DNA from: an uncultured delta proteobacterium
Lineage (GTDB): Bacteria > Myxococcota_A > Polyangia > Polyangiales > Polyangiaceae
Assembly (NCBI GenBank): GCA_963841435.1
Contig: CAWJCS010000003.1
Location: forward strand, 256,001-320,000
Direction: 5' to 3'
Length of the DNA stretch: 64,000 nucleotides
The number at the start of each line of letters is the position of its first letter. Within the stretch, counting starts at the first letter, position 1. Positions 1-64,000 of this stretch are shown here, piece by piece. The notes under the pieces were generated by a model. The model was not told the DNA's origin and searched no databases. It was given only the letters and a program-made list of their open reading frames with translations. Both the position numbers and the translations under genes were made by a program.

Positions 1-147
1 CCACCACGCGTACCCCTCTTCGACCCGCTCCGGCAGGAAGAAGCGCCGATGGTCGTTTTCGTGGTGGAGCCGCACCAGGCCCCCCGCGAGGCGCGCGACC
101 CGGGGGAGATCGGCCGGGCTCGCCCGGCGCACGACGATGTCCGTCAT
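1..147 (-). CDS. GNAT-family N-acetyltransferase, N-terminal part (runs off window edge)
   Basis: Not in the ORF track. ATG at 147 reads MTDIVVRRASPADLPRVARLAGGLVRLHHENDHRRFFLPERVEEGYAWW, a typical GNAT start (VRRAxxxDL). Confidence 0.7.
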   Translation of the reverse strand, partial: MTDIVVRRASPADLPRVARLAGGLVRLHHENDHRRFFLPERVEEGYAWW

Positions 148-274
148 GCCGGGGAGTCTACGGCGATCCCTGGCCGCCGGGACTTCCGCCGGGGCCACCA
201 GGGGTCGCGCGGGGAGCATCGCCGCCAAACCCGAGGGCTCCCGGCTGGCACATGCTCTGCACGGTTGGGCCGCC

Positions 275-1855
275 ATGCGCTCAACGTCCACCGCGGTCGC
301 CATCGTGCAGGGTCAGCCGCTCGGCCTCGCCGTGGCGAGCGCCAGCGTCGTCCTGGGGCTCGAAGCCCGGCCGATCCAGGTCGAGGTCTGCTCGTCGCGC
401 GGGCCGTCCTTCTTTCAGCTCGTCGGCCTCGCCGAGGCGGCCGTGCGCGAGGCGCGCGTCAGGGTCGCGAGCTCCCTCGCGGGCCTCGACGTGCTGCTCG
501 ACGAGTACGCCGTCACGGTCAACCTCGCCCCCGCCGATCTGCGCAAGGCGGGCGCCACGCTCAATCTCGCCATCGCCCTCGCGGTGCTCGCGGCCATCGG
601 AAAGCTCGAGCGGAAGCGCCTCGAAGGCGTCCTTTTGCTCGGTGAGCTCGGCCTCGACGGTTCGCTGCGCCCGGTGCGCGGCCTTTTGCCGCAGCTCGAG
701 GGCGCCCGCGGCCGCGGGATGCAGAGCGCGATCGTCCCCGCTGCGAACGCCATCGAGGCGGGCATCGCCCGCGGCATCGACGTGCGGCTCGCGAGCACCC
801 TGACCCAGGCCGTGGCGCACCTCGAAGGCCGCGCCGAGCTCGCCGCCGCGCGCCCGACGAGCTTCGTGCCCCGTGCAGCCAAACAGAACGCCAATCTCGC
901 CGACGTGCGCGGGCAATCGGGCGCCCGCCGCGCGCTCGAGGTCGCGGCGGCCGGCGCGCACAACCTCCTTTTCATCGGGCCTCCCGGCAGTGGCAAAACC
1001 CTGCTCGCGCGCCTGCTGCCCGGCATCTTGCCGCCACTCGAGTTCGACGAGGCCGTCGAATGCACGTCCATCCACAGCGTGGCGGGGCTCTTGCCGCCCG
1101 AGCAGGGCATCGTCACGGAGCGGCCCTTTCGCGCGCCGCACCACTCCGTGAGCGAGGCCGGCCTCGTCGGCGGCGGTGACGTGCCACGCCCCGGCGAGGT
1201 GAGCCTCGCTCATAACGGCGTGCTCTTCCTGGACGAGCTCGCCGAGTTTCGTCGTGGCGCGCTCGAGGCGCTCCGCCAGCCGCTCGAGGACGGCGTGGTG
1301 TGCATCGCGCGGGCACGGGCGCGCGCCTGGTTCCCGGCCCGGCCCGTGCTCGTCGGCGCCGTGAATCCCTGCCCCTGCGGCTACTATTCCCACCCGCGTC
1401 GCCGCTGCGTCTGCAGCGACGAAGCGCGCCGGCGCTACCGCGCCCGCCTGAGCGGCCCGCTCGTCGATCGGCTCGACATCCACGTCGCCGTACCGCCCGT
1501 CGAGGTCTCGGCGCTCACGGAAGCGCGGCACGGTGAATCGTCGGCGGACGTGCGCGCGCGCGTCGCCCGGGCCCGCGAGGTACAACGCCGCCGCGTCGAG
1601 ACGCTCGGTCTCTCGGCGCGCGTCAACTCGACCCTAAGCGGCCCCGAGCTCGAACGTGCGGCGCCGCTCGGTCGCGAAGCCCGACGCCTGCTCGAGCTCG
1701 CCGTCAACAAGCTCGGCCTCTCGGCGCGCGCCTTCGTCAAAATCCTGCGCGTCGCCCGCACCATCGCCGACCTCGAAGGCGAAGAGCGCGTCAGGCAGCC
1801 GCACGTCGCGGAGGCGATTCAGGGACGGCTGCTCGATCGGGAGGTCCCGCGGTAG
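275..1855 (+). CDS. comM: ComM/YifB Mg-chelatase-like AAA+ ATPase
   Basis: Motifs VNLAPADLRKAG, Walker [67 protein letters not shown]. Start placed at ATG 275 because the ORF from 137 overlaps the divergent GNAT gene. Confidence 0.95.
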   Translation: MRSTSTAVAIVQGQPLGLAVASASVVLGLEARPIQVEVCSSRGPSFFQLVGLAEAAVREARVRVASSLAGLDVLLDEYAVTVNLAPADLRKAGATLNLAIALAVLAAIGKLERKRLEGVLLLGELGLDGSLRPVRGLLPQLEGARGRGMQSAIVPAANAIEAGIARGIDVRLASTLTQAVAHLEGRAELAAARPTSFVPRAAKQNANLADVRGQSGARRALEVAAAGAHNLLFIGPPGSGKTLLARLLPGILPPLEFDEAVECTSIHSVAGLLPPEQGIVTERPFRAPHHSVSEAGLVGGGDVPRPGEVSLAHNGVLFLDELAEFRRGALEALRQPLEDGVVCIARARARAWFPARPVLVGAVNPCPCGYYSHPRRRCVCSDEARRRYRARLSGPLVDRLDIHVAVPPVEVSALTEARHGESSADVRARVARAREVQRRRVETLGLSARVNSTLSGPELERAAPLGREARRLLELAVNKLGLSARAFVKILRVARTIADLEGEERVRQPHVAEAIQGRLLDREVPR

Positions 1856-1879
1856 GGGGGCGCATCGTGTGCGATGGCT

Positions 1880-2050
1880 CGACGGCGGCGCCCGGCGAGC
1901 TCAGGCGCTGGCGCTCCAGCGGCGGCGCGCTCATGACGCGGGCGTCCCCGGGGCGGAGGGCGGCGTGCTCGCGTTCCAGCATCGCTTCGGCGGCTCCTTG
2001 AACCTCAACACGCATCTTCACGCCATCGCCCTCGACGGCGTGTTCTCGCC
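1880..2050 (+). mobile_element. IS91/ISCR-family (HUH) transposase internal fragment
   Basis: Reads GGVLAFQHRFGGSLNLNTHLHAIALDGVF, matching the QRFG..LNLNxHxH...DGV HUH motif. No start or C-terminus. Confidence 0.85.
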
Positions 2051-2323
2051 ACCGGGTACGAAGCCTGCTCTCGGTCCCACCCTGGAGATCGCCTCGATCT
2101 CGGATGCGGTCGGCGTCGAGGTGTGTATTCAACCCGACGATCGGGACGCCTCGGCCAGCTTGCCGCCGGGCTCGACGTTGACCCTGGTGATCCGTTCGCG
2201 ACGGCGAAGACTCCGCCGGTTGCAGCGGGGGCGGCCGGAGGGGGGGTTAGTAGGGTCGGATCTTTCAGCCTCTACGGGCTGCCGCCCGACGGCGCGCCCC
2301 GCTGCCGGCGCGCAGCGCGAGGA

Positions 2324-2880
2324 TCACGGGCTCCTCGGAAGTGCCGCGAGGGCGTAGACCCCCTGCTGGACCTGGTACGGGCCGGCGAGCTCGCTGACGA
2401 CGGTGTCGGTGCCGAGCCAGGCGAGCTTCGCTTCGAAGTTGAGGCGGCTGCTCAGGGTGACGACCGGCGAGTCGTCCGCTGGCGCGACCCTTAGCTCTCC
2501 GCTGGCGTAAAATGCGAGCTTGCCGTCCGCAGAGGACACGGGAAAATGAGTGAAATTCGCGGCGGTGGCCAGGGTCGTCAGGCTGAAGTCGTCGAGCTTC
2601 ACGCGTTCGAGCTGGTAGTCGGAGCCGCGCTGGACGACGAAGACCGCCGACCGAACGTCCGGCGCGATGACGACCGGAAAGCTCCAGTCGAAATCCACCT
2701 CGATCAACTGCGACGCGAGTGTCTGCGTATCCCAGGCGACCAGCGAGTCAACCGCGGGATCGCCGGTCAACTCCAACATGAACAGCAAGCGCCCGTCCGG
2801 TGTCACCGCGTGGACTCCCGCCTCGAGCTCACCGAGTGAGTCGCCCGAGGCGAGGTCGTAAAGGACGGTGGTTCCACTCA
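2324..2880 (-). pseudogene. C-terminal fragment of a beta-propeller-like (TolB/WD40-like) protein
   Basis: Propeller-like blades (VTPDGRLLF, IAPDVRSAVFV, SSADGKLAFY). The 5' end is cut off at the dispersed repeat at 2893. Confidence 0.55.
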
Positions 2881-2892
2881 AATTTTTTCGCT

Positions 2893-3008
2893 CACTACTC
2901 ACGAATTCCAGGCTCACTAAGAACGGGGCCCGCCGATTCTCCTCGTCCTCCCTGCTATTTCGCTCCACTACCCCCCTCCTCCCCATTGGTCTCCCTAGCC
3001 GCCGACAC
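2893..3008 (+). repeat. Dispersed ~115-bp element, copy A (diverged)
   Basis: CACTACTCACGAATTCCAGGCTCAC ... pyrimidine tract ... GCCGCCGAC; shares both ends with the copy at 22254 and the left end with the copy at 28352. Confidence 0.75.
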
Positions 3009-3030
3009 CGAAACCGGGGCAGCCACGCCC

Positions 3031-3516
3031 CTACTCGGCTCGAGTGTAGTTCAGCGCGAGGTCGTCCTCCCACGCTCCACCGGCCTTCCGCATTTCACCT
3101 TTGCCGCGCATGCTCTGACCGTCCACACTGAGCGTCACGGTGAAACGTTGGGAAAGGCTCGCTGAGTCGCGCCTCCAGATAAACGCGTGGCCCGCCATAC
3201 TCGCGTCGTACCTGCGAGACACCCCGCGTTCGTCGAAGTACAACATCGAGTACCGACCCTCGGTGTCGTCCCCATCGCTGCCGAAGACGGCAACCCCGCT
3301 CGGGATCCGCGGCTCGTCGATTTCCGAGCGCATGACTAAGAACGCTCCGCCTTCTGCCCATTCAAAACGGGTTTGACCGTGAAGCGCCACGCCGGGCATG
3401 AAGGGATGGGCGCCTTCGGTTTTCCAAGTACCCACCAACGGCTCAAGCGGTTTCAGGGCTGGGTTTGGAATCAAGGCTTCTTGACCTATCGGCTTGTTCA
3501 TCGCGGCAAGATACAT
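3031..3516 (-). CDS. Hypothetical beta-barrel protein (DUF1579-like)
   Basis: PALKPLEPLVGTWKTEG ... YSMLYFDERGVSRRY ... WEDDLALNYTR; compact intact ORF with AGAGG upstream. Confidence 0.7.
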   Translation of the reverse strand: MYLAAMNKPIGQEALIPNPALKPLEPLVGTWKTEGAHPFMPGVALHGQTRFEWAEGGAFLVMRSEIDEPRIPSGVAVFGSDGDDTEGRYSMLYFDERGVSRRYDASMAGHAFIWRRDSASLSQRFTVTLSVDGQSMRGKGEMRKAGGAWEDDLALNYTRAE

Positions 3517-3605
3517 CTCTTGCCTCTGCTCGGGCCACGCCGTTCACACTGCACAATTGGCAATTCGAGGGTCTCGCTGCCTCGCGTGATCGGCTAGGTC
3601 GCTCC

Positions 3606-3820
3606 GTGACCCTGCTGAAAGCCGGCGAGACTCTTGAGCGCTATACGATAGAGGCCCTCATCGGACAGGGCGGCATGAGGTGCGTCTATCGCGCCTAGGA
3701 TCCGCGCCTCGATCGTCGCGTCGCGCTCAAGGTGATTCTCCGGGGGGGCAGCGACGGTGGCCGCGAACGCCCGCTTGTTGCGAGAGGCCCGCGCCGCGGC
3801 GGCGTTCGATCACGCTGCTC
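3606..3820 (+). pseudogene. Ser/Thr kinase N-lobe fragment
   Basis: RYTIEALIGQGGMRCVYRA*DPRLDRRVALKVI, then frameshifted ARLLREARAAAAFDH. In-frame TAG at 3696. Confidence 0.85.
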
Positions 3821-3894
3821 GCGCCACCAGCCTGCCGAGCCCGCAGGCCACGTCACCACCGCCCGCCGCCGTCGCCCCCGCCAAGGGAAGGCTC

Positions 3895-4512
3895 ATGGTC
3901 GTGTGGCCACAGAGCAACGGTGCACGCGGTGCACGCTCGTTTGACGGCAGTTGGACGAGCTGGGTGCTCAATGGGGGGTACGCCGTCGAGACGCCGGCGA
4001 TTGCGGCATCGGGCTCCGGGACGGTGCACGTGCTGATGCGCAACAACCTCGGCATGGTGTCCGCGCAGACCTTCACGGCACCGAACACCTGGTCCGCGAT
4101 CATGTCCACGGGCATGGTGACGGACACTCCGCTTTCCGCAGCGTCTTTTGGCATCGGGCGTGTCAACGTGTTCGGTCGTTTTGGGGTCACCAAGGGCCTG
4201 ACCCACGCTATCTGGAACGGCAGCTTCTGGACGACGGCGAACGATGGTGTCAACGGTCTCGCCACCGGTCCAGTCGTGATCAGCAATGCTCCGAATCGGC
4301 TGGATCTCGTCTATTACGAAGACGTGAGCGGCGTCATCACGTATCGGCACCGCCGCTGGAACGGTACCTCGTGGACCGTCCCAGGGTCGCCCACTCCGGC
4401 TGGCTCGATCACCACGGCCGTGAACGTCTACATCGCCGGCTTCGCGGATCCTCAGTTCGGGATCTTCCACACCAAGAGCGACAACTCGATTCGCGTGCGC
4501 CCGTTCTGGTGA
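3895..4512 (+). pseudogene. Trp-rich beta-propeller (lectin/PLL-like) C-terminal fragment
   Basis: Repeated blades (GRVNVFGR...HAIWNGSFW; NRLDLVYY...HRRWNGTSW). No signal peptide; follows the kinase fragment in the same frame. Confidence 0.5.
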
Positions 4513-4715
4513 CATCTCGACCAGGGGCTCGGGGCTCTAGACTGCCAGACCTCCGCCGTCTGCACTTGAACCACGCCGCCGACCTGCGCGTGGTCCACGA
4601 GCGCGTCCGCGACGTGGACCGCCGCCAGCACCTCGGTCGCCTCCGGGCTGGTCGCAACCTGACTCGCGCTCCGAGCCTGGCCCTTCGCCCCGGAAGCCGG
4701 CTAGGATGGCCTCCC

Positions 4716-6164
4716 GTGACGCGCGATCCCTCGACCCGAGCGCCGATCCTGACGTTCGCGTTCAGCGCGGCCCTTGCTGCGGCACCGGCCTGCGGCAGCA
4801 AGGAGCAGCCGTCCGCGGCCGGACCAACCCGGGGCGCAGCGGGTGGCGTGCCGGGTGGAGCGGCGGGCGGCGGGCAGGCGAGCGTGCTCGGTGGAGCGAC
4901 CGCTGGGGGTGCGGGGCCTTCCGGCGGACAACGAGCGACCGCTGGAACGACCGGAAATGGCGCCAGCGCGGGCTCCATGAACGGAGGCTCGAGCGCGGAC
5001 AACGCGGGCGAAGCTGGCGAGCTCGGAACCGGGGGCAGCGAGAGCACAGCGGGAGGGGACGCGGGCGCCCCCGCGAGCGGCGTGGGTGGCGCCGAGAGCC
5101 CCGGTGGGTCAGGCCAGGGGGGCGCGAGCCTCGGCGGTCGCGGTGCGGCAGGCTCGTCCACGGGGAGTGGCGCCGGTTCGAGCGCTGGTACCACGACGGG
5201 AGCAGGCAAGGGTGGCGGCGCATCGGGCGCCGCCGGGACGAGCAGCGGCGACGCAGGCATGGGCAGCGGGGGCGGCGCGGGAACCGGCGCCGGCACGACC
5301 GGAGCCATCGACTACGCGTTCGTGATCACGATGGAGAACCACGACACCTCGGAGATCATCGGCAACGGCACCGACGCCCCGTACATCAACGACACGCTCC
5401 TACCGAGCTACGCTCAAAGTTCGAGCTTCACCGATCAATTCGCGCTCTCCGTCCCGAGCGAGCCACACTACATCTGGATGGAAGCCGGCACGAACGTCTT
5501 CTCTGACCACACGTTCTCGACCAACGGCGTACCGAGCGCCTCGAACAGCACGAGCGATACGAACCACCTGGTCACCCAGCTCACCACCGCGGGCATCAGC
5601 TGGATGAGCTACCAGGAAGACATCGACGCCACGGCCGGCGCGTGCCCGATCGCGGCCTCGGGCCAATACCATCCCCGTCACAATCCAGTCGTCTTCTTCC
5701 AGGATGTCGCGGGCAATCCACCGTCCAAGACGAACGCGTACTGCGCGGCTCATCACAAGAACTTCGACCTATTCGCGGCCGATCTGGCCGCGGAGACGGT
5801 CGCTCGTTACAACTTCATCACTCCCAATCTGTGCGATGACATGCATGGCAACACCGGCTGCCCGAGCGGCAACCTGATTCGCCGGGGTGACGACTGGCTC
5901 GCGGCGAACCTGCCTGGCCTCATCAGTTTCGTCACCGCCCGCGCGGGGGTGATCTTCATCGTCTGGGACGAAGGCGACGCCACGGCGACAATGCCGTTCA
6001 TCGCGGTGGGTCCAGGCGTGAAGGCGGGCTACACGGGCGGTGTCTCGTACAACCACGGCTCGCTCGTGAAATCGCTCGAGCTCATCTTCGACGTGCCGGT
6101 TTCGTCGCGCGTGAGCGCCGAGAGCGACCTCTCCGATCTCTTCAAGTCCGGGTTCTTCCCGTAG
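4716..6164 (+). CDS. Phosphoesterase (acid phosphatase/phospholipase C family) lipoprotein with Gly/Ser linker
   Basis: GTG 4716, lipobox-like APAC, long G/S/A linker, then FVITMENH, PSEPHY, YHPRHNP, FITPNLCDDMH, FIVWDE, YNHGSL. Confidence 0.85.
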   Translation: MTRDPSTRAPILTFAFSAALAAAPACGSKEQPSAAGPTRGAAGGVPGGAAGGGQASVLGGATAGGAGPSGGQRATAGTTGNGASAGSMNGGSSADNAGEAGELGTGGSESTAGGDAGAPASGVGGAESPGGSGQGGASLGGRGAAGSSTGSGAGSSAGTTTGAGKGGGASGAAGTSSGDAGMGSGGGAGTGAGTTGAIDYAFVITMENHDTSEIIGNGTDAPYINDTLLPSYAQSSSFTDQFALSVPSEPHYIWMEAGTNVFSDHTFSTNGVPSASNSTSDTNHLVTQLTTAGISWMSYQEDIDATAGACPIAASGQYHPRHNPVVFFQDVAGNPPSKTNAYCAAHHKNFDLFAADLAAETVARYNFITPNLCDDMHGNTGCPSGNLIRRGDDWLAANLPGLISFVTARAGVIFIVWDEGDATATMPFIAVGPGVKAGYTGGVSYNHGSLVKSLELIFDVPVSSRVSAESDLSDLFKSGFFP

Positions 6165-6194
6165 CCGTCCTCGGCGAGTCTCGGAGGCGCCGCC

Positions 6195-6400
6195 TCACGG
6201 CAGGTCGACGCTGACGATGCCGGTGAAGGCGCCGCCGCCGGCCAGGAGCGGCTCGGGCTCGGAGCCGTCGAGCCGGACGCGACCCACGTCTCCGACGGCG
6301 CTCGTGTAGTAGACGAAACCACGTGCGTGATCGAGGGCGAGGCCGATCGCCTCACGCACACCGGAGACGAGGATCTCGCCGCGGGGCGCTCCCTCCGGAC
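6195..6400 (-). pseudogene. C-terminal fragment of a YWTD/NHL-like propeller protein
   Basis: EAIGLALDHARGFVYYTSAVGDVGRVRLDGS ... FTGIVSVDLP*; no N-terminus. Confidence 0.55.
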
Positions 6401-6755
6401 GCTCATGTTCGACGGCAACCTGTCGCTTGGCGCCCGCTATCAGCTGCACGGCTTTTTCACAGGGGCCGCCTACAGTCCTGCCGTGGTTGGCGCTGAAGGG
6501 AGAAACTGGCGGCCGCCTCGCCAGCGCCCGGGTCGAATTCGGCTGTCAGCCGCCTGACGCATCGCGCGGCGGCGTTTACGGGGCCGCGACGACGCGCTGG
6601 TTCCGGGACGACCAGGTCTTTACCTTCGTGCTCGGCTACGAGCTCGTCTATCAGAAGGTGTGGGCGCCCCGAGCGCTTGGGCTTCGTGGGCTCGGAAACG
6701 GTGGGCACATTCTGATAGAGCGCGTGGATGGCTGCCTGACGCCAGAGACGCGACG

Positions 6756-7992
6756 CTAGTTACTCTGACAAGAGTACCGGCCGCAGCAGTAGGCGGCGCC
6801 GCAGGTGTCGTCCTGCTGACAGAACTGGCTGGCGCAGTCGTCGGCTTCCGAGCAGGGGGCCCCCGCTGCGCGTGGCTTGCCGCACGTGCCGAGCACCGGT
6901 GAGCTCGGATCGCTGCTCGTGGCCCCGGGCGCGGGATCGAGGCACACGAGGCCGGGCGCGCAGCTGACGAGGGCAAGAAGGTTGAACCGGGCTACACGCT
7001 GCGCCTTCCGAGCCGTCGCCGGCACGGTGGCACGTACCGCTCGTGCAGGCGTAGCCGGCGAGCAGATCGCAGAACTCCGTGAGCTTGTCGCAGGCGGCCC
7101 CCTCGTGCCCCGCGAAAGACGGGGTGCGGCAGCGGCCGTCAGTGCAGTACTGGTCCCCCGCGCACACGTCGCCGACGCTGCACGCGCCGTTCGCTGCAGC
7201 CGGCGCCTTGCAGACTCCGGTGCTGGCGGCTTGATCCGCCAGGGCGCAGAACGCGCCGACGGCGCACGGCACGATCGTGGTGGCGCCGTACGTGTCCCAG
7301 GTGCACGACTGGCCAAGCGCGGCCGGCGACTGAAACGTGATCCGCTGGCACGTGCTCGCGGTGTCTCCGTACACGCAGCGCACGATGCCATCGTGGTCGT
7401 CGCACTCGTCCGAGGACTTGCAGGTGGCGCCGACGGGCGTCCGTGCCGTGCAAATTCCCGGGCAGGTCGCGCCGGCAGCGCAGCGCGCGTCGCTCGCGCA
7501 GTCCTCCGGCCGCGAGCAGGAACCACCGAGCGGCGACGAGCCACGAAATACGGCTCGGCAGGGCGCCGAGTCGAGGCTCAGCGGATGGTCAGCGTCGCAG
7601 CTCGAGAGCGCGGCGAGGCAAGCGGGCACCTGATCGAGCCGGAGCTCGATGCTGCCGGCGCGTACCTTGGCGTCGAGGTCCTGGTGCGCGGGGGCGCTGA
7701 GCGGTGATCCGTTCAGCACCTCGACGCAGCGCGCCTCCGTCCCCAGCGCGAGCCTGGCCCCGACGTTGTCGTCGTTTTCGGACGGACACTCGAACAGGTA
7801 TCGGCAGAGCGCCTCGTTCAGGGCGCGCTCGAAAGTCGGCACATCGGTGACCGTCGTCATCGGCGGCGCGCCACCCCCGCCGCCCGACCCGCCAGCAACT
7901 TCGTGCTTGGCGCTCTTCGGTCCGCACGCCACCGCGCCGAGCAACACGACGCACGCCACACTCACCGCCACCGTCAGACCACGCTGCACCAT
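6756..7992 (-). pseudogene. Cys-rich repeat lipoprotein, frameshifted near 6988
   Basis: Lipobox AVAC and repeated G.aC....dC..gl.C motifs. The Cys-rich frame continues as FNLLALVSCAPGLVC...CQSN* only after a one-base shift (AGC CCG G TTC AAC). Confidence 0.75.
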
Positions 7993-8169
7993 GCGGCCTC
8001 AGAGTAGCGCAGATCGTCCCGAACCTCACCGTTCGCCCGTGGCGCACGCGGTGCTATCGGCGCAGTGTGGCACGCAGACGTTGGCGTTTCCCGACTCCTC
8101 CACCGGCAGCGGTCATCCCCGCAGCGGCGGCGTTGCCCGCGTCACCAGCGGCGGCCACTATAGCGGAGC

Positions 8170-8286
8170 CACCACATCGCCAATTCCAGCATAGCTGCAA
8201 ATTGTGCCGCACTGAACCCTCGCCGCCCTCCGTCCGCTCCTCCCTGCACTACCGACAACACCCTTGCTTTTCCTGGTCGCTCGACG
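8170..8286 (+). repeat. Dispersed ~115-bp element, copy B (diverged)
   Basis: CACCACATCGCCAATTCCAG ... pyrimidine tract ... TTGCTTTTCCTGGTCGCTCGAC; ends resemble copies D and E. Confidence 0.6.
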
Positions 8287-8288
8287 AC

Positions 8289-9672
8289 CTATGGAGTCGC
8301 ATGGGCGTCGGAAACCCACTGACCCGAGCGGCGAGCCAGACCGAAGGCGAGCAGCAGCAGCGACAGTCGAAGCAAGATTGAAACCAAGAGCGCGTGCCGT
8401 GTCGGCTCCATGGCATCTCCGTGCCAAACCACGACCAGCGCTGGGTAGGTAATCACGGCTGCCGCAGCACCCACTTCAACGAGTGGGTCACCGAGTCGTC
8501 AACGCAGGACAGCGAGTGCTAGAGCGGCCACCACGATACTGGCGTGGACGGGCCAGAGGGGACGTGCCCACGGGACGCCGAGCATCCGGAGAGCGCGGGG
8601 AACACGCGCGCCGTAACGGCTCACGTCACCGCCGAGCAAGCCTGGAGCGTTCTCGAGCGGCGGCGCCATCAGGTAGAGCGGGTGCCCGAGAAGGTACGCA
8701 ACGTAGACGCTTTTTCCCTCGGAGCTCAACCAACGCTTGAAATCGTCCAGCGCTGGGTCGCGTTCGTAGGCGCGGCGGGGCCGCCCCGGCCTCAGCGCGT
8801 CGGGGTGCGGCATGCCCTTGGAGACGAAGGACTCGAGCATCTCCTGGTCGTCGAGGGTCCGCATGACGACGACGTTCGTGAGCGGGTAGACCCAGCGACG
8901 GCCATGATTGGCCGACGCGTCAGTGGCGACGAAGATGCCGATGAAAGCGGCCCCGAGCAGCGCCGTCGTCACCCAGTGTTCGCGTCGTCGCAAGCGGACG
9001 AGAGCTCTGATGGCAAGAGCGAATCCGCACATCAAAACGACGTAAGCCTCGGCGTCCCGCGTCAGGGCGTGCATCGCCGCCGCCACGACCAGCGTGGCGT
9101 GAAGAGCGCGGCGGTTCGGAAAGCGCCACGCGAGCACGAAAATCGTGGCGAAGAGGACCAAGCTCGACACGCTCAGCGATTCGCTGAGAACCGCCTGATT
9201 CCATTGCTGGAACGTCCGGGGAGAGGCCGAGGGTCGCGACGGCCAGCGCCGCCAAGGGGCGGATTCGCCCATCGACGCAACATTGAAGGGCAACGGCGAG
9301 CGCTGTAAAGGCAATGGTAGAGAGCGCGGTTTGCACGAAGCAGATGGTCGCGGGCTCGAGCCCACAGAGCTTGAAAAGCAGAAGCGGGAGCACTGGTCGT
9401 CGGCCGGCCCAAAGCTCGAGCGTCGAGAGGCCGGCCTCCGCGTTGTGAAGAAAGAATTCGGTGTCGTGAAATGATTTCGGTGCGCTGCTCGTGTGAGCCG
9501 CTAGGCTCCCTGCGGCGACCGCGAGGAATGCGAGGCCCGACCAGAGGACTATGGACTTCGGTATTGGCGGGAGCGAACGGATGATTCCTGTTGCGGTCAA
9601 GCACGGTCCTGTCGTCGCTAGGAGAGGAATCGACCCAGCATTGGTACCACGGCGCCCCGCGAGCGCGTCCAC
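8289..9672 (-). pseudogene. Polytopic membrane protein (GT-C-like), disrupted
   Basis: Hydrophobic helices are spread over three ORF pieces, with a frameshift near 9215 (…LGLSP | QQWNQAVLSESL…) and an in-frame TGA at 8499. Start uncertain. Confidence 0.6.
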
Positions 9673-9780
9673 AATGCGCCGCGAAGAGCACGCTCAGTGG
9701 TCCGGCCCGCAGGCTGAACGCGCCAAGATCACGTAACTCGCGATTACGTCAAGCCGGGGCGGGCTCTACCTCGGCGGAGC

Positions 9781-9800
9781 GCGTTTGAATGGCCTATCCC
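9781..9800 (+). mobile_element. oriIS-like terminus of an IS91/ISCR element
   Basis: GCGTTTGAATGGCCTATCCC resembles the ISCR oriIS consensus as recalled (GCGTTTGAACTTCCTATACxx) and lies ~90 bp from an IS91 transposase fragment. Confidence 0.55.
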
Positions 9801-9892
9801 CCGATCATGAGCTCTTCTCCTCGCGTACAGGACCGTCACGTCGAGCCTTGGCGCGCAGGACGCCGCGCCGGAACGCATCGCGCGCGAGCCGG

Positions 9893-10503
9893 AGCCAGCG
9901 CACTGACGGCGCGCTCCGACTCAACGTGCACTTGCACGTGCTCGCGCTCGACGGCGTGTACGTGCGTCACCAAGGGAGCGGCGAGCTTCGTTTCCACGCG
10001 CTAACGTCGAGGACGTGGCGCGCCGGACGGCAGCTCGCATCGAGAAGATCCTCCGAGCGAGTGGGCGCACCTTCGGTCCTGAAGAGGACGACGCTCTGCC
10101 GCCGGAGCTGACGCTCGATGAGCCCGGGCTCGCCGCTTGCTACGCCGCTGCCGCGAAGGGCATTTCGGTCAGCGGCGACCGAGCGGGCCTGCCCACGCTC
10201 AGACTCGTCTTGCCGCCCGAGCGGCCACCTCGCGGCGCTGACACCGGCCCTCTCGCTGATGAGCCCGTCGCTGAGGTGCGCGGCATCAACGTGCACGCTC
10301 GGCAACTCGTGGACGGCCGCGATCGGCGACAACTCGAGCGGCTGTGCCGCTACATCACGCGGCCTCCCGTTGCGCAGGAGCGCCTCGAGCGGCTCGCCGA
10401 CGGCCGGCTCGAGCGCAGGCTCAAGCACGCGGTGGAAGGACGGCACGCGCGCCCTCGTCCTCGAGCCCGACGACTTGATGGTCCGGCTAGTCGCCGCGGT
10501 GCC
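9893..10503 (+). mobile_element. IS91/ISCR-family transposase remnant (frameshifted, truncated)
   Basis: QRTDGALRLNVHLHVLALDGVY (HUH), GINVHA, DRRQLERLCRYITRPPVAQERL (catalytic Tyr region), WKDGTRALVLEPDDLMVRLVAAVP. Confidence 0.9.
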
Positions 10504-11079
10504 CCGCTGCGCGCGGCTTGCCGCACGTGCCGAGCACCGGTGAGCTCGGATCGCTGCTCGTGGCCCCGGGCGCGGGCTCGAGGCACACGAGGCCGGGCGC
10601 GCAGCTGACGAGGGCAAGAAGGTCGAACCGGGCTACACGCTGCGCCTTCCGAGCCGTCGCCGGCACGGTGGCACGTACCGCTCGTGCAGGCGTAGCCGGC
10701 GAGCAGATCGCAGAACTCCGTGAGCTTGTCGCAGGCGGCCCCCTCGTGCCCCGCGAAAGACGGGGTGCGGCAGCGGCCGTCAGTGCAGTACTGGTCCCCC
10801 GCGCACACGTCGCCGACGCTGCACGCGCCGTTCGCTGCAGCCGGCGCGTTGCAGACTCCGGTGCTGGCGGCTTGATCCGCCAGGGCGCAGAACGCGCCGA
10901 CGGCGCACGGCACGATCGTGGTGGCGCCGTACGTGTCCCAGGTGCACGACTGGCCAAGCGCGGCCGGCGACTGAAACGTGATCCGCTGGCACGTGCTCGC
11001 GGGTCTCCGTACACGCAGCGCACGATGCCATCGTAGTCGTCGCACTCGTCCGAGGACTCGCAGGCGGCGCCGACGGGCG
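10502..11079 (-). repeat. Near-identical partial duplicate (~580 bp) of 6861-7439
   Basis: Direct comparison shows a few substitutions and one 1-nt deletion; the copy carries the same frameshift. Confidence 0.95.
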
Positions 11080-11140
11080 GCCCCGTCCTTCGGCTTCTTC
11101 CGCGCGGCCCCCTGGTGACAGCGGAGCACATGCGGGGGCC

Positions 11141-11560
11141 TCAGCCAGCCCGGCGCTGTATCCATCCCTCAATGGCGTCTGCAAAGTCGCTGAAGTCGGC
11201 AAGCCGTGTTTGCAGCAGCTCTCGGACACGTTTCGGGTCAACTTCGGCGTACTCGTTCACGAGTAGATTCCTGAATCCAGCAAGGCCCCGCAGGCGATTG
11301 GCCAGGTCGTCGCCAATGACGCCGTACCTCGTGAGCTCCGACGGTACGTCTGCGTAGTCCTTCGGTCGCGCAGCGAACGCGCCGGCAAGCACGTGGTTGC
11401 CGACGTCGAAGAGCGCCTGTGCCGCCAGTTGCAGCCCGCGCTCGAGCGCCCATTCATCCCAGTCGTCGTTGAGCTCCTTCTGCGACGCCGCTCGAAGCCT
11501 CATCACGGTGCTGCGAAGCAGCGCGAGCCGCTCCGCCAACGCCTCCTCACGCAGAACCAC
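11141..11560 (-). CDS. hepT: HepT-like HEPN ribonuclease toxin (DUF86) with altered catalytic motif
   Basis: [43 protein letters not shown] 11560 overlaps the mntA 3' end. Confidence 0.85.
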
Positions 11561-11954
11561 GGGCGCCCTCGCGAAGCAGCTCGTGCTGAAGCCGGCGCAA
11601 CGCCCGGGTGTCCTCGAATCTACGAACCGCGGCCGTCTCGAAATCGAAGCGCACCAGCGGATCGCGCTGAAGGAGCAAAACCCCATCGCGCAAGACCTCG
11701 GCGGCCAGCACCGGCGGCGCCGCCCGCAGATCGACCACATCGACCGTTCGCCGAAAGGAGGTCGCGCGACCTAGGCGCTCAATCAACCGGCTCCGTTCCT
11801 CGATGTCAAGCTCGTGCGTTGCCAGAATCGCCACGTCCACATCCGACTCGCCCGAATCGTCCCCTCTCCCCACCGAGCCGAAAACGTACGCGAGCAACAC
11901 GTCCTCGTGGCTCTCGAGGGCCGAGCGGAGCGCATCGAGGGTTTCGTGGGCCAC
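11547..11954 (-). CDS. mntA: MntA-like minimal nucleotidyltransferase antitoxin (type VII TA)
   Basis: [10 protein letters not shown]....SDVDVAI (GSx10DxD), VDVVDL, EVLRDG. Confidence 0.88.
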
Positions 11955-12118
11955 TTGACACGATACTATCTCCTCACCCTCCACGGTGCCAGCACCAGCC
12001 GTTCGGCGAAGCGGGCACGAGCTCCGGAAACGACTGGGGACGGGGCCGGTCGAACCGCTACGGCGCGTGCGCCTCCGTCTCGCTCGCCGGAGACACGGGG
12101 ACCGTTTGTGTTTGTGGC

Positions 12119-12265
12119 CACAACCTCCTCTTCATCGGCCCGCCCGGCAGCGGCAAAACCCTGCTCGCGCGCCTGCTGCCCGGCATCTTGCCGCCACTCG
12201 AGTTCGACGAGGCCGTCGAATGCACGTCCATCCACAGCGTGGCGGGGCTCTTGCCGCCCGAGCAG
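12119..12265 (+). repeat. 147-bp direct copy of comM 959-1105 (Walker A region)
   Basis: Identical except 4 synonymous substitutions clustered in the first 33 nt. Confidence 0.95.
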
Positions 12266-12299
12266 TCCGCGCTGCTTTCGCTCGCGATTCCCCGCGTCG

Positions 12300-12567
12300 T
12301 AACGGCCCTCCGAAGCTCAAGCTCGTGACGACGGAAAGCGATCTCTTGCCGCTGCTTCAGTTCGGCGAGGCGGTCGCAGTCTTGATGCCTGCACGTTGGG
12401 TCGGCGTGCTGCGGAAGAAGAGTAACCTGGACCTGAAGGTCACCGACCTCGCGAACACCGTGGAGCTCTGGAGCTCGTCCGAGTCGGTTCGCGCGTTGCT
12501 CGAGCCAAAAATCAAAGCCTGGAGGCCGGAGCTCGACGCCAGGCTCGGAGTAGATGCATGGAAGTGA
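12300..12567 (+). pseudogene. C-terminal fragment of a hypothetical protein
   Basis: [27 protein letters not shown]...LGVDAWK*; overlaps the next ATG; N-terminus replaced by the comM fragment. Confidence 0.45.
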
Positions 12568-13250
12568 CGAGGAGACTCGCTCTTGTCGTTGCGCTGGCCG
12601 GAACCCTGGGGTTCTTCGGGCCTGCGGGCTGTTACAAGGAGCCCGGTGGAGCTCGCAGGACCGCACCGGCCGCGGTCAGCGACCCTCCGCCGGCGCCGGA
12701 TCGCCAGACGATGCGATCCTGATGCCGTCTTCGTCCACCGGATCGGGTGGTTTACCGAAAGGTCTTCGCCAACGTCGTGAAGTGGCAGACCCGACTGGCG
12801 GCCGTCGAGAAGCTCAGCATCGTCGGGGCCGAGGTCGGCGACAAGCCCTCGCTGAACTCGATCGACGACGCGCTCTATTTTCTCATCCACGAGCAGAAGG
12901 TCGATGCGCTGTGGGTGCTCAACGACAACTCGCTGCTCGGACAAGACGCGCTCAGCACCGTCTGGCTCCCGCGACTGCGGGACGAGCCCGTCCCCGTCGT
13001 GGTGGGAGTCGCGGCGCTCGTCCACCCGGAGGTGCACTTCGGAACCCTGGCGATGCTTCCCTACAATGACCGGTTGGGCTCGCAGGCGGCCGACATGATT
13101 TTCCAGCTGAAAGACAACCACTGGAAGATCGAGGATCCCGGCGTCGAGCTACCGCTGAGCGTCCGGACCGTGGTCAACGTTGCACAGTTACGCCACGACT
13201 TCGGCTTGCAGCCGCGCGCGCTCAAGAAGATCGACGAAGTGGTCGATTAG
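12558..13250 (+). pseudogene. ABC-transporter substrate-binding-like lipoprotein, disrupted
   Basis: MEVTRRLALVVALAGTLGFFGPAGC signal, in-frame TGA at 12720, then VDALWVLNDNSLL ... RLGSQAADMI ... TVVNV. Confidence 0.6.
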
Positions 13251-13326
13251 GGACTGCTTCGAGGCCGACGAGCCGTCGGCCCAGCCGGGCGGCAGCGCCA
13301 GCGCCCTCCGTGCGGATCGGAGCACT

Positions 13327-14694
13327 CTAAAGAGAGACCGTCTGTCCCGTGCTCGCGGCTTCTTGGATCGCAGAAATGATGCGAACGCCCTGCAGACCTG
13401 CTTCGCCCGGTACGAGCACGGCGCGCCGCTCGATGATGGCGAGGGCATCTTCGTCCATCTGTTTGGCCTGCTGATTGGCGACCATCTGATTCAGCTGGGT
13501 CCCGTCGCTCGTTTGACCGCGAGTCCCGCTGGAGACGTACATCGGCGCCAGGCGGTAGCTGCCGGATTCGCAGGTCACGTCGAGCGAGTCGATGTATTCG
13601 CCGAAAGTCGTGCGACAGTGGGCGATGACTCCCGACGGAAACTCGAGCTCGAATTCGGTCCACTCATCCACCTCCGTGAAGACCTCGGGACGGTCGGTCC
13701 ACTGGCGGGCGTTTCTCACGCGGATCGGTTCTTCGCCCGTGGCGTAGCGGGCGGCGTTGATGGCGTAGAGGCCCATGTCGTAGAGGGCACCTCCTCCCAT
13801 CGCTCGCTTCAATCTAAAGGCAGTCGCATCGTCGGCGTTACCGAAGCCCCGAAAGCCCGCGTCCGCGACAACGTCCAGGATGGCTCCGAACGGCTTCGAC
13901 GACGCGTACCCCATGACGGTTTGCGAGTTGGGATCGTGGTCCAGGCGGTATCCGATGCAGAGCTCGACGCCGTTTTCGCGGCACGCGTCGATGATCGCCT
14001 GGCATTCTGGGGCGTCGAGCGCCATCGGTTTCTCGCACCAGACGTGCTTTTTCGCGCGCGCCGCCGCGATCGCATACTGCATGTGCACGTGATTGGGTGT
14101 CACGATGTAGACGACGTGGATGTTCGGGTTGTCGATGAGTCCCGCCATCGTATCGTAGCTGTAGACGTTGGCGCTCTCGATCCCATACTGGTCTTGCCAC
14201 ATCGGCACCTTGGACGGGGTTCCCGTCACGATGCCTCTCAGCTTGCAATGCTCGGTCAATTGCAAGGCAGGTGCGAGGTGGGTGCTCGCGTAGGTGCCGA
14301 GCCCCAGCAGGGCGACGCCGAGTGGAGAGGTGAGCGGCGGATTTCCGCTGCCGGCCTGACCGCCCGAGGCCCCGCCGCCACCCGTTCCTGCGCTGCCACC
14401 CGTTCCTGCGCTGCCACCCGTTCCTGCGCTGCCACCCGTTCCTGCGCTGCCACCCGTTCCTGCGCTGCCACCCGTTCCTGCGCTGCCACCCGTTCCTGCG
14501 CTGCCACCCGTTCCTGCGCTGCCACCCGTTCCTGCGCTGCCACCCGTTCCTGCGCTGCCACCCGTTCCCGCGCCCGCTGTTGCACCTGAACCTTCTGTCG
14601 TCGGCGCGTCTTCGGTCTGACAGGCGCCCGTCGCCGCCGCGGCCGCGGCCGCAATCGCTTGAAGGAACTCTCTGCGGTCCGTTCGCCGGCTCAT
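13327..14694 (-). CDS. Gfo/Idh/MocA (glucose-fructose oxidoreductase-like) Tat lipoprotein with repeat linker
   Basis: RREFLQ Tat motif, TGAC lipobox-like site, GVALLGLG, VYIVTPNHVH, HVWCEKPMA, GGGALYDMGLY. Confidence 0.92.
   Translation of the reverse strand: MSRRTDRREFLQAIAAAAAAATGACQTEDAPTTEGSGATAGAGTGGSAGTGGSAGTGGSAGTGGSAGTGGSAGTGGSAGTGGSAGTGGSAGTGGSAGTGGSAGTGGGGASGGQAGSGNPPLTSPLGVALLGLGTYASTHLAPALQLTEHCKLRGIVTGTPSKVPMWQDQYGIESANVYSYDTMAGLIDNPNIHVVYIVTPNHVHMQYAIAAARAKKHVWCEKPMALDAPECQAIIDACRENGVELCIGYRLDHDPNSQTVMGYASSKPFGAILDVVADAGFRGFGNADDATAFRLKRAMGGGALYDMGLYAINAARYATGEEPIRVRNARQWTDRPEVFTEVDEWTEFELEFPSGVIAHCRTTFGEYIDSLDVTCESGSYRLAPMYVSSGTRGQTSDGTQLNQMVANQQAKQMDEDALAIIERRAVLVPGEAGLQGVRIISAIQEAASTGQTVSL
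14376..14568 (-). repeat. 18-bp tandem repeat, ~10-11 copies (GTGGSA)n
   Basis: Nearly perfect GCTGCCACCCGTTCCTGC array. Confidence 0.95.
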
Positions 14695-14914
14695 GGTCGA
14701 TATACTAGCACTGCTGCAGGCGGCAGAGGTGTCCGCTCGGGCGCCGCTACGCCGCTCGCCCTACCGGCTCGACTCGGGGCGCTGGCTCGAGCTTGGCGTG
14801 TACGGAGATGAGCGCGAAGCTCGCGTCGAGCATGATGATTCCCGATTCTGAACATTTTCGAGCTGGGTAAAATCGGTTTCCCCTCGCCTCCCTCCTCCGT
14901 CCCTCCCCGACCCT

Positions 14915-15016
14915 GTCCCGGTAGGGACGGCTCTTTCGGGCCGCCCCCCGGACAGAACCCGGCGAACGGATTTCCCGTACCGGGCTCCCACCTTGGGTCA
15001 ACGGAGAGCGAAGCGA
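14915..15016 (-). mobile_element. Group II intron 3' remnant (domains V-VI)
   Basis: Minus strand reads GACCCAAGGTGG-GAGCCCGGTACGGGAAATCCGTTCGCCGGGTTC-TGTCCGGGGGGCGGCCCGAAAGAGCCGTCCCTACCGGGAC: DV with AGC triad and GAAA loop, DVI with bulged A, ending in AC. No reverse transcriptase ORF. Confidence 0.85.
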
Positions 15017-15208
15017 GAACTGGGCCAGGGACGGAGAATACGGGGAGACGGAAGCGGGAAGCGCTGCTCGAAGGCCCGCCAGCGCGCGCGAGCGGGGCCG
15101 ACGCGGGGCTGGAGCTTCTCGCCGATCCGAGCGGTCCGGACGTCGCACGCGCTCGCGCACAAGGAGAGACGATGATTCGTAGCTGCGATAGCTCGCTCGG
15201 CGTGGACG

Positions 15209-15375
15209 TCACTCGGCGGCGCGGCTCTCGCCGAGGCCGAACTCGACCTGGATGGTCTGCGCCGAGCCCGTGGGCGCGCGGCTGGGCATGCGCGCGAGCG
15301 TGCCGTGCTCGCGCCACCACGCCTCAGCCTGGCTGGCGTCCCAGGGCTCCGCGGGGACCTGCGCCAGGCGGGCCG
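15209..15375 (-). pseudogene. C-terminal tail of a membrane Ser/Thr kinase
   Basis: PWDASQAEAWWREHG...TIQVEF resembles the tail of the 45455 kinase (SWSPSDAGRWWEEYG...AIAVDL). Abuts repeat copy C. Confidence 0.55.
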
Positions 15376-15376
15376 C

Positions 15377-15449
15377 CTCCCTGCCCTCCACCTCATGCGC
15401 ACTCTCCCGCTCCCTTCCCTCCCTTATCCCAGTTGCTTTCCTTGGCCGC
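15377..15449 (+). repeat. Dispersed element, copy C (partial)
   Basis: CTCCCTGCCCTCCACCTC...CCCTTATCCCAGTTGCTTTCCTTGGCCGC, near-identical to copies D and E. Confidence 0.9.
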
Positions 15450-15594
15450 GTGACGCAAGCGTCGGGGGTTTCACGGCGGCTGCAGGTACGTCGCCGCTCG
15501 TCCGCAGCTCCTCGAGCACGCGCCTTCTCGCGGCCGTCCGGTCACGGGGTGCGCATTTTCCAAATCAGAAACCGCCGCTCGCCGCATCGGGGGC

Positions 15595-16410
15595 ATGCGA
15601 CCCCTTCAGAAAAGCTTGCGATGGGTGTGTCTGCTCGGCGGCGCTAGCGCGCTCCTAGCGGGTTGCGGAAACAGCAGCGTTCCGGCTCCGGAGCCGAATC
15701 TCGGTAGCGAGCTTCCCCGCTACCAGGACCCTCGCTGCGACCGCTATGGCCAGATCGAGCTCATCGGCCAATACACGGTGCAAAACAACGTGTGGAACGA
15801 CGAGGCGGCGCTGCAGGAGCAGTGCGTGACCGCCTTGTGGGACGGCAGCAGCTCGGTCGCGGGCCTGATCGTGGATCCGGTCGATGTTTCGACCGAGGAA
15901 CTTCCCGCGTCGTATCCCAGCATCGTGTACGGCTGGCATTTCGGAAGCTTTTACGGGCCCTACCGTGAAGCGCGCCTGGTGACGGATGTCGCCGCGATCC
16001 CGACAACGTGGCGCTTCACGGTTCCGGGCGACGCTCGGTACGACGCGGCCTACGACCTCTGGTTCCATCCCGAGCCCGCGCCACCCGACGCCCAGGGGAG
16101 TCTCGAGATGATGATCTGGGTGGCCAGCCGAGACGCGACCCCCGTCGGGGAGCTGGTCAACCTGATCGACCTCGGCCAAGCGAGCTTCGAGGTCTGGTGG
16201 GGGCAAAACGCTGGATTTTCGACTCTGACCTACCGACGAACCGGCAGCGTCAGCGAAGTGACGATGGATCTCGTCCCCTTCCTTGCCGACGCCATCGGGC
16301 GCGGGGTGCTGATGTCGGACTGGTATCTGCTGAGCGTGGAATCGGGTTTCGAGCTTTGGCGCGCCACGAGCGCGGTCACGACCCATGCTTACGAGGTTCG
16401 CGTAGAGTAG
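15595..16410 (+). CDS. GH12 endoglucanase lipoprotein
   Basis: Lipobox LAGC; YTVQNNVWN, PASYPSIVYGWH, YDAAYDLWF, LEMMIW (nucleophile), YLLSVESGFELW (acid/base). Confidence 0.92.
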   Translation: MRPLQKSLRWVCLLGGASALLAGCGNSSVPAPEPNLGSELPRYQDPRCDRYGQIELIGQYTVQNNVWNDEAALQEQCVTALWDGSSSVAGLIVDPVDVSTEELPASYPSIVYGWHFGSFYGPYREARLVTDVAAIPTTWRFTVPGDARYDAAYDLWFHPEPAPPDAQGSLEMMIWVASRDATPVGELVNLIDLGQASFEVWWGQNAGFSTLTYRRTGSVSEVTMDLVPFLADAIGRGVLMSDWYLLSVESGFELWRATSAVTTHAYEVRVE

Positions 16411-16416
16411 CGCCGC

Positions 16417-17441
16417 ATGAGCGGGCCGAGCCCTAGCGATCACAGGATCCGCAGAGCGTTCGATGCGCACTCCGAGCGAATGTTGCGCATCCTTTCGCGC
16501 ACGGGGCTGGGCAACGAGGACGCGGAGGACGTCGTCCAGGACGCCTTCTGCGTGTTCTCCCGACGGCTGGGCGACGTGCCCGAGCATGCGGAGCGAGCGT
16601 TCCTCGTGGAGACCGCTTTGCGGCTTGGCTCTGCGCTCAAGCGCTCGACGTGGCACCGCCGCGTGTCCGAACTGCCCGTTTTGGATCACTGCGGGCTCCC
16701 CGCGCCGCTCGTCGAGGAACAACTCGATGCGCGCAGCGCTCACGCGTTGCTCGAGGGTCCGCTCTTGGGACAGCCGGAAGAGGAGCGGTTGGTCCTGATT
16801 CTGGGCGAGCTCGAAGAGATGACCCGCTCGGAGATTGCGCGCGTGCTGTCGCTACCGGAGGGCACGGTCGCGACCCGCCTCGCGCGTTCGAGCGGGCGCT
16901 CCTCCGCCAGAAGCGCAGAGCGACGCCCCTGCCGTCGCCGCATTCGCGCACGCCGGAGAACGCCTGGGAGATGCGCGCGGTGGGCAAGCAGCGCTACGAG
17001 AACAACTCGTACGGGGCTGAGCGAGCCCGCGGTCACTTCGAGCAACGCCTCGTCACGCGTCGAAAGGAGGGAGTTGTGGAGACCGGTTGGACCTGGCGCT
17101 GGCCGAGTCTCAATGCCGAACCGTTCGCGTTCCCCGAAGTCGTGGTCGGGTGGAAGCCGTGGATCGGCGGCACCTCGACCGATCCCGAATTTCCGCTCTG
17201 CATCGACCGCGCACGGCGGCTCCTGTTGCACTACGACGCCGACACCGTCGCGTTCGGCAGCTACAACCTTTCCTCGGACCTGTGGCTCCTCGACACCGCG
17301 CCGTCCGCGATGAAGGCAAATCCCCACCTCATTGTCAGCGAAGTGATGGTGATTCTCGATCACCGCCCCGGGGCGCCACCACCGGGCGTACTCCTCGGAC
17401 GAGTCACGATCGATGGCGAGCCCTACGAGCTCTGGCCCTGA
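16417..17441 (+). pseudogene. ECF sigma-70 factor fused to a GH12-like domain (frameshift ~16885, 3'-truncated)
   Basis: DAEDVVQDAF and EIARVLSLPEGTVATRLAR, then in the shifted frame RYENNSYG, WTWRWP, AFPEVVVGWKPW, YNLSSDLWL, SEVMVILD, VTIDGEPYELW. Confidence 0.75.
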
Positions 17442-17614
17442 CGGATCAGCGTGGTCTGCACGACCACGAGAGCAAACCAGCCCGTCATCAGCGCGCCGTG
17501 CAGGTAGAGGACCGGCGAGATCGGCGAAACGTCGAACACTGCACGCAGGTAGAGCGTGGGGCCAAAACCCAAAAGAACGATCGCAAGAGTACCGTCGCGC
17601 TATTTTTGTGGCAT
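17435..17614 (-). pseudogene. N-terminal fragment of a membrane protein
   Basis: Hand translation: LAIVLLGFGPTLYLRAVFDVSPISPVLYLHGALMTGWFALVVVQTTLIRQG. It collides with the end of the ECF-GH12 gene. Confidence 0.5.
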
Positions 17615-17700
17615 CACGAGACGTGTGCGTCATGCCTTGCCGCCCAAACGTAACGACGCGGGTGGCGCAATACGCTAAGACTCGGGTACGTTCTGCCAAC

Positions 17701-18870
17701 ATGCCCCGGTTTTCCACCGTCTCGGTTCTCTCGGCTGTCAGTTTGGCGAGCATCACGCTGTTCGCGTGCGGCAACAAAGACACCGGCGACTCGGGCTCGA
17801 ATAGCGGCGGCGCGAGCGGCGGCTCGACGAGCGCTGGCGTGGGCGGCACTGCCACGGGCGGAAAGGAAACCGGCGCCGGCGGCACGAGCGCGGGAGCGGG
17901 GGCACTCGCTGGCATGTCGGGAGCGAGCACCAGCGGCGGAGCCAGTTCTGGGGGCTCGGCAGGTGTTGGCGGCTCCACCGCGGGCGACACGAACAGCGGG
18001 GGTTCGGCGGGCTCAGCGGGTTCGGCAGGTTCGGCAGGTTCGGCAGGTTCGGCAGGTTCGGCAGGTTCGGCAGGTTCGGCAGGTTCGGCAGGTTCGGCGG
18101 GTTCGGCGGGCTCAGCGGGTTCGGCGGGTTCGGCAGGTTCGGCGGGTTCGGCAGGTTCGGCGGGTTCGGGCGGCGCCTCCGACTGCGGCGCGGCACTCGT
18201 GTGCGACGACTTCGAGTCCTACACGGGCACGCCGGGTATGCCCTGGACGGTGCAGAAAAACGGGTCGGGCAACGTCGTGATCGACACCAGCAAGCACGTG
18301 AGCGGCAATAACTCCGTAAAGTTCACGACGACCGGTTCGGGCACGTACCAGCGGGCATACATGGCCATCGACCAGATTTTCCCGGTCATGAACAACGCCT
18401 TCTATGGGCGCTTGATGATCTACACCACGAAGGCTCCGAACAGCGGTGTGCACTGGACCAACATTCAAGCCGAAGGTACTGCCACAATGGGCATTACGAA
18501 GGCCGACGTGCGTTACGGAGGTCAGCAGCAACAGCGATTGATGGCAAGCTACGACACCACGGGCAAGGCCAGCGACTGTTGGGTACATTCCAATACGAAA
18601 ATGCCCGAAGGAAAATGGGCGTGCATGGAGTGGCATTTCGACGGCGCCGCGAACACCCAAAAATTCTGGCTCGACGGCGTCGCGATCGATGATCTCACCG
18701 TCACCGGTCAAGGCCAAGGCTGCCTCGACCACGATCTCAACGACATGTGGATCTATCCCACCTTCGAGCGACTATACCTCGGGTTCGAAAGCTACCAGAC
18801 CGACGATCCGCGAGAAGTGTGGATTGACAACGTCGCAATCGGGAACAGCAAGCTCGGCTGTCCGAATTGA
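17701..18870 (+). CDS. Lipoprotein with (GSA)n linker and Cip1-like/polysaccharide-lyase-like domain
   Basis: Lipobox LFAC; CDDFES, FYGRLMIY, VHWT, GKWACMEWHFDG, LGFESY, VWIDNVAIG. Confidence 0.75.
   Translation: MPRFSTVSVLSAVSLASITLFACGNKDTGDSGSNSGGASGGSTSAGVGGTATGGKETGAGGTSAGAGALAGMSGASTSGGASSGGSAGVGGSTAGDTNSGGSAGSAGSAGSAGSAGSAGSAGSAGSAGSAGSAGSAGSAGSAGSAGSAGSAGSAGSGGASDCGAALVCDDFESYTGTPGMPWTVQKNGSGNVVIDTSKHVSGNNSVKFTTTGSGTYQRAYMAIDQIFPVMNNAFYGRLMIYTTKAPNSGVHWTNIQAEGTATMGITKADVRYGGQQQQRLMASYDTTGKASDCWVHSNTKMPEGKWACMEWHFDGAANTQKFWLDGVAIDDLTVTGQGQGCLDHDLNDMWIYPTFERLYLGFESYQTDDPREVWIDNVAIGNSKLGCPN
18001..18170 (+). repeat. 9-bp tandem repeat (GGTTCGGCR)n, ~18 copies
   Basis: Directly visible; encodes (GSA)n. 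Confidence 0.95.
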
Positions 18871-19292
18871 GGCGGAGCCGAACCCGCATGCGAGTTTGAG
18901 CGTGTCCAAGGAGAGAGGCTAGTTACTGGATGCCGTGTTCCCGTAGCCTGCGGTAAAACGTGCGCCGCGGGATGCCGCTCAGCTCGGCGGCCTTCACCCG
19001 GTTCCAGTTGCAGCTGGGGATCGTCGGGGTCGCAAGCTCGTCGCCTGGTTGAGCTTCCTCGCAAGCGAGGGCGAGGCTCACGCTCGGTGCAGACGTGCCG
19101 AATCCGATCGATTGCCTCGCCGTTCTTCAACACAAACACTCTCACTGCAGCTTTATGTTGAATACGAATTCGTGTCCGACAACGTCCGCGATGCTGCGAA
19201 ATTAACGGTATCCGTTCGCGCACGTTTCTCTTCAACGCTGTGCTGCGTGGCAAGCCCGTGCTAGAGAACGCCATGCCTCGGGAGGTTTGTTC

Positions 19293-20666
19293 ATGACGCG
19301 CTCTTGTTCGATTCCCCACCTTGTCTTTTGGTCCGCTCTAGCAGGGCTGTCGTTCGGATGTAGTTCATCCGATGGTCCCGGGCAGGGCACGGGCGGTACC
19401 GGTCAGGCGGCCACCGGAGGCACGTCCGGCTCGGCCACGGGCGGAGCCTCTGGGTTGACGAGCACCGGCGGAAGCTCCGGCACGACGGCGTCGGGCGGCA
19501 GCAGCATGAGCGGTTCGGGCGGAACTAACGCAGGCACCGGGGGCAGCGGTGGAACAGCCGCGGGCTCTGGCGGCATGGCGGGCTCGAGCGCCGGCGGCGC
19601 CTCAGCCGGCACGGCGGGCTCGAGTGCCGGCGGCGCCTCGGCCGGCATGGCGGGCTCGAGTGCCGGCGGCGCCTCGGCCGGCATGGCGGGCTCGAGTGCC
19701 GGCGGCGCCTCGGCCGGCATGGCGGGCTCGAGTGCCGGTGGTGCCTCAGCCGGCATGGCGGGTTCCGACGCGGGTAGCGCTGGGACGGCCACGGGCGGCA
19801 GCGCCGGCTCAGGCTCCTCGGGTATGTCCTCGGGCTGCGGCAAGATGCCGACCATTGCGAGCGGCATGTACAACAACGGCTCGACCATCTCGATCACAGC
19901 CGCGAACATCCAGCGCCGGTACATCCTCAACGTGCCGACGAACTACGACAACACCAAACCGTACAAGCTCATCATCGCGTTCCATCAGCTCGATGGAAAC
20001 GATGCGCAGATGTACGCGCACAAGTACTATCACCTGCTCGACCTGGCGAACAACAGCGCGATCTTCGTGGCCCCGAACGGGCAGAAGAACGGCTCGCCCT
20101 GTACTTCGACGGATCCCAACCGAGACAGCGGATGCGGCTGGCCGAACCCCCAGGGTCAGGACGTAGCGCTCGCCGACGCCGTCGTGGCCCAAATCGAAGA
20201 AAACTTCTGCGTCAACACGAATCGGATCTTCGCGACGGGTTGGAGCTACGGCGGCAGCATGTCCTACAAGACCGCTTGCGAACGCGGCCTCGGCGGGACG
20301 AAGGACGGCGTTCCAGGTTACCTCCGCGCCATCGCCGTCTATTCGGGCTCTCAGCTCAGCGGCAATTGCACTCCCACGACGCCCGTCGCCTACTTCGCCT
20401 CCCACGGAACCCACGATGGCGTGCTCAACTACAGTAACGGCGTGGGCCTGGCGCAGAACTTCGCCAAGGCCAACGGCTGCAACTGGATGACGCCGACAGC
20501 GGTCAATAGTGGCGCTCACGTCTGCACCGACGAGATGGGCTGCATGATGGACTACCCGGTGAGGTTCTGCTCCTTCAACGGTGATCACACCCCCGATCCG
20601 GACAATGGCCAGGGCGGCAACAGTTGGGTCTACCAAGAGGTCTGGGACTTCTTCAGCAAGTTCTGA
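19293..20666 (+). CDS. Feruloyl/acetyl esterase-like (PHB-depolymerase/LpqC family) lipoprotein
   Basis: GGAGG RBS, lipobox-like SFGC, 36-bp repeat linker, RRYILNVP, IFATGWSYGG, HGTHD, FNGDH. Confidence 0.85.
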   Translation: MTRSCSIPHLVFWSALAGLSFGCSSSDGPGQGTGGTGQAATGGTSGSATGGASGLTSTGGSSGTTASGGSSMSGSGGTNAGTGGSGGTAAGSGGMAGSSAGGASAGTAGSSAGGASAGMAGSSAGGASAGMAGSSAGGASAGMAGSSAGGASAGMAGSDAGSAGTATGGSAGSGSSGMSSGCGKMPTIASGMYNNGSTISITAANIQRRYILNVPTNYDNTKPYKLIIAFHQLDGNDAQMYAHKYYHLLDLANNSAIFVAPNGQKNGSPCTSTDPNRDSGCGWPNPQGQDVALADAVVAQIEENFCVNTNRIFATGWSYGGSMSYKTACERGLGGTKDGVPGYLRAIAVYSGSQLSGNCTPTTPVAYFASHGTHDGVLNYSNGVGLAQNFAKANGCNWMTPTAVNSGAHVCTDEMGCMMDYPVRFCSFNGDHTPDPDNGQGGNSWVYQEVWDFFSKF

Positions 20667-20734
20667 AACGTCCCAGGTCGACCGCTCCCGAGGCTTCGTC
20701 CCGCGCGCTGTTGATTTCGGGTGGCGGTCCCCGT

Positions 20735-21150
20735 TCACAACGTGGTTGCCTCGGCCAGCGATGCCGAGGAAAGCCGGGGAGCATGCGCGGGTCCTGGAAC
20801 AGATACGACACGGCGAAAAGCGGCGTCGCCGCGAGGCACGACAGCACGAGCGTCCGCTTCGCCGACGACGGAATCAGTACGGCGCGCGCCATCATCGTGA
20901 CGGCGAGCGCGAACATCCCCGCCATCAGCTGCATCTCGTCGGGCTGCGCCGCCATCGCGGCGAGAGCGCTGCCGGCGAGCACCAGACTTCCCGCATCGAG
21001 CACGCCGAGCAGACGACGACCGCGACGAGCGGCGACCAGTGCGTGCCAACCATGATAGCCAACAGCGTGGCAATCATCAGACCGATGAGCCCTTTCCAAT
21101 GCGTTGCCATATCGAACAGTGACGCAACGGACGTGCCAAGTCGCAGGGCG
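20735..21150 (-). pseudogene. Membrane N-terminal fragment of a Ser/Thr kinase-type protein
   Basis: MMARAVLIPSSAKRTLVLSCLAATP resembles LLAHAVHVPSTWRRTALLATAFAVP of the 45455-47105 kinase. No kinase domain follows. Confidence 0.5.
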
Positions 21151-21356
21151 GCCCAGGCGCCGCTCGCGGCGTGCACCGGTGCCAGGCTCGCGCGCGGGCT
21201 TGGATAGACGGAAGGACGTGCGCGCTCGGCGTCTTCTGAGAGCGGCGAAACGGCCGACCCGCGCTCAGCCCCACCGTGCGTAGGCGTCCCGAATCAGCGC
21301 GTCCGACTCGAATGGCGCCTTCGCATCCGTTGCTCGGCGCCGAAAGCGCACCTTAG

Positions 21357-22132
21357 CACTGCCCGCCGCGGCTCCTCCGCAAGAGCCCACCATCACTCCC
21401 GCCGCGTGCGGCGACGGCCGCATCGAAATGGCCGAAGAGTGCGACGACGGGAACATAGTCGGCGGCGACGGTTGCAGCATGCAGTGTCTCGTGGAGTGTG
21501 GACCGGAGTGCTATCCCGGCGTGACCCTCGTCGACCGCTGCGGCGACGGCTTCTTGCGCGTCGGGGTCGAGGCTTGTGACGACGGCAACACCATGGGCGG
21601 TGACGGCTGCTCCAGTGATTGCCACCTCGAGCCCGAGTGCAACGGCGCGTGCACGGCGCGCTGCGGCGACTTCGTCGTCGAGCCCGGGGCCGAAGAGTGC
21701 GACGACGGCAACCTCCGCCCCGGCGACGGCTGCTCGCCGGACTGCACGATCGAAGCCGGTTGGACTTGTCTCTCCGACGGCATGGAGGCGGCCAGCCACT
21801 GTGAGCCCTTGTGTGGCGACGCAATGGTCGCTCCGGGCGAGTCCTGCGATCCGGCGCCGGAGCCGGTGGATTACGGCCTCGGCGGCTGCACGGCGGTGTG
21901 CACGCTTTCGGCTTTCTGCGGCGACGGGATCGTCCAGTCGGCGTATGGCGAGGAATGTGATGCCGGCGTCGCCGGTAACCTCGGCGAATACGGCGGGGGC
22001 TGCACCGTCGATTGCCACTTCGGTCCACGCTGCGGCGACGGGCGCATCAACGTCATGTTCGGCGAACAGTGCGACCCCGGTGCCTGCAGTGCGCACGATT
22101 GCAGCACTGACTGCGCGCTCTTGGTGAAGTGA
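21357..22132 (+). pseudogene. DUF4215 myxococcal Cys-rich repeat protein, probably 5'-truncated
   Basis: Six CGDG/F....E.CD...C repeats; an in-frame TAG at 21354 precedes them; no signal peptide. Confidence 0.7.
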
Positions 22133-22253
22133 GGCGGGCTCGGGCGCCGCGCGCTCACGCTCTCGGTTCGTACACGTCTCGAATCGACGCGTCCTTCTCG
22201 AACTGCGCCTTGGCGTACGGGCACGTCGCGCAGCGCCCTCAGCGCCATTTTGA

Positions 22254-22368
22254 CACCACATCACGAATTCCAGGCTCACAAAAAACCGGGTCTCCCTGCC
22301 CTCCACCTCGTGCACACTCTCCCGCTCCCTTCCCTCCCTTATCCCAGTTGCTTTCCTTGGCCGCCGAC
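22254..22368 (+). repeat. Dispersed ~115-bp element, copy D
   Basis: CACCACATCACGAATTCCAGGCTCACAAAAAACCGGG...CCCGCTCCCTTCCCTCCCTTATCCCAGTTGCTTTCCTTGGCCGCCGAC. Confidence 0.92.
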
Positions 22369-22400
22369 GCGTATCGAGCGATTGTCGTTTGCGAGCAGGA

Positions 22401-23185
22401 CTAAGCGTCCGAGGCGAAGCCGGCAATCGGGAACGGCGGGCCCGGCTTGGCGAAGAGGTAGCCCTGCATGATGTCACAGCCCGTTCGGGCGAGAGCATCG
22501 CGTTCCCCAGGCGTTTCGATGCCTTCCCCGGTGACGATCAGGCCAAGCTCGTTCGACATCTGGACCATCGTGCGAACCAGGGTGAATTTGGTGGGCTCGC
22601 GATCGAGGCCGCGGATGAGCGCCATGTCGAGCTTGACCACGTCGGGCTCCAGCAGCGCGAAGCTGGTGAGCCCCGCGTAGCCCGCACCGAGGTCGTCAAC
22701 GGCGATCCGGAAACCGAGCTTACGTAGGGCCGCGACCCGGGATCGCACGTCCTTGATGGCGTCCAGCGTCAGGCGCTCCGTGATCTCGAGCACGATGCGG
22801 GGGGCAAGACGCGTCAGCGGAGCACTTTCGTCGAAGAGCTCCTCGTCGAGCAAGTCGCGGGGATGGAGATTGAGAAACAGCACGGCCTCTTGGGGGATCC
22901 GAGCCAGCGGCTCGATGGCTCGCGCCCGGATTTTCCGTCCGAGCTCGTGCACCCGGCCGAGACGCTCGGCGGCCTCGAGCATGGCCCCCGGGTGAGGCAG
23001 CGCGGGCTCGTTGCTGCGCAGAAGGGCCTCGTAGCCCCTAGCAGGTACTCGAGCGCCGCCTTCGCGTCTGGTGCCGTCTGGACGTCGTAGCCGGCTCTCG
23101 TCAGGGCGCGTGCCTCGATCTGGAGCAACGCGTCGTCGTCGTCGACGACGAGCGCGCGCATACCCTTGTGTTGGTCGATGATCAT
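22401..23185 (-). pseudogene. REC-EAL c-di-GMP phosphodiesterase with internal deletion
   Basis: The REC start (ALVVDDDD...AKAALEYLL) joins out of frame at ~23040 to GYEALLR, LEITER, IAVDDLGAGYAGL, VKLDM, GEGIET, MQGYLF. Confidence 0.85.
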
Positions 23186-25179
23186 GCACCCTCAGCTAAC
23201 GTGGGTGGCGGCCTGCTCGGGAAGGTCTTGTCATCGAGCACTTCCCGGACTTTTCTGCTGAGGAGCGCCGGTGTCACGGGCTTCTGGATGAAGGCCACGC
23301 CCGTATCGAGCACGCCGTGGCGCACGATGCTGTCGTCCGTGTACCCGGACATGCAGAGGACCTTCATCTCGGGGCGTATTCGGGCCAGGCGCCGCGCCAG
23401 CTCCGGCCCGCTCATCTGCGGCATGACCACGTCGGTGAGCAAGAGATCGATCCGCTCCTCGCGCGACTCGCAGAGGAGCAACGCTTCGCCGGCGTTTTGG
23501 GCGGGGATGACGCTGTATCCCTGGCGCCGCAAGAAGCTTTGGACGATCGCACGCACCTGCTCTTCGTCCTCGACGAGCAGGATGGTTTCCGTCCCCCTGA
23601 GCGTCTTCGGCTCCACTTGCTCCCTCGGCGCGTCGAGCGCGGCGTCCACCCGGGGCAGGTAGACCTTGAAGGCGGTACCCCGACCGATCTCGCTGTACAC
23701 CCAAATGCTCCCGCCACTCTGCTGGACTATGCCAAACACGGTCGAGAGACCGAGGCCGGTCCCCTTCCCGAGCTCCTTCGTCGTGAAGAACGGCTCGAAA
23801 ATTTGGGTCTGGGTCGCGCGGTCCATGCCCGTGCCCGTGTCCGTCACCGAGAGCATCACGTGGGGGCCCGCCTTGGCCGGCAGATGAGCGAGCGCGTACG
23901 CCTCGTCGAGCTCGACATTCGTCGTTTCGATCGTCAGCTTGCCACCCTTGGGCATCGCGTCGCGGGCATTGACGACCAGATTCAGGATGACCTGTTCGAT
24001 GTGGGTCGGATCGACTTTGACGCGCCCCGGAGCCTTCGGGGAAAGGATCACGAGGTCGATGTCCTCCCCCACCATGCGCCCGATCATCTTGTTCAACCCG
24101 GCGAGCACCTCGTCGAGGGCGACGACCCTCGGCTCGGCAACCTGCTGGCGGCTGAACAGCAAGAGCTGTCGGGTGAGTCCTGCGGCGCGATGCGCCGCGG
24201 CACGAATTTCCTCGATGTCGCCCCGCATGGGGTCCGCCGGCTTCAGGTCCTCCAGCAGCACTTCGCCGTAGCTCAGGATGACCGAGAGAACGTTGTTGAA
24301 GTCGTGCGCAACGCCACCGGCGAGCCGCCCAACCGCTTCCATCTTCTGCGCCTGCCTGAGCTGTTCCTCGCTCTTGCGCAGGGCGCTCTCCGCCTCGGCG
24401 CGCCCCCGCTCGGCTAGCTTGCGCTCGGTGAGATCGGCAATGATGGCGATGCATTTCGGGTAGTCGAGCATCGCCACGCCCACCACCACCGGCACGCGGC
24501 TCCCGTCCTTGCGAAACGTCTCGGTCTCCCAGGGACGCGCGACCCCCGAAGCCTGGAGCTGCTCCGCGGCGCGCTCGGCGAGCGGTCTAAGCTCGGGCGG
24601 CGTGAGGTCCGCCCAACGGACGGCGCCGCCCACGAGCTCCTCCCGCGAGTAGCCGATGAGGCTCAGGTAGGCGTCGTTGGCCTCGAAAATGGTGCCGTTC
24701 ACGTCGACGATCACGATGCCGATGATGCCCGACTCGGCGAGACGGCGGAAGCGCCCCTCGCTTTCCCTGAGCGCGTTCTCGACACGACGGCGTGCGAGTC
24801 GTTCCCTGTGGTCGGCGAGCTCGCGTTCGACCGCGGGTGTGAGCCTTCCGAGGCGGTCCTTGAGCACGTAGTCCTGCGCTCCCGCGCGCATTGCCTCCAC
24901 CGCCGTATCCTCCCCGATCGTTCCCGACACGATGATGAAAGGCAGGTCTCGATCCACCTCCCTCAAGAGCGCGAGCGCGTCGAGCGCGCTGAATTTCGGC
25001 AGCGACCAGTCCGAGATGACGATCTCCCAGGTATTGTCGGCGAGCGCCCTTCGCATGGCTTCCGCCGTTTCCACGCGCTCGAAGTCGACCTTCCGCCCCC
25101 CGCGGCGGAGCTCGGCGACGACCAGCTTCGCGTCGGTCGGGGAGTCCTCGACCAGCAAGACGCGCAGGCGAACGGTCAT
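23182..25179 (-). CDS. Hybrid sensor kinase (REC-PAS-HisKA-HATPase-REC)
   Basis: VLLVEDS, PAS, QAQKMEAVGRLAGGVAHDFNN, NARDAM, DTGTGM, EPFFTTK, GTGLGL, C-terminal REC. ATGA-coupled start at 25179. Confidence 0.95.
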   Translation of the reverse strand: MTVRLRVLLVEDSPTDAKLVVAELRRGGRKVDFERVETAEAMRRALADNTWEIVISDWSLPKFSALDALALLREVDRDLPFIIVSGTIGEDTAVEAMRAGAQDYVLKDRLGRLTPAVERELADHRERLARRRVENALRESEGRFRRLAESGIIGIVIVDVNGTIFEANDAYLSLIGYSREELVGGAVRWADLTPPELRPLAERAAEQLQASGVARPWETETFRKDGSRVPVVVGVAMLDYPKCIAIIADLTERKLAERGRAEAESALRKSEEQLRQAQKMEAVGRLAGGVAHDFNNVLSVILSYGEVLLEDLKPADPMRGDIEEIRAAAHRAAGLTRQLLLFSRQQVAEPRVVALDEVLAGLNKMIGRMVGEDIDLVILSPKAPGRVKVDPTHIEQVILNLVVNARDAMPKGGKLTIETTNVELDEAYALAHLPAKAGPHVMLSVTDTGTGMDRATQTQIFEPFFTTKELGKGTGLGLSTVFGIVQQSGGSIWVYSEIGRGTAFKVYLPRVDAALDAPREQVEPKTLRGTETILLVEDEEQVRAIVQSFLRRQGYSVIPAQNAGEALLLCESREERIDLLLTDVVMPQMSGPELARRLARIRPEMKVLCMSGYTDDSIVRHGVLDTGVAFIQKPVTPALLSRKVREVLDDKTFPSRPPPTLAEGA

Positions 25180-25625
25180 CGCGTTTCGCGCAGCGCCGAC
25201 GCCGGCGCCGGCTCGTTCAAGAGCAGCCAAAAGAAGCCGAGCGCCTGAGCTGCCTGGGCGAACGCAGCAAAATCGACCGGCTTTCGCACGTACCCGTTGG
25301 CCCCGCTCGCGTAGCTCTCGAGCACGTCCTCTTCCTCCTTGGACGATGTGAGGACGACGACCGGAAGTAACTTGGTGTGCTGATGGGCGCGGATCCGACG
25401 CAGCACCTCCAGCCCGTCGATTTTCGGCAGCTTCAGGTCGAGTAGGACGAGCGCCGGCAAGCTCGGAACGTCCTTGGCTTGGTCCCTCGGTAGAAGCCGC
25501 TCAAGCGCCGCAGCCCCGTCCCGTGCGACCACGATTTCGTTTGCCACGCCGCAGTTTTTGAAAGCGAGGAGCGTGAGCTTCTCGTCACTCGGGTTGTCTT
25601 CGACCAGCAAGATCACCTTGTTCAT
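25176..25625 (-). CDS. Single-domain response regulator (Rcp1-like)
   Basis: [44 protein letters not shown]. Confidence 0.93.
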
Positions 25626-27514
25626 GTGGGGTCCTCCTCGGCGCGTGCCGGCAACGTGAAGTAGAACGTTGCACCCGCGCCGACCGCGCCCTCCGCTCGA
25701 ACCTGGCCACCGTGACGGCGCACGATGCGTTGTACCGTGGCCAGTCCGATACCCGTGCCGGGGAATTCGGCTGCCGAATGCAGCCGCTGAAATGGTGAAA
25801 AGAGCTTCTTGGCGTAGGCCATGTCGAAGCCTGCGCCGTCGTCCCGCACGAAAAACCAGCGTGCCCCGAGCTCGTGCGTCGAGCCGACGTCGATGCGGCT
25901 CGAATCCTGCCCGGCCGTGAACTTCCAGGCATTGCCCAGCAGGTTGTCGAGCAGCGCGAGCAGGAGTCGCGGATCGGCATCGACGGTCAGGTCCGGCTCC
26001 ACGCGAACCGCCACCTGGCGCGCGGGCTCCGCGGCGCCGAGGCGCGCCGCCACGTCACGGGCGAGAGCCGAGAGATCGACGGGCTCACGGCGGAGCTCAC
26101 TGCGTGTCACGCGAGCGAGGGCGAGTAGCGCATCGATGAGCTCTCCCATCTTGTTCGCGTTGAGCAGGATCTCCTGCAGATAGTCGCGCCCCTCGGCGTC
26201 CAGCCTTTCTCGGTAGGTGTCGAGCAATACCTGGGCAAAACCGTTCATGCCACGCAGCGGCGCTCGGAGGTCGTGTGCGACCGAGTAGCTGAACGCCTCG
26301 AGCTCGCGGCTGGCGGCTTCCGCCAGATCCTTGGCGTGGGTGACGGCTGCTTCCGCGCGCCGGCGCGCGGTGATGTCACGCGCCACCTTGGCCGCGCCCA
26401 CGACGTTGCCACGGGAATCGCGCACGGGAGAGCTCGTCACGGAGACGTCGACCTTGCCCCCGTCCTTTTTCACCCGTACGGTATCGAGCTGCTCGATGCG
26501 CTCACCTCGCGACAGTCGGTCGAGGATGTCCGTTTCTTCGGCGCGGCGATCCGGCGGGACGAGGAGCGAGATCGATTTGCCGACCACTTCCTCCGCCGCG
26601 TAGCCGAACAGACGCTGGGCACCGGCGTTCCAACTGGTGATCGTGCCATCGAGTTGCTTGCCGATGATGGCGTCGCTCGACGACTCCACGATCGCCGCGA
26701 GGCGTGCGCGCTGTTCCTCGCTTTTCCGCCGCTCCGTCACGTCGCGGATGCTGCTCGAGACGAGGACACCGCCCGGCGTCTCGAGCGGACTCAAGCTGAT
26801 CTCCACCGGGAACTCGCTGCCGTCCTTGCGCAGGCCGAAGAGCTCGAGCTCGGTGCCCATCCCGCGCGCGCGCGGGTGGGCGAAGAAGCCCGCGCGGTGC
26901 TCGGGGTGGTGCCCCCGGAACCTCGTCGGGACGAGCACCTCGACCGCGTGCCCCAAAAGCTCCGAGCGAGCGTAGCCAAAAAGGAGCTCGGCCCGGCCGT
27001 TGACGAGCACGATCTTCCCGTCTGCATCGATGATGACGACGGCATCGGGCGCCGCTTCGAGCAGGCCCCGAAACATGGCTTCCGAGCGGACGTCGCGCAG
27101 CCGGGCGACCTCCTCCGCCGCCCGCCGGTTCTCGCTCAGATCGACGACGAACGCGAGCACATCCCCCTGGGTCCCCGCCACGAGCGCTGAGCCAACCAGC
27201 ACCGGAACGCGGGCTCCGCTCTTGTGCAGGTACTCCTTCTCGCGCGGCGCGATCACGCCCTTGGCGCGCAGCTCTCGGTCGGCTCGATCGTCGGCATCAC
27301 GCCACTCGGGCGGCGTGAGCGAGTGCCAGTCGACGCGGCCAGAAAGGACCTCGTCCCGATCGTAGCCGAGGGTCTCGAGCAGGGCGTCGTTGATCTCGAC
27401 GATGCGACCTTCGAGCGTTCCCACCGTGACGCCGATGACGCCGGTCGTGTATAGAGCCGCATGCCGCGCTCGGCTACGCGCCCGTGAGTCCGCAGTCGAT
27501 TTCCCGTCTCTCAA
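25622..27514 (-). CDS. Multi-PAS sensor histidine kinase
   Basis: Three PAS/PAC domains; [44 protein letters not shown]. Confidence 0.93.
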
Positions 27515-27719
27515 GGACCCTCCTCGTGAAGTCCTGCTCTGGCGCCGGCCCGCGTAGTGTCGTTTCCGGGCACACCTGGATCATGGATTACCACAGATGA
27601 GGGTGCCAGGCGGGCTTTGCAAGTCGTGAAGAATAGGCACGTATCAGCCATCTACGACCGTCGCGCGCGTGGCGGACCACCCCACACGGGCCAGGCACCA
27701 CTGCCACCCGGCGAGTGGC

Positions 27720-28140
27720 TCAGGCTTGGCCGACATGCCGACGTCGGCGGCCACGATCTCGGCGATCGCCTCGACGCCGGCGGACTCGTCGTCCAGGACG
27801 CGATGCAGCGCCGCACAGGACGAGGGCATGCTCGGCAGACCCGCCATGCCCCGATGAAACGGCGCATCTCCGCGGAGCTCAGCCGCGCGCGCAGATCGAG
27901 AGCGCGAGCGAGCGTCGTGATCAGCGACTCCGAATCGCAGGGCTTGGCGCAAAGCGCTCGGCTGCAGCTCGCGCACGCGCTGCAACAGCTCGGCCCCGTC
28001 CATTCCGGGCATGCGCATTTCCGAAACGACCGCGTCGAACTGCTCGCGCTCGAGCTCGGCGAGGGCCGCGGGTCCACCTCGGCGAATGCCATGTCCCAGA
28101 TCACGCTACAGGCGAGCACGGCGACGATCTCGGTGGTACG
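27720..28140 (-). pseudogene. Decayed REC-HDOD regulator
   Basis: Pieces MRMPGMDGAELLQRVREL, ARALDLRARLSSAEMRRFIG and LPSMPS...IAEIVAADVGMSAK occur in shifting frames. Confidence 0.7.
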
Positions 28141-28351
28141 ACGAGCGACAGCGGAGCGGCGGCGCTCGCGGTCGACGACGGCGCCGAGCTCGGAGCTTGC
28201 GGTGCATCCGTCGGGACCGCGGGCAACCCCGTTGGCAGCGCCGACGCGGCGGGCGAGTGCGACGGCGCGACCGAAATCGAGTCGCCGTCCGTTTGTTCAG
28301 CGGACCCGGAGGAGCCTTCGCCATCGCGCGGCTGACGAGCAACGCGACGTT

Positions 28352-28461
28352 CACCACATCACGAATTCCAGGCTCACAAAAACCGGGCCTCCCGCCCTCC
28401 ACCTCGTGCACACTCTCCCGCTCCCTTCCCTCCCTTATCCCAGTTGCTTTCCTTGGCCGCC
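28352..28461 (+). repeat. Dispersed ~110-bp element, copy E
   Basis: Near-identical to copy D. Confidence 0.92.
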
Positions 28462-28469
28462 ACCTCGAC

Positions 28470-28830
28470 GCTCACCATCGCGTATTCGCGCGGCGGCGCT
28501 CGACAGACGCTCCTCTGCCGCATCGCGCATCGTCCCCGCAACCGACGACGACCGGCCCGTTGTCGACCGAAAAGCACCACCGGTCCTCGTGTACCGGGTA
28601 AGCGAGCAGAGCGCGGCCACACGCGCCGCCTTCGCCGCCGCAGGTCGTGGCACCTGCCGCCGGCGCGCCCGCGGCGCCGACACCACCATGCCCGCCGACC
28701 GATGCACCAGCGGATCCCGAAGTCCCCCAGGCGCCCGAACGCCCTGCTGAGCTCGTTCCCCCGGCACCGGTCCCTCCTGCCCCACCGCGGCCACCCTGGA
28801 CCCCACGCCCGCTGCTCTCATCGTCGCATC
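28470..28830 (-). pseudogene. Gly-rich lipoprotein-like fragment
   Basis: Hand translation CDDESSGRGVQGGRGGAGGTGAGG...CGGEGGACGRALLAYPVHEDRWCFSVD; no signal peptide. Confidence 0.4.
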
Positions 28831-28943
28831 TGCTTCGCTATTTTGGCGTCCTCTCGAGCCACTCGCGCTTGAAAAAAGAGGTCGTCCCGCGCCCGCTGCC
28901 CGAGCCGAGCGCTACCGCGCCGCCACCAGCGCCTGGGGATTAG

Positions 28944-29155
28944 CTCGAGCTCGAGCTCGACGCCGAGAGCAACGAGCCGACGGGGCGCAAGCGCTGGGCT
29001 TGGCTGCTCAGGCATGTCTTTGCCGCTGACCTCGACACTTGCCCCCGCTGCTCGGGACCGATGCGCTGGTTGCAGGCCGCGACCACCCCGGAAGATGCAC
29101 GCCACCTGCTCGCGCGGCTCGGCCTCGCGCCTCGCCCTCCGCCGACTCCGCCAAC
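28944..29155 (+). mobile_element. IS91/ISCR-family transposase C-terminal fragment
   Basis: RKRWAWLLRHVFAADLDTCPRCSGPMRWLQAATTPEDARHLLARLGLAPRPPP, the typical Zn-ribbon tail. Confidence 0.85.
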
Positions 29156-29507
29156 CACGGGCGCCCTCGCGAAGCAGCTCGTGCTGAAGCCGGCGCAATG
29201 CCCGGGTGTCCTCGAATCTACGAACCGCGGCCGTCTCGAAATCGAAGCGCACCAGCGGATCGCGCTGAAGGAGCAAAACCCCATCGCGCACGACCTCGGC
29301 GGCCAGCACCGGCGGCGCCGCCCGCAGATCGACCACATCGACCGTTCGCCGAAAGGAGGTCGCGCGACCTAGGCGCTCGATCAACCGGCTCCGTTCCTCG
29401 ATGTCAAGCTCGTGCGTTGCCAGAATCGCCACGTCCACATCCGACTCGCCCGAATCGTCCCCTCTCCCCACCGAGCCGAAAACGTAAGCGAGCAACACGT
29501 CCTCGTG
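29154..29507 (-). pseudogene. mntA: 5'-truncated duplicate of mntA (copy of 11556-11909)
   Basis: Near-identical DNA; no hepT partner follows. Confidence 0.92.
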
Positions 29508-29595
29508 CCCACGAAACCCTCGATGCGCTCCGCTCGGCTCCCCAGTCGCTTCCGGAGCTCGTCGGATGCTTCGCTCGGGTGCGTGAACGCGGCGA

Positions 29596-31013
29596 CTACT
29601 CGAATCTCAGGGAGGGATAGGGCGACAGCCGAGCGTCGAATTGCCACACCGTCGCGAAATCCCAGCTGGAAAAGCTCGATGGCGAGCGCATCTGGGCGTC
29701 GGACAGCGCCGTGCCCAGCGTGCCGGGCAGCGTGTCGAGGAAGTAGCTCGAGGTGAGCACGTAGTCGCTGCCCGCATCGACGATGCCAATCAGCCCGTCG
29801 GGATTCGTGCTCGAGAGCACCGCCGCCGCAGCGTACGAATTCGTGATCACGATTTCGGTACCCGTGATGTCGCCCACCAAGCCGGCCGCGGCGTCAGGGC
29901 TCGTGACGGAGGGCGAGCGCGCGTAGCAGTTGACGACGTCACCCTGGAACAAGCTGCCAATCAGGCCGCCGACGGAGCCGTCGGTCCCCACCACCTCGCC
30001 GACCGCGAACGACTCCTCGACCAGCGCGGTGCCCGACTGCCGGCCAATGAGGCCCCCGACCCGGCGCGCGCCGTTGACCGTGGCCGAGCTCCACGAGCGC
30101 CGCACCTGGCCATTCTCGTTCACCCCCATCAGGCCGCCCACGTGATTGCCGCCGCTCGTGATGGTGCCGGCGGCCGAGCAGTCCTCGACCAGCCCGTGGT
30201 TGTTGCCGATGAGGAGGCCCCCGTGGTCGGGCAGAGCCAGGGTGGCGTCAACGTGCACGCCCCGGAGCGTCCCGCCGTTGCCATGCGCGAGAAGCCCCCA
30301 GCCGTACGACTCGGCACTCGCGTCCGCCGCGCCGGACAGGTCGAGATCACGCACGACACCCCCCGTTTCGAACGTCGTAAAATAGTGCCCAGTCGAACGT
30401 GCGAGATCCGGTGTCGGCGGCCGTCGAGCGTGCCGATGAAAGGATCCGAGACGCCGCCGATGCTGCCGAGCGGTGCCGAAAGCTCCGCCAGATCGAGGTC
30501 GTCGCCGAGCGCGTAATGCTGGTCGAGGCCGTAGCCACCGGTGCCCACCAGCGTGAGCTGAATGGGCAGGCAGACGAGGTAGGGCTCCGTTGTCGTCCCC
30601 GCGCCCTGCAGCGCGCTCGGGGTGGCGGTGTCGCAGCGCGCGTCGCGCATCGGTCCGGGCTCGCCGTCGCTGCCCCCTTCGCCACCCGCACCCGCGGAGG
30701 TGGGAACGCCGCCCTCCCCCGCGCCCAGGTTCCCGCCGCTCCCGGCGCCGCCGCCCCGACCGCCGCGGCCTCCCGCACTGTCGCCACCCTGAGGCTCGCC
30801 AGCCTCGCCGGCGGACGTGCCGGACGTTCCCCCGGACCCACCGGTCGTCGCGCCAGCACCCGACCTGCCCGCTGAACCGGAGCTTCCGGCCGTGCCTCCG
30901 GCGCCCGCGTGCGCGCCACCGGTCGCCAACTCGTCATCCCCGCACGCCGGGGCGGTGACGGCCAGTGCACCAACCATCACGACCCGTAGCTTCGCCGACC
31001 TGAGCCCTCGCAC
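29596..31013 (-). pseudogene. GLUG-motif lipoprotein, frameshifted at ~30355-30395
   Basis: GAAGGAGG RBS + GTG 31013, APAC, Gly linker, GAGTTTEPYLV, YALGDDLDL, FIGTLDG; then VGGLMGVN/VGGLIG repeats and WDFATVW...YPSL in another frame. Confidence 0.75.
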
Positions 31014-31263
31014 GATGCCTCCTTCGATCTCACGGATCTTCCGCCTCTGCAACGGGAGCCCTGGACGGTCGGGCCTTCCCCACGACAACGCTACACGCGG
31101 GTTGGATCTCATCACTCGCGCGAGAATAGAGGGCTGCGCAGTGCCGTCTCCCATAGGCGACCCGGCCTATTGTCCGATACCGCAGCCGCGCGTAGCCACC
31201 CAGGTATGAGCCGGGCTCAGTCAGTGACGCGACGCCACGCGCCGGAGCGGCGCGAGAAGTGAT

Positions 31264-32700
31264 GTGATGAGAGCGCATTATCGAAGGTTTGCATTCTGGC
31301 AGCGGTGCGGAGGCCTGGGGTTGCTCTTCACGCTCTCGGGCTGCACCTCCGATGACGCGGGCACGTCGAGCTCCGGCGGAGCCGCCGCCACGGGTGGCAG
31401 CGAGACGGGCGGAACGGTCAGCTCCGGCGGAGCCACCGCCACGGGTGGCAGCGGGACGGGCGGAACGGTCAGCTCCGGCGGAGCCACCGCCACGGGTGGC
31501 AGCGGGACGGGCGGAACGGTCAGCTCCGGCGGAGCCGCCGCCACGGGTGGCAGCGGGATGGGCGGCAGCGCCGCGGGTGGTGAGAGCGGCGGCGGGTCGC
31601 CCGCGGGCGGCTCTGGGGGTGCGGCTCAGGGGGGCGCGGGGGCCATGGCGGGAGGCGGCGGCTCTTCGGATGCCGGTGCGGCAGGCGCGGGGGCCATGGC
31701 GGGAGGCGGCGGCTCCTCGGATGCAGGTGCGGTGGGCTCCGGCTCAGGCGGAAGCTCGGCGGGAGCCGGCAGCACCGTGGACGCCACCATCATCCCCGAC
31801 CCCGGCTGGGCGTGCGGCATGAAGGACGGCATTCCACCGCCCACGAAGGGCACGCTTGCCTTCACCATCACGCTGAACATCCGGGCCGAGCACGACGTGG
31901 GCAAAACGCCCTACGGCAACCGGCGCCTACTCGACGTGAGTGGCGGAACCATCGCGGGCGCCCGTCTCCAGGGGACGGTGGTGACCGGCGGTCTCGAATA
32001 CGAGCTCACCCTCGACAACGGCGTCATGGAATACCAGGGGATCAACGTTCTGGAGACCAGCGCGGGCCGGATCTTCGTGCGCAGCTGCGGCGTAGCTCGC
32101 GACAAGGACTCGGACGCTCGCATCATCCCCGATTTCGAGGCCACCACGAGCGGAGCCAACGCCTTTCTCAACACGGGGAAATGGGTGGCGACCCGCGAGC
32201 TGACGAGCGGGATGATGAAGCTCGACGTCTACGACGTCTCTTCCGTGACGCCGGGCGAGCCGCTCGTCGAGCTCAAAAAGCCCACTGGGGTGCCTCCACA
32301 GCCGTGGGAATGCAACCTGACCAAGGGCACTCAAGGCGCGCAGGTGTTCACCGAGAACGTCTCCCTGGGAGGGTCCTACGGCATCAACAACGCCAAGTAC
32401 GGATCCCGCAACATCATCCCCATCACCGGTGGGACCACCACCGGCAAGGTCACCGGTATGATCCTCAACGGCGGTGCCGACTATCAGCTCTCTGGCTCAC
32501 TGGACGCCTGGTACACCCTCGCTCCGGACAATGGCGAATTCATCCTGGTCAGGAATTGCGGCGCCACAGGGGGGCTCATCCCGTGGTTCGAGGCCAAGGT
32601 CAACGGCGCCTACGACTTCCTCAACACTCAGGCCTACCTGAGCTCCCCCCCAGGGGTCGGCGGCGGGGGTGTGTCCATTACGTTCTACGACCGAAAATGA
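31264..32700 (+). CDS. Lipoprotein with repeat linker and tandem DUF3237-like domains
   Basis: LSGC lipobox, 51-bp repeats, VGKTPYGNRRLLDVSGGTI.G.RLQGTV and GSRNIIPITGGT.TGKVTG.ILNGGADYQ. Confidence 0.8.
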   Translation: MMRAHYRRFAFWQRCGGLGLLFTLSGCTSDDAGTSSSGGAAATGGSETGGTVSSGGATATGGSGTGGTVSSGGATATGGSGTGGTVSSGGAAATGGSGMGGSAAGGESGGGSPAGGSGGAAQGGAGAMAGGGGSSDAGAAGAGAMAGGGGSSDAGAVGSGSGGSSAGAGSTVDATIIPDPGWACGMKDGIPPPTKGTLAFTITLNIRAEHDVGKTPYGNRRLLDVSGGTIAGARLQGTVVTGGLEYELTLDNGVMEYQGINVLETSAGRIFVRSCGVARDKDSDARIIPDFEATTSGANAFLNTGKWVATRELTSGMMKLDVYDVSSVTPGEPLVELKKPTGVPPQPWECNLTKGTQGAQVFTENVSLGGSYGINNAKYGSRNIIPITGGTTTGKVTGMILNGGADYQLSGSLDAWYTLAPDNGEFILVRNCGATGGLIPWFEAKVNGAYDFLNTQAYLSSPPGVGGGGVSITFYDRK

Positions 32701-32763
32701 CGAGCCGGGTCCGGGCTCATCGAGCGCGAGGACTCGCGCGGGCGCCGCCACGACGGACGTAGG

Positions 32764-33507
32764 TTATCCCGGCAGAACCCCGAGCTCCCGGAGCCCAGGC
32801 AGGATCACCCCGTCGATCGCCTCGTCCACGGCTCCGCCGACGACCTCGGACGAAAGGTACCCGAGCGCATGCAGCGCGGGATCCCCCACCCGGCTCGTGG
32901 ACTGCCACACCAAACGGACGAGCCGCGTCATCTCCGGAACGTAGCCTGCGAGCATCGATCGGTCCCGCGCGCCGAGCCCCGGCCAACCGAGCAGCGCCCA
33001 ACCGAGCCGCGAATGCCCGACTTCTTCCGACAGGTGCTGCTGGTTCAACCGCCGCGCGCTCGGCACCGTGATGAGCTGATGCGAAGCCCTGAGCACGTGC
33101 ACGGCCACGGTCTCGCTGAAACAACAGCCGAATACCGTGCGCAGCAGGCGATTGTCGTGCGCCGACGCTCCCTCGAGCTCGAGTGGCCGCGTGCCGGTGA
33201 GCTCCGGCAGCACGGAGCGCTCCCCGTCCACGAGCCGCGCCCAGCGCTGACAGTAGTCAACGTGCCGGTGCTCGTCCGAGATCGCCTTCTCGGCGAGCGC
33301 CGTCAGCTCGGCTGGAGCGCCCTCCACGTGCAGATCGTCCAGCATGAACTCGAACGTCAGGGCCGTCGTCAGCTCCCCACTCGCGCGGTCAACCCAGTAG
33401 GCGTGGAGCTTGTCTCGCTGAGCGGAGGAGAGCCCAGCCAAGGCGTCGCGCGTCTCGGGCTTCTCGAGCTCTCGATCGATCTGCCGGTAGACGGCAGGCA
33501 AGCTCAC
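32764..33507 (-). CDS. Ferritin-like (diiron) domain protein
   Basis: GTG overlaps the upstream TGA; W..RASGE, SDEHRH, CCFSET, EEVGH (two E...ExxH half-sites). No signal peptide. Confidence 0.85.
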   Translation of the reverse strand: MSLPAVYRQIDRELEKPETRDALAGLSSAQRDKLHAYWVDRASGELTTALTFEFMLDDLHVEGAPAELTALAEKAISDEHRHVDYCQRWARLVDGERSVLPELTGTRPLELEGASAHDNRLLRTVFGCCFSETVAVHVLRASHQLITVPSARRLNQQHLSEEVGHSRLGWALLGWPGLGARDRSMLAGYVPEMTRLVRLVWQSTSRVGDPALHALGYLSSEVVGGAVDEAIDGVILPGLRELGVLPG

Positions 33508-34118
33508 TTCAAGATCCCGGTGAAGGCGCAGGGACACAGCGTGACGCCTTCGTCGCAGCGGATCGCGCTGACCTTGGTGCCGGACGAAAGGCTCACGCAC
33601 GGGCCGCACATGGATTCGTCCACCACGCATTCGCAGTTCACCGGGAGCTGACTCCCGCGGGCCGTCACAGCGAGCTGACAGAGAAACTGGGCGCCCGGCT
33701 CGCAGTCGTCGGGGCCCCGAGGGCGAGACGGATCGACCGGACAGCTTTCCGCGACCTCGACCCCGTAGCCGTAGCCCGCGAGCGGGCCGCTCGTGTAGTC
33801 GCACGACATGACGAGACCCCGGCAGTCCCACTGCGCCGTGACGCTGGCATCGGGCGGGATCTCGCCACCGCCGGCTCCCGCAGCCCCACCCGCGGCGCCG
33901 ACGCCGGTTCCGCCGCTGAGAGCGATGACGCCGCCGCTTCCGGCACCGGAAGAGCCGCCGCCCGCCCCGCTGCTCCCACCCGTCGGTTGGGGACCGCCCG
34001 CGCTGCCGGCGTCGTCCGTCTCGCCGTGCGTGACCGACTCACCGCCGCAGTGCGCTGCGGCGAGGCCCGCGCCCACCACGACCAGGGTGTGAAAGAGGCG
34101 GGAGCTTTGGCGTGTCAT
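33504..34118 (-). CDS. 12-Cys domain lipoprotein, paralog 2
   Basis: ATG overlaps the upstream TGA; LFHTLVVVGAGLAAAHC, Gly linker, QWDC...CPVD..RP....C...VNCEC...CPCAFTGILK. Confidence 0.8.
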   Translation of the reverse strand: MTRQSSRLFHTLVVVGAGLAAAHCGGESVTHGETDDAGSAGGPQPTGGSSGAGGGSSGAGSGGVIALSGGTGVGAAGGAAGAGGGEIPPDASVTAQWDCRGLVMSCDYTSGPLAGYGYGVEVAESCPVDPSRPRGPDDCEPGAQFLCQLAVTARGSQLPVNCECVVDESMCGPCVSLSSGTKVSAIRCDEGVTLCPCAFTGILK

Positions 34119-34684
34119 TTGGGGATGAGGATGCCGGTGATGGCGCAAGGGCAGACCTTGCTGGCGCCGTCACAGAACCCCTCGATCGGTCTGGGCGTGA
34201 AGGGGCTCACGCACGTGCAGTCTGCCGCGACGGGCTCGCAGCTGCAGTTCACGAGCAGGGGCTCATCGGAGACCGTGACGACCAGGTGGCAAGTGAAGCG
34301 CTCGTCGGACGCGCAGTCGGACGCGTCGCGGGGGCGGTCCAACTCGACCGGGCACGCATCGGCGAGCAGCTGCCAGGCCGAGGGCGGGGGGCCGCTGCAA
34401 GCGCCAACGAGATCCGTGCAATTCCATTGAGCCTCGGAGCCAGGCTCGGGGATGCCCGCGCTACCCGCGGCGCCACCGGGCGCGGGCTCCCCGGCACTTC
34501 CCGCGCTGCCGCCGGCCGTTCCCGCGCTTCCGCCGGCCGTTCCCGCGCTCCCGCCGGCCGTTCCCGCGCTCCCGCCGTCGCCGGCACCTCCGGCGGGGGT
34601 GCCCTTGCGATCCGAGCGGCCCGCGCAAGCGGCCACGGAAAGGCTCGCGCCGACGACGACGAGGGCGTGGAAAAAATGCGCCAT
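34115..34684 (-). CDS. 12-Cys domain lipoprotein, paralog 1
   Basis: FFHALVVVGASLSVAAC, (GGSAGTA)n linker, QWNC...CPVE..RP....C...VNCSC...CPCAITGILIPK. Alternative GTG start at 34702. Confidence 0.8.
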   Translation of the reverse strand: MAHFFHALVVVGASLSVAACAGRSDRKGTPAGGAGDGGSAGTAGGSAGTAGGSAGTAGGSAGSAGEPAPGGAAGSAGIPEPGSEAQWNCTDLVGACSGPPPSAWQLLADACPVELDRPRDASDCASDERFTCHLVVTVSDEPLLVNCSCEPVAADCTCVSPFTPRPIEGFCDGASKVCPCAITGILIPK

Positions 34685-34958
34685 GGATTTTGCCTGCCGC
34701 ACCTAGTGTCGGCCCCAACTCCCTTCCGTCGAAGGAAATCCGCAGGGGCCCCGGCGAGGACCGCGAAAGAACGTGGGCCGAGGGACTCGGCCGCTCGGAC
34801 GACTAGCGCGGGCAAAGTTCCCCTGATCACGCGCGGCGATCGAGCTTCCGTCCAAGCACACCGCGCTCCTGGAGTGGCCGAGGCTCAGTGGGGCAACGCA
34901 GCGTTGGTGTGGCCGTCGCGCGACGAGATCGGCCGCGCGCTGCAGCGGGCCGACCGCG

Positions 34959-35927
34959 TCAACCGCGCGGGGCAACCCTCGCCGCGAGGCGATCGAACAC
35001 GGTCCAGAATTGGGAGCGATATCCGTCGACCTCCATCAGGATCTCGTGGAACGCCGAGGGCACCTCGGCGTAGGTGCCGTCCTTTAGGCGCGCCGCGAAA
35101 CGACGGATCGGACCGTTGTTCACGACGTGGTCGTCGCCCGCCGCCACGACCGAAACCGGGCACGACAGGCGCTCGGCCGCAAAAGCTTCCGAGAGGCGCC
35201 CGCGGAGCTCGAGGCCAAACTTCAACCAGCGCCAGGTTGGCTCGCCGAGGCGAAGCTCGGGGTGAGCGCGGTAGAGTGCCAGCGCTTTCTCGTAGCGGGC
35301 CCGATCGTGCGTGAGAACGTTGTCTTCGAACGGCACGCCCAACGGATCGCTCTGCTTTCTCGCCAGATTCGTGCCGCGGCCGAGCGCGACGGCGACGGCG
35401 ACCACCGGGCGAGCCAGCCAGACGGGGATGCTGCCGGTCGAAAACTCCATCATCGGCGCGCACAGCACAGCGCCGTCGAAGTGGGCGATCCCGTCCGAAA
35501 GCGCCAGCGTGGTGAGCGCTGCGCCCATGGAATGCCCCATCGCGATCCAGGGTCGCGGCAAGTGCTCGGTTTGTGACGCCACAACGTCCGCGAAGTCCGA
35601 AAGGAAAGCGCCACAGCCCCCGACCACGTCACCGCGCAGGGGGTCGTCGAGAAAGCGCGTGGAGCACCCCTGCCCTGCCCAGTCGTGGAGCACGACGACG
35701 AAGCCGCGCGCCACGAGGTCGCGCGCCACCTCGCCGTACTTTTCGATCGGCTCGGTTCGACCAGGGCTGAAGACGACGGCCCCCCGCGGCAGCCCGCGCG
35801 GCGTGAAGCGCGCCACGCGCAGGCGTTAACCGGAGCTCGCGAATAGCCACTCCGCGGACCCTTCGGGCAGCTCGAACGCCCCCTGCACATGCCGGAGCGG
35901 CGCGGGCTCGGTTCGGAGCACGAGCAT
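34959..35927 (-). pseudogene. Lysophospholipase L2-like alpha/beta hydrolase with premature stop
   Basis: PGRTEPIEKY, DWAGQG, GHSMG, LTHDRARY, AFHEILME. An in-frame TAA at 35826 separates the N-terminal 33 codons; a restart at GTG 35816 is possible. Confidence 0.8.
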
Positions 35928-36200
35928 CCTCAGGGCCGCGCAGCACGATCCAGGCGCACGAGGAACACGCCGGGGCCATCTGCTCGCAGGAGATTGTCGT
36001 GGCCGAAGTCGGCAAGAAAGCCAATTGCCCTCACCGCGCCAGTGTATCGCGACTCGACGCCGACGCCCGGCGACTTGCTTCACGGCGTTTTACGACTCGG
36101 GTGGTTCCGTCGCGACGACCAGGGGGTTCTTCGCTTTGGTTGGACAGCACGCTCGCGGCGTGGAACGTCGACACGAGCACTTTTCCCGCGATTTCAAATC

Positions 36201-37745
36201 ATGCGCAGACTTATCGTTCCTGGCGTGCTGTTGGCGTCGCTCGCCATCGCGTGCGGTGGGACCGAGCCTGCTTCGTCGACGGCGAGCGGCGGAAACGGCG
36301 CAGCGGTCGGCGGCACGGCGAACGCTGGCGCGAGCGCGGGCACTTCGGCGCAGAGCGGCGGCGCGACGCAGAGCGGCGGCGCGGGCGGCAGTGCGGGCGC
36401 TGGTGCCACCCTTGGCGGAGCGGGGAACGGCGCGGGAGCGCCAGGTGGTAGCGGGGCGGGCGGAGCAGGAACGGGCGGCACCGAAACGGGCGGGGCCGGC
36501 ACGAGCGGCGCCGGAAGCAGCGGCGCTCCTTTCGGCAGTGCGGGCGACGCCGGAAGCAGCGGATCTCCGAGCGGCGGCGCGGGCGGCGACGCGAGCGGGG
36601 GGACGCAGAACGGCGGAACCGCGGGCGGAAGCGGAACCGCGGGCGGAAGCGGAACCGCGGGCGCCGGTGGCGCGGATCCCGGTAACCCGTGCACGAGCGG
36701 GACGGGCGGCGCCGCGACGAGCCTGCGCGACAAGTACGCGCCTTGTTTTCCGGTCGGCGCTGCCGTCGATGCTCAATCGTACATGACGCACGCGGCCTTG
36801 CTGACGAAGCACTTCAACAGTGTCACTGCCGAAAACGACATGAAGTTCGACGCGCTCGAGCCCAACGAAGGGCAGTTTACCTATGGGACGGCGGACAACA
36901 TCGTCAGCTTCGCGACGAGCAACGGGATGAAGGTCCGCGGCCACGCCCTGGTCTGGCACCGACAGACCCCGGCGTGGGTGTTCGCGAACGCCTCGAAGGA
37001 CGTGCTCCTACAGCGGATGCGGAATCACATCGACAACGTGATGAAGCATTTCAGCGGGAAGGTCTACGCCTGGGACGTCGTCAACGAAGCGATGATGGAG
37101 GACGGCGACTATCGTAAGGGCGACGAGACCAACGACGATCAGAAGAGCCAGTGGTACGCGCTCGCCGGCGCCGACTACATCGCGGAAGCGTTTCGCGCCG
37201 CGCGCGCGGCCGACCCCAACGCCAAGCTCTTTTACAACGACTACTACAACTACCTGCCGATCAAGCAGCAGGGCATCCACGACATGCTCAAGGGCCTCCT
37301 CGACCAGGGCGTGCCCGTCAACGGCGTCGGTCTGCAGTGCCACCTGAACATCGAGCCTTCCACGGACTCGACCAATCAGGCCTACTACCAAGCGGTCAAC
37401 CACCTCGAGGACGCCATCAAGCTCTACGCTTCGTTGGGCCTCGAAGTTCAGATCACCGAGCTCGACGTGTCGCTCTACATTCCCGGCATTACTTACACGT
37501 CGAGCCAGTTCTACACCGAGGCGACGTTCACCGACGCTCTGAAGACCCAGCAAGCAGCACGCTATCAGAGCTTTTTCGAGCTCTTCCGCAAGTACGCGGG
37601 CGTCGTCACGGGGGTGACGTTCTGGGGCGTCGCCGACGACAACACCTGGCTCTCCGAGTTCAGCTCCGGTCGCAAGGATTTTCCGCTGTTGTTCGACACG
37701 AGCCACCAGCCCAAGAAGGCCTACGACGCGGTCGTGAATTTCTGA
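36201..37745 (+). CDS. GH10 endo-1,4-beta-xylanase lipoprotein
   Basis: Lipobox-like AIAC, Gly linker, TAENDMK, RGHALVWH.QTP, WDVVNE, LFYNDY, GLQCH, ITELD, TFWG, PLLFD. Confidence 0.95.
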   Translation: MRRLIVPGVLLASLAIACGGTEPASSTASGGNGAAVGGTANAGASAGTSAQSGGATQSGGAGGSAGAGATLGGAGNGAGAPGGSGAGGAGTGGTETGGAGTSGAGSSGAPFGSAGDAGSSGSPSGGAGGDASGGTQNGGTAGGSGTAGGSGTAGAGGADPGNPCTSGTGGAATSLRDKYAPCFPVGAAVDAQSYMTHAALLTKHFNSVTAENDMKFDALEPNEGQFTYGTADNIVSFATSNGMKVRGHALVWHRQTPAWVFANASKDVLLQRMRNHIDNVMKHFSGKVYAWDVVNEAMMEDGDYRKGDETNDDQKSQWYALAGADYIAEAFRAARAADPNAKLFYNDYYNYLPIKQQGIHDMLKGLLDQGVPVNGVGLQCHLNIEPSTDSTNQAYYQAVNHLEDAIKLYASLGLEVQITELDVSLYIPGITYTSSQFYTEATFTDALKTQQAARYQSFFELFRKYAGVVTGVTFWGVADDNTWLSEFSSGRKDFPLLFDTSHQPKKAYDAVVNF

Positions 37746-37818
37746 GCCTGCAGCTCTCTCACTGCCGAGCTGCAGGCGTCCCGCTCGGGTGCTGGACGCC
37801 AGAGGAGGCGCGAGCTAC

Positions 37819-38523
37819 ATGCCCGCCATGCGGATCTCGGACCCCAAGCTCGAGAAGCAGTTCATCAAGCGTATTCTGGCCAAACCCCTGGCCAATCGCG
37901 TCGTCGAGCTCGCGACGCACCCTCTCGCTTCGCTGAGAAAGGTGCGAGATCGTTGGTACGAGACCTCCCATCCGGGGTACCCGCTGCTGACGCCCGGCGC
38001 GAACGAGTTCCTCGAGCGGAATATCACCGGTGAAATGGTCGGCTTCGAGTGGGGGAGCGGCGGGAGCACGCTCTGGTTCGCGCGCCATAGCAAGCGCCTG
38101 ATCAGCATCGAGCACGACGAGCGCTGGCATCGCGAGATCGGTCGGCAGCTGCAAGCGCTGGGCCTCACCAACGTGGACTATCGGCACGTGCCACTCGATC
38201 ACGAGGAGTCGGCGCCGACCGTTCCCGTGTACGAGGTACAGCCGCGCTATGTGGCCGAGATCGCGGCGATGCCCGACGAGAGCTTCGACTACTGCCTGAT
38301 CGACGGTCACTACCGACAGGCCTGCCTGCTGGCGGCGTTGCCCAAGGTCCGTGTGGGCGGGCTGCTCGTGGTGGACGACACGCACTGGATGCCGCTCGAG
38401 CGCTGGGGAGTCCCCGCAAGCTGGGAGATCGCCGCCCAGAAGCCGAGCAGCATGAAGACGACGACCATCCTGAGAAAGCCCGCACCGACCACGGCGAGGG
38501 TGGCAGCCGACTCGGCTCGCTGA
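37819..38523 (+). CDS. Class I SAM-dependent methyltransferase-like protein
   Basis: FEWGSGGST, SIEHDERW, FDYCLIDG, GGLLVVDD; GGAGG RBS. Confidence 0.85.
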   Translation: MPAMRISDPKLEKQFIKRILAKPLANRVVELATHPLASLRKVRDRWYETSHPGYPLLTPGANEFLERNITGEMVGFEWGSGGSTLWFARHSKRLISIEHDERWHREIGRQLQALGLTNVDYRHVPLDHEESAPTVPVYEVQPRYVAEIAAMPDESFDYCLIDGHYRQACLLAALPKVRVGGLLVVDDTHWMPLERWGVPASWEIAAQKPSSMKTTTILRKPAPTTARVAADSAR

Positions 38524-38691
38524 GCGAACGCCAGCCTGCAAATCCAGCTCGCGACGCGTTCGATCGGCTTGAGGCGAGCGCTCACGCGCCCCTGCAGCAG
38601 GCGTGACCCGGTCGGTGGTCCTGGCTCACTCGTGAGCGGAGCTCGGCCTCAACTGGCGAAGATGCGCGGGCACACGAGCCCGGCTCCTGCT

Positions 38692-39705
38692 CTATCGGAC
38701 GGCCCGGCGTCGCCGCCCGTGCCCCCATCGCGCCAGCATTGCCGCAGCAAAGAGCGCACCAATCGCGCCGTTCGGCCTTGCGCCCGTGCTCACGGTGCAA
38801 CCCGCGGCCTGCCCGGATGAGGTTCCAGCGGGCTCGCGCTCTTCGACGGGGGTCGCGCCGACGGCGACGAATGCACGGCGCACGAGTGCGGCGTAGGGCG
38901 CCACTTTCACGAAGAGGTGGCGCTGTCCCGCTTCCTCGCACGCGTCGGCGACCGTTCCCCTCGAGTAGACGCCGACGACGGCCCCGCTGTCCGCGGCGAA
39001 CGCCGGGCCTCCCTCGTCGCCCGCGCACGGGCCGTCATCGGTCACGAACATGCGCGGCGTGATGACCCCTGTACCCTGGGTGGTGTCGTCGGGCCCGACG
39101 CCGAGCACGCGAACGCCGTCCCGCCGTGCGCGAACGAAGGGGCCAGGCGTGGGTGGCCCCTCCCCGTAACCCATGACCGTCAAGGTTTCGCCGAGCGAAA
39201 CGTCCCGCTCGAGACGCAGTGCCGCTGGCGGCGCGGGCAAATCGCGATCGAGGGCCACGAGCGCTATGTCATCGATGCAAAGCTCGGTCGAGCCGGAGCC
39301 GAAGATCTCCATGCCGTAGGCCGCCGGTTCCATCTGGGCAGCGCTGGGACCGAAATACGCCGCGACGTCACTCGGGGGAACCGGCTCGGCCAGCCACCCG
39401 CTGCCGTCGTCAGGGGGACTGAGGCTGCCATCGGATTCGCATCGGAACGGCTTGGCCACGGATGGCGCCACGCAATGCAGGGCCGTGAGCACGAGGTTCG
39501 GCGCGACCAGAGTACCCGTGCAGACCCGACCCACATAAGGCATGGGGGCCGTCATCTGGATCTGAACGACCGCATTGTCAGCCTCTCCGGATAGCTCGCC
39601 GCCGGCGATGGCGGTGCGCTCGGTCGCCGTGGGGAAATCCGACGGCGCGCCGCAAGCCGCGAGGCTCAGGCCGAGAACGGACGCGAGTCGCACCGAGACG
39701 CTCAT
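38692..39705 (-). CDS. Trypsin-like (S1) protein with catalytic Ser replaced, lipobox and MYXO-CTERM-like tail
   Basis: LAAC, IAGG, CTGTLVAPNLVLTALHC, DDIAL, CAGDEGGP; tail GCTV...hydrophobic...RRRR. Confidence 0.85.
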   Translation of the reverse strand: MSVSVRLASVLGLSLAACGAPSDFPTATERTAIAGGELSGEADNAVVQIQMTAPMPYVGRVCTGTLVAPNLVLTALHCVAPSVAKPFRCESDGSLSPPDDGSGWLAEPVPPSDVAAYFGPSAAQMEPAAYGMEIFGSGSTELCIDDIALVALDRDLPAPPAALRLERDVSLGETLTVMGYGEGPPTPGPFVRARRDGVRVLGVGPDDTTQGTGVITPRMFVTDDGPCAGDEGGPAFAADSGAVVGVYSRGTVADACEEAGQRHLFVKVAPYAALVRRAFVAVGATPVEEREPAGTSSGQAAGCTVSTGARPNGAIGALFAAAMLARWGHGRRRRAVR

Positions 39706-39751
39706 CCGTTTGGCCCTGGCACGCGGCCGCGCGCGCGGCAATAAAGTCCTC

Positions 39752-40249
39752 TCAGGGATTGGTCCCAATACGGCCAAGCTTGCGCCGGGCCCGCGTGACG
39801 GTCGTCGAGACGGTCGAGATCGCGACGCCCAGGGTGGCGGCGATGACTTTGTTCGCCTGGCCTTGCTCGACCAGGGACAGGACCTCGACCTCGCGCGGGG
39901 AAAGGCTGCAGCCGCTTCGGCGCGGCGCGGCGCGGCCGACTCCCAGGACGGCCCGAAGCTCCCGACGACTCGCCACACCGAGCTTCCGGTACGCGGCGTG
40001 GAGCTGGTTGGCGGTGGTATGCAGGGACGTGCCGCGGAGCTCCGCCACGTGCTGGTTGGAGAAACCACGCGTGGCAAGCTCCACGGCTTGGCGCTCCGCC
40101 GGAGTGAGGACGTTCGTCGCAGAGGCTCGCTCGCCGTCGGGGTCGACCGTGTCGAACATGGGGGCCGACAGCCCGAAGAGCACAGGGCGTGCCGCCCCGT
40201 TGGTGGCCAAGAAGCGGCCGCGCGCGTGCACCGAGCGTGTGCGCCGCAC
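39752..40249 (-). CDS. Tandem LuxR-type HTH regulator
   Basis: LTPAERQAVELATRGFSNQHVA...YRKLGV and LSPREVEVLSLVEQGQANKVIA...RRKLG. Start uncertain, possibly truncated. Confidence 0.75.
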   Translation of the reverse strand: MRRTRSVHARGRFLATNGAARPVLFGLSAPMFDTVDPDGERASATNVLTPAERQAVELATRGFSNQHVAELRGTSLHTTANQLHAAYRKLGVASRRELRAVLGVGRAAPRRSGCSLSPREVEVLSLVEQGQANKVIAATLGVAISTVSTTVTRARRKLGRIGTNP

Positions 40250-40309
40250 AGGTCATGGTGCCCCGCAGCGGTGTGACGTCCGCCGCGAACCCGGGTGGGA
40301 GACGACGCG

Positions 40310-41950
40310 TCACGGGAAGGGGAAACAGGGGAAGTCGCCCACCAGGTGGCCCTCGCCATCCAGTCTCAGCACGTCCGCGTGGTCGACGCTGGCCGAGTCG
40401 ATGCAGAACACCGTACCCGGTGAAACCCTGGCGCCGGTGTCCGGGTCGAAGTCCGGCGGGCCCATGGTCCCGTTCAACGTGATGCTGCTGTTGGGAGTCT
40501 GCAGTGCCACATAGGCCCCGGGTAGATCATCGGGTCCAACGTCGAACTCCAATCGCCCCGCGAGTAGCCGCCGCATGCCCTGCGCGAGGTCAGCCCCAAT
40601 CAACGGCGAAACGGGCCCAGCTGCAGCGGCGGCGTAGATTAGGTGGTAGGCGGCGTCGTAGTAGTTCTCGTAGCCTTGCATTCCCGCGGAGGCCGGATAG
40701 GCCGCATCGAAACGGGCCAGGTAGGCGTCGTAGAGCGCCGGGTCGGCGGCGGCGGCGTAGTTCACGCCGATCATGCGGGTCTTGACGTTGCAGCTCGGTG
40801 TGACCTCTGCGTCGCACTGCATTGGAGCGCGGGCGAGCGTCGTATCGATGAAGTAGTTGTAGTTTCCCAGCGACAGGAGGTAGGTGGGCGGGTGCGTCGA
40901 CATGGAGGACTCGAGCGCAGGGATGAAAACGTCGAAAAATTCGCTGGCTGCCGCGCTGATCACCACGTGTGGCGCGAAGTCGCGAAGACCCTGAATCGCC
41001 TCGGAGTAGTCCGGAGCCTTCGTCGCGGGCGCGGCAGACGAGATCGAGAAAGCACGAAAATAGTCCGGTGCGTTGTCCTGGGCGGATTTCCCGTTGAACT
41101 CGATGACGCTGGTGACGGCTGTGGCCAATTCGGCGAGCACGACGTAGTCGTCGGCCCTCACCAGCGCGACCCGGACCTTCTCGTTGTCTCCGAGCGCTCC
41201 CGTGTTGTGCAGGTGCTCGATGGTGAGGTCGAGCAGGGGTGCATAGGTGGGTGCGAGCGCTGCTCCGCCCGGGAGCTCGGCCCAGATCAGCCCATCGTCC
41301 GTCAGGTCGGCCACCGCTTGCTCCGAGCCGAGCGCGCTCATGAAGAAGACGTGGCGACGGTGCCCAGCGCGTTCGAAAGCATGCAGGAGGTTGACCGTGT
41401 CCAGCATGGAGAGGATGCCGGGAACCCCGAGGTCGTCGATCAAATGATCGACGGCGGCATCGAAGAGCTCGGGGGCCTCATAGTGATTTTTGCACACCAC
41501 CGCCAAGATCGGACGCCGCTTGCCATTGGCGCCGGGTAGCCCTCCCACGGCGCGCGTGACTTCGGTGAACGCCAGGTCGATGTTGCGCGCTCGGTCGCTG
41601 TAAAGCGACGCCGGCACGTCCGAGAAAACGCCGAAGATCACGGGGTCGGGGTCGCTGCTTCGCAAGTTCTTCAGCCAGTTCGATCCGGTCTGCGGCAAAA
41701 GGAGAGGGCAATCCGGCGTCAGGAGCTTCACGCAGCTACCACTGACACACGCGGACGGGTCGTATTCGCCGGTCTCCGCGAGGCACTCCGCGTTCGTCGT
41801 GCACGCGGGATAGGCGTCATTCCCGACATTGCCGGTCGCCTCCGGGCGAGGCGTGGCCTCCTCGATGCCGAGAATCGAGTTGCACGCGGACAAGGCCCAG
41901 AGGAGCGCGAAGCGTGGCACGCAACGCTTGCCTCGCTCAGAACCGAACAT
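40310..41950 (-). CDS. Lipoprotein with type I periplasmic-binding-protein-like domain
   Basis: LSACNSILGI lipobox, Cys-rich segment, GGLPG....RP...VVC, YYDAAY, LNGTMGPPDFD..TG. Confidence 0.7.
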   Translation of the reverse strand: MFGSERGKRCVPRFALLWALSACNSILGIEEATPRPEATGNVGNDAYPACTTNAECLAETGEYDPSACVSGSCVKLLTPDCPLLLPQTGSNWLKNLRSSDPDPVIFGVFSDVPASLYSDRARNIDLAFTEVTRAVGGLPGANGKRRPILAVVCKNHYEAPELFDAAVDHLIDDLGVPGILSMLDTVNLLHAFERAGHRRHVFFMSALGSEQAVADLTDDGLIWAELPGGAALAPTYAPLLDLTIEHLHNTGALGDNEKVRVALVRADDYVVLAELATAVTSVIEFNGKSAQDNAPDYFRAFSISSAAPATKAPDYSEAIQGLRDFAPHVVISAAASEFFDVFIPALESSMSTHPPTYLLSLGNYNYFIDTTLARAPMQCDAEVTPSCNVKTRMIGVNYAAAADPALYDAYLARFDAAYPASAGMQGYENYYDAAYHLIYAAAAAGPVSPLIGADLAQGMRRLLAGRLEFDVGPDDLPGAYVALQTPNSSITLNGTMGPPDFDPDTGARVSPGTVFCIDSASVDHADVLRLDGEGHLVGDFPCFPFP

Positions 41951-42968
41951 GGAGTGTCACCTCGGGGAAGCGGCCTCGATCGCGACCGGTGGTGACGCTG
42001 AGCGCCGCTGACTGCTTCGTGCGCGACTCCGAACTTTCGATCAAGTACAGAGTCAGCCCGGCGCCGAGAGCCACGGCGCCTCCGAGGAGGCAACCCGTGG
42101 CCCAGTTGCCGTCACGAAGGGCTGCGGCGCGCAGCCTCAGGCCCTCCGCATCGCAACCGCTGTCGTCGCAATGGTCGTCGCGCTTCGAGGCTCGGTTCAG
42201 GCGGTTGGCCTCTAGGCTAAAAATGGCGCCCGCCACCAGCGCCGCGCCGCCCACGCCCGAAAGGCTCAGGCCCACCACACCCCGAGTCGAGACCCCCGTC
42301 GGCGTTTCGCTCTTCCAGGACGAACGCGAATCAGCTCGGGTCGGCACCGGGGAGGAAGATGTCGGCGGCGCGGGTCGTGCGTTCACGGCGCCGTTCGCCG
42401 AGAGCGGTTCCAGCTCGAGGCGTGCGTGAATCTCCCCGCCGGCCACCACGTTGACGTTGGCGATGCTGGGCTTGCTGTCCGCTCGCGTCGCAACCAGCAC
42501 GTGTCGTCCTGCGGCCAGGCGCAGGCTGCCCGACAGCGTGAGGTCGGCGGGCGAACCGTTGACCTCGAGGCGCGCGTCGGGGGGAACGAGCTCTACGACG
42601 AGCGTTCCGATACGTCGCGCGTTGAAGTCGATCAGCGCCTCGACCTCCGCGACCCGGGTCGCATCCGTCGGTAGCGGCTCCGTCAACAGGTAGAGGCGCA
42701 AGGCACGTTCCGCTTCCACCGGTAGCCCCAGCGCGCTGTAGGTTTGCCCGAGATTATAAAGGACGATCGGGTTGGGGCTCAGTGCCTGGGCCGCTTCGAA
42801 ATGTTCTGCGGCCTCGGAGAGCTCGCCGCGTTGCACGGCGTCGATACCCTCCTGAAATTGCGTGCGGGCGCGTTCCTCGGCGCTCGGCTCTTCGGCGCCC
42901 GCGGTCGCACCGGTGGCAAAGAAAAGGAGCGCGAGACCGAGAATTCGAAAGCGTTGCCTAGCGCGCAT
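41937..42968 (-). CDS. TPR + PEGA domain exported protein
   Basis: Signal peptide, ARTQFQEG...VLYNLGQ TPR, PEGA-like beta segment, C-terminal hydrophobic helices, terminal Phe. Confidence 0.8.
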   Translation of the reverse strand: MRARQRFRILGLALLFFATGATAGAEEPSAEERARTQFQEGIDAVQRGELSEAAEHFEAAQALSPNPIVLYNLGQTYSALGLPVEAERALRLYLLTEPLPTDATRVAEVEALIDFNARRIGTLVVELVPPDARLEVNGSPADLTLSGSLRLAAGRHVLVATRADSKPSIANVNVVAGGEIHARLELEPLSANGAVNARPAPPTSSSPVPTRADSRSSWKSETPTGVSTRGVVGLSLSGVGGAALVAGAIFSLEANRLNRASKRDDHCDDSGCDAEGLRLRAAALRDGNWATGCLLGGAVALGAGLTLYLIESSESRTKQSAALSVTTGRDRGRFPEVTLHVRF

Positions 42969-44343
42969 ACGGGTTTTGGAGCTCGAAACGGATGTTCGGA
43001 AGCGGCGCCGCGGAGGATCCTGGCGCGCTCGCAGGCCCCGTGCGCGTGCCCGAGGGAACGACGCGCGGGCTTGCCACGGGCACCTCGACGGACCTGCTCG
43101 TGGGGCTCGCTGGTCGGGCGAGTTTCGCGGGAACCTTGGCGCTAAGCTCGTGGCCAGGGAGCGGTGACGGTTCCGGAGCGTGCGATTCCGTCGCGCGCGC
43201 GCGCGCGGCCGCAGGCGGTGCGGCGGGTCCAGGCGGAGGCTCTGCCGCGGCCCCGTCGTCGGTCACCCGCGGGGTGTGGGAGACGGCTCCTTTCAGCATC
43301 GAGAGGGCGAGCGCGGCCACGGCGATCGCTGCCGCCGCGAGGCTCAATTGCACCCTGCGCCGGCTCCGCAAGCGGGAGTGAGGCACCGATGCGGGAAACC
43401 CTTCGCGTAACGTCGGACCGAGAGCAGCGTCAGCAGAAGGGCTCGAGAGTCGCAACGCGTCGGCGAACTCGAGGGCACTCGCGAACCGGCTCGACGGATT
43501 GCGGGCCAGAGCGCGCTGGATGGTCTCATCGAGCTGGCCGGTCACGTCCGGCCGCAGCGTGGGGACGGGCACGGGTGTCGCGGTCAGGATCTTGAACAGG
43601 AGGCGCTCGACCGAATCGGCTTCGTGCGGCGGGCGGCCGGTCAGAAGCTCGTACAAAATCGCGCCGAGCGAGTACACGTCGGCGCGCGCGGTCACCGTGC
43701 CCGCACTCTCGACCTGCTCGGGAGCCATGTACGCGACGGTACCGATCAACGCGCCGGCCTCCGTGGTGGCGACGCTCCCGCCGCCCCCCTTCGAGACCCC
43801 GAAGTCCAGCAGCTTGCACAGCTCCTCGCCGCTGTCGCGACGGGTGATGAACAGATTCTCGGGCTTGAGATCGCGGTGCACCAACCCGGCCGCGTGTGCC
43901 ACCCCGAGACCGACGCAAGCATCGCAGACGATCTTCACGGCGCGTGCCACGGAAAACTCGCCGCTACTTCGCAGGAGTCCCCGCAGATCCCGTCCGTGGA
44001 GGAGCTCCATCACGTAAAACGGATCCTCCTGCTCGTCGCCGCTCACGTCCACGACGCGCACGATGTGGTCGCTGCTCAGGCGCGCGAGCAGGCGGGCTTC
44101 GCGGAGGAAGCGCCGAACCGCGGCGTCTCGGTCGTCGCGACCCGGGCGCAGGATTTTGGCGGCGAAGCGCGAGCCCAGCCGCACGTGCTCCACCTCGTAC
44201 ACGTCGCCCATACCGCCGGACCCGATCTTGCGGACGCGCCGATACGTCGCCCCGAGGTAGTCACCGAGCCCCTGGGGTGCCGACTGGCTCGGAGGGTCCA
44301 CTGCTCGGGCCGGGGTCTCGCGAGTCGAGCGCGCCTGGCTCAC
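42958..44343 (-). CDS. Ser/Thr protein kinase with TM segment
   Basis: IGSGGMGDVY, AAK, HRDLKPEN, DFG, YMAPE, DVYSLG; terminal NPY motif. Confidence 0.95.
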   Translation of the reverse strand: MSQARSTRETPARAVDPPSQSAPQGLGDYLGATYRRVRKIGSGGMGDVYEVEHVRLGSRFAAKILRPGRDDRDAAVRRFLREARLLARLSSDHIVRVVDVSGDEQEDPFYVMELLHGRDLRGLLRSSGEFSVARAVKIVCDACVGLGVAHAAGLVHRDLKPENLFITRRDSGEELCKLLDFGVSKGGGGSVATTEAGALIGTVAYMAPEQVESAGTVTARADVYSLGAILYELLTGRPPHEADSVERLLFKILTATPVPVPTLRPDVTGQLDETIQRALARNPSSRFASALEFADALRLSSPSADAALGPTLREGFPASVPHSRLRSRRRVQLSLAAAAIAVAALALSMLKGAVSHTPRVTDDGAAAEPPPGPAAPPAAARARATESHAPEPSPLPGHELSAKVPAKLARPASPTSRSVEVPVASPRVVPSGTRTGPASAPGSSAAPLPNIRFELQNPYAR

Positions 44344-45400
44344 GGCACATCCCCGCCGCCCGGCTCCGATCCCGGCGTGCGCTGCCGGGCGGCCCCCGGC
44401 GATTCGAGTAGTCGATAGGCGCGCCGGCGCGAGATGCCGATGGCCTCCGCCGCGGCTTTGAGGTTGCCGCCGTTCCCTTCGAGCACCTGCTGTAGGCGGT
44501 GAAGGTCGCTCGCACGCCGGTCGGAAAATCCGAGCGTCACGGGCGGTGCCGATGAGGAACCCTCGGGTCCCCCTTCCGCGAGCGCCTGAGCGAAGCTGAC
44601 GCGGAGCAGCGGCTCCGCGGGGTGGAGAGCGAGCAGCTTTCGCACCGTTAGCTCGAGCTCACGCACGTTACCGGGCCAGTCGCGCAAACAAAACCACTCG
44701 ACCAGCGCCGGTGCGACGCGAGGGACCACCCCCGTCGAGTGTTTCTCGAGCAGGTGCAGCAGGAATCCAGGGATCTCCTCGCGTCGCCGTCGCAGCGGAG
44801 GCACGTCGACCACGAAGCCTGCGAGGCGTGCACACAGGTCTGCTCGGAATCGCTTCTGCTCCACGAGGATATCGAGTCGCTCGTGCGACGCCGCGACGAT
44901 GCGAACGTCCGCCGGCGTCGAGGCGGTTCCGCCGAGGGGAACGACCTCACCCTCCTCGACGGCGCGCAGCAGCTTCGCCTGAACGTCGAGGGATAGGTCC
45001 GAGATCTCGTCGAGGAACAGCGTGCCGCCGTGCGCAGCCTGGAAGTGCCCCCCGCGCGCTCGCTCGGCGCCGGTGAACGCACCGCGCTGGTGACCAAACA
45101 GCTCGGCTTCGGCGAGCGGAGCAGGGACGGTCGAGCAGTTGATCGCGTTGAACCGCCCGCTGCGCCCGCTAAGGTGGTGGATCGCGCGCGCGATGCGCTC
45201 TTTACCCGTGCCGGTTTCACCGACGATGACGATCGGTACGTTGCTCAGCGCCGACGCCCTGGCTTTCTCGATCGCACGGGCCAGCGTGGGGCCTCCCCAA
45301 AGCCCGGGAGCCAGGCTTCCGAACTCCCGGCTCACTACTTCTGCCACGATGCATATTGGGCTTGGATAGCCTGCGCAAGCTCGCCCCACGACTGAGCCTT
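44340..45400 (-). CDS. Sigma54-dependent AAA+ activator (Fis HTH), N-terminal domain largely missing
   Basis: GETGTGKE, ELFGH..GAFTGA, LFLDEI, WPGNVREL, C-terminal HTH. Only SVVGR of a possible FHA domain remains; start not defined. Confidence 0.8.
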
Positions 45401-45454
45401 CGTGCGGGTGGCTGCCGCCAGAAGAACGCCATGCCCGCCCGGGCGCCCGTGCCG

Positions 45455-47105
45455 TCAGCGGCGGCGGCTGCGGAGGTCCACGGCGATGGCGGTGGCGTCG
45501 AGCGGGCCCACCTCTTGTGTCGAGCGCAGCCTCGGTCCGTATTCCTCCCACCAGCGGCCGGCGTCGCTCGGTGACCACGAGCCGTAGTCCGCGCACGCCT
45601 CGAGGGCGCGACACAGCGCCGCGGCCGAAGGTGGGCGGGACTCCACACTCTTCGCGAGGAGTTTCAGCACCAGCGCTTCGAGGTCGCCTGGAACCGGTGC
45701 GCCAAGACGCTTGGAGGGCGGCTCCGGCTCCGCCTTGAGGTGAAGCGCAAGGACCTGGACCAAAGACTCGGCGATGAACACGTGCTGACCCGTCAGGAGG
45801 TAGTAGGCGACGCAACCGAGGGCGTAGAGATCACGCGCCGGACCTTCCTTGCCATGACCGAGGATGGCCTCGGGGGCGACGAACTGCGGGGTGCCGACCA
45901 ACGCATTGTCGGCGGTTTGGTTCGGATCGTCCGTGTCCTCGACGGTCTTGACGAGTCCGAAGTCGACCACTTTTGCCAGGTCCGCGATGCCGCCCTGCTG
46001 CGTGAGCATGATGTTCGCGGGCTTGATGTCCCGGTGGATCAGGCCAAGGCCGTGAGCCTCCGTGAGAGCGCCGGCCACCTGGTAGAGGATGTGAATCGCG
46101 CGTGCGGCAGGCATTGGGCCCGAGAGCTCGATGACCTTGTCCAGGCTTCCCCCGTTCAATAGCTCCATGGCGTAGTAGAGGAGCCCATCCGCGGTGCGGC
46201 CGTAGTCGAAGATGGTGACGGTGTTCGGGTGGGCGAGTCGTGCGGTGGCTTGCACTTCGCGCTCGAACCGGGCGAGACCAAGCTCGCCGACCTTCTCGGG
46301 CAGGAAGACCTTGACGGCGGTCGGGCGGCGCAACATCGCATGGCTCGCAACGTAGACGACCGCCATGTTGCCTTCGCCGAGCTTTCGCTCGAGCGTGTAT
46401 TGGCCGAGCCGGCTGGCTTCTCGGAACGTCTCGACGCAGTCCGTAGATCACGGCCGACGCCGTGGCGGCCGTGGTGGAGATGACGAGCCACCAGGTCACG
46501 ACGCTCGCCATCCCGATGGCGATCATGCTGGCCGCCGTGCGCTGAACGCTCCCGGGCGCCGCCGCGGAAGCCGCGACGAGGCGCGGATCCATGGGATTTA
46601 GGATGTTAAAGGACGCGACGACCAAAGGAACGGCGAACGCGGTTGCCAAGAGGGCGGTGCGGCGCCAGGTGCTGGGCACGTGGACGGCGTGTGCCAGCAA
46701 GAAGACTGCGAACGCCAAGAGCAGCGTCATCTCCGGGCGGAACGCCTGCGGGATCTGGGTCACCGTGACGCCGTACAGGCCGCAGATGGTCGTCAGCCCG
46801 AAAAGCTCGATCGCATACACCGAGCTCGCAACCGGATTCGTAAAACGGCACGCAAGCCACATCGAAAGGGTGACCGCGACACCGCCGTAGTGGGCGAGCA
46901 TGGAGGTCGAGGTCAGGTATCCCTCACTGCCGACGACCAGCACCGTGACGATACGCATCACCAAGAAAGTGACCCCGATGAGCGCCACGACCAGCGCCAC
47001 ATTCCCGACCCGCTGCCGGAGCAGCTGGCTATCGACGGTGTCCAGTGGCGTGGTGGTCGAGAGGCGCGCCGCCATGACGGAGAGCGTAGACCACGTCGAG
47101 CGCAT
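45455..47105 (-). pseudogene. Multi-TM membrane Ser/Thr kinase, one-base frameshift at ~46425
   Basis: TM region ...IYGLRRDV | REASRLGQYTLERKLGEG...AVK, HRDIKPAN, DFG, FVAPE. The indel could be a sequencing error. Confidence 0.8.
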
Positions 47106-47207
47106 GGCTCCAAAAACACGCGGAACGCCGAGAATACCCCGGCGGCCTGCGCGTCGTCGGACCGCCGTGAGTTTGCGTCGTAGACGCCGTTCGGCCGTGC
47201 GCGAGCG

Positions 47208-48693
47208 CTACATTCCCGACGGTGCGTATCCGCGCCACGCCCAGACGAGCGCATCGGCGAGGGTGTTGTTTTGGACGCCACCGTCGCAGTGACCGACGCC
47301 CTGGCCAAACACGAACTTGTAGTGGTAGCTCTTCGCCTTGAGCGCGGCCGCCGTGCGCTGATTGGCCATGACCCAGTTGTGGTGCGTCAACTCCGCGTCG
47401 GTGGAACGGAGGTCGTTCTCGTTCACGTTCAAGAAGACGCGGATCTGCTTCTCCTTCATCGTGGCATCGTTCTTGATGAGCTCGAGGCTCGAGTGGTACT
47501 CCCAAGCCCCGAGCGGATACAGCTGGGCCTCGGGCGCAGCCGGATCCTGCTGGGCGACCAGGGTCGTGGAGTAGGCGATGACGCGACTGAAGAGATCGGG
47601 CCGAAACCAAGCCATCGTGAAGGCTGCCGCGCCGCCCGAGCTGCAGCCGAGCGTCGCTCTGCCGCTCGGATCCTTCGTGAACTTCAGGTTCGGATACGCC
47701 GCCTTGACCGCTGCGTTGGCCTGGACCGCCGGCATGACCTCCGAATCGATGAAGCGAGCGTAGCGATCCGACAGCGTGTCGTACTCGAGGCCTCGTTCGC
47801 TCCCAATCGCGTCGTTGCCCCCGTTTTGCACGGCGATGGCGATGAAGGGCGGGAGCTTTCGGGCGGGATCTTGCGAGATCGTCAGGTTGTCGAGGGCGTT
47901 CTTGACCTGCCCGAGCTCTCCCGGTCCATCTTGGATGATGAGAACGGGGGCGGGATCGCCGTCCATGTACTGTGCCGGCACGTAGACCGAGATGGAGCGC
48001 GTCGCGCTCACTTTGGCGGGGTCGAGCGTGGGGTCCTTCCCGTCGAAGATCGTGCTGTTGGCGAGCGACATCGAAAAGCTGAAGCTCTTCCCCTGGGGGT
48101 TCTGGTGACTCGTCAGGTCCGATTGAGTCGGGTAGCTCGGCCCCACCATGGAGTCGCCGTCGCCATCGCTCCCGGGGTCGGGAAGCGGAGCAATACCGCC
48201 TGCGCCGCTCATCCCGGCCGAGCCTGCGAGCGCGCCGGCGCCGCCGCTCCCCGCCCCGGCCCCCGCGTCGCCGGCGCTGCCACCGGACGGGCTACCACCA
48301 ACGCCGCCGGTTGCTCCGCCCGACGAGATCGAGCCCGCGGCCCCGCCCAGCGTGCCCCCGCTGCCGCCGCCGGCGCTTCCTCCCGCCGCCATCGAGCCCG
48401 CGGCCCCGCCGCCGCCCGTGGTGCCGCCCGTCGAACACCGAGCCCGCTGCGCCGCTCGTCGCGCCGGATTGTCCACCCACACCCCCGGGCATCCCGCCAC
48501 TCGTGCCACCGGATCCGCCGCCGCTCACCCCACCCGAGCCGGACAGCCCGAAGGCTCCGGCGTCGCCGCCTGACGCGTCTGCCACGGGGCCCGCGGGCCC
48601 GTTGTCGGAAGAACAAGCGCACGCGAGTAGCACCGTGGCCACCAGTGGGACGGCGCGAAAAGCAACCCCCCGTCTCGACGAGAGTGGGTTCAT
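47208..48693 (-). pseudogene. Enterochelin-esterase-like (CE1) lipoprotein, frameshift in linker ~48435
   Basis: MNPLSSRR...LLACAC signal in one frame; ISVYVPAQY, QDG, RGLEYD, GCSSGG, GVGHC in another. The indel could be a sequencing error. Confidence 0.8.
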
Positions 48694-48737
48694 CCTGGCG
48701 GCCTCGGAATCATTCGGGGTGGATGCCTTCGAAGCTT

Positions 48738-50138
48738 TCAGCTCAGTCCCGAAAGCGTGCCTTTGAACTGAGTGGCCCCGAAGGTGTCGGTCGGTGAACC
48801 GAACATCGTCATGAGCGAGGAAAAGAGCTGGTTGGTCGTCGGCGAGTTGCTGTACTGGACACTGCGCCCGGTGCGGATGGCGCCGTTGCCTTGACCAGCG
48901 ATGATCCAGCCGAGGCCGCGACGGTTGTGGATGTCGCCGTCGGAGAGCTCGTTCGCCCACAGCACCACCGAGCTGTCGAGCAGCGGGCCATCGGCGTCGG
49001 ACTGTGACTTCAGCGCATCCAAGAGGTAGCTGAATCGCTCGGAGTACCAAGTGTCGATCTTGATGAGATCGTTTCGGTTCCCCGTCGCGTCGTGCGACAT
49101 CAAGTGGTGCTCGCCCGCGACGTTCAGCCACTTGAAAAAGACGGTACTTTCCGCTGTCGACCACTGGAGCGTCACGACGCGCGTCAGGTCGCACGCAAGC
49201 GACAACACCAGCAGGTCCATCTGTGCTTTGCCCAGCGTCTCGAAGTCACCGTAGCACTTGCCGGGGCGCCCATCCTGCACGCAATCGACCGGGTCCAGAT
49301 TGACCGAGGGCGGCGCCGTCGGAACCTGGCAGGCGAGGCCCCCCGTGAGCTTGTCGAGCGAGTCCTCGAGCTCGCGCACGGTGGTCGCGTGGCGGTCGAG
49401 CTTTTGCCGGTCCTCGACCCCGACTTTCGCGCCCAGCCGGTTGAAGTCACGCAGGACGAAATCGAGCACGCTCCTGCGTTGCTGCTTCAGTGCGTCGATG
49501 GCCCCGGTTGACGAACCGGCATCCATGAACAACCGGGTGAACACCTTCTGGGGGTCGTCCTCGGGAGGCACCGATTTGGCATTGCCGGGAGTACCCCGGT
49601 AACACATCCTGACGACCATCGGCTCGAGGATGGTCGTGGTGGACTGCACGCCGAGCTCGAGTGACGAGAGACGCGTCTCGCCGCCGATGACGCGCGCGAT
49701 CTCCTGGTCGATCGACGGGCCGGCCGCGGTACCGTCGAGCACGTGCCCCGCGCGCCCCGTGCCACTCGGGCCGACCAACAGCTTGTTCGCAGTCAGCATC
49801 GTGGTCATCGAGGTGTCGTGCGCGTTCGGGTCGTACAGGTACGAGGCCTCGTTGTTGAGCCCGCGCATGATCAGAAGGTCGCTCTTGTGTGCCTCCAGTG
49901 GCTGGAGGATCGGCGACAACGTGAAGTCGGTCTCGGTCCCCGTGGGCTGCCACTGGTCCTTGATCATGCCGTTCGCGCTGAAGAACACCACGAACCGTTT
50001 GGGCGCGGTCGCCGCTTTGGCGACGCGCGGGCGCATCGCATCGAGGAACGGCAGCGCCAGGGCAACACCCGCGCCGCGCAGCACCGTGCGGCGCGAGAGC
50101 GGCTTTTTGGGAATGCAGAAGACGGGTTGCTTCGTCAT
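48738..50138 (-). CDS. DUF1552 domain protein (Tat-exported)
   Basis: LSRRTVLRGAGVALALPFLDAM, PKRFVVFF.ANG, SIDQEIA, LACDLTRV, HHLMSH, LLDSSVV. ATGA-coupled start. Confidence 0.9.
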   Translation of the reverse strand: MTKQPVFCIPKKPLSRRTVLRGAGVALALPFLDAMRPRVAKAATAPKRFVVFFSANGMIKDQWQPTGTETDFTLSPILQPLEAHKSDLLIMRGLNNEASYLYDPNAHDTSMTTMLTANKLLVGPSGTGRAGHVLDGTAAGPSIDQEIARVIGGETRLSSLELGVQSTTTILEPMVVRMCYRGTPGNAKSVPPEDDPQKVFTRLFMDAGSSTGAIDALKQQRRSVLDFVLRDFNRLGAKVGVEDRQKLDRHATTVRELEDSLDKLTGGLACQVPTAPPSVNLDPVDCVQDGRPGKCYGDFETLGKAQMDLLVLSLACDLTRVVTLQWSTAESTVFFKWLNVAGEHHLMSHDATGNRNDLIKIDTWYSERFSYLLDALKSQSDADGPLLDSSVVLWANELSDGDIHNRRGLGWIIAGQGNGAIRTGRSVQYSNSPTTNQLFSSLMTMFGSPTDTFGATQFKGTLSGLS

Positions 50139-51967
50139 GGCGTGGTTTCCTGGGCGAGGTATCGGAAATCGGGCGTCTGCGTCAGTGCCACGAGCAGCTC
50201 GCGGACCTGCCCGTTCGCGTTGCCAAAGCCGCTGGCGATCGTGGCGATGCGTGGATCGTCCGCGACGGATTCTCCCCGGCCGAAGGCGAAGCGGAACCAC
50301 TGCCTCACGAAGCACTCCGAGACCATGGCGCTCTGCCCGAGCTTCGCGGCCATTTCGACGACACCGTCGAACGCCCCCTCGACGTCGGTCTCGGTCAGAT
50401 TTCCCGAGGCGTCGATGGGCACGCCTTGCTCCGTGTCACGCCACTGTCCGATCGGATCGTAGTGCTCGAAGGCCAGCCCCACGGGGTCGAGTAGCGTGTG
50501 GCATCCGGCGCACACCGGGTTTGCCTCGTGCTCCGTGAACCGCTGTCGTGTCGTCGTGCCGGGAGTGATGGTCGGCGCCGTAACCATGAGGTCGGGGGGC
50601 GGGGGGTCGATGCCCTGGCACAAGATTCGCTCGCGCACGAATTTGCCGCGGGAGACCGGATCCGTTTGGATCTCCTTCGAGTGCGCGGCCAGAAACGAGG
50701 CTTGTGTCAGCAGACCGGCACGCCGCGCGGGCGGCAGATCGATGCGCGCGATGCCGTTTTGCACCTGTCCAGCGGTGCCGCCGTAGTACGCCGCCAGGGA
50801 CGGGTCGCCGTACGTGAAGGGGGCGGTCAACAGCGTCTTCAGATCTCCGGCCCCGTCGAACACGACGCTGGTCGCAAAGGTGCGCGTTTCGTCCGAGAAG
50901 AGCCCCGGGAGCGAGCTATTCCAGCTGGGGAACTGCGCGGTGTCGCGCTGCAGGCGCGGCAGGGCGCGCAAGTCCAGCCAGCCGGCGAAGAAATCCGCGA
51001 CCTGCGCGCGCGCCGCGGGTGTGGCGAGCAGGCGCCCGGCTTGAGCGGCGATCCCTTCTGCGGTGCTCAAGCCGTCGGCTTCGGCCGCGGCGAAAAGCTC
51101 GTTGTCCGGCATCGTACCGGTGAGGAAGTACGAGAGGCGCGAAGCCAGCTCCCACGAGGTGAGCGCCGCGTAAGGCGCTCCGGCGACCGGAACGCCGATC
51201 TCGGTGCGGTACAGGAAGTTCGGTGACACCAGCATGGCTTCGAGCAACAACTTGACGCCGGTCGTCGCGTCGAAGCCGTCACGTCCGGCGATGAACACAC
51301 TGAGGAGATCGGCCTGCTCCTCGGCCGTCACTGGGCGGCGCCAGGCGCGTTTGCCGAAGCGGCCGGTGAAATCGTTGATGCACGCCTCGCCGTCCGTGAG
51401 CTTGCACCCGAGCAGCGTGTCCGCATTCTGAGCCGCCTTTTCGGCGATCTGCTCGGCGGCAACCAAGTACTGCTCGGCCAACGCCGGGCCGACGTCCTGG
51501 ACGTCGCTGTTGTTGGTGAACCCATTGACGACCGTGTCCGAGGGGAACCCCGCAGCGTAATCGTTCGCGTCGCCCAGCAAGGTCTCGATGGTGGCGTCGT
51601 ACTCGACGTTGGACAGACGCCTGACCAGCGCCCGGCCGGGCAAACCATTGTCTATGACCGATTGACCCCCGGTGCCGGCCGTACTGCTCGCGCCGGCGCT
51701 GCCGGCGCCGGCACCGCCGGCACCGCTGATGCCAGCGCCGCTCCCACCGGCCCCGCTACTTCCCGTTGTCCCACCGGCACCGGGGGAGGTGCCACCTCCG
51801 GCCCCAGGCGAGCCAGCGTTGACACCGCCTCCGGTCGCCGACGACCCACCAGGTGGCTCGGTCCCGTCGATCTGGCCCGTGCAGGACGAGAGAATCAGAC
51901 CCAGGGGCGCGGCAAGGATGGTACTGCTCAGAAGCCGTAGCCAAGAGCGTTCGCGCTTGCTCGTCAT
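50135..51967 (-). CDS. DUF1587/1595/1592/1588/1585 lipoprotein
   Basis: LSSC lipobox, RRLSNVEYDATI, RAWRRP, SPNFLYR, ELASRLSYFL, RAGLLTQ, PVSRG, CAGCH, G.AFEHYD.IG. Confidence 0.9.
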   Translation of the reverse strand: MTSKRERSWLRLLSSTILAAPLGLILSSCTGQIDGTEPPGGSSATGGGVNAGSPGAGGGTSPGAGGTTGSSGAGGSGAGISGAGGAGAGSAGASSTAGTGGQSVIDNGLPGRALVRRLSNVEYDATIETLLGDANDYAAGFPSDTVVNGFTNNSDVQDVGPALAEQYLVAAEQIAEKAAQNADTLLGCKLTDGEACINDFTGRFGKRAWRRPVTAEEQADLLSVFIAGRDGFDATTGVKLLLEAMLVSPNFLYRTEIGVPVAGAPYAALTSWELASRLSYFLTGTMPDNELFAAAEADGLSTAEGIAAQAGRLLATPAARAQVADFFAGWLDLRALPRLQRDTAQFPSWNSSLPGLFSDETRTFATSVVFDGAGDLKTLLTAPFTYGDPSLAAYYGGTAGQVQNGIARIDLPPARRAGLLTQASFLAAHSKEIQTDPVSRGKFVRERILCQGIDPPPPDLMVTAPTITPGTTTRQRFTEHEANPVCAGCHTLLDPVGLAFEHYDPIGQWRDTEQGVPIDASGNLTETDVEGAFDGVVEMAAKLGQSAMVSECFVRQWFRFAFGRGESVADDPRIATIASGFGNANGQVRELLVALTQTPDFRYLAQETTP

Positions 51968-52114
51968 GGTTCTCTCGCTATTGCTTCGAGCGCGCTCCGA
52001 TTGTCACGGCATGCGCCCGGGCCGGCCCACGCAGCACGATCTGCGGCAATCACCGCGCTGTTCCACCCACGTCGAAGAAATACGGGCGGAGCGCTACTGC
52101 AGCAGGCAGCCCGA

Positions 52115-53155
52115 TCAGAGCGTGTGACGCGCGAGCAGCGGCCAGGCGATGCTCGGGTCGCCGGGCTCTTCGCGGCCGCCTTGCTTGGTGCAAAGCATGA
52201 CCTCGGCGCCACCGTCACAACCCGAGTAGAGCGAGCAGCCGTTCGCATCCGCGGGCGTTGCGGCGCCGATGCAGCCGTCGATCTCGGCCCACTTCTCGAA
52301 GGTCGCCTGCGCACCCAGGAAAGTGAGGGGCATGCCGGGAACCAGCGACGACGGACCACCGGCGTACGGGACGCGCGAGTCCGCCGTGCCCCGGAAGGAA
52401 ACGACCGTGATCGGCCGCACCGGCACGCAGTCGTCGACGTTCTCCGCCAACAGATCGAAGGCGGCCGGCGCCGCGGCGGCGTACAGATCGGCCGCGTGAC
52501 AGGCAACGTAGTTGGCCATGCCGCCCCCCGTAAGCACACCGACGGCGTACACGCGCTTCGGATCGACGCAGGCGAGCGTCTGGACGTGCGCGACGAGCGC
52601 CCGCGCAAAGGCCACGTCGTCCACGTTGGCCACGCAGCACGGCCCAACGTTCCAACCGGTGCCCGCCGGCCCCCGCAACCCGTCGGGAAACGCCATCACG
52701 ACGCCTTCGGGATCGAGCGCGGCCGGATACGGCGAGCTCGTGCGTTCGCTCGAGCCTGTCTCGCCGATGCCGTGGAAATCGACGACCAGCGGCACGGGGC
52801 GGAGCCCGTCGTAGGCGGCCGGGACGTGCAACACGTACTTTCGCATCACGGAGTCGACCAGCAGGGTCTGGCTCGAATCGCCCGGCGAAAGGGCAGGGGC
52901 CGCGCAGCCGGCAACCAACGCCGTTCCGCCGCTTCCACCCGCGCCGAAAGCGCCAGCGCCCCCACCCGCACTGCCGGCGACACCCCCTGCGCCGTTGCTG
53001 CTCACCCCGCCAGTGCCGCTGCCTGCACCCGAGCTCGCGTCGCCGGCGCCGCCCGAAAGTGCGGCATCGCGCGTGATCGGATAAAGGTTGACGCTCGAGC
53101 AGCCGAGCGCGCCGGCCAAGCCTGCGAGCACCGCGAGCCGCACGCACCGGGTCAT
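52115..53155 (-). CDS. LpqC/PHB-depolymerase-like lipoprotein lacking the nucleophile Ser
   Basis: ALGC lipobox, RKYVLHVP, PLVVDFHG, WNVGPCC, DDVAF, RVYAVGVLTGG, FRGTAD. Confidence 0.8.
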   Translation of the reverse strand: MTRCVRLAVLAGLAGALGCSSVNLYPITRDAALSGGAGDASSGAGSGTGGVSSNGAGGVAGSAGGGAGAFGAGGSGGTALVAGCAAPALSPGDSSQTLLVDSVMRKYVLHVPAAYDGLRPVPLVVDFHGIGETGSSERTSSPYPAALDPEGVVMAFPDGLRGPAGTGWNVGPCCVANVDDVAFARALVAHVQTLACVDPKRVYAVGVLTGGGMANYVACHAADLYAAAAPAAFDLLAENVDDCVPVRPITVVSFRGTADSRVPYAGGPSSLVPGMPLTFLGAQATFEKWAEIDGCIGAATPADANGCSLYSGCDGGAEVMLCTKQGGREEPGDPSIAWPLLARHTL

Positions 53156-54234
53156 AGCAACGCCCCGACGGTGAGATTCACGAGCACGTTGGGACGACCC
53201 GTGCTGCCGACCTCGGCGTCAACGGCGTGGATCGCGACGCGCGGCGCGGCAAGCTGCGCGTGCGCCGTGAGCGTCGCGTAATACCTGTCCGGCAGGCGCA
53301 GCCGGGCGCCGAGTCCCGCGTCGAGCAGGAAGGACCATTGTTCGACGATGTGCCCGCGCTCCGGAAGGTCCGCGCGGCCGTCGAGCGCGGTGCGAAGCGC
53401 GCCCGCCGAAAGGCCGAAAAAAGGCTTCGGCCCGGAGCCCGACAGCGGGCAATAGCAGAGCCCGAACAGTCCGTAGCTCTGAGCGACCTCGACCGTGCCG
53501 ACCGACGTGGCGAGCGTCGGACGGGTTCCGAGACCCGACAGGGTCGCTTCGACGACGAGCCACGACCGCGCGGCCCAGTCGAGCCTCAGGAGCGGCAAGA
53601 GCGCCGGACCGACGCCGTCGAGGCTCGTGAGCACGCCCGCACCGAGCTCGACTCCCACGCGTCCCGCGGCGTCGGACGAGCGTGCGCTCGAGCGGTCGCC
53701 CGGCGGTTGGACCGTGTCGCCGTTTCGTGGTGGGGGACCCGCAGCAGGGTCTTCTGGTGGGGGCTCGGCGCCGGGGCGCCGCCGCGCTCGCGCAGCCAGA
53801 TCGATCTCGAGAAAGTAGGATCTCAAGACCTCGATGGCGCGGATCGCCAGCGTCTCCGAGGGATTGGGTGCGCCCGGCTCGACGACCACGCGCGCCACCT
53901 GCGAGCGAGGGGGAGAGCGCTCGAAGATCCAGAGGTCGACCGCGCTCGGCGTGCTCTCGCCGACGATGTCGAGGATGGCGTCGATGCCGCGCGCGGCGGC
54001 CGTGCGCTCGAGCCAGGCACGCGCATCGAGGGCCGCCGCGTCACGGGGGGTCGGCCGACCGAGGAGCTGAACCTCGATCCCGAGCGCCGAGAGCTCGCCA
54101 CGCAGCCGAAATGACGCTTCAGAAAGCGCGGGCGACGAGCCGGCGGGCTCGAGGATGGCGATGCTCGCGGCGTCGGCGCTCGCCGCCCAGAGCCACGCGC
54201 AAAGGACCAAAAGAACGAGCCGCGAGCGAGCCAC
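53152..54234 (-). CDS. Hypothetical exported/outer-membrane protein of the ECF-FecR cassette
   Basis: Signal peptide, RLRGELSALG, LAIRAIEVLR, C-terminal alternating beta-strand pattern. Confidence 0.7.
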   Translation of the reverse strand: MARSRLVLLVLCAWLWAASADAASIAILEPAGSSPALSEASFRLRGELSALGIEVQLLGRPTPRDAAALDARAWLERTAAARGIDAILDIVGESTPSAVDLWIFERSPPRSQVARVVVEPGAPNPSETLAIRAIEVLRSYFLEIDLAARARRRPGAEPPPEDPAAGPPPRNGDTVQPPGDRSSARSSDAAGRVGVELGAGVLTSLDGVGPALLPLLRLDWAARSWLVVEATLSGLGTRPTLATSVGTVEVAQSYGLFGLCYCPLSGSGPKPFFGLSAGALRTALDGRADLPERGHIVEQWSFLLDAGLGARLRLPDRYYATLTAHAQLAAPRVAIHAVDAEVGSTGRPNVLVNLTVGALL

Positions 54235-54242
54235 CGCGCCGC

Positions 54243-55541
54243 CTAGGGAAGCCGCAGGAGGGCTCGCGCCGCGCCGGCGTAGCTCCCGTCCGGAAAGCGC
54301 CGCAGGTACTCCTCGGCGATGGGGCGCGCGATCGACGGCCCGCCGAGCTCGTTCGACAGCGTCATCTTGCGACCGAGCGCCTCGGCGGCGTAGGTGCCCG
54401 TCGGCGCGTGGGCAAGGTACTCGTCGTAGCGCGCGATGGCGACCGTTCGCGAAACGTCGCGCAGCTCCTCGACGCGACCCAAGAGGAAGATCGCGTCCAC
54501 CGAGCGCGGCGAGCCCGGGAAGCGGCGCAGCTCCGCGAGCAGCGCGGCGCGCGCCAAGTCGGTGCGCCGACGGTAGCGGGCTGCGTTGGCCAGCGAGAAC
54601 AGGTCGTCGCTCGACGCCGTTTCGAGCGTCGCTTGGACGCCGTCACGCTCAACGTCGGCGAGAATGTGGTCCCACTTGCCGCTCGCCAAAGCTTCCCGCC
54701 AGCGGCGCTCGGTGGTGGCCCCGGACGTGGCGCCCGCCGCCTCCGGCTTGTCGGAACGCTTCGGCTCGTCGGGCGGCACCGTCGCGCTCGAGCTCGAAGC
54801 ACTGGGGGCGGGGGCGAAAGGAGCAGTCGATCGGACGGCGAGCGGCGTGGGTGGCTCCTCGGTGATCACGGTCTGGGCCTTCGGCAGGCTCACGGTGAGC
54901 TTCTGACCGGGTCGCAGCGCGAAGCCATCGCCCACCACTGGACCGCTCACGACCACGCGCCCCCGGCGCAACGTGAGCTCGAGCTCTTCGCTGGCCGGAT
55001 CCCACTCGACCGTGAAATCCGTCCCCTTCACCCTCACCAGGAAGGGCCCGGCCTCCACCGCCCAGCGACGCTCCCGGCTCGGCGTGATGCGCAACGCCAC
55101 CGCGCCGTGCTCGAGCGCGAGGCTCGCTCCCTTTTCGGCTCCGACGCGCAATCGACCGCGAGCACCCGGCGTCAGCTCGAACCGACTCCCCTCGTCGAAG
55201 AACAGTTTGATGCCCGCGTGGCCGGACTCCGACAGGTACCCGCCCGAAAGCAGCCGGCCCCCTTCGACCCGGCTCACGCTAGCGGGACGCTCCGAAACGC
55301 TCGCGTCCGAGCGCAGCCTCGGAACGAAGACCGCCGCGACCAGGACGAGCGGCAGCGCGACCGCGACCAGCACGACCCACCGGCGCCGCTCGAATCGCGA
55401 CGCGCCGCTCCCGGCAATCCGCGCGCGAAACGCGAACAGCCCCCGGTCGAGCTCCGCCTGGCTCGGCTTCTTGACGGCACCGCGCAAGAGCCCGGTGAGC
55501 GCGCCGAGCGTGGGGGAATCCGTGGGCTCCGGAGGCATCAT
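54243..55541 (-). CDS. FecR-like anti-sigma factor with C-terminal TPR
   Basis: Single TM, FDEGS.FEL, LEHG, VEAGPFLVRVKGTDFTVEW, YLRRFPDGSYA. Confidence 0.85.
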   Translation of the reverse strand: MMPPEPTDSPTLGALTGLLRGAVKKPSQAELDRGLFAFRARIAGSGASRFERRRWVVLVAVALPLVLVAAVFVPRLRSDASVSERPASVSRVEGGRLLSGGYLSESGHAGIKLFFDEGSRFELTPGARGRLRVGAEKGASLALEHGAVALRITPSRERRWAVEAGPFLVRVKGTDFTVEWDPASEELELTLRRGRVVVSGPVVGDGFALRPGQKLTVSLPKAQTVITEEPPTPLAVRSTAPFAPAPSASSSSATVPPDEPKRSDKPEAAGATSGATTERRWREALASGKWDHILADVERDGVQATLETASSDDLFSLANAARYRRRTDLARAALLAELRRFPGSPRSVDAIFLLGRVEELRDVSRTVAIARYDEYLAHAPTGTYAAEALGRKMTLSNELGGPSIARPIAEEYLRRFPDGSYAGAARALLRLP

Positions 55542-56170
55542 CCTTGCCCCCGTGGCAGACGCTCCAGAAGCCCCGCGAGCTCGGGATCGGAATCGACCCA
55601 GCGCGACAGCCGGCTCGAGGCATGCGCCATCGACCGCTTAACCGTCGATACCGAAAGCTCCATCGCCGCGGCGATCTCGTCCACGGTCATCGCTTCCACG
55701 CGCCGCAGCACGAACACCAGCCGATCGCGCGTCGAGAGCCGATCGAGCAGCACGTACAGCTTTCGCAAGAGATCCCGCGACTCAACGTCGACCGTCGAGT
55801 GCCTGAGATCAACCAGTGCCTCGGGCCTCTGGAACGTGAGCCACGCTCTCACGCGCCGGTGGCGAAGCTGAGTTTTGAGCACGCGGATCGCGACCGAGTA
55901 AACGAAGCTGCGCAGCGCGCTCGGATCACGCACGGTGGGCGCCAGCCGATACACCCGATGAAAGACCTCTTGCGTCAGGTCCTCCGCCTCGGCCCTCGAC
56001 CCGAGCGCTCGCTCCGCCGTCGTCATGACCATCGGCGCGAAGCGGTACCAGACCTCGGTCGCCGCCCACGGCTCGCCCGTGCCCAGACCCAGGGCGAGCT
56101 CTGCATCGCTCTTGTCCCGTCGGGCGGGGCTTACCACCAGGGAAAGGGGGGCGCGCGCGGGGCTCGTCAT
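55538..56170 (-). CDS. ECF sigma-70 factor
   Basis: SDAELA, EAEDLTQEVF, LRSFVYSVA, FVLRRVEAMTVDEIA...STVKR. Stop overlaps the fecR ATG. Confidence 0.92.
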   Translation of the reverse strand: MTSPARAPLSLVVSPARRDKSDAELALGLGTGEPWAATEVWYRFAPMVMTTAERALGSRAEAEDLTQEVFHRVYRLAPTVRDPSALRSFVYSVAIRVLKTQLRHRRVRAWLTFQRPEALVDLRHSTVDVESRDLLRKLYVLLDRLSTRDRLVFVLRRVEAMTVDEIAAAMELSVSTVKRSMAHASSRLSRWVDSDPELAGLLERLPRGQG

Positions 56171-56388
56171 GGTGCGGTTGCGGTTTGGGACGCCGAGCAG
56201 TTGCGGGCGCGAGGGAAACTGGTCCACCCGGCGGCGTTTTCGTGGGCGACCCTCCACGCAAGCGCAATCGAGGTCGCGTGTCACTGGGCCGATCGGCCTA
56301 TGGGGCTCGGCGCCCTCACTGCCGTCCGCCACGGGCGCGTGAGCGGGACCGCGGGAAAGATGCGCCCAATTGAGGCGGGTCGTGGCGC

Positions 56389-57441
56389 GTGGCATGCTCC
56401 TTCGCGGTGGTGGAGGTAAGGACATGGCTCTCGCTCGTCGCTGTCGCGGGCGCGTTCGCCGTCGCCTGCGGTGGCAAGTCGACGGTCGAGCGAGCCGGCG
56501 CGGAGCCGGGCGTCGGCGGCACGACGCCCGGCAGCGGCGGCACCGCGCAACCCGGCAGCGGTGGCGCGAGCGGCACGACGCCCGGCAGCGGCGGCAGCGC
56601 GCAACCCGGCAGCGGCGGCGCGAGCGGCACGCCGCCTGGCAGCGGCGGCACCGCGCCGGTGGACACGGGCGGCACCGGTTTCGTCGGCGGCGACGGTGGC
56701 GCCGGCACGGGCGGCCGCAGCGGCGCGACGGCGGGTGGCGCGAGCGGCGCGACGGCGGGTGGCACGAGCGGCGACGGCGGAGCCGGCACGCCTGGCGGGT
56801 CAGGCGGCATCGGAGCGAGCGGCGGCGAAGCACCAGGGTCGTGCGACGAAGTCGTGCCGTGCGGAGGCGACTTGGACGGCGCCTGGACCGTCATCGGCTC
56901 GTGCCTCGACGTGCGAGGCCTTTTGGACGTTTCCGTGCTTGGGTTCGGCTGCAGCTCGGCGACGGTCACCGGATCGCTCGTGGTGAGCGGCACCTTCATC
57001 GTGGAAGCCGAGACCGAAACCGTTGCGGACTGGACGACGACGACGGGCACAGAAGACATCGAGCTCGCGCCCGAATGCCTCCTCATCTCGGGAACCACCA
57101 CCACTTGCGAACGGGTAAGTGGTCCGCTCCAGGCGCTCGGCTACGCCGCCGTCGTTTGCGACGACGCCGACGGCGGCGGGTGCACGTGCTTGGCCACCGT
57201 CGACCAGGAAGGCGGCATGGCGTACGTCTCGGTCAACCCGACCACGCGCCCGAGCTACATCGCCGGGGACGGCGTGCTGACGACCTCCGACGGATTTTAC
57301 TCCCAGGGCTACGAATACTGCGTCGCCCAAGACTTCATGCTGCTGTCTCCGAAGGACGAGGGCCTCGTGGGGACCGCGACCGGCGCGATCGCGATGGAGC
57401 CGTGCTCGCCGCCCGAGTGCGCCAGCGCCCCCCTACGGTAG
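56389..57441 (+). CDS. Gly-rich linker lipoprotein with Cys-containing domain of unknown function
   Basis: FAVAC lipobox, PGSGG repeats, PCGGDLDGAWTV...C, GGCTC, YEYCV. The start may be GTG 56407/56410. Confidence 0.7.
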   Translation: MACSFAVVEVRTWLSLVAVAGAFAVACGGKSTVERAGAEPGVGGTTPGSGGTAQPGSGGASGTTPGSGGSAQPGSGGASGTPPGSGGTAPVDTGGTGFVGGDGGAGTGGRSGATAGGASGATAGGTSGDGGAGTPGGSGGIGASGGEAPGSCDEVVPCGGDLDGAWTVIGSCLDVRGLLDVSVLGFGCSSATVTGSLVVSGTFIVEAETETVADWTTTTGTEDIELAPECLLISGTTTTCERVSGPLQALGYAAVVCDDADGGGCTCLATVDQEGGMAYVSVNPTTRPSYIAGDGVLTTSDGFYSQGYEYCVAQDFMLLSPKDEGLVGTATGAIAMEPCSPPECASAPLR

Positions 57442-58698
57442 GTTCATCGACTTCACTTCCCAGGCGCTGTCGCTGCAGTACGTGCAGCCCGCACCGACGA
57501 GCACGCCCTTGCCTGTTGCCGTCTCGTCGCCTTTCAGCCACCAGTTGAGCCATGCGAGGTCGATCTTGGTGAAATCCCCGCCACGGCTCGAGAACAGATC
57601 CCCGCCGTGCCCGAGCGCCTTACTAAAGAGCATGATCGGAATCCCGAGGGCGGCGATGTTGTCGTAGTCCCGCTCGCCGTTGTCGTAGGCAATGTCGCCG
57701 GAGCCCCCGAGCACGACCAGCACCGGCGTGTGCACCGTCTTGAAGAAGGCCTGGTTCGCGCTGAACATCCCGCTGCTATTGATCCCCCAGGTCGTGATGC
57801 GCGGATCGCCCGCGGTTCCCTCGGCCATCAATCCGCCGCACGAAAACCCATTGGCCGCGATCTTCGTCGTATCCAGGCTCTGGTAGTACGCGCTGCACGG
57901 CTTCGCGTTCTCCGCGATGACCCAGTCGATGTACGCGATCAGCGGCTTTCCCATCGAGACAACGTCGCTCGTCTGCGAGCGCGAGCTGCTCCCGTTCGGC
58001 GTCCCGTCCGCGACCACGAAGTACCCGTACGAGGCGATCTCCGCCATCGCCGCCTGGTTCGAGAGCCCGTTCTGCGAGCACCCGCCCTCTGCCCACACGA
58101 AGATCGGGTACTTCTCGCTGCCCCCCAAATCCGTCGGTCGAAAGATCGTGCCCTCCTTGATCCCGTCGTCCGAGTTCGTTTCGACCGTCACCTTGTGTGG
58201 CCCGCTGCCCGAAGCATTCGTTCCCGTTGCCTTCGACGCCGTGCACGGGCCCGGGTTGTCCCCACCGCTGCCCGCCGCACCCCCCGTCGCGCCGGCGCTT
58301 CCCGCCGCGCCACCCATCGCGCTCGAGCCACTGCTTCCCGCGGTTCCGCCCGCGCCTCCGCTGCCGGCCGCGCCACCGGACGCGCTCATACCGCCCGTGG
58401 CCGCTCCACTCGATCCCGCTTCTGCTCCGCCCGTTCCTCCGGCTCCTCCCACGGCCGATCCTCCGATCCCTGCGCTACCGCCCGTGCCGCTCGTCCCGCC
58501 GCTCGCGGCTTGTCCCGCCGTGCCGCCAGTCCCGCCCGTCAAAAGTGACCCCGCCGTTCCGCCAGTGCCGGTGCCACCCGTGCTCGGTGTGCCACCCGTG
58601 CCGACGTTGGTTGCTGCGTCATCGCCGGCGCTGCTGCAGCCCCAGAGGGCGATGCCCAATGCTCCCGCGATGAAGATGTTCCGCGACGGCTGCTCCAT
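57433..58698 (-). CDS. Alpha/beta hydrolase (cutinase/chlorophyllase-like) lipoprotein
   Basis: LWGC lipobox, TIFRPTDL, YPIFVW, IASYGY, GFSCGG, GG..DIA, GHGG, WLNWWLKGD. Confidence 0.85.
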   Translation of the reverse strand: MEQPSRNIFIAGALGIALWGCSSAGDDAATNVGTGGTPSTGGTGTGGTAGSLLTGGTGGTAGQAASGGTSGTGGSAGIGGSAVGGAGGTGGAEAGSSGAATGGMSASGGAAGSGGAGGTAGSSGSSAMGGAAGSAGATGGAAGSGGDNPGPCTASKATGTNASGSGPHKVTVETNSDDGIKEGTIFRPTDLGGSEKYPIFVWAEGGCSQNGLSNQAAMAEIASYGYFVVADGTPNGSSSRSQTSDVVSMGKPLIAYIDWVIAENAKPCSAYYQSLDTTKIAANGFSCGGLMAEGTAGDPRITTWGINSSGMFSANQAFFKTVHTPVLVVLGGSGDIAYDNGERDYDNIAALGIPIMLFSKALGHGGDLFSSRGGDFTKIDLAWLNWWLKGDETATGKGVLVGAGCTYCSDSAWEVKSMNLP

Positions 58699-58800
58699 GT
58701 GCTTTCCTGCTCCTCGGCGTCGGCGGAGCCCGAAGCTCCGCCTCCGCGCGGCAGTCGCGGCGGCTGCGGAAACTGGTTCAGGGAAGTGGAGGCGGGCGGC

Positions 58801-59826
58801 TCACTCCGGCCGGCAACCAACGCACCCATCGCCCGCCCGGTCGTTCCCGTCGTCGCAGACCTCGCCGGGATCCAGCACGGCGTCGCCGCAGCGGGGAACG
58901 GTGCAGTTGCCGCGGCAGGCCGTGGTGTGGTCGGAGGCAACGAGCTCGACCGGCAGCGTCAGGTCGAGTGACAGCTCGGCGCCGACCTCGAGATCCGAGC
59001 CTTGCCCGGAGAGGAAGATCCACTGGCTGATGCCCGCGCGGAGTGACGGCGTGATCGTCAGATGCCACGTACCGGGAAAGGACAATCCCTGGATCATGCC
59101 GCCGTCGGTGTTGCGAACGCAGTCCCACTCGGCGTGCGCCGTCGTCGGTGTCGTCCGCGCGAATTCGACATCGTCGTCCGAGAACAAGACGGCCGTGTCC
59201 GGCAGTCCCTCGATGTCGAAGACGATGTCCGACAACGGCTGGACGATGCCGGTCGAATCCTCGTCGATACCGTTGAGGAGGACGACGGTCACGGCCGATT
59301 CCGGGCTCCAACGATAAAGATAGAGGACGCTCGTCTCTGCCGCCTCGAAGCCCGTATGGCTGCTTCTCGAGCGATAGTCGAAATGAGCCGCGGCCGATGC
59401 GGGGCCGACGATGGGCTCGACCGCCACTCGCGTTGCTCCCTGCCGGAGCTCGAAGGCCGGCAGCGCCGGCTCGGAGCCTGGCTCGCAGGCTTCGCCCGGC
59501 CCGAGGACGCCGTCGCCACATTGGACGGGAGCCAGGCCGCCGGCACCCGCCATACCTGCCCCGCCGCTGCCGGCCACGGCCTCACCGCCGACGCCCGCCG
59601 CGCCAGCCCCACCGCCGCCGACGCCCGCCGCGCCAGCCCCACCGCCGCCGACAGCGGGCTCACCGCCACGGCCCGCCATCGGCTGCCCACCGCCGCCCGC
59701 CGCCGCTCCGCCACTGCCGCCCTCGCCTGCAAGCGCATCGGGCTCGAAAGACCCACCGTCGAGCTCCGACCGCCCACACGCGGGAGCGAGCGCCATCGAA
59801 ACGAGTAGAAGCGGTGCGAGCCTCAC
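58801..59826 (-). CDS. Lipoprotein with DUF4215 Cys-rich repeats
   Basis: APACGRS, Gly linker, CGDGVLGPGEACE, CGDAVLDPGEVCDDGN...DGC. Confidence 0.75.
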   Translation of the reverse strand: MRLAPLLLVSMALAPACGRSELDGGSFEPDALAGEGGSGGAAAGGGGQPMAGRGGEPAVGGGGAGAAGVGGGGAGAAGVGGEAVAGSGGAGMAGAGGLAPVQCGDGVLGPGEACEPGSEPALPAFELRQGATRVAVEPIVGPASAAAHFDYRSRSSHTGFEAAETSVLYLYRWSPESAVTVVLLNGIDEDSTGIVQPLSDIVFDIEGLPDTAVLFSDDDVEFARTTPTTAHAEWDCVRNTDGGMIQGLSFPGTWHLTITPSLRAGISQWIFLSGQGSDLEVGAELSLDLTLPVELVASDHTTACRGNCTVPRCGDAVLDPGEVCDDGNDRAGDGCVGCRPE

Positions 59827-59884
59827 AGGGTCTCTGCTCGTAGCACGACGACCTCGAAAGGTGCTTCGCGCGCCGGTCGTAACG

Positions 59885-61201
59885 CTAGAGTCCGCTGAAG
59901 AACGACCAAATGTTCCCGGCCGCGGTGCCGGTGATGGTGTGGTCCCAGTTTCCGACGCAGTAGACGACTGGGCTCCCGTCTACGCAGCCGCCGTAGGACT
60001 GACACCCGGTGAAGGACGCGGTGGTCATCTGGTTGCAGCCGTTTTGCTGGAGCCAAAAATCACGAGTCGCCTCGCCCCGGTCGGGCGTGACCAGCGTGTC
60101 GGCGGTCCCTTGATGGACGATGACCGCGGGCTTTGCGTTCGCGTTCGGACACGAGTCTGGACCCAGCCCCTCCACGGGCGCGAAGCCGCGGAACCAGTCG
60201 CTGTGGGCGCAGGCGATGGAGTTGGTGAACATGCCGCCCATGCTGAAGCCCGTGATGAACACGCGACTCGGATCGATGCAGAAGCGATCCTCGAGATCGG
60301 TCATCAACGACTGAATGAAGGTGTAGTTTGCATCGTTGGCCGTCCAGGTCAACTTGAGGACCTGATCGCCCCAGTGCGACGTGTTGCCGGGGGCTGGGCC
60401 TTCTCCCTGCGGGAACACGGTGATGGCCTTGCCGTTCGAGCGTGACGTGAAATTGTACAGACCCACGACGGCGACGTTGTTCATGTCGTAGCCGTGCAGG
60501 GCGAAGACCAGCGAGAGCGGCGTCTTGTTGTCGGTGTTGGTCGGAACGTCGAGCAGGTAGTAGCGGGTCGTTCCGCCGATATCCATGGTCTGTTGGACCT
60601 TGGGATCCGGTCGAGCGAGAGCCGTGCCGCAGCCGGGCGAGCTCGTCGCCGCACCGGCGGCACCGCCGCTGCCACCGCCCGAGCTACCGCCTGCGCCAGA
60701 AGCGCCGCCCGAAAGCGAGCCGCCTTCCCCTGCGCTGCCGCTCGAGCCGGCCGTCGTCCCACCCGCGCCCGCCGTCATGCCGCCCGCGCCGCTCATCGCG
60801 CCACCCGAACCGCTGGTCGCACCGCCGGAGCTCAGCGTGCCACCCGACCCGCTGCTCGCGCCGCCCGACCCGCTGCTCGCGCCGCCCGACCCGCTGCTCG
60901 CGCCGCCCGACCCGCTGCTCGCGCCGCCCGACCCGCTGCTCGCGCCGCCCGACCCGCTGCTCGCGCCTCCGGAGCTCATGGTGCCGCCGGACCCGCTCAT
61001 CGCTCCGCCGGACCCGCTCGTGGTGCCGCCAGTTCCGGCACCGCTTTCTGCGGCAGAACCGCCCACGGCACCCGACCCGTCACCACCGGCGCTCTGGTTC
61101 ACTGACGACGTTGCGCCATCCGAGCACGCTGCACAGAAGGCAACGAGAGAACAGACCGCGACCGAACGCGGAACGAGAGAAAAACGAGCTCGAGGATTCA
61201 T
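59885..61201 (-). CDS. Feruloyl esterase/PHB-depolymerase-like lipoprotein
   Basis: CAAC lipobox-like site, (GGASSGS)n linker, RYYLLDVP, LVFALHG, RVFITGFSMGG, HQGTAD, WDH. Confidence 0.85.
   Translation of the reverse strand: MNPRARFSLVPRSVAVCSLVAFCAACSDGATSSVNQSAGGDGSGAVGGSAAESGAGTGGTTSGSGGAMSGSGGTMSSGGASSGSGGASSGSGGASSGSGGASSGSGGASSGSGGASSGSGGTLSSGGATSGSGGAMSGAGGMTAGAGGTTAGSSGSAGEGGSLSGGASGAGGSSGGGSGGAAGAATSSPGCGTALARPDPKVQQTMDIGGTTRYYLLDVPTNTDNKTPLSLVFALHGYDMNNVAVVGLYNFTSRSNGKAITVFPQGEGPAPGNTSHWGDQVLKLTWTANDANYTFIQSLMTDLEDRFCIDPSRVFITGFSMGGMFTNSIACAHSDWFRGFAPVEGLGPDSCPNANAKPAVIVHQGTADTLVTPDRGEATRDFWLQQNGCNQMTTASFTGCQSYGGCVDGSPVVYCVGNWDHTITGTAAGNIWSFFSGL
60843..60968 (-). repeat. 21-bp tandem repeat, ~6 copies
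   Basis: CCCGACCCGCTGCTCGCGCCG array. Confidence 0.92.
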
Positions 61202-61280
61202 GATGGTCACTCCCTGCCTTTCTGTCCTCTGCCCCGCGACAACCGTTCGTCTGAAGCAGCAGTTGTCGCTCCCTTTCGAA

Positions 61281-63083
61281 CTACGGCGTGTAGCGGATCG
61301 TTGCCCAGCCGCTCGGCATCGAAAACTGCAGCTTCTTGCCGCCGATGGCGACGACGTAACTGCCGTTCGCCGCGCCGCTGTTGTACATGACGGCCACCAG
61401 GCTGCCGTCGGGGTTCTTGAACGCGACGGCATCGCCGCCCATGGCATCGATGCGCTTCGCCCCCGGGACCACGAACTGAGCGAAATGCCGGAAGACGTAG
61501 TAGGCGGGCGTCTTCGTGAGCTGTCCCGAGTCCGCTACCAGCAGCGCGTTTTGCGCCCACACGCGGGTGTTGTCGATGCCCTTGCCGCCCTTGTCGAGCA
61601 CCATGTTCCACGAGTTGTAACCGGTCACGCCGTTGTTGATCGCGCTGCGGATCTGGTTCCAGCTGTCCTTGCCGTAGGCGAGATCGTTGGGCGCCGTGGC
61701 GACGTTCGCGCCGGGTTGGCCGCCGCACTTGTGCTCGGTGACCCAGATCGGAATGCCGGGGCCCCGGCTCTTCAGGTTGCTCAGCTGATTCGCGTCCGAC
61801 ATGCCCCACTGCACGCCGATGACCTTGGAGTAGGCCTTGGCGGTGGCGTCCGCCAACACGGCATTCGCGACGGCGACGTCGGCACTGCCGCCGGCGTTCG
61901 ACATCGTGGCGAGCATGATCTGCGCCGTCGGATTCGCGGTATCGAGCGCCGGCCCGAGGTACTTGCTGACGAACGTCGTGAACGTGCTCGCCGACCAGAT
62001 GCACGACGGGTAGTTCTGCGAGTAGTTCGGCTCGTTCTGTGGCGCAACGTAGTCGACCTTGATGCCCTCACCCGCGTAGGCCGCGATGAATTTCACGAAG
62101 TAGAGGGCGTGCGCCTTCAGGGTCTGGTCGTCGCTCTTCATCGAGCCGCCGTCGAAGGCATTCACGGGATTTCCCGGGGTCTGATAGGGGCTCGACTTCA
62201 TCCAGGTGGGCGGCGTCCATGGGCTCGCCCAGAAGCGGAGATCGGGGTTCACCGCCTGCGCCGCCTTGACGTACGGGATGAGCTTTTGCTTGTCCCGGTC
62301 GATGGAGAAATTCGCCATCGTGTAGTCGCCGGCCGTCTCGTCGAGCGTGTAGCGGTCCACGGCGTAGTCGCTCGCGCCCATCGGAATGCGACCCCACGCG
62401 AAGTGGCAGCCGTCCACGCCGAAGAGCAACTGAAGCGCTTCGTCCTTCATCGCCTGCGTGGTGAGGTAGCTCCAGCCGAGCTCGTTGAACGCGCCGCCGA
62501 AGCCGTCCCACGTCTGGTACGCGGTGGCGTCGTTCACGGTGACGGTCGCGTTCCCGGTCGCCTCGACCCAAGTCCCCGTCTGCCAGAACGCATCGGATGC
62601 GGAGGTGATGAGGACGTCCGCGGGAGGCTCGCCCATTCCTGCGGCCCCGCCGCTCCCCTGACCGCCGCCGCCCTGAGCGGCCCCCGCCGTTCCACCCTCA
62701 CCGGCGCTGCCGCCCGACGACTGCGAGCCACCCAGGCCGCCCGTGTCCCCTCCCGCCGTGCCGGCCTGGCCGCCGCCGCTCGTGCCCCCCGTGGTGCCTG
62801 CGAACCCGCCCGACCCGCCGCTTTGTCCAGCGCTTCCGCCGGACTGACCCGCTCCGCCGCTCTGGCTTCCCCCGGTCGCGGCGCCCCCGGCGCCGCCGCT
62901 CGTGGCACCCCCGACACCCGTTGCTCCGCCCGTCCCCGCAGCGCTCGTCCCCCCGGTCTGGCCCACACCACCAGACGGCGCGCCACCCGCGTTGCTGGTG
63001 CCGTCACCGGTGCCAGCGCACGCGGCCAGCAAAAGCGCCGTGGTCGAAATGGAGAGCGCAAGGAAGACGAGTCGAGTCCGCAT
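61281..63083 (-). CDS. GH30 glycoside hydrolase lipoprotein
   Basis: LAAC, Gly linker, QTWDGFGGAFNE, RIPMGASD, ASPWTPPTWMK, QNEP, WVTE, WNMVLD, YYVFRHF, AFKNPDGS. Confidence 0.92.
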   Translation of the reverse strand: MRTRLVFLALSISTTALLLAACAGTGDGTSNAGGAPSGGVGQTGGTSAAGTGGATGVGGATSGGAGGAATGGSQSGGAGQSGGSAGQSGGSGGFAGTTGGTSGGGQAGTAGGDTGGLGGSQSSGGSAGEGGTAGAAQGGGGQGSGGAAGMGEPPADVLITSASDAFWQTGTWVEATGNATVTVNDATAYQTWDGFGGAFNELGWSYLTTQAMKDEALQLLFGVDGCHFAWGRIPMGASDYAVDRYTLDETAGDYTMANFSIDRDKQKLIPYVKAAQAVNPDLRFWASPWTPPTWMKSSPYQTPGNPVNAFDGGSMKSDDQTLKAHALYFVKFIAAYAGEGIKVDYVAPQNEPNYSQNYPSCIWSASTFTTFVSKYLGPALDTANPTAQIMLATMSNAGGSADVAVANAVLADATAKAYSKVIGVQWGMSDANQLSNLKSRGPGIPIWVTEHKCGGQPGANVATAPNDLAYGKDSWNQIRSAINNGVTGYNSWNMVLDKGGKGIDNTRVWAQNALLVADSGQLTKTPAYYVFRHFAQFVVPGAKRIDAMGGDAVAFKNPDGSLVAVMYNSGAANGSYVVAIGGKKLQFSMPSGWATIRYTP

Positions 63084-63290
63084 CGTGATGACTTAAGGCG
63101 GCTGACGGGGTCCACGACGTCAGAAAACTGCAACTCGGAGCGCTGATACGCCGGAGCGACGCAGGCGAGAGGCAGCTTTACAGGTGTCGCAGGTCCGAAC
63201 GTCGGAATTGGAAGTAGAACTGATCCGATCGGCTGTCACTCGGGAATACACGGCCAGGCATCGAGAGTGGTCGAACCGAGGTCCAGCGAC

Positions 63291-64000
63291 GTGAATGCGA
63301 AGTCCATTTCCGGAATTGGGTTTGTCGTCATGCTCGCCCTCGCGGGCTGCTCGACGCAAAACAGTGGATCAAACGATCCGAATGCCAACGGCGGGGTCGG
63401 TGGCGGGACGGGCGGCAGCGGCGCGCTCGGTGGCGGCGGCGCCACGAGCGGAGCGGGAGGCAGCGCGGGAGTCGTCACGGGTGGCGGTGGCGGTACCGCT
63501 GGCGCTCAGGCAGGCACGGGCGGCGGCGCGGGTTCCACGGCGGCAAGCGGTGGAACGGCCGGGATTGCAGAGGCGGGCACAGGTGGTGACGCAGCGGGCG
63601 CGGCAGCCGGTGGCGTGGCGGGAGCGGGTGACGGGGGCACGGCGGGAAGCAACTTGGGTGGTGCGGGCTCGGGCGGCGACGCGGGCGCATCCGGCGCGGG
63701 GGCCGGCGGCGCAGGCGGGGTCTCGACGGCCGTCACCGTGCGGCTCGACATGCCAAAGCAGACGATGGCCGGCTTCGGCATCAACAACAACTGGGCGCCG
63801 GCCATGTCGGACGCGGACGCGGACGCGATGTTCGACGTGACCAAAGGCATCGGCCTGTCGATTCTGCGCGTCGGTATGGCGTCGAGCGGCGAGCCGTTCA
63901 ACGGCGCCTCCTGCTGGCAGGACATCCAGAAGGCGAAGGCACGCGGCGTCACCACCTTCATCGGGACGCTCTGGACCCCGCCCGCAAGCTACAAGACGAA
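63291..64000 (+). CDS. GH30 (xylanase-like) lipoprotein, partial (runs off window edge)
   Basis: Not in the ORF track. GTG 63291 reads VNAKSISGIGFVVMLALAGC, Gly linker, KQTMAGFG, GIGLSILRVG, KAKARG, WTPPASYKT. Confidence 0.8.
   Translation, partial: MNAKSISGIGFVVMLALAGCSTQNSGSNDPNANGGVGGGTGGSGALGGGGATSGAGGSAGVVTGGGGGTAGAQAGTGGGAGSTAASGGTAGIAEAGTGGDAAGAAAGGVAGAGDGGTAGSNLGGAGSGGDAGASGAGAGGAGGVSTAVTVRLDMPKQTMAGFGINNNWAPAMSDADADAMFDVTKGIGLSILRVGMASSGEPFNGASCWQDIQKAKARGVTTFIGTLWTPPASYKT

Follow-up and report, generated by a model that had tools for sequence, protein, structure and literature searches.

A tightly linked gene cassette of Cys-rich lipoproteins and a ferritin-like diiron protein, a candidate protein-maturation system of myxobacteria

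Within the window, that is, the whole 64,000-nucleotide stretch of DNA that was analysed, three neighbouring genes encode two Cys-rich lipoproteins, lipoA and lipoB, and a ferritin-like diiron protein (Table 1). The coupling of these genes by ATGA and GTGA overlaps, described in the earlier note, was confirmed at both junctions of the minus strand: the ATG of lipoB overlaps the stop codon of lipoA (ATGA, 34118-34115) and the GTG of the diiron gene overlaps the stop codon of lipoB (GTGA, 33507-33504). The start of the diiron gene agrees with its orthologs, which carry M at the same aligned position. The start of lipoA is ambiguous, since a GTG 18 nt further upstream, at 34702, would give a protein of 195 aa with the additional residues VRQAKS and a charged n-region. 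The terminator-like hairpin that follows the upstream hydrolase gene suggests a cassette with its own 5' boundary; the scan for such hairpins found three sites, against a mean of 0.9 (SD 1.1) in shuffled sequences. Fusion of lipoB to the enzyme by a programmed frameshift or by read-through was considered and ruled out: the reading frame of the lipoB tail is conserved as far as the stop codon, and the junction has no slippery site and differs among orthologs. No RNA data containing the locus were listed, and the single sequencing run found was of soil-metagenome DNA, with 0.08 of the locus words.

Table 1. Features of the lipoprotein-diiron cassette and its flanks
Feature	Position	Strand	Description and basis
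lipoA	34115-34684	minus	189-aa Cys-rich lipoprotein precursor, ATG start; ORF call
lipoB	33504-34118	minus	204-aa paralog of lipoA; ORF call
diiron gene	32764-33507	minus	247 aa, GTG start; ferritin-like diiron-carboxylate protein without signal peptide
lipoA leader through lipobox Cys	34625-34684	minus	leader profile E 7.2e-12 and leader regex
lipoB leader through conserved Cys	34047-34118	minus	leader profile E 6.0e-13 and leader regex
lipoA 12-Cys C-terminal domain	34118-34435	minus	includes tail CPCAITGILIPK at 34118-34153; domain alignment
lipoB 12-Cys C-terminal domain	33507-33839	minus	includes tail CPCAFTGILK at 33507-33536; domain alignment
terminator-like hairpin	34776-34792	minus	3' of upstream hydrolase gene; consensus match only
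terminator-like hairpin	32699-32721	minus	43 nt past the diiron stop codon; consensus match only

Both lipoproteins are built from a leader (MAHFFHALVVVGASLSVAAC in lipoA, MTRQSSRLFHTLVVVGAGLAAAHC in lipoB), a linker that is rich in Gly, Ala and Ser in lipoA, a 12-Cys domain and a short C-terminal tail. They were recognised as paralogs from the start, and pairwise alignment bears this out with 35% identity (E 8e-19) and all 12 Cys of the two C-terminal domains in register. The closest database relative of lipoB is 82% identical. An alignment of 19 such domains shows W4, 11 Cys and the terminal C-x-C-A-x-T-x-I to be invariant and the twelfth Cys to be at least 90% conserved, the number of conserved Cys in the family being 12-14. 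The AF2 model of the lipoB domain is beta-rich (pLDDT 71.8, below 50 for the last 7 residues), and a Foldseek search of the PDB with this model returned no known fold below E 2. NCBIfam holds no match for lipoA, lipoB or the diiron protein. Word-indexed protein searches were swamped by the Gly-rich linker when the full lipoB was used (6 matches) and were insensitive with the Cys domain alone (3 matches among 16 candidates); relatives of the domain were gathered by profile and genome searches instead.

The leaders of lipoA and lipoB share the motif LFHxLVVxG, in its fuller form (R/K)-(L/F)-F-H-x-L-V-V-x-G. Across 18 full-length orthologs the residues F9, L12, V13, G16, A17 and C24 never vary, and at least 90% keep H10, so that the unusual His-containing FHxLVVVG-type leader of the earlier note proved to be a conserved trait; the same holds for the common CxCAxTGIL tail. 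Mean pairwise identity amounts to 0.66 in the leader and 0.70 over the last 10 residues, about twice that of the Cys domain between them (0.33; linker 0.36), and conservation is therefore concentrated at the two ends of these proteins. The leader is also specific: with a relaxed regex, lipoA and lipoB were the sole matches among 70,145 six-frame ORFs of their own 7.78-Mb genome.

Lipoprotein signals combine an n-region, a hydrophobic h-region and the lipobox [LVI][ASTVI][GAS]C. The lipoA sequence SVAA-C fits this rule, whereas AAAH-C of lipoB deviates with a non-canonical His at position -1. Of 140 leader-bearing relatives, 122 have G, A or S at this position; the other 18, lipoB included, have H, D, Q, N, V or R, and their classical lipoprotein processing is uncertain. 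Tat signals carry an S/T-R-R-x-F-L-K motif in the n-region, and inspection of lipoA and lipoB found no RR in either. In the 140 relatives, RR stands directly before the LFH core in 2 and within 8 residues of it in 15, and in a second enzyme clade 5 of 7 leaders have RR in a Tat-like RRRAL context.

The third protein had been described as a ferritin-like diiron protein without export signal, and so it appears: its N-terminus has no hydrophobic stretch, and the ligands E45, E79-x-x-H82, E132 and E162-x-x-H165 are all invariant in 29 orthologs. Across 36 paralogs, W38, E45, E79, H82, E132, H165, W170 and G216 are invariant and E162 nearly so. The AF2 model (pLDDT 96.8) is all-helical, with nine predicted helices in 247 aa, and shows the helical bundle and the two E...ExxH pairs that define the ferritin-like diiron-carboxylate superfamily. 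Its top structural matches are toluene/methane monooxygenase hydroxylases, PaaC-like proteins, ADO, R2 and R2lox, with Z scores of 14.7-17.0 over 200-228 residues (1t0q_B 17.0, 4mud_A 16.8, 1fyz_A 16.6, 5ux2_B 16.2, 6y2n_A 15.6, 4hr0_A 14.7); by the tool's own note, architecture alone brings helical bundles to a Z of about 13-14, and such matches therefore place the fold class, not the function. Foldseek likewise ranks R2lox and ADO first. R2lox, ADO, the BMM hydroxylase subunits and RNR R2 match nearly the whole model at a sequence identity of 9-14%, and PDB sequence profiles recovered none of them, all matches there being due to chance or to de novo diiron bundles. Ferritin and Dps reach Z of about 10-11 over about 134-150 residues. 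Storage ferritins, bacterioferritins and Dps are four-helix subunits of about 160 aa that assemble into 12- or 24-mer cages. As judged from the model, the fold of the enzyme thus appears closest to the catalytic diiron oxygenases rather than to the storage ferritins.

At the sequence level, AurF (PF11583) is the sole recurrent Pfam family. The window protein scores 19.5 bits (E 6e-4), below the gathering threshold of 29.6, and 13 of the 36 paralogs reach E 0.01 or better against the family, the best 9.4e-9; weak matches to Ferritin and Rubrerythrin occur in 4 and 3 of them, and some orthologs bear precomputed PF11583 marks. By its sequence the enzyme is best described as a distant AurF relative and not as a member by the Pfam rule. 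AurF and CmlI, the N-oxygenases of that family, share its ferritin-like diiron fold and its E...ExxH...E...ExxH ligands, yet they are structurally less similar to it (2jcd, Z 11.9; 5hyh, Z 11.3) than BMM hydroxylases, PaaC-like proteins, ADO and R2 (Z 15-17). Known AurF and CmlI members act on free arylamines, not on the product of a neighbouring gene. ESM Atlas neighbours of the enzyme are unnamed Myxococcota clusters and include acyl-ACP desaturase-like ones. The same resource gave a weak lead (0.78) to 'BfoA_C' (PF28386); the Pfam scan returned no PF28386 match, and in the literature searched 'BfoA' turned up in unrelated uses only.

The association of the two kinds of genes is well conserved. 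A Cys-rich lipoprotein lies directly upstream, ending at the start codon of the enzyme, in 25 of 28 testable orthologous loci; the remaining three comprise one with a frameshifted lipoprotein remnant and two with no lipoprotein upstream. In 15 of the 25 positive loci the enzyme match starts on the last base of the last sense codon of the lipoprotein. Seen from the other side, six genomes together carry 10 copies of the 12-Cys domain, of which 9 adjoin a diiron gene, and the expectation that lipoprotein homologs keep their ferritin-like neighbour has survived on both counts. An orphan copy (G401), which has no diiron neighbour, has neither the LFH core nor the CA.TGIL tail. Tandem duplication of the precursor is found in the window and at four other loci (L006, L014, L069, L071). 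Flanking genes were drawn from 170 long ORFs of nine loci, of which 108 ORFs from seven orthologous loci were kept after two loci (L054, L057) and ORFs overlapping either of the two cassette genes had been left out. Among these 108 no conserved third gene, whether protease, transporter or partner, was found. Neither these flanks nor the window proteins (Pfam, NCBIfam) hold a protease, a transporter or an RRE recognition domain, and DUF692, the domain of the MNIO enzymes, has no Pfam match in the enzyme, its paralogs or the 108 ORFs. Two loci alone (L036, L052) have neighbours in common, namely a LuxR/TPR regulator and a flavoprotein.

The pairing extends well beyond close orthologs. Distant paralogs of the enzyme occur in other Myxococcota, and at 29 such loci (enzyme identity at most 36%) a small secreted protein or lipoprotein is encoded directly upstream in 21; two have a small ORF in a different orientation and six none within 1.5 kb. 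These small lipoproteins keep the leader and differ in their C-terminal motifs, their mature parts being unrelated (WPxTK, CPPGSE..PPCxLIL, CCWLM..HPCC, VGPFxPP, PWGPP and others). The leader profile gathers 199 representative protein clusters. The 140 usable ones have a median length of 136.5 aa, with I, L, V, F or M at position -2 in 94, and 84 of the 140 end on hydrophobic-[ILVFM]-[LKRVIAFHE], as compared with 1006 of 26,332 background ORFs. For 26 of them the lipobox Cys is the sole Cys. Many leader proteins consist of hardly anything but a leader, an acidic disordered linker and a hydrophobic tail. Minimal pairs exist as well, in which the precursor has 66-84 aa and ends on MVIIL, as at L090. 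NCBIfam gave sub-threshold signal-peptide noise only for the 68 of 148 leader proteins compared with it. When the leader profile was run over 401 genomes, 11 of 21 new matches adjoined a diiron gene and one was untestable; among the nine others, six matched only the generic hydrophobic/lipobox part, and one (L113) has the LFH core on a 427-aa protein.

Enzymes and tails have diversified together. Mapped on the enzyme tree, 12 tail types require 12 label changes, close to the minimum of 11, whereas shuffled labels need 26 on average and in none of 200 shuffles as few; the two main enzyme clades also use two distinct leader motifs. Co-inheritance of a gene pair would by itself predict such co-diversification of enzyme and neighbour.

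The reading that we favour, at a probability of roughly 0.45, has the lipoprotein preprotein modified ahead of its export by a ferritin-like diiron oxygenase that acts in the cytoplasm. The three genes would then form a self-contained precursor-plus-enzyme cassette, from which one or two lipoprotein preproteins would be made first and the diiron oxygenase next, by translational coupling. We infer that the enzyme would bind the preprotein in the cytoplasm, prior to its handover to Sec, through the leader, the hydrophobic C-terminal tail (C-x-C-A-x-T-G-I-L-K/R) or both, and would use O2 at its diiron site for an oxidative modification, most likely of the C-terminal tail. The modified protein would be exported; lipidation of the conserved Cys would follow wherever the lipobox permits it, and the 12 Cys would form disulfides outside the cytoplasm. 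A slightly more tentative extension of this proposal takes in the whole phylum: a Myxococcota-wide family of lipoprotein or lipopeptide precursors, of at least 199 clusters, may use the signal peptide as a recognition leader for new AurF-related ferritin-like diiron protein-modifying oxygenases, each clade oxidatively rewriting its own hydrophobic tail before Sec export and lipidation. The RiPP-like maturation logic put forward in the earlier note has found partial support. It gains from the presence of the same leader on unrelated lipoproteins beside distant paralogs and from enzyme clades that track the tail; the link between leader, tail and enzyme is further supported by the orphan domain copy and the fused proteins described below, which lack LFH. 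Against it count the folded domain of 105 aa and 12 Cys, atypical as a RiPP core, the lack of an upstream lipoprotein at 2 of 28 orthologous and 6 of 29 paralogous loci, the non-canonical lipobox position -1 of 18 of the 140 leaders, and the lack of a protease, transporter or RRE. Exported fused paralogs, too, speak for a different relation between the two proteins.

Such fused proteins carry on one polypeptide a lipoprotein signal, a Gly-rich linker, a Cys-rich region and then a ferritin-like domain whose E/ExxH/E/ExxH ligands are intact, as in the genome of the window itself (G000 C5:16182-17930). Their signal is an ordinary one, with no LFH leader, and export is predicted for the entire protein. 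The single reading frame is conserved among relatives (43% identity over residues 85-568), with matches in 27 of 31 family genomes and up to 22 matches per genome. Neither Pfam nor NCBIfam has a name for them, NCBIfam returning nothing for five paralogs of the window's genome. The ferritin-like domain of the wider group can thus presumably work outside the cytoplasm beside a Cys-rich region. A purely cytoplasmic modifying enzyme does not predict exported fused forms, and they give grounds for the main alternative, in which the lipoprotein is a membrane anchor and its conserved tail docks the enzyme non-covalently, leaving the enzyme suspended on a flexible linker with a lipid anchor. The cassette would then correspond to the fused proteins divided over two chains. 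Lacking a signal of its own, the enzyme would get to the compartment of its partner by hitch-hiking on the export of the latter, or else it would encounter a signal-anchor left uncleaved at the inner membrane face. This account, which we hold to be rather unlikely, would agree with gene overlaps that fit coupled translation and suit a 1:1 complex, with the co-variation of tail and enzyme, and with the many leader proteins that are hardly more than a leader, a linker and a tail. The RRRAL context of the second-clade leaders would suit co-export, and the 18 non-canonical lipobox residues would fit an uncleaved anchor. However, LFH leaders generally lack a twin arginine (the 2 and 15 cases among 140 given above aside), and a 12-Cys domain would suit Sec export and oxidative folding rather than folding in the cytoplasm before Tat export. 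The fused forms themselves are only remote relatives of the window enzyme (profile E 1e-10 to 1.7e-6), and tandem duplicated anchors for a single enzyme are hard to explain.

Three further explanations were considered. The diiron protein could have a small-molecule or lipid substrate, the lipoprotein being co-transcribed as a sensor, a regulator or a factor related to product export. AurF, ADO and the acyl-ACP desaturases all act on small molecules or lipids, and the AurF matches of the paralogs, the structural neighbours that use small or lipidic substrates (ADO, R2lox, PaaAC, BMM hydroxylases) and the acyl-ACP desaturase-like clusters of the ESM Atlas all agree with such a role. It is nonetheless improbable, as it leaves unexplained both the specific leader and C-terminal end rule across unrelated lipoproteins and the agreement of enzyme clade and tail type, and the 108 ORFs scanned around the seven loci include no further conserved gene for biosynthesis or for a carrier. 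The metal- or redox-handling module that the earlier note had offered as an alternative, with a Cys-rich lipoprotein binding metal outside and a ferritin-like protein storing or detoxifying iron or peroxide inside, has the 12-14 conserved Cys, the ferritin-like fold and the weak Ferritin and Rubrerythrin matches on its side. It has been weakened to a very improbable one: in 26 of 140 relatives the lipobox Cys is the only one, the 247-aa bundle is of catalytic type (Z 15-17 to oxygenases and R2, about 10 to ferritin and Dps), the two proteins would sit in different compartments, and conservation lies in leader and tail, not in the Cys pattern alone. In myxobacterial lipoprotein toxin/immunity cassettes, a conserved N-terminus precedes a variable C-terminus and the downstream gene co-varies. 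The conserved N-terminal region, the hypervariable C-terminal parts and the co-varying downstream gene of the present family recall this arrangement, and a polymorphic toxin followed by its immunity protein is the least probable of the explanations considered, a long shot at best. Immunity proteins differ with each toxin, whereas the downstream genes here are all of one family with invariant diiron ligands; many of the supposed toxins would be acidic disordered peptides of 40-60 residues, and no toxin domain came up in Pfam or NCBIfam, the latter covering the window proteins and 68 of 148 leader proteins.

Modification of the preprotein before export, the reading that we prefer, has its nearest parallel in the DAG-RiPPs, whose precursors with lipoprotein signals are paired with MNIO enzymes of the ChrH/DybH type (PMC13056109, PNAS 2026). 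There, too, a minimal cassette, to which some of the published MNIO lipoprotein-RiPP clusters are likewise reduced, joins an SPII-signal precursor to one signal-less iron-dependent oxidase; in the window, a precursor with a predicted lipoprotein signal lies beside a signal-less putative modifying enzyme. A C-terminal Cys motif stands at the very end in both, CPxCGxG in DAG-RiPPs and CxCAxTGIL in the window lipoproteins, and the paper allows for whole proteins as substrates and proposes modification in the cytoplasm before export and lipidation (PMC13056109). The enzymes differ, since that of the DAG-RiPPs is a TIM-barrel multinuclear iron protein of the DUF692 family and that of the window a ferritin-like four-helix-bundle diiron protein without DUF692. 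The N-terminus of DAG-RiPPs is argued to be under relaxed selection, whereas in the window proteins only the tail rivals the leader in conservation, and the paper mentions neither ferritin nor diiron (PMC13056109). Bufferins are described as MNIO-modified, signal-peptide-bearing copper-binding RiPPs (PMC11626156). They resemble the present system in that ribosomal precursors carry export signal peptides, the Cys of bufferins being modified by an iron enzyme, and differ in the enzyme fold and in the partner BufC, which is absent from the window cassette. Unlike in bufferins, the targets cannot all be Cys in a family in which 26 of 140 members have that of the lipobox only. By analogy, the cassette may work as the MNIO DAG-RiPPs do, but through an enzyme class that is new to this role, an idea to which we would give a little less than an even chance.

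No description of the lipoprotein/diiron pairing was found in the non-subscription literature searched, and the cassette looks like an undescribed protein-maturation system that recurs across myxobacteria with many lipoprotein tails. Ferritin-like diiron oxygenases have so far been associated with small-molecule, lipid and radical chemistry. Should the enzyme modify the product of its neighbour, it would bring a new enzyme fold into the maturation of ribosomal peptides and proteins. It would be the first RiPP maturase of the ferritin-like diiron type, and the lipoprotein-RiPP route would have been invented twice, independently. The signal peptide would then have been selected as a recognition element, which bears on the timing of export with respect to modification. 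With its invariant leader, tail and ligands, such a two-gene system is directly testable. If the lipoprotein is instead an anchor for the enzyme, the cassette would represent a new way to display an oxygen-activating enzyme on the cell envelope. If it is a substrate, the myxobacteria, a phylum prized for its natural products, would hold a large unmined set of lipid-anchored products.

The three genes that the earlier note had joined into one operon form a compact cassette in which two cysteine-rich lipoprotein genes, lipoA and lipoB, precede the gene of a ferritin-like diiron protein of 247 residues (the enzyme). The overlaps proved correct: ATGA (34118-34115) is common to the lipoA stop and the lipoB start, and GTGA (33507-33504) to the lipoB stop and the enzyme start. 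An alternative lipoA start, a GTG at 34702, would extend the N-terminus by VRQAKS. Terminator-like hairpins follow the upstream Hydrolase_4 gene and the enzyme gene (3 such sites found, 0.9 expected). The flanking genes encode an alpha/beta hydrolase, a GH10 xylanase and, on the other strand, a DUF3237 lipoprotein; they are unrelated to the cassette, and the unit is therefore three genes. The DUF3237 lipoprotein, convergent with the cassette, combines tandem GGxxATGGSxTGGTVSS repeats with two DUF3237 domains. A GH10 gene also lies 3' of an orthologous cassette, which may be remnant synteny or chance.

Coordinates of the cassette and of the loci compared with it
Feature	Sequence	Positions	Strand	Basis
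lipoA	window	34684 (ATG) to 34115	-	ORF
lipoB	window	34118-33504	-	ORF
Third gene (diiron protein)	window	33507 (GTG) to 32764	-	ORF
Hairpin after upstream Hydrolase_4 gene	window	34792-34776	-	consensus match only
Hairpin after third gene	window	32721-32699	-	consensus match only
DUF3237 repeat lipoprotein	window	31264-32700	+	
GH10 xylanase lipoprotein	window	35889-37745	+	
GH10 gene 3' of orthologous cassette	L044	3931-6735		
Leader, first copy	L065	909-1004	-	
Leader, second copy	L065	2335-2430	+	
Orphan 12-Cys lipoprotein	L068 (G401 C572)	4094-4981	-	
Tandem lipoproteins divergent from diiron gene	L071 (G140 C3:5005454-5006483)	1955-2984	+	
Second precursor/enzyme pair, own genome (plus ORF upstream)	L079 (G000 C6:777769-779058)	1770-2498	-	
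Third diiron paralog, own genome	L078 (G000 C4:729035-730495, with upstream)	2124-2996		
Fused lipoprotein-ferritin-like protein, own genome	L075 (G000 C5:16182-17930)	1683-3431		
Fused lipoprotein-ferritin-like protein, own genome	L076	1868-3172		
Fused lipoprotein-ferritin-like protein, own genome	L077	1635-2831		

LipoA and lipoB are indeed paralogs (35% identity, E 8e-19), with all 12 cysteines of the C-terminal domain in register. Both begin with a short leader, …(L/F)FH(A/T)LVVVGA…C, followed by a linker rich in Gly, Ala and Ser like that of neighbouring lipoproteins in the window, a domain of ~105 residues and the tail CPCA(I/F)TGIL(K/IPK). The 19 domains compared, taken from the window and from related loci, share W4, 11 Cys and C-x-C-A-x-T-x-I without exception; among 18 full-length orthologs, leader residues F9, L12, V13, G16, A17 and C24 never vary, while H10 is kept in at least 90%. 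Mean pairwise identity is 0.66 in the leader and 0.70 over the last ten residues, 0.33 in the Cys domain and 0.36 in the linker, so that the leader His and the tail are conserved, as the idea in the earlier note requires. It had also recognised no named family for the domain, and this stands: the lipoproteins matched no family in Pfam or NCBIfam, and the beta-rich AF2 model of the domain, of moderate confidence (71.8; last seven residues below 50), matched no known fold in Foldseek. The lipobox of lipoA is canonical (SVAA-C) and that of lipoB has His at -1 (AAAH-C). At position -1 of the presumed lipobox, lipoB and several orthologs have H, D, E, Q or N (LLD-C, LLE-C, ALH-C, LLQ-C), yet the lipobox Cys and the GG(R/K)S after it are kept; this Cys may have a role beyond lipidation.

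The enzyme bears the diiron ligands and lacks the export signal, as first read: E45, E79xxH82, E132 and E162xxH165 are invariant in 29 orthologs, and the N-terminus has no hydrophobic stretch. Pfam gave only an AurF match below its threshold (19.5 bits; threshold 29.6) and NCBIfam nothing; orthologs are named 'hypothetical protein', 'ferritin-like domain-containing protein' or 'diiron oxygenase' in public sources. Confidence in the AF2 model is very high (pLDDT 96.8, pTM 0.92), and its best PDB rows in Foldseek are R2lox, ADO and a PaaC-like protein (E ~5e-3). An exhaustive structural scan returned toluene/o-xylene monooxygenase hydroxylase (1t0q_B, Z 17.0), 4mud_A (16.8), methane monooxygenase hydroxylase (1fyz_A, 16.6), ADO (5ux2_B, 16.2), R2 (6y2n_A, 15.6), R2lox (4hr0_A, 14.7) and AurF (2jcd_A, 11.9), with ferritin/Dps chains at Z ~10 over only ~140 aligned residues. 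Because helical bundles attain Z ~13-14 from architecture alone, a fold class is taken from these scores and not a function: the modelled fold is that of a catalytic-type diiron carboxylate protein.

The partnership of lipoprotein and enzyme is widely conserved. Database relatives of the enzyme number 135 at E 0.001 or better; among the matches listed, the 119 non-self relatives, found in metagenomes and in Polyangiaceae/Myxococcota MAGs, show 54-71% identity. DNA was obtained around 6 loci from species genomes and 27 from JGI metagenomes, and the Cys-domain profile matched the same-strand ORF directly upstream of the enzyme in 25 of these 33. Five of the eight negative loci carry at most 59 nt of upstream DNA and were excluded, which leaves 25 positives among 28 testable loci, near-identical and non-independent ones (L034, L042, L062) included; lipoprotein homologs thus do mostly adjoin the ferritin-like gene, as had been predicted. 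Two loci with sufficient upstream DNA (L046, L051) have no Cys-domain lipoprotein upstream of the enzyme, and L065 has a frameshifted remnant of domain and tail. The 4-nt overlap of the window recurs in 15 of these 25 positives, where the enzyme match starts at the third base of the lipoprotein's final sense codon; two lipoprotein copies at an orthologous locus occur in the window only. No third conserved gene emerged from seven orthologous neighbourhoods (108 of 170 long ORFs extracted from nine loci were scanned). L065 also carries the same leader twice, inverted, with both lipoprotein and enzyme frameshifted, which reflects either poor assembly or decay of the locus.

The Cys-domain profile matched only the two window genes in the genome itself, nothing in 400 other sampled Myxococcota genomes, and eight places in five genomes that have an enzyme ortholog, five of these places being the orthologous loci. 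In G405 a paralogous diiron gene has one lipoprotein copy on each side. An orphan 12-Cys copy in G401 lies away from any diiron gene and has kept neither the LFH core (RLVPALIITGAAL instead) nor the CA.TGIL tail (CSCMYVSIH instead); its neighbour is a Cys-rich protein with CDCGCG repeats.

The leader is specific. A relaxed pattern occurs twice in 70,145 six-frame ORFs of at least 60 aa from the 7.78-Mb genome, in both window genes. A 32-position profile built from 30 sequences gave 11 matches at E <0.005 in five large genomes: 8 directly upstream and 1 directly downstream of a diiron match, 1 divergent (two tandem Cys-rich lipoproteins) and 1 false (a permease membrane segment). Run on 401 genomes, the profile returned 38 matches at E 0.001 or better, of which 2 are own, 15 come from profile-building loci and 21 are new. 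Eleven of the 21 new matches adjoin a diiron gene, and they include new tail types (L090, …GMVIIL; L096, L104, L109, L110). One lies at a contig edge and nine are not beside a diiron gene: six (L106, L107, L111, L112, L114, L115) fit no more than the generic hydrophobic/lipobox part of the profile, L113 retains the LFH core on a 427-aa protein (match from model position 6), and two are a permease and a 448-aa protein (L099).

Against 1.84 billion representative proteins the profile matched 199 at E 0.001 or better. The best 150 yielded 148 new proteins, 140 of them usable (at least 60 aa, leader inside the first 60 residues; median length 136.5 aa). R or K precedes the core in 114 of the 140, the His is kept in 110, and G, A or S stands at lipobox -1 in 122 and another residue in 18. 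The chain ends in R, K or L in 93, I/L/V/F/M stands at position -2 in 94, and 84 of the 140 end in the pattern hydrophobic-[ILVFM]-[LKRVIAFHE]; as a crude background, 1006 of 26,332 six-frame ORFs from the own genome do so. As 26 of the 140 have no Cys beyond that of the lipobox, Cys cannot be the general target. By regular expression the 148 tails comprise 39 of window type, 10 CPPGSE, 6 WPxTK, 3 CCWLM, 1 WLHWF and 89 others, many of which end in …(M/F)V(L/I/A)IL, …C.C…I(K/R/A) or …C(F/Y)(V/I). Eight of these proteins checked in sources are 'hypothetical protein' or nameless, and none of 68 scanned (out of 148) has an NCBIfam name.

A search with the window enzyme gave matches at E 1e-5 or better in 135 of the 401 Myxococcota genomes sampled, the own genome among them; among the matches listed every non-self one is at most 36% identical, and at least six per genome often scored. 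At 29 such paralog loci (L004-L032), an ORF ending near the enzyme start was sought. A small same-strand ORF with an N-terminal signal and Cys lies directly upstream in 21, a small ORF is downstream or convergent in 2 (L008/L074, L007/L105), and none was found within 1.5 kb in 6. Most of these precursors carry the window leader on mature parts unrelated to the window domain (no Cys-domain profile match), and their tails are of other types: …GWP(I/T)TK, …CPPGSE..PPC(F/V)LIL, CCWLM..HPCC, C.CAAVGPF(N/S)PP, C.PWGPP.PP and …SWMHWF. On a maximum-likelihood tree of 36 enzymes (five rows labelled by orthology only; L031, a near-copy of L023/L029, and L074, in the same place as L008, omitted), the 12 tail-type labels require 12 changes, where 11 is the minimum; shuffled labels average 26, and none of 200 shuffles came as low. 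This agreement shows an old and stable partnership but does not by itself prove recognition; co-inheritance of the gene pair would give much of it. The tree has two major clades, one with the LFH leader and one (PWGPP and VGPFxPP types) with (R/H)(R/A)(R/K)AL(R/Y/L/D)A… (7 leaders).

Several loci add to this picture. RR, Tat-like in look, stands in five of the seven second-clade leaders (L014, L024, L025, L027, L032, L079). The own genome holds a precursor/enzyme pair of this clade, with leader …TRRRALDSAAKIALG…C and tail …CSPWGPPVPPALVIA, and a third diiron paralog with a weak DUF455 match, ~200 nt downstream of a lipoprotein made almost wholly of Gly-rich F(L/A)AGFGG repeats. At L071, two tandem Cys-rich lipoproteins with leaders (M/L)(Y/F)RAIVL(R/G)GASLVG diverge from the diiron gene; precursor before enzyme is thus the usual order, not an obligatory one.

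The original observation is far beyond chance and was confirmed as a whole, from gene anatomy and Cys register to leader, tail and ligands. The putative maturation system came through the comparisons on lipoprotein neighbours and on leader and tail conservation, and its comparative support, drawn from sequences, is strong. We give a probability of about 45% to the reading in which a cytoplasmic diiron oxygenase modifies the lipoprotein preprotein before export. That the lipoprotein would merely tether a separate enzyme by its tail is unlikely, even though the own genome offers a model for it. The ferritin-like domain has remote relatives there (profile E 1e-10 to 7e-4), which form the C-terminal domains of long lipoproteins, predicted to be exported, with a Gly-rich linker, a 23-33-Cys region and the motifs EHAS..FARF, DETRHAE, GE and EDEARHA. 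The one at C5:16182-17930 runs from an ordinary lipoprotein signal through a Gly/Thr-rich linker and a 26-Cys region to a ferritin-like domain with E/ExxH/E/ExxH intact. Relatives keep this architecture in a single frame (43% identity across residues 85-568), and the family was matched in 27 of 31 genomes of the bacterial family, with up to 22 matches per genome; its signals have neither LFH nor RR, and it has no name in Pfam or NCBIfam. The ferritin-like domain of the wider group can apparently be extracytoplasmic, beside a Cys-rich region, which fits a tail serving as tether. Against this, the window enzyme has no signal, and twin arginine is absent from LFH leaders (RR directly before the core in 2 of 140), unlike the second-clade leaders (5 of 7); a 12-Cys domain would also more naturally be exported unfolded, then oxidised outside. 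An enzyme acting on a small molecule is improbable, a metal module still more so, and a toxin/immunity pair the most doubtful.

The closest logic in print is that of the 'DAG-RiPP' class (PMC13056109), in which signal-less MNIO enzymes modify a C-terminal CPxCGxG motif on peptides or whole proteins with lipoprotein signal peptides, which the ordinary pathway then lipidates, and whose clusters are often just precursor and enzyme. The cassette would follow the same logic, but its enzyme fold is unrelated to MNIO, its tails differ from CPxCGxG, and its leader is conserved whereas relaxed selection on the N-terminus is argued there; 'ferritin' and 'diiron' do not occur in that paper. A literature search outside subscription journals found no paper on the pairing of leader lipoprotein and diiron enzyme. 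On present evidence, the cassette is putatively a lipoprotein-RiPP-like system with a new enzyme class, belonging to a large unnamed family.
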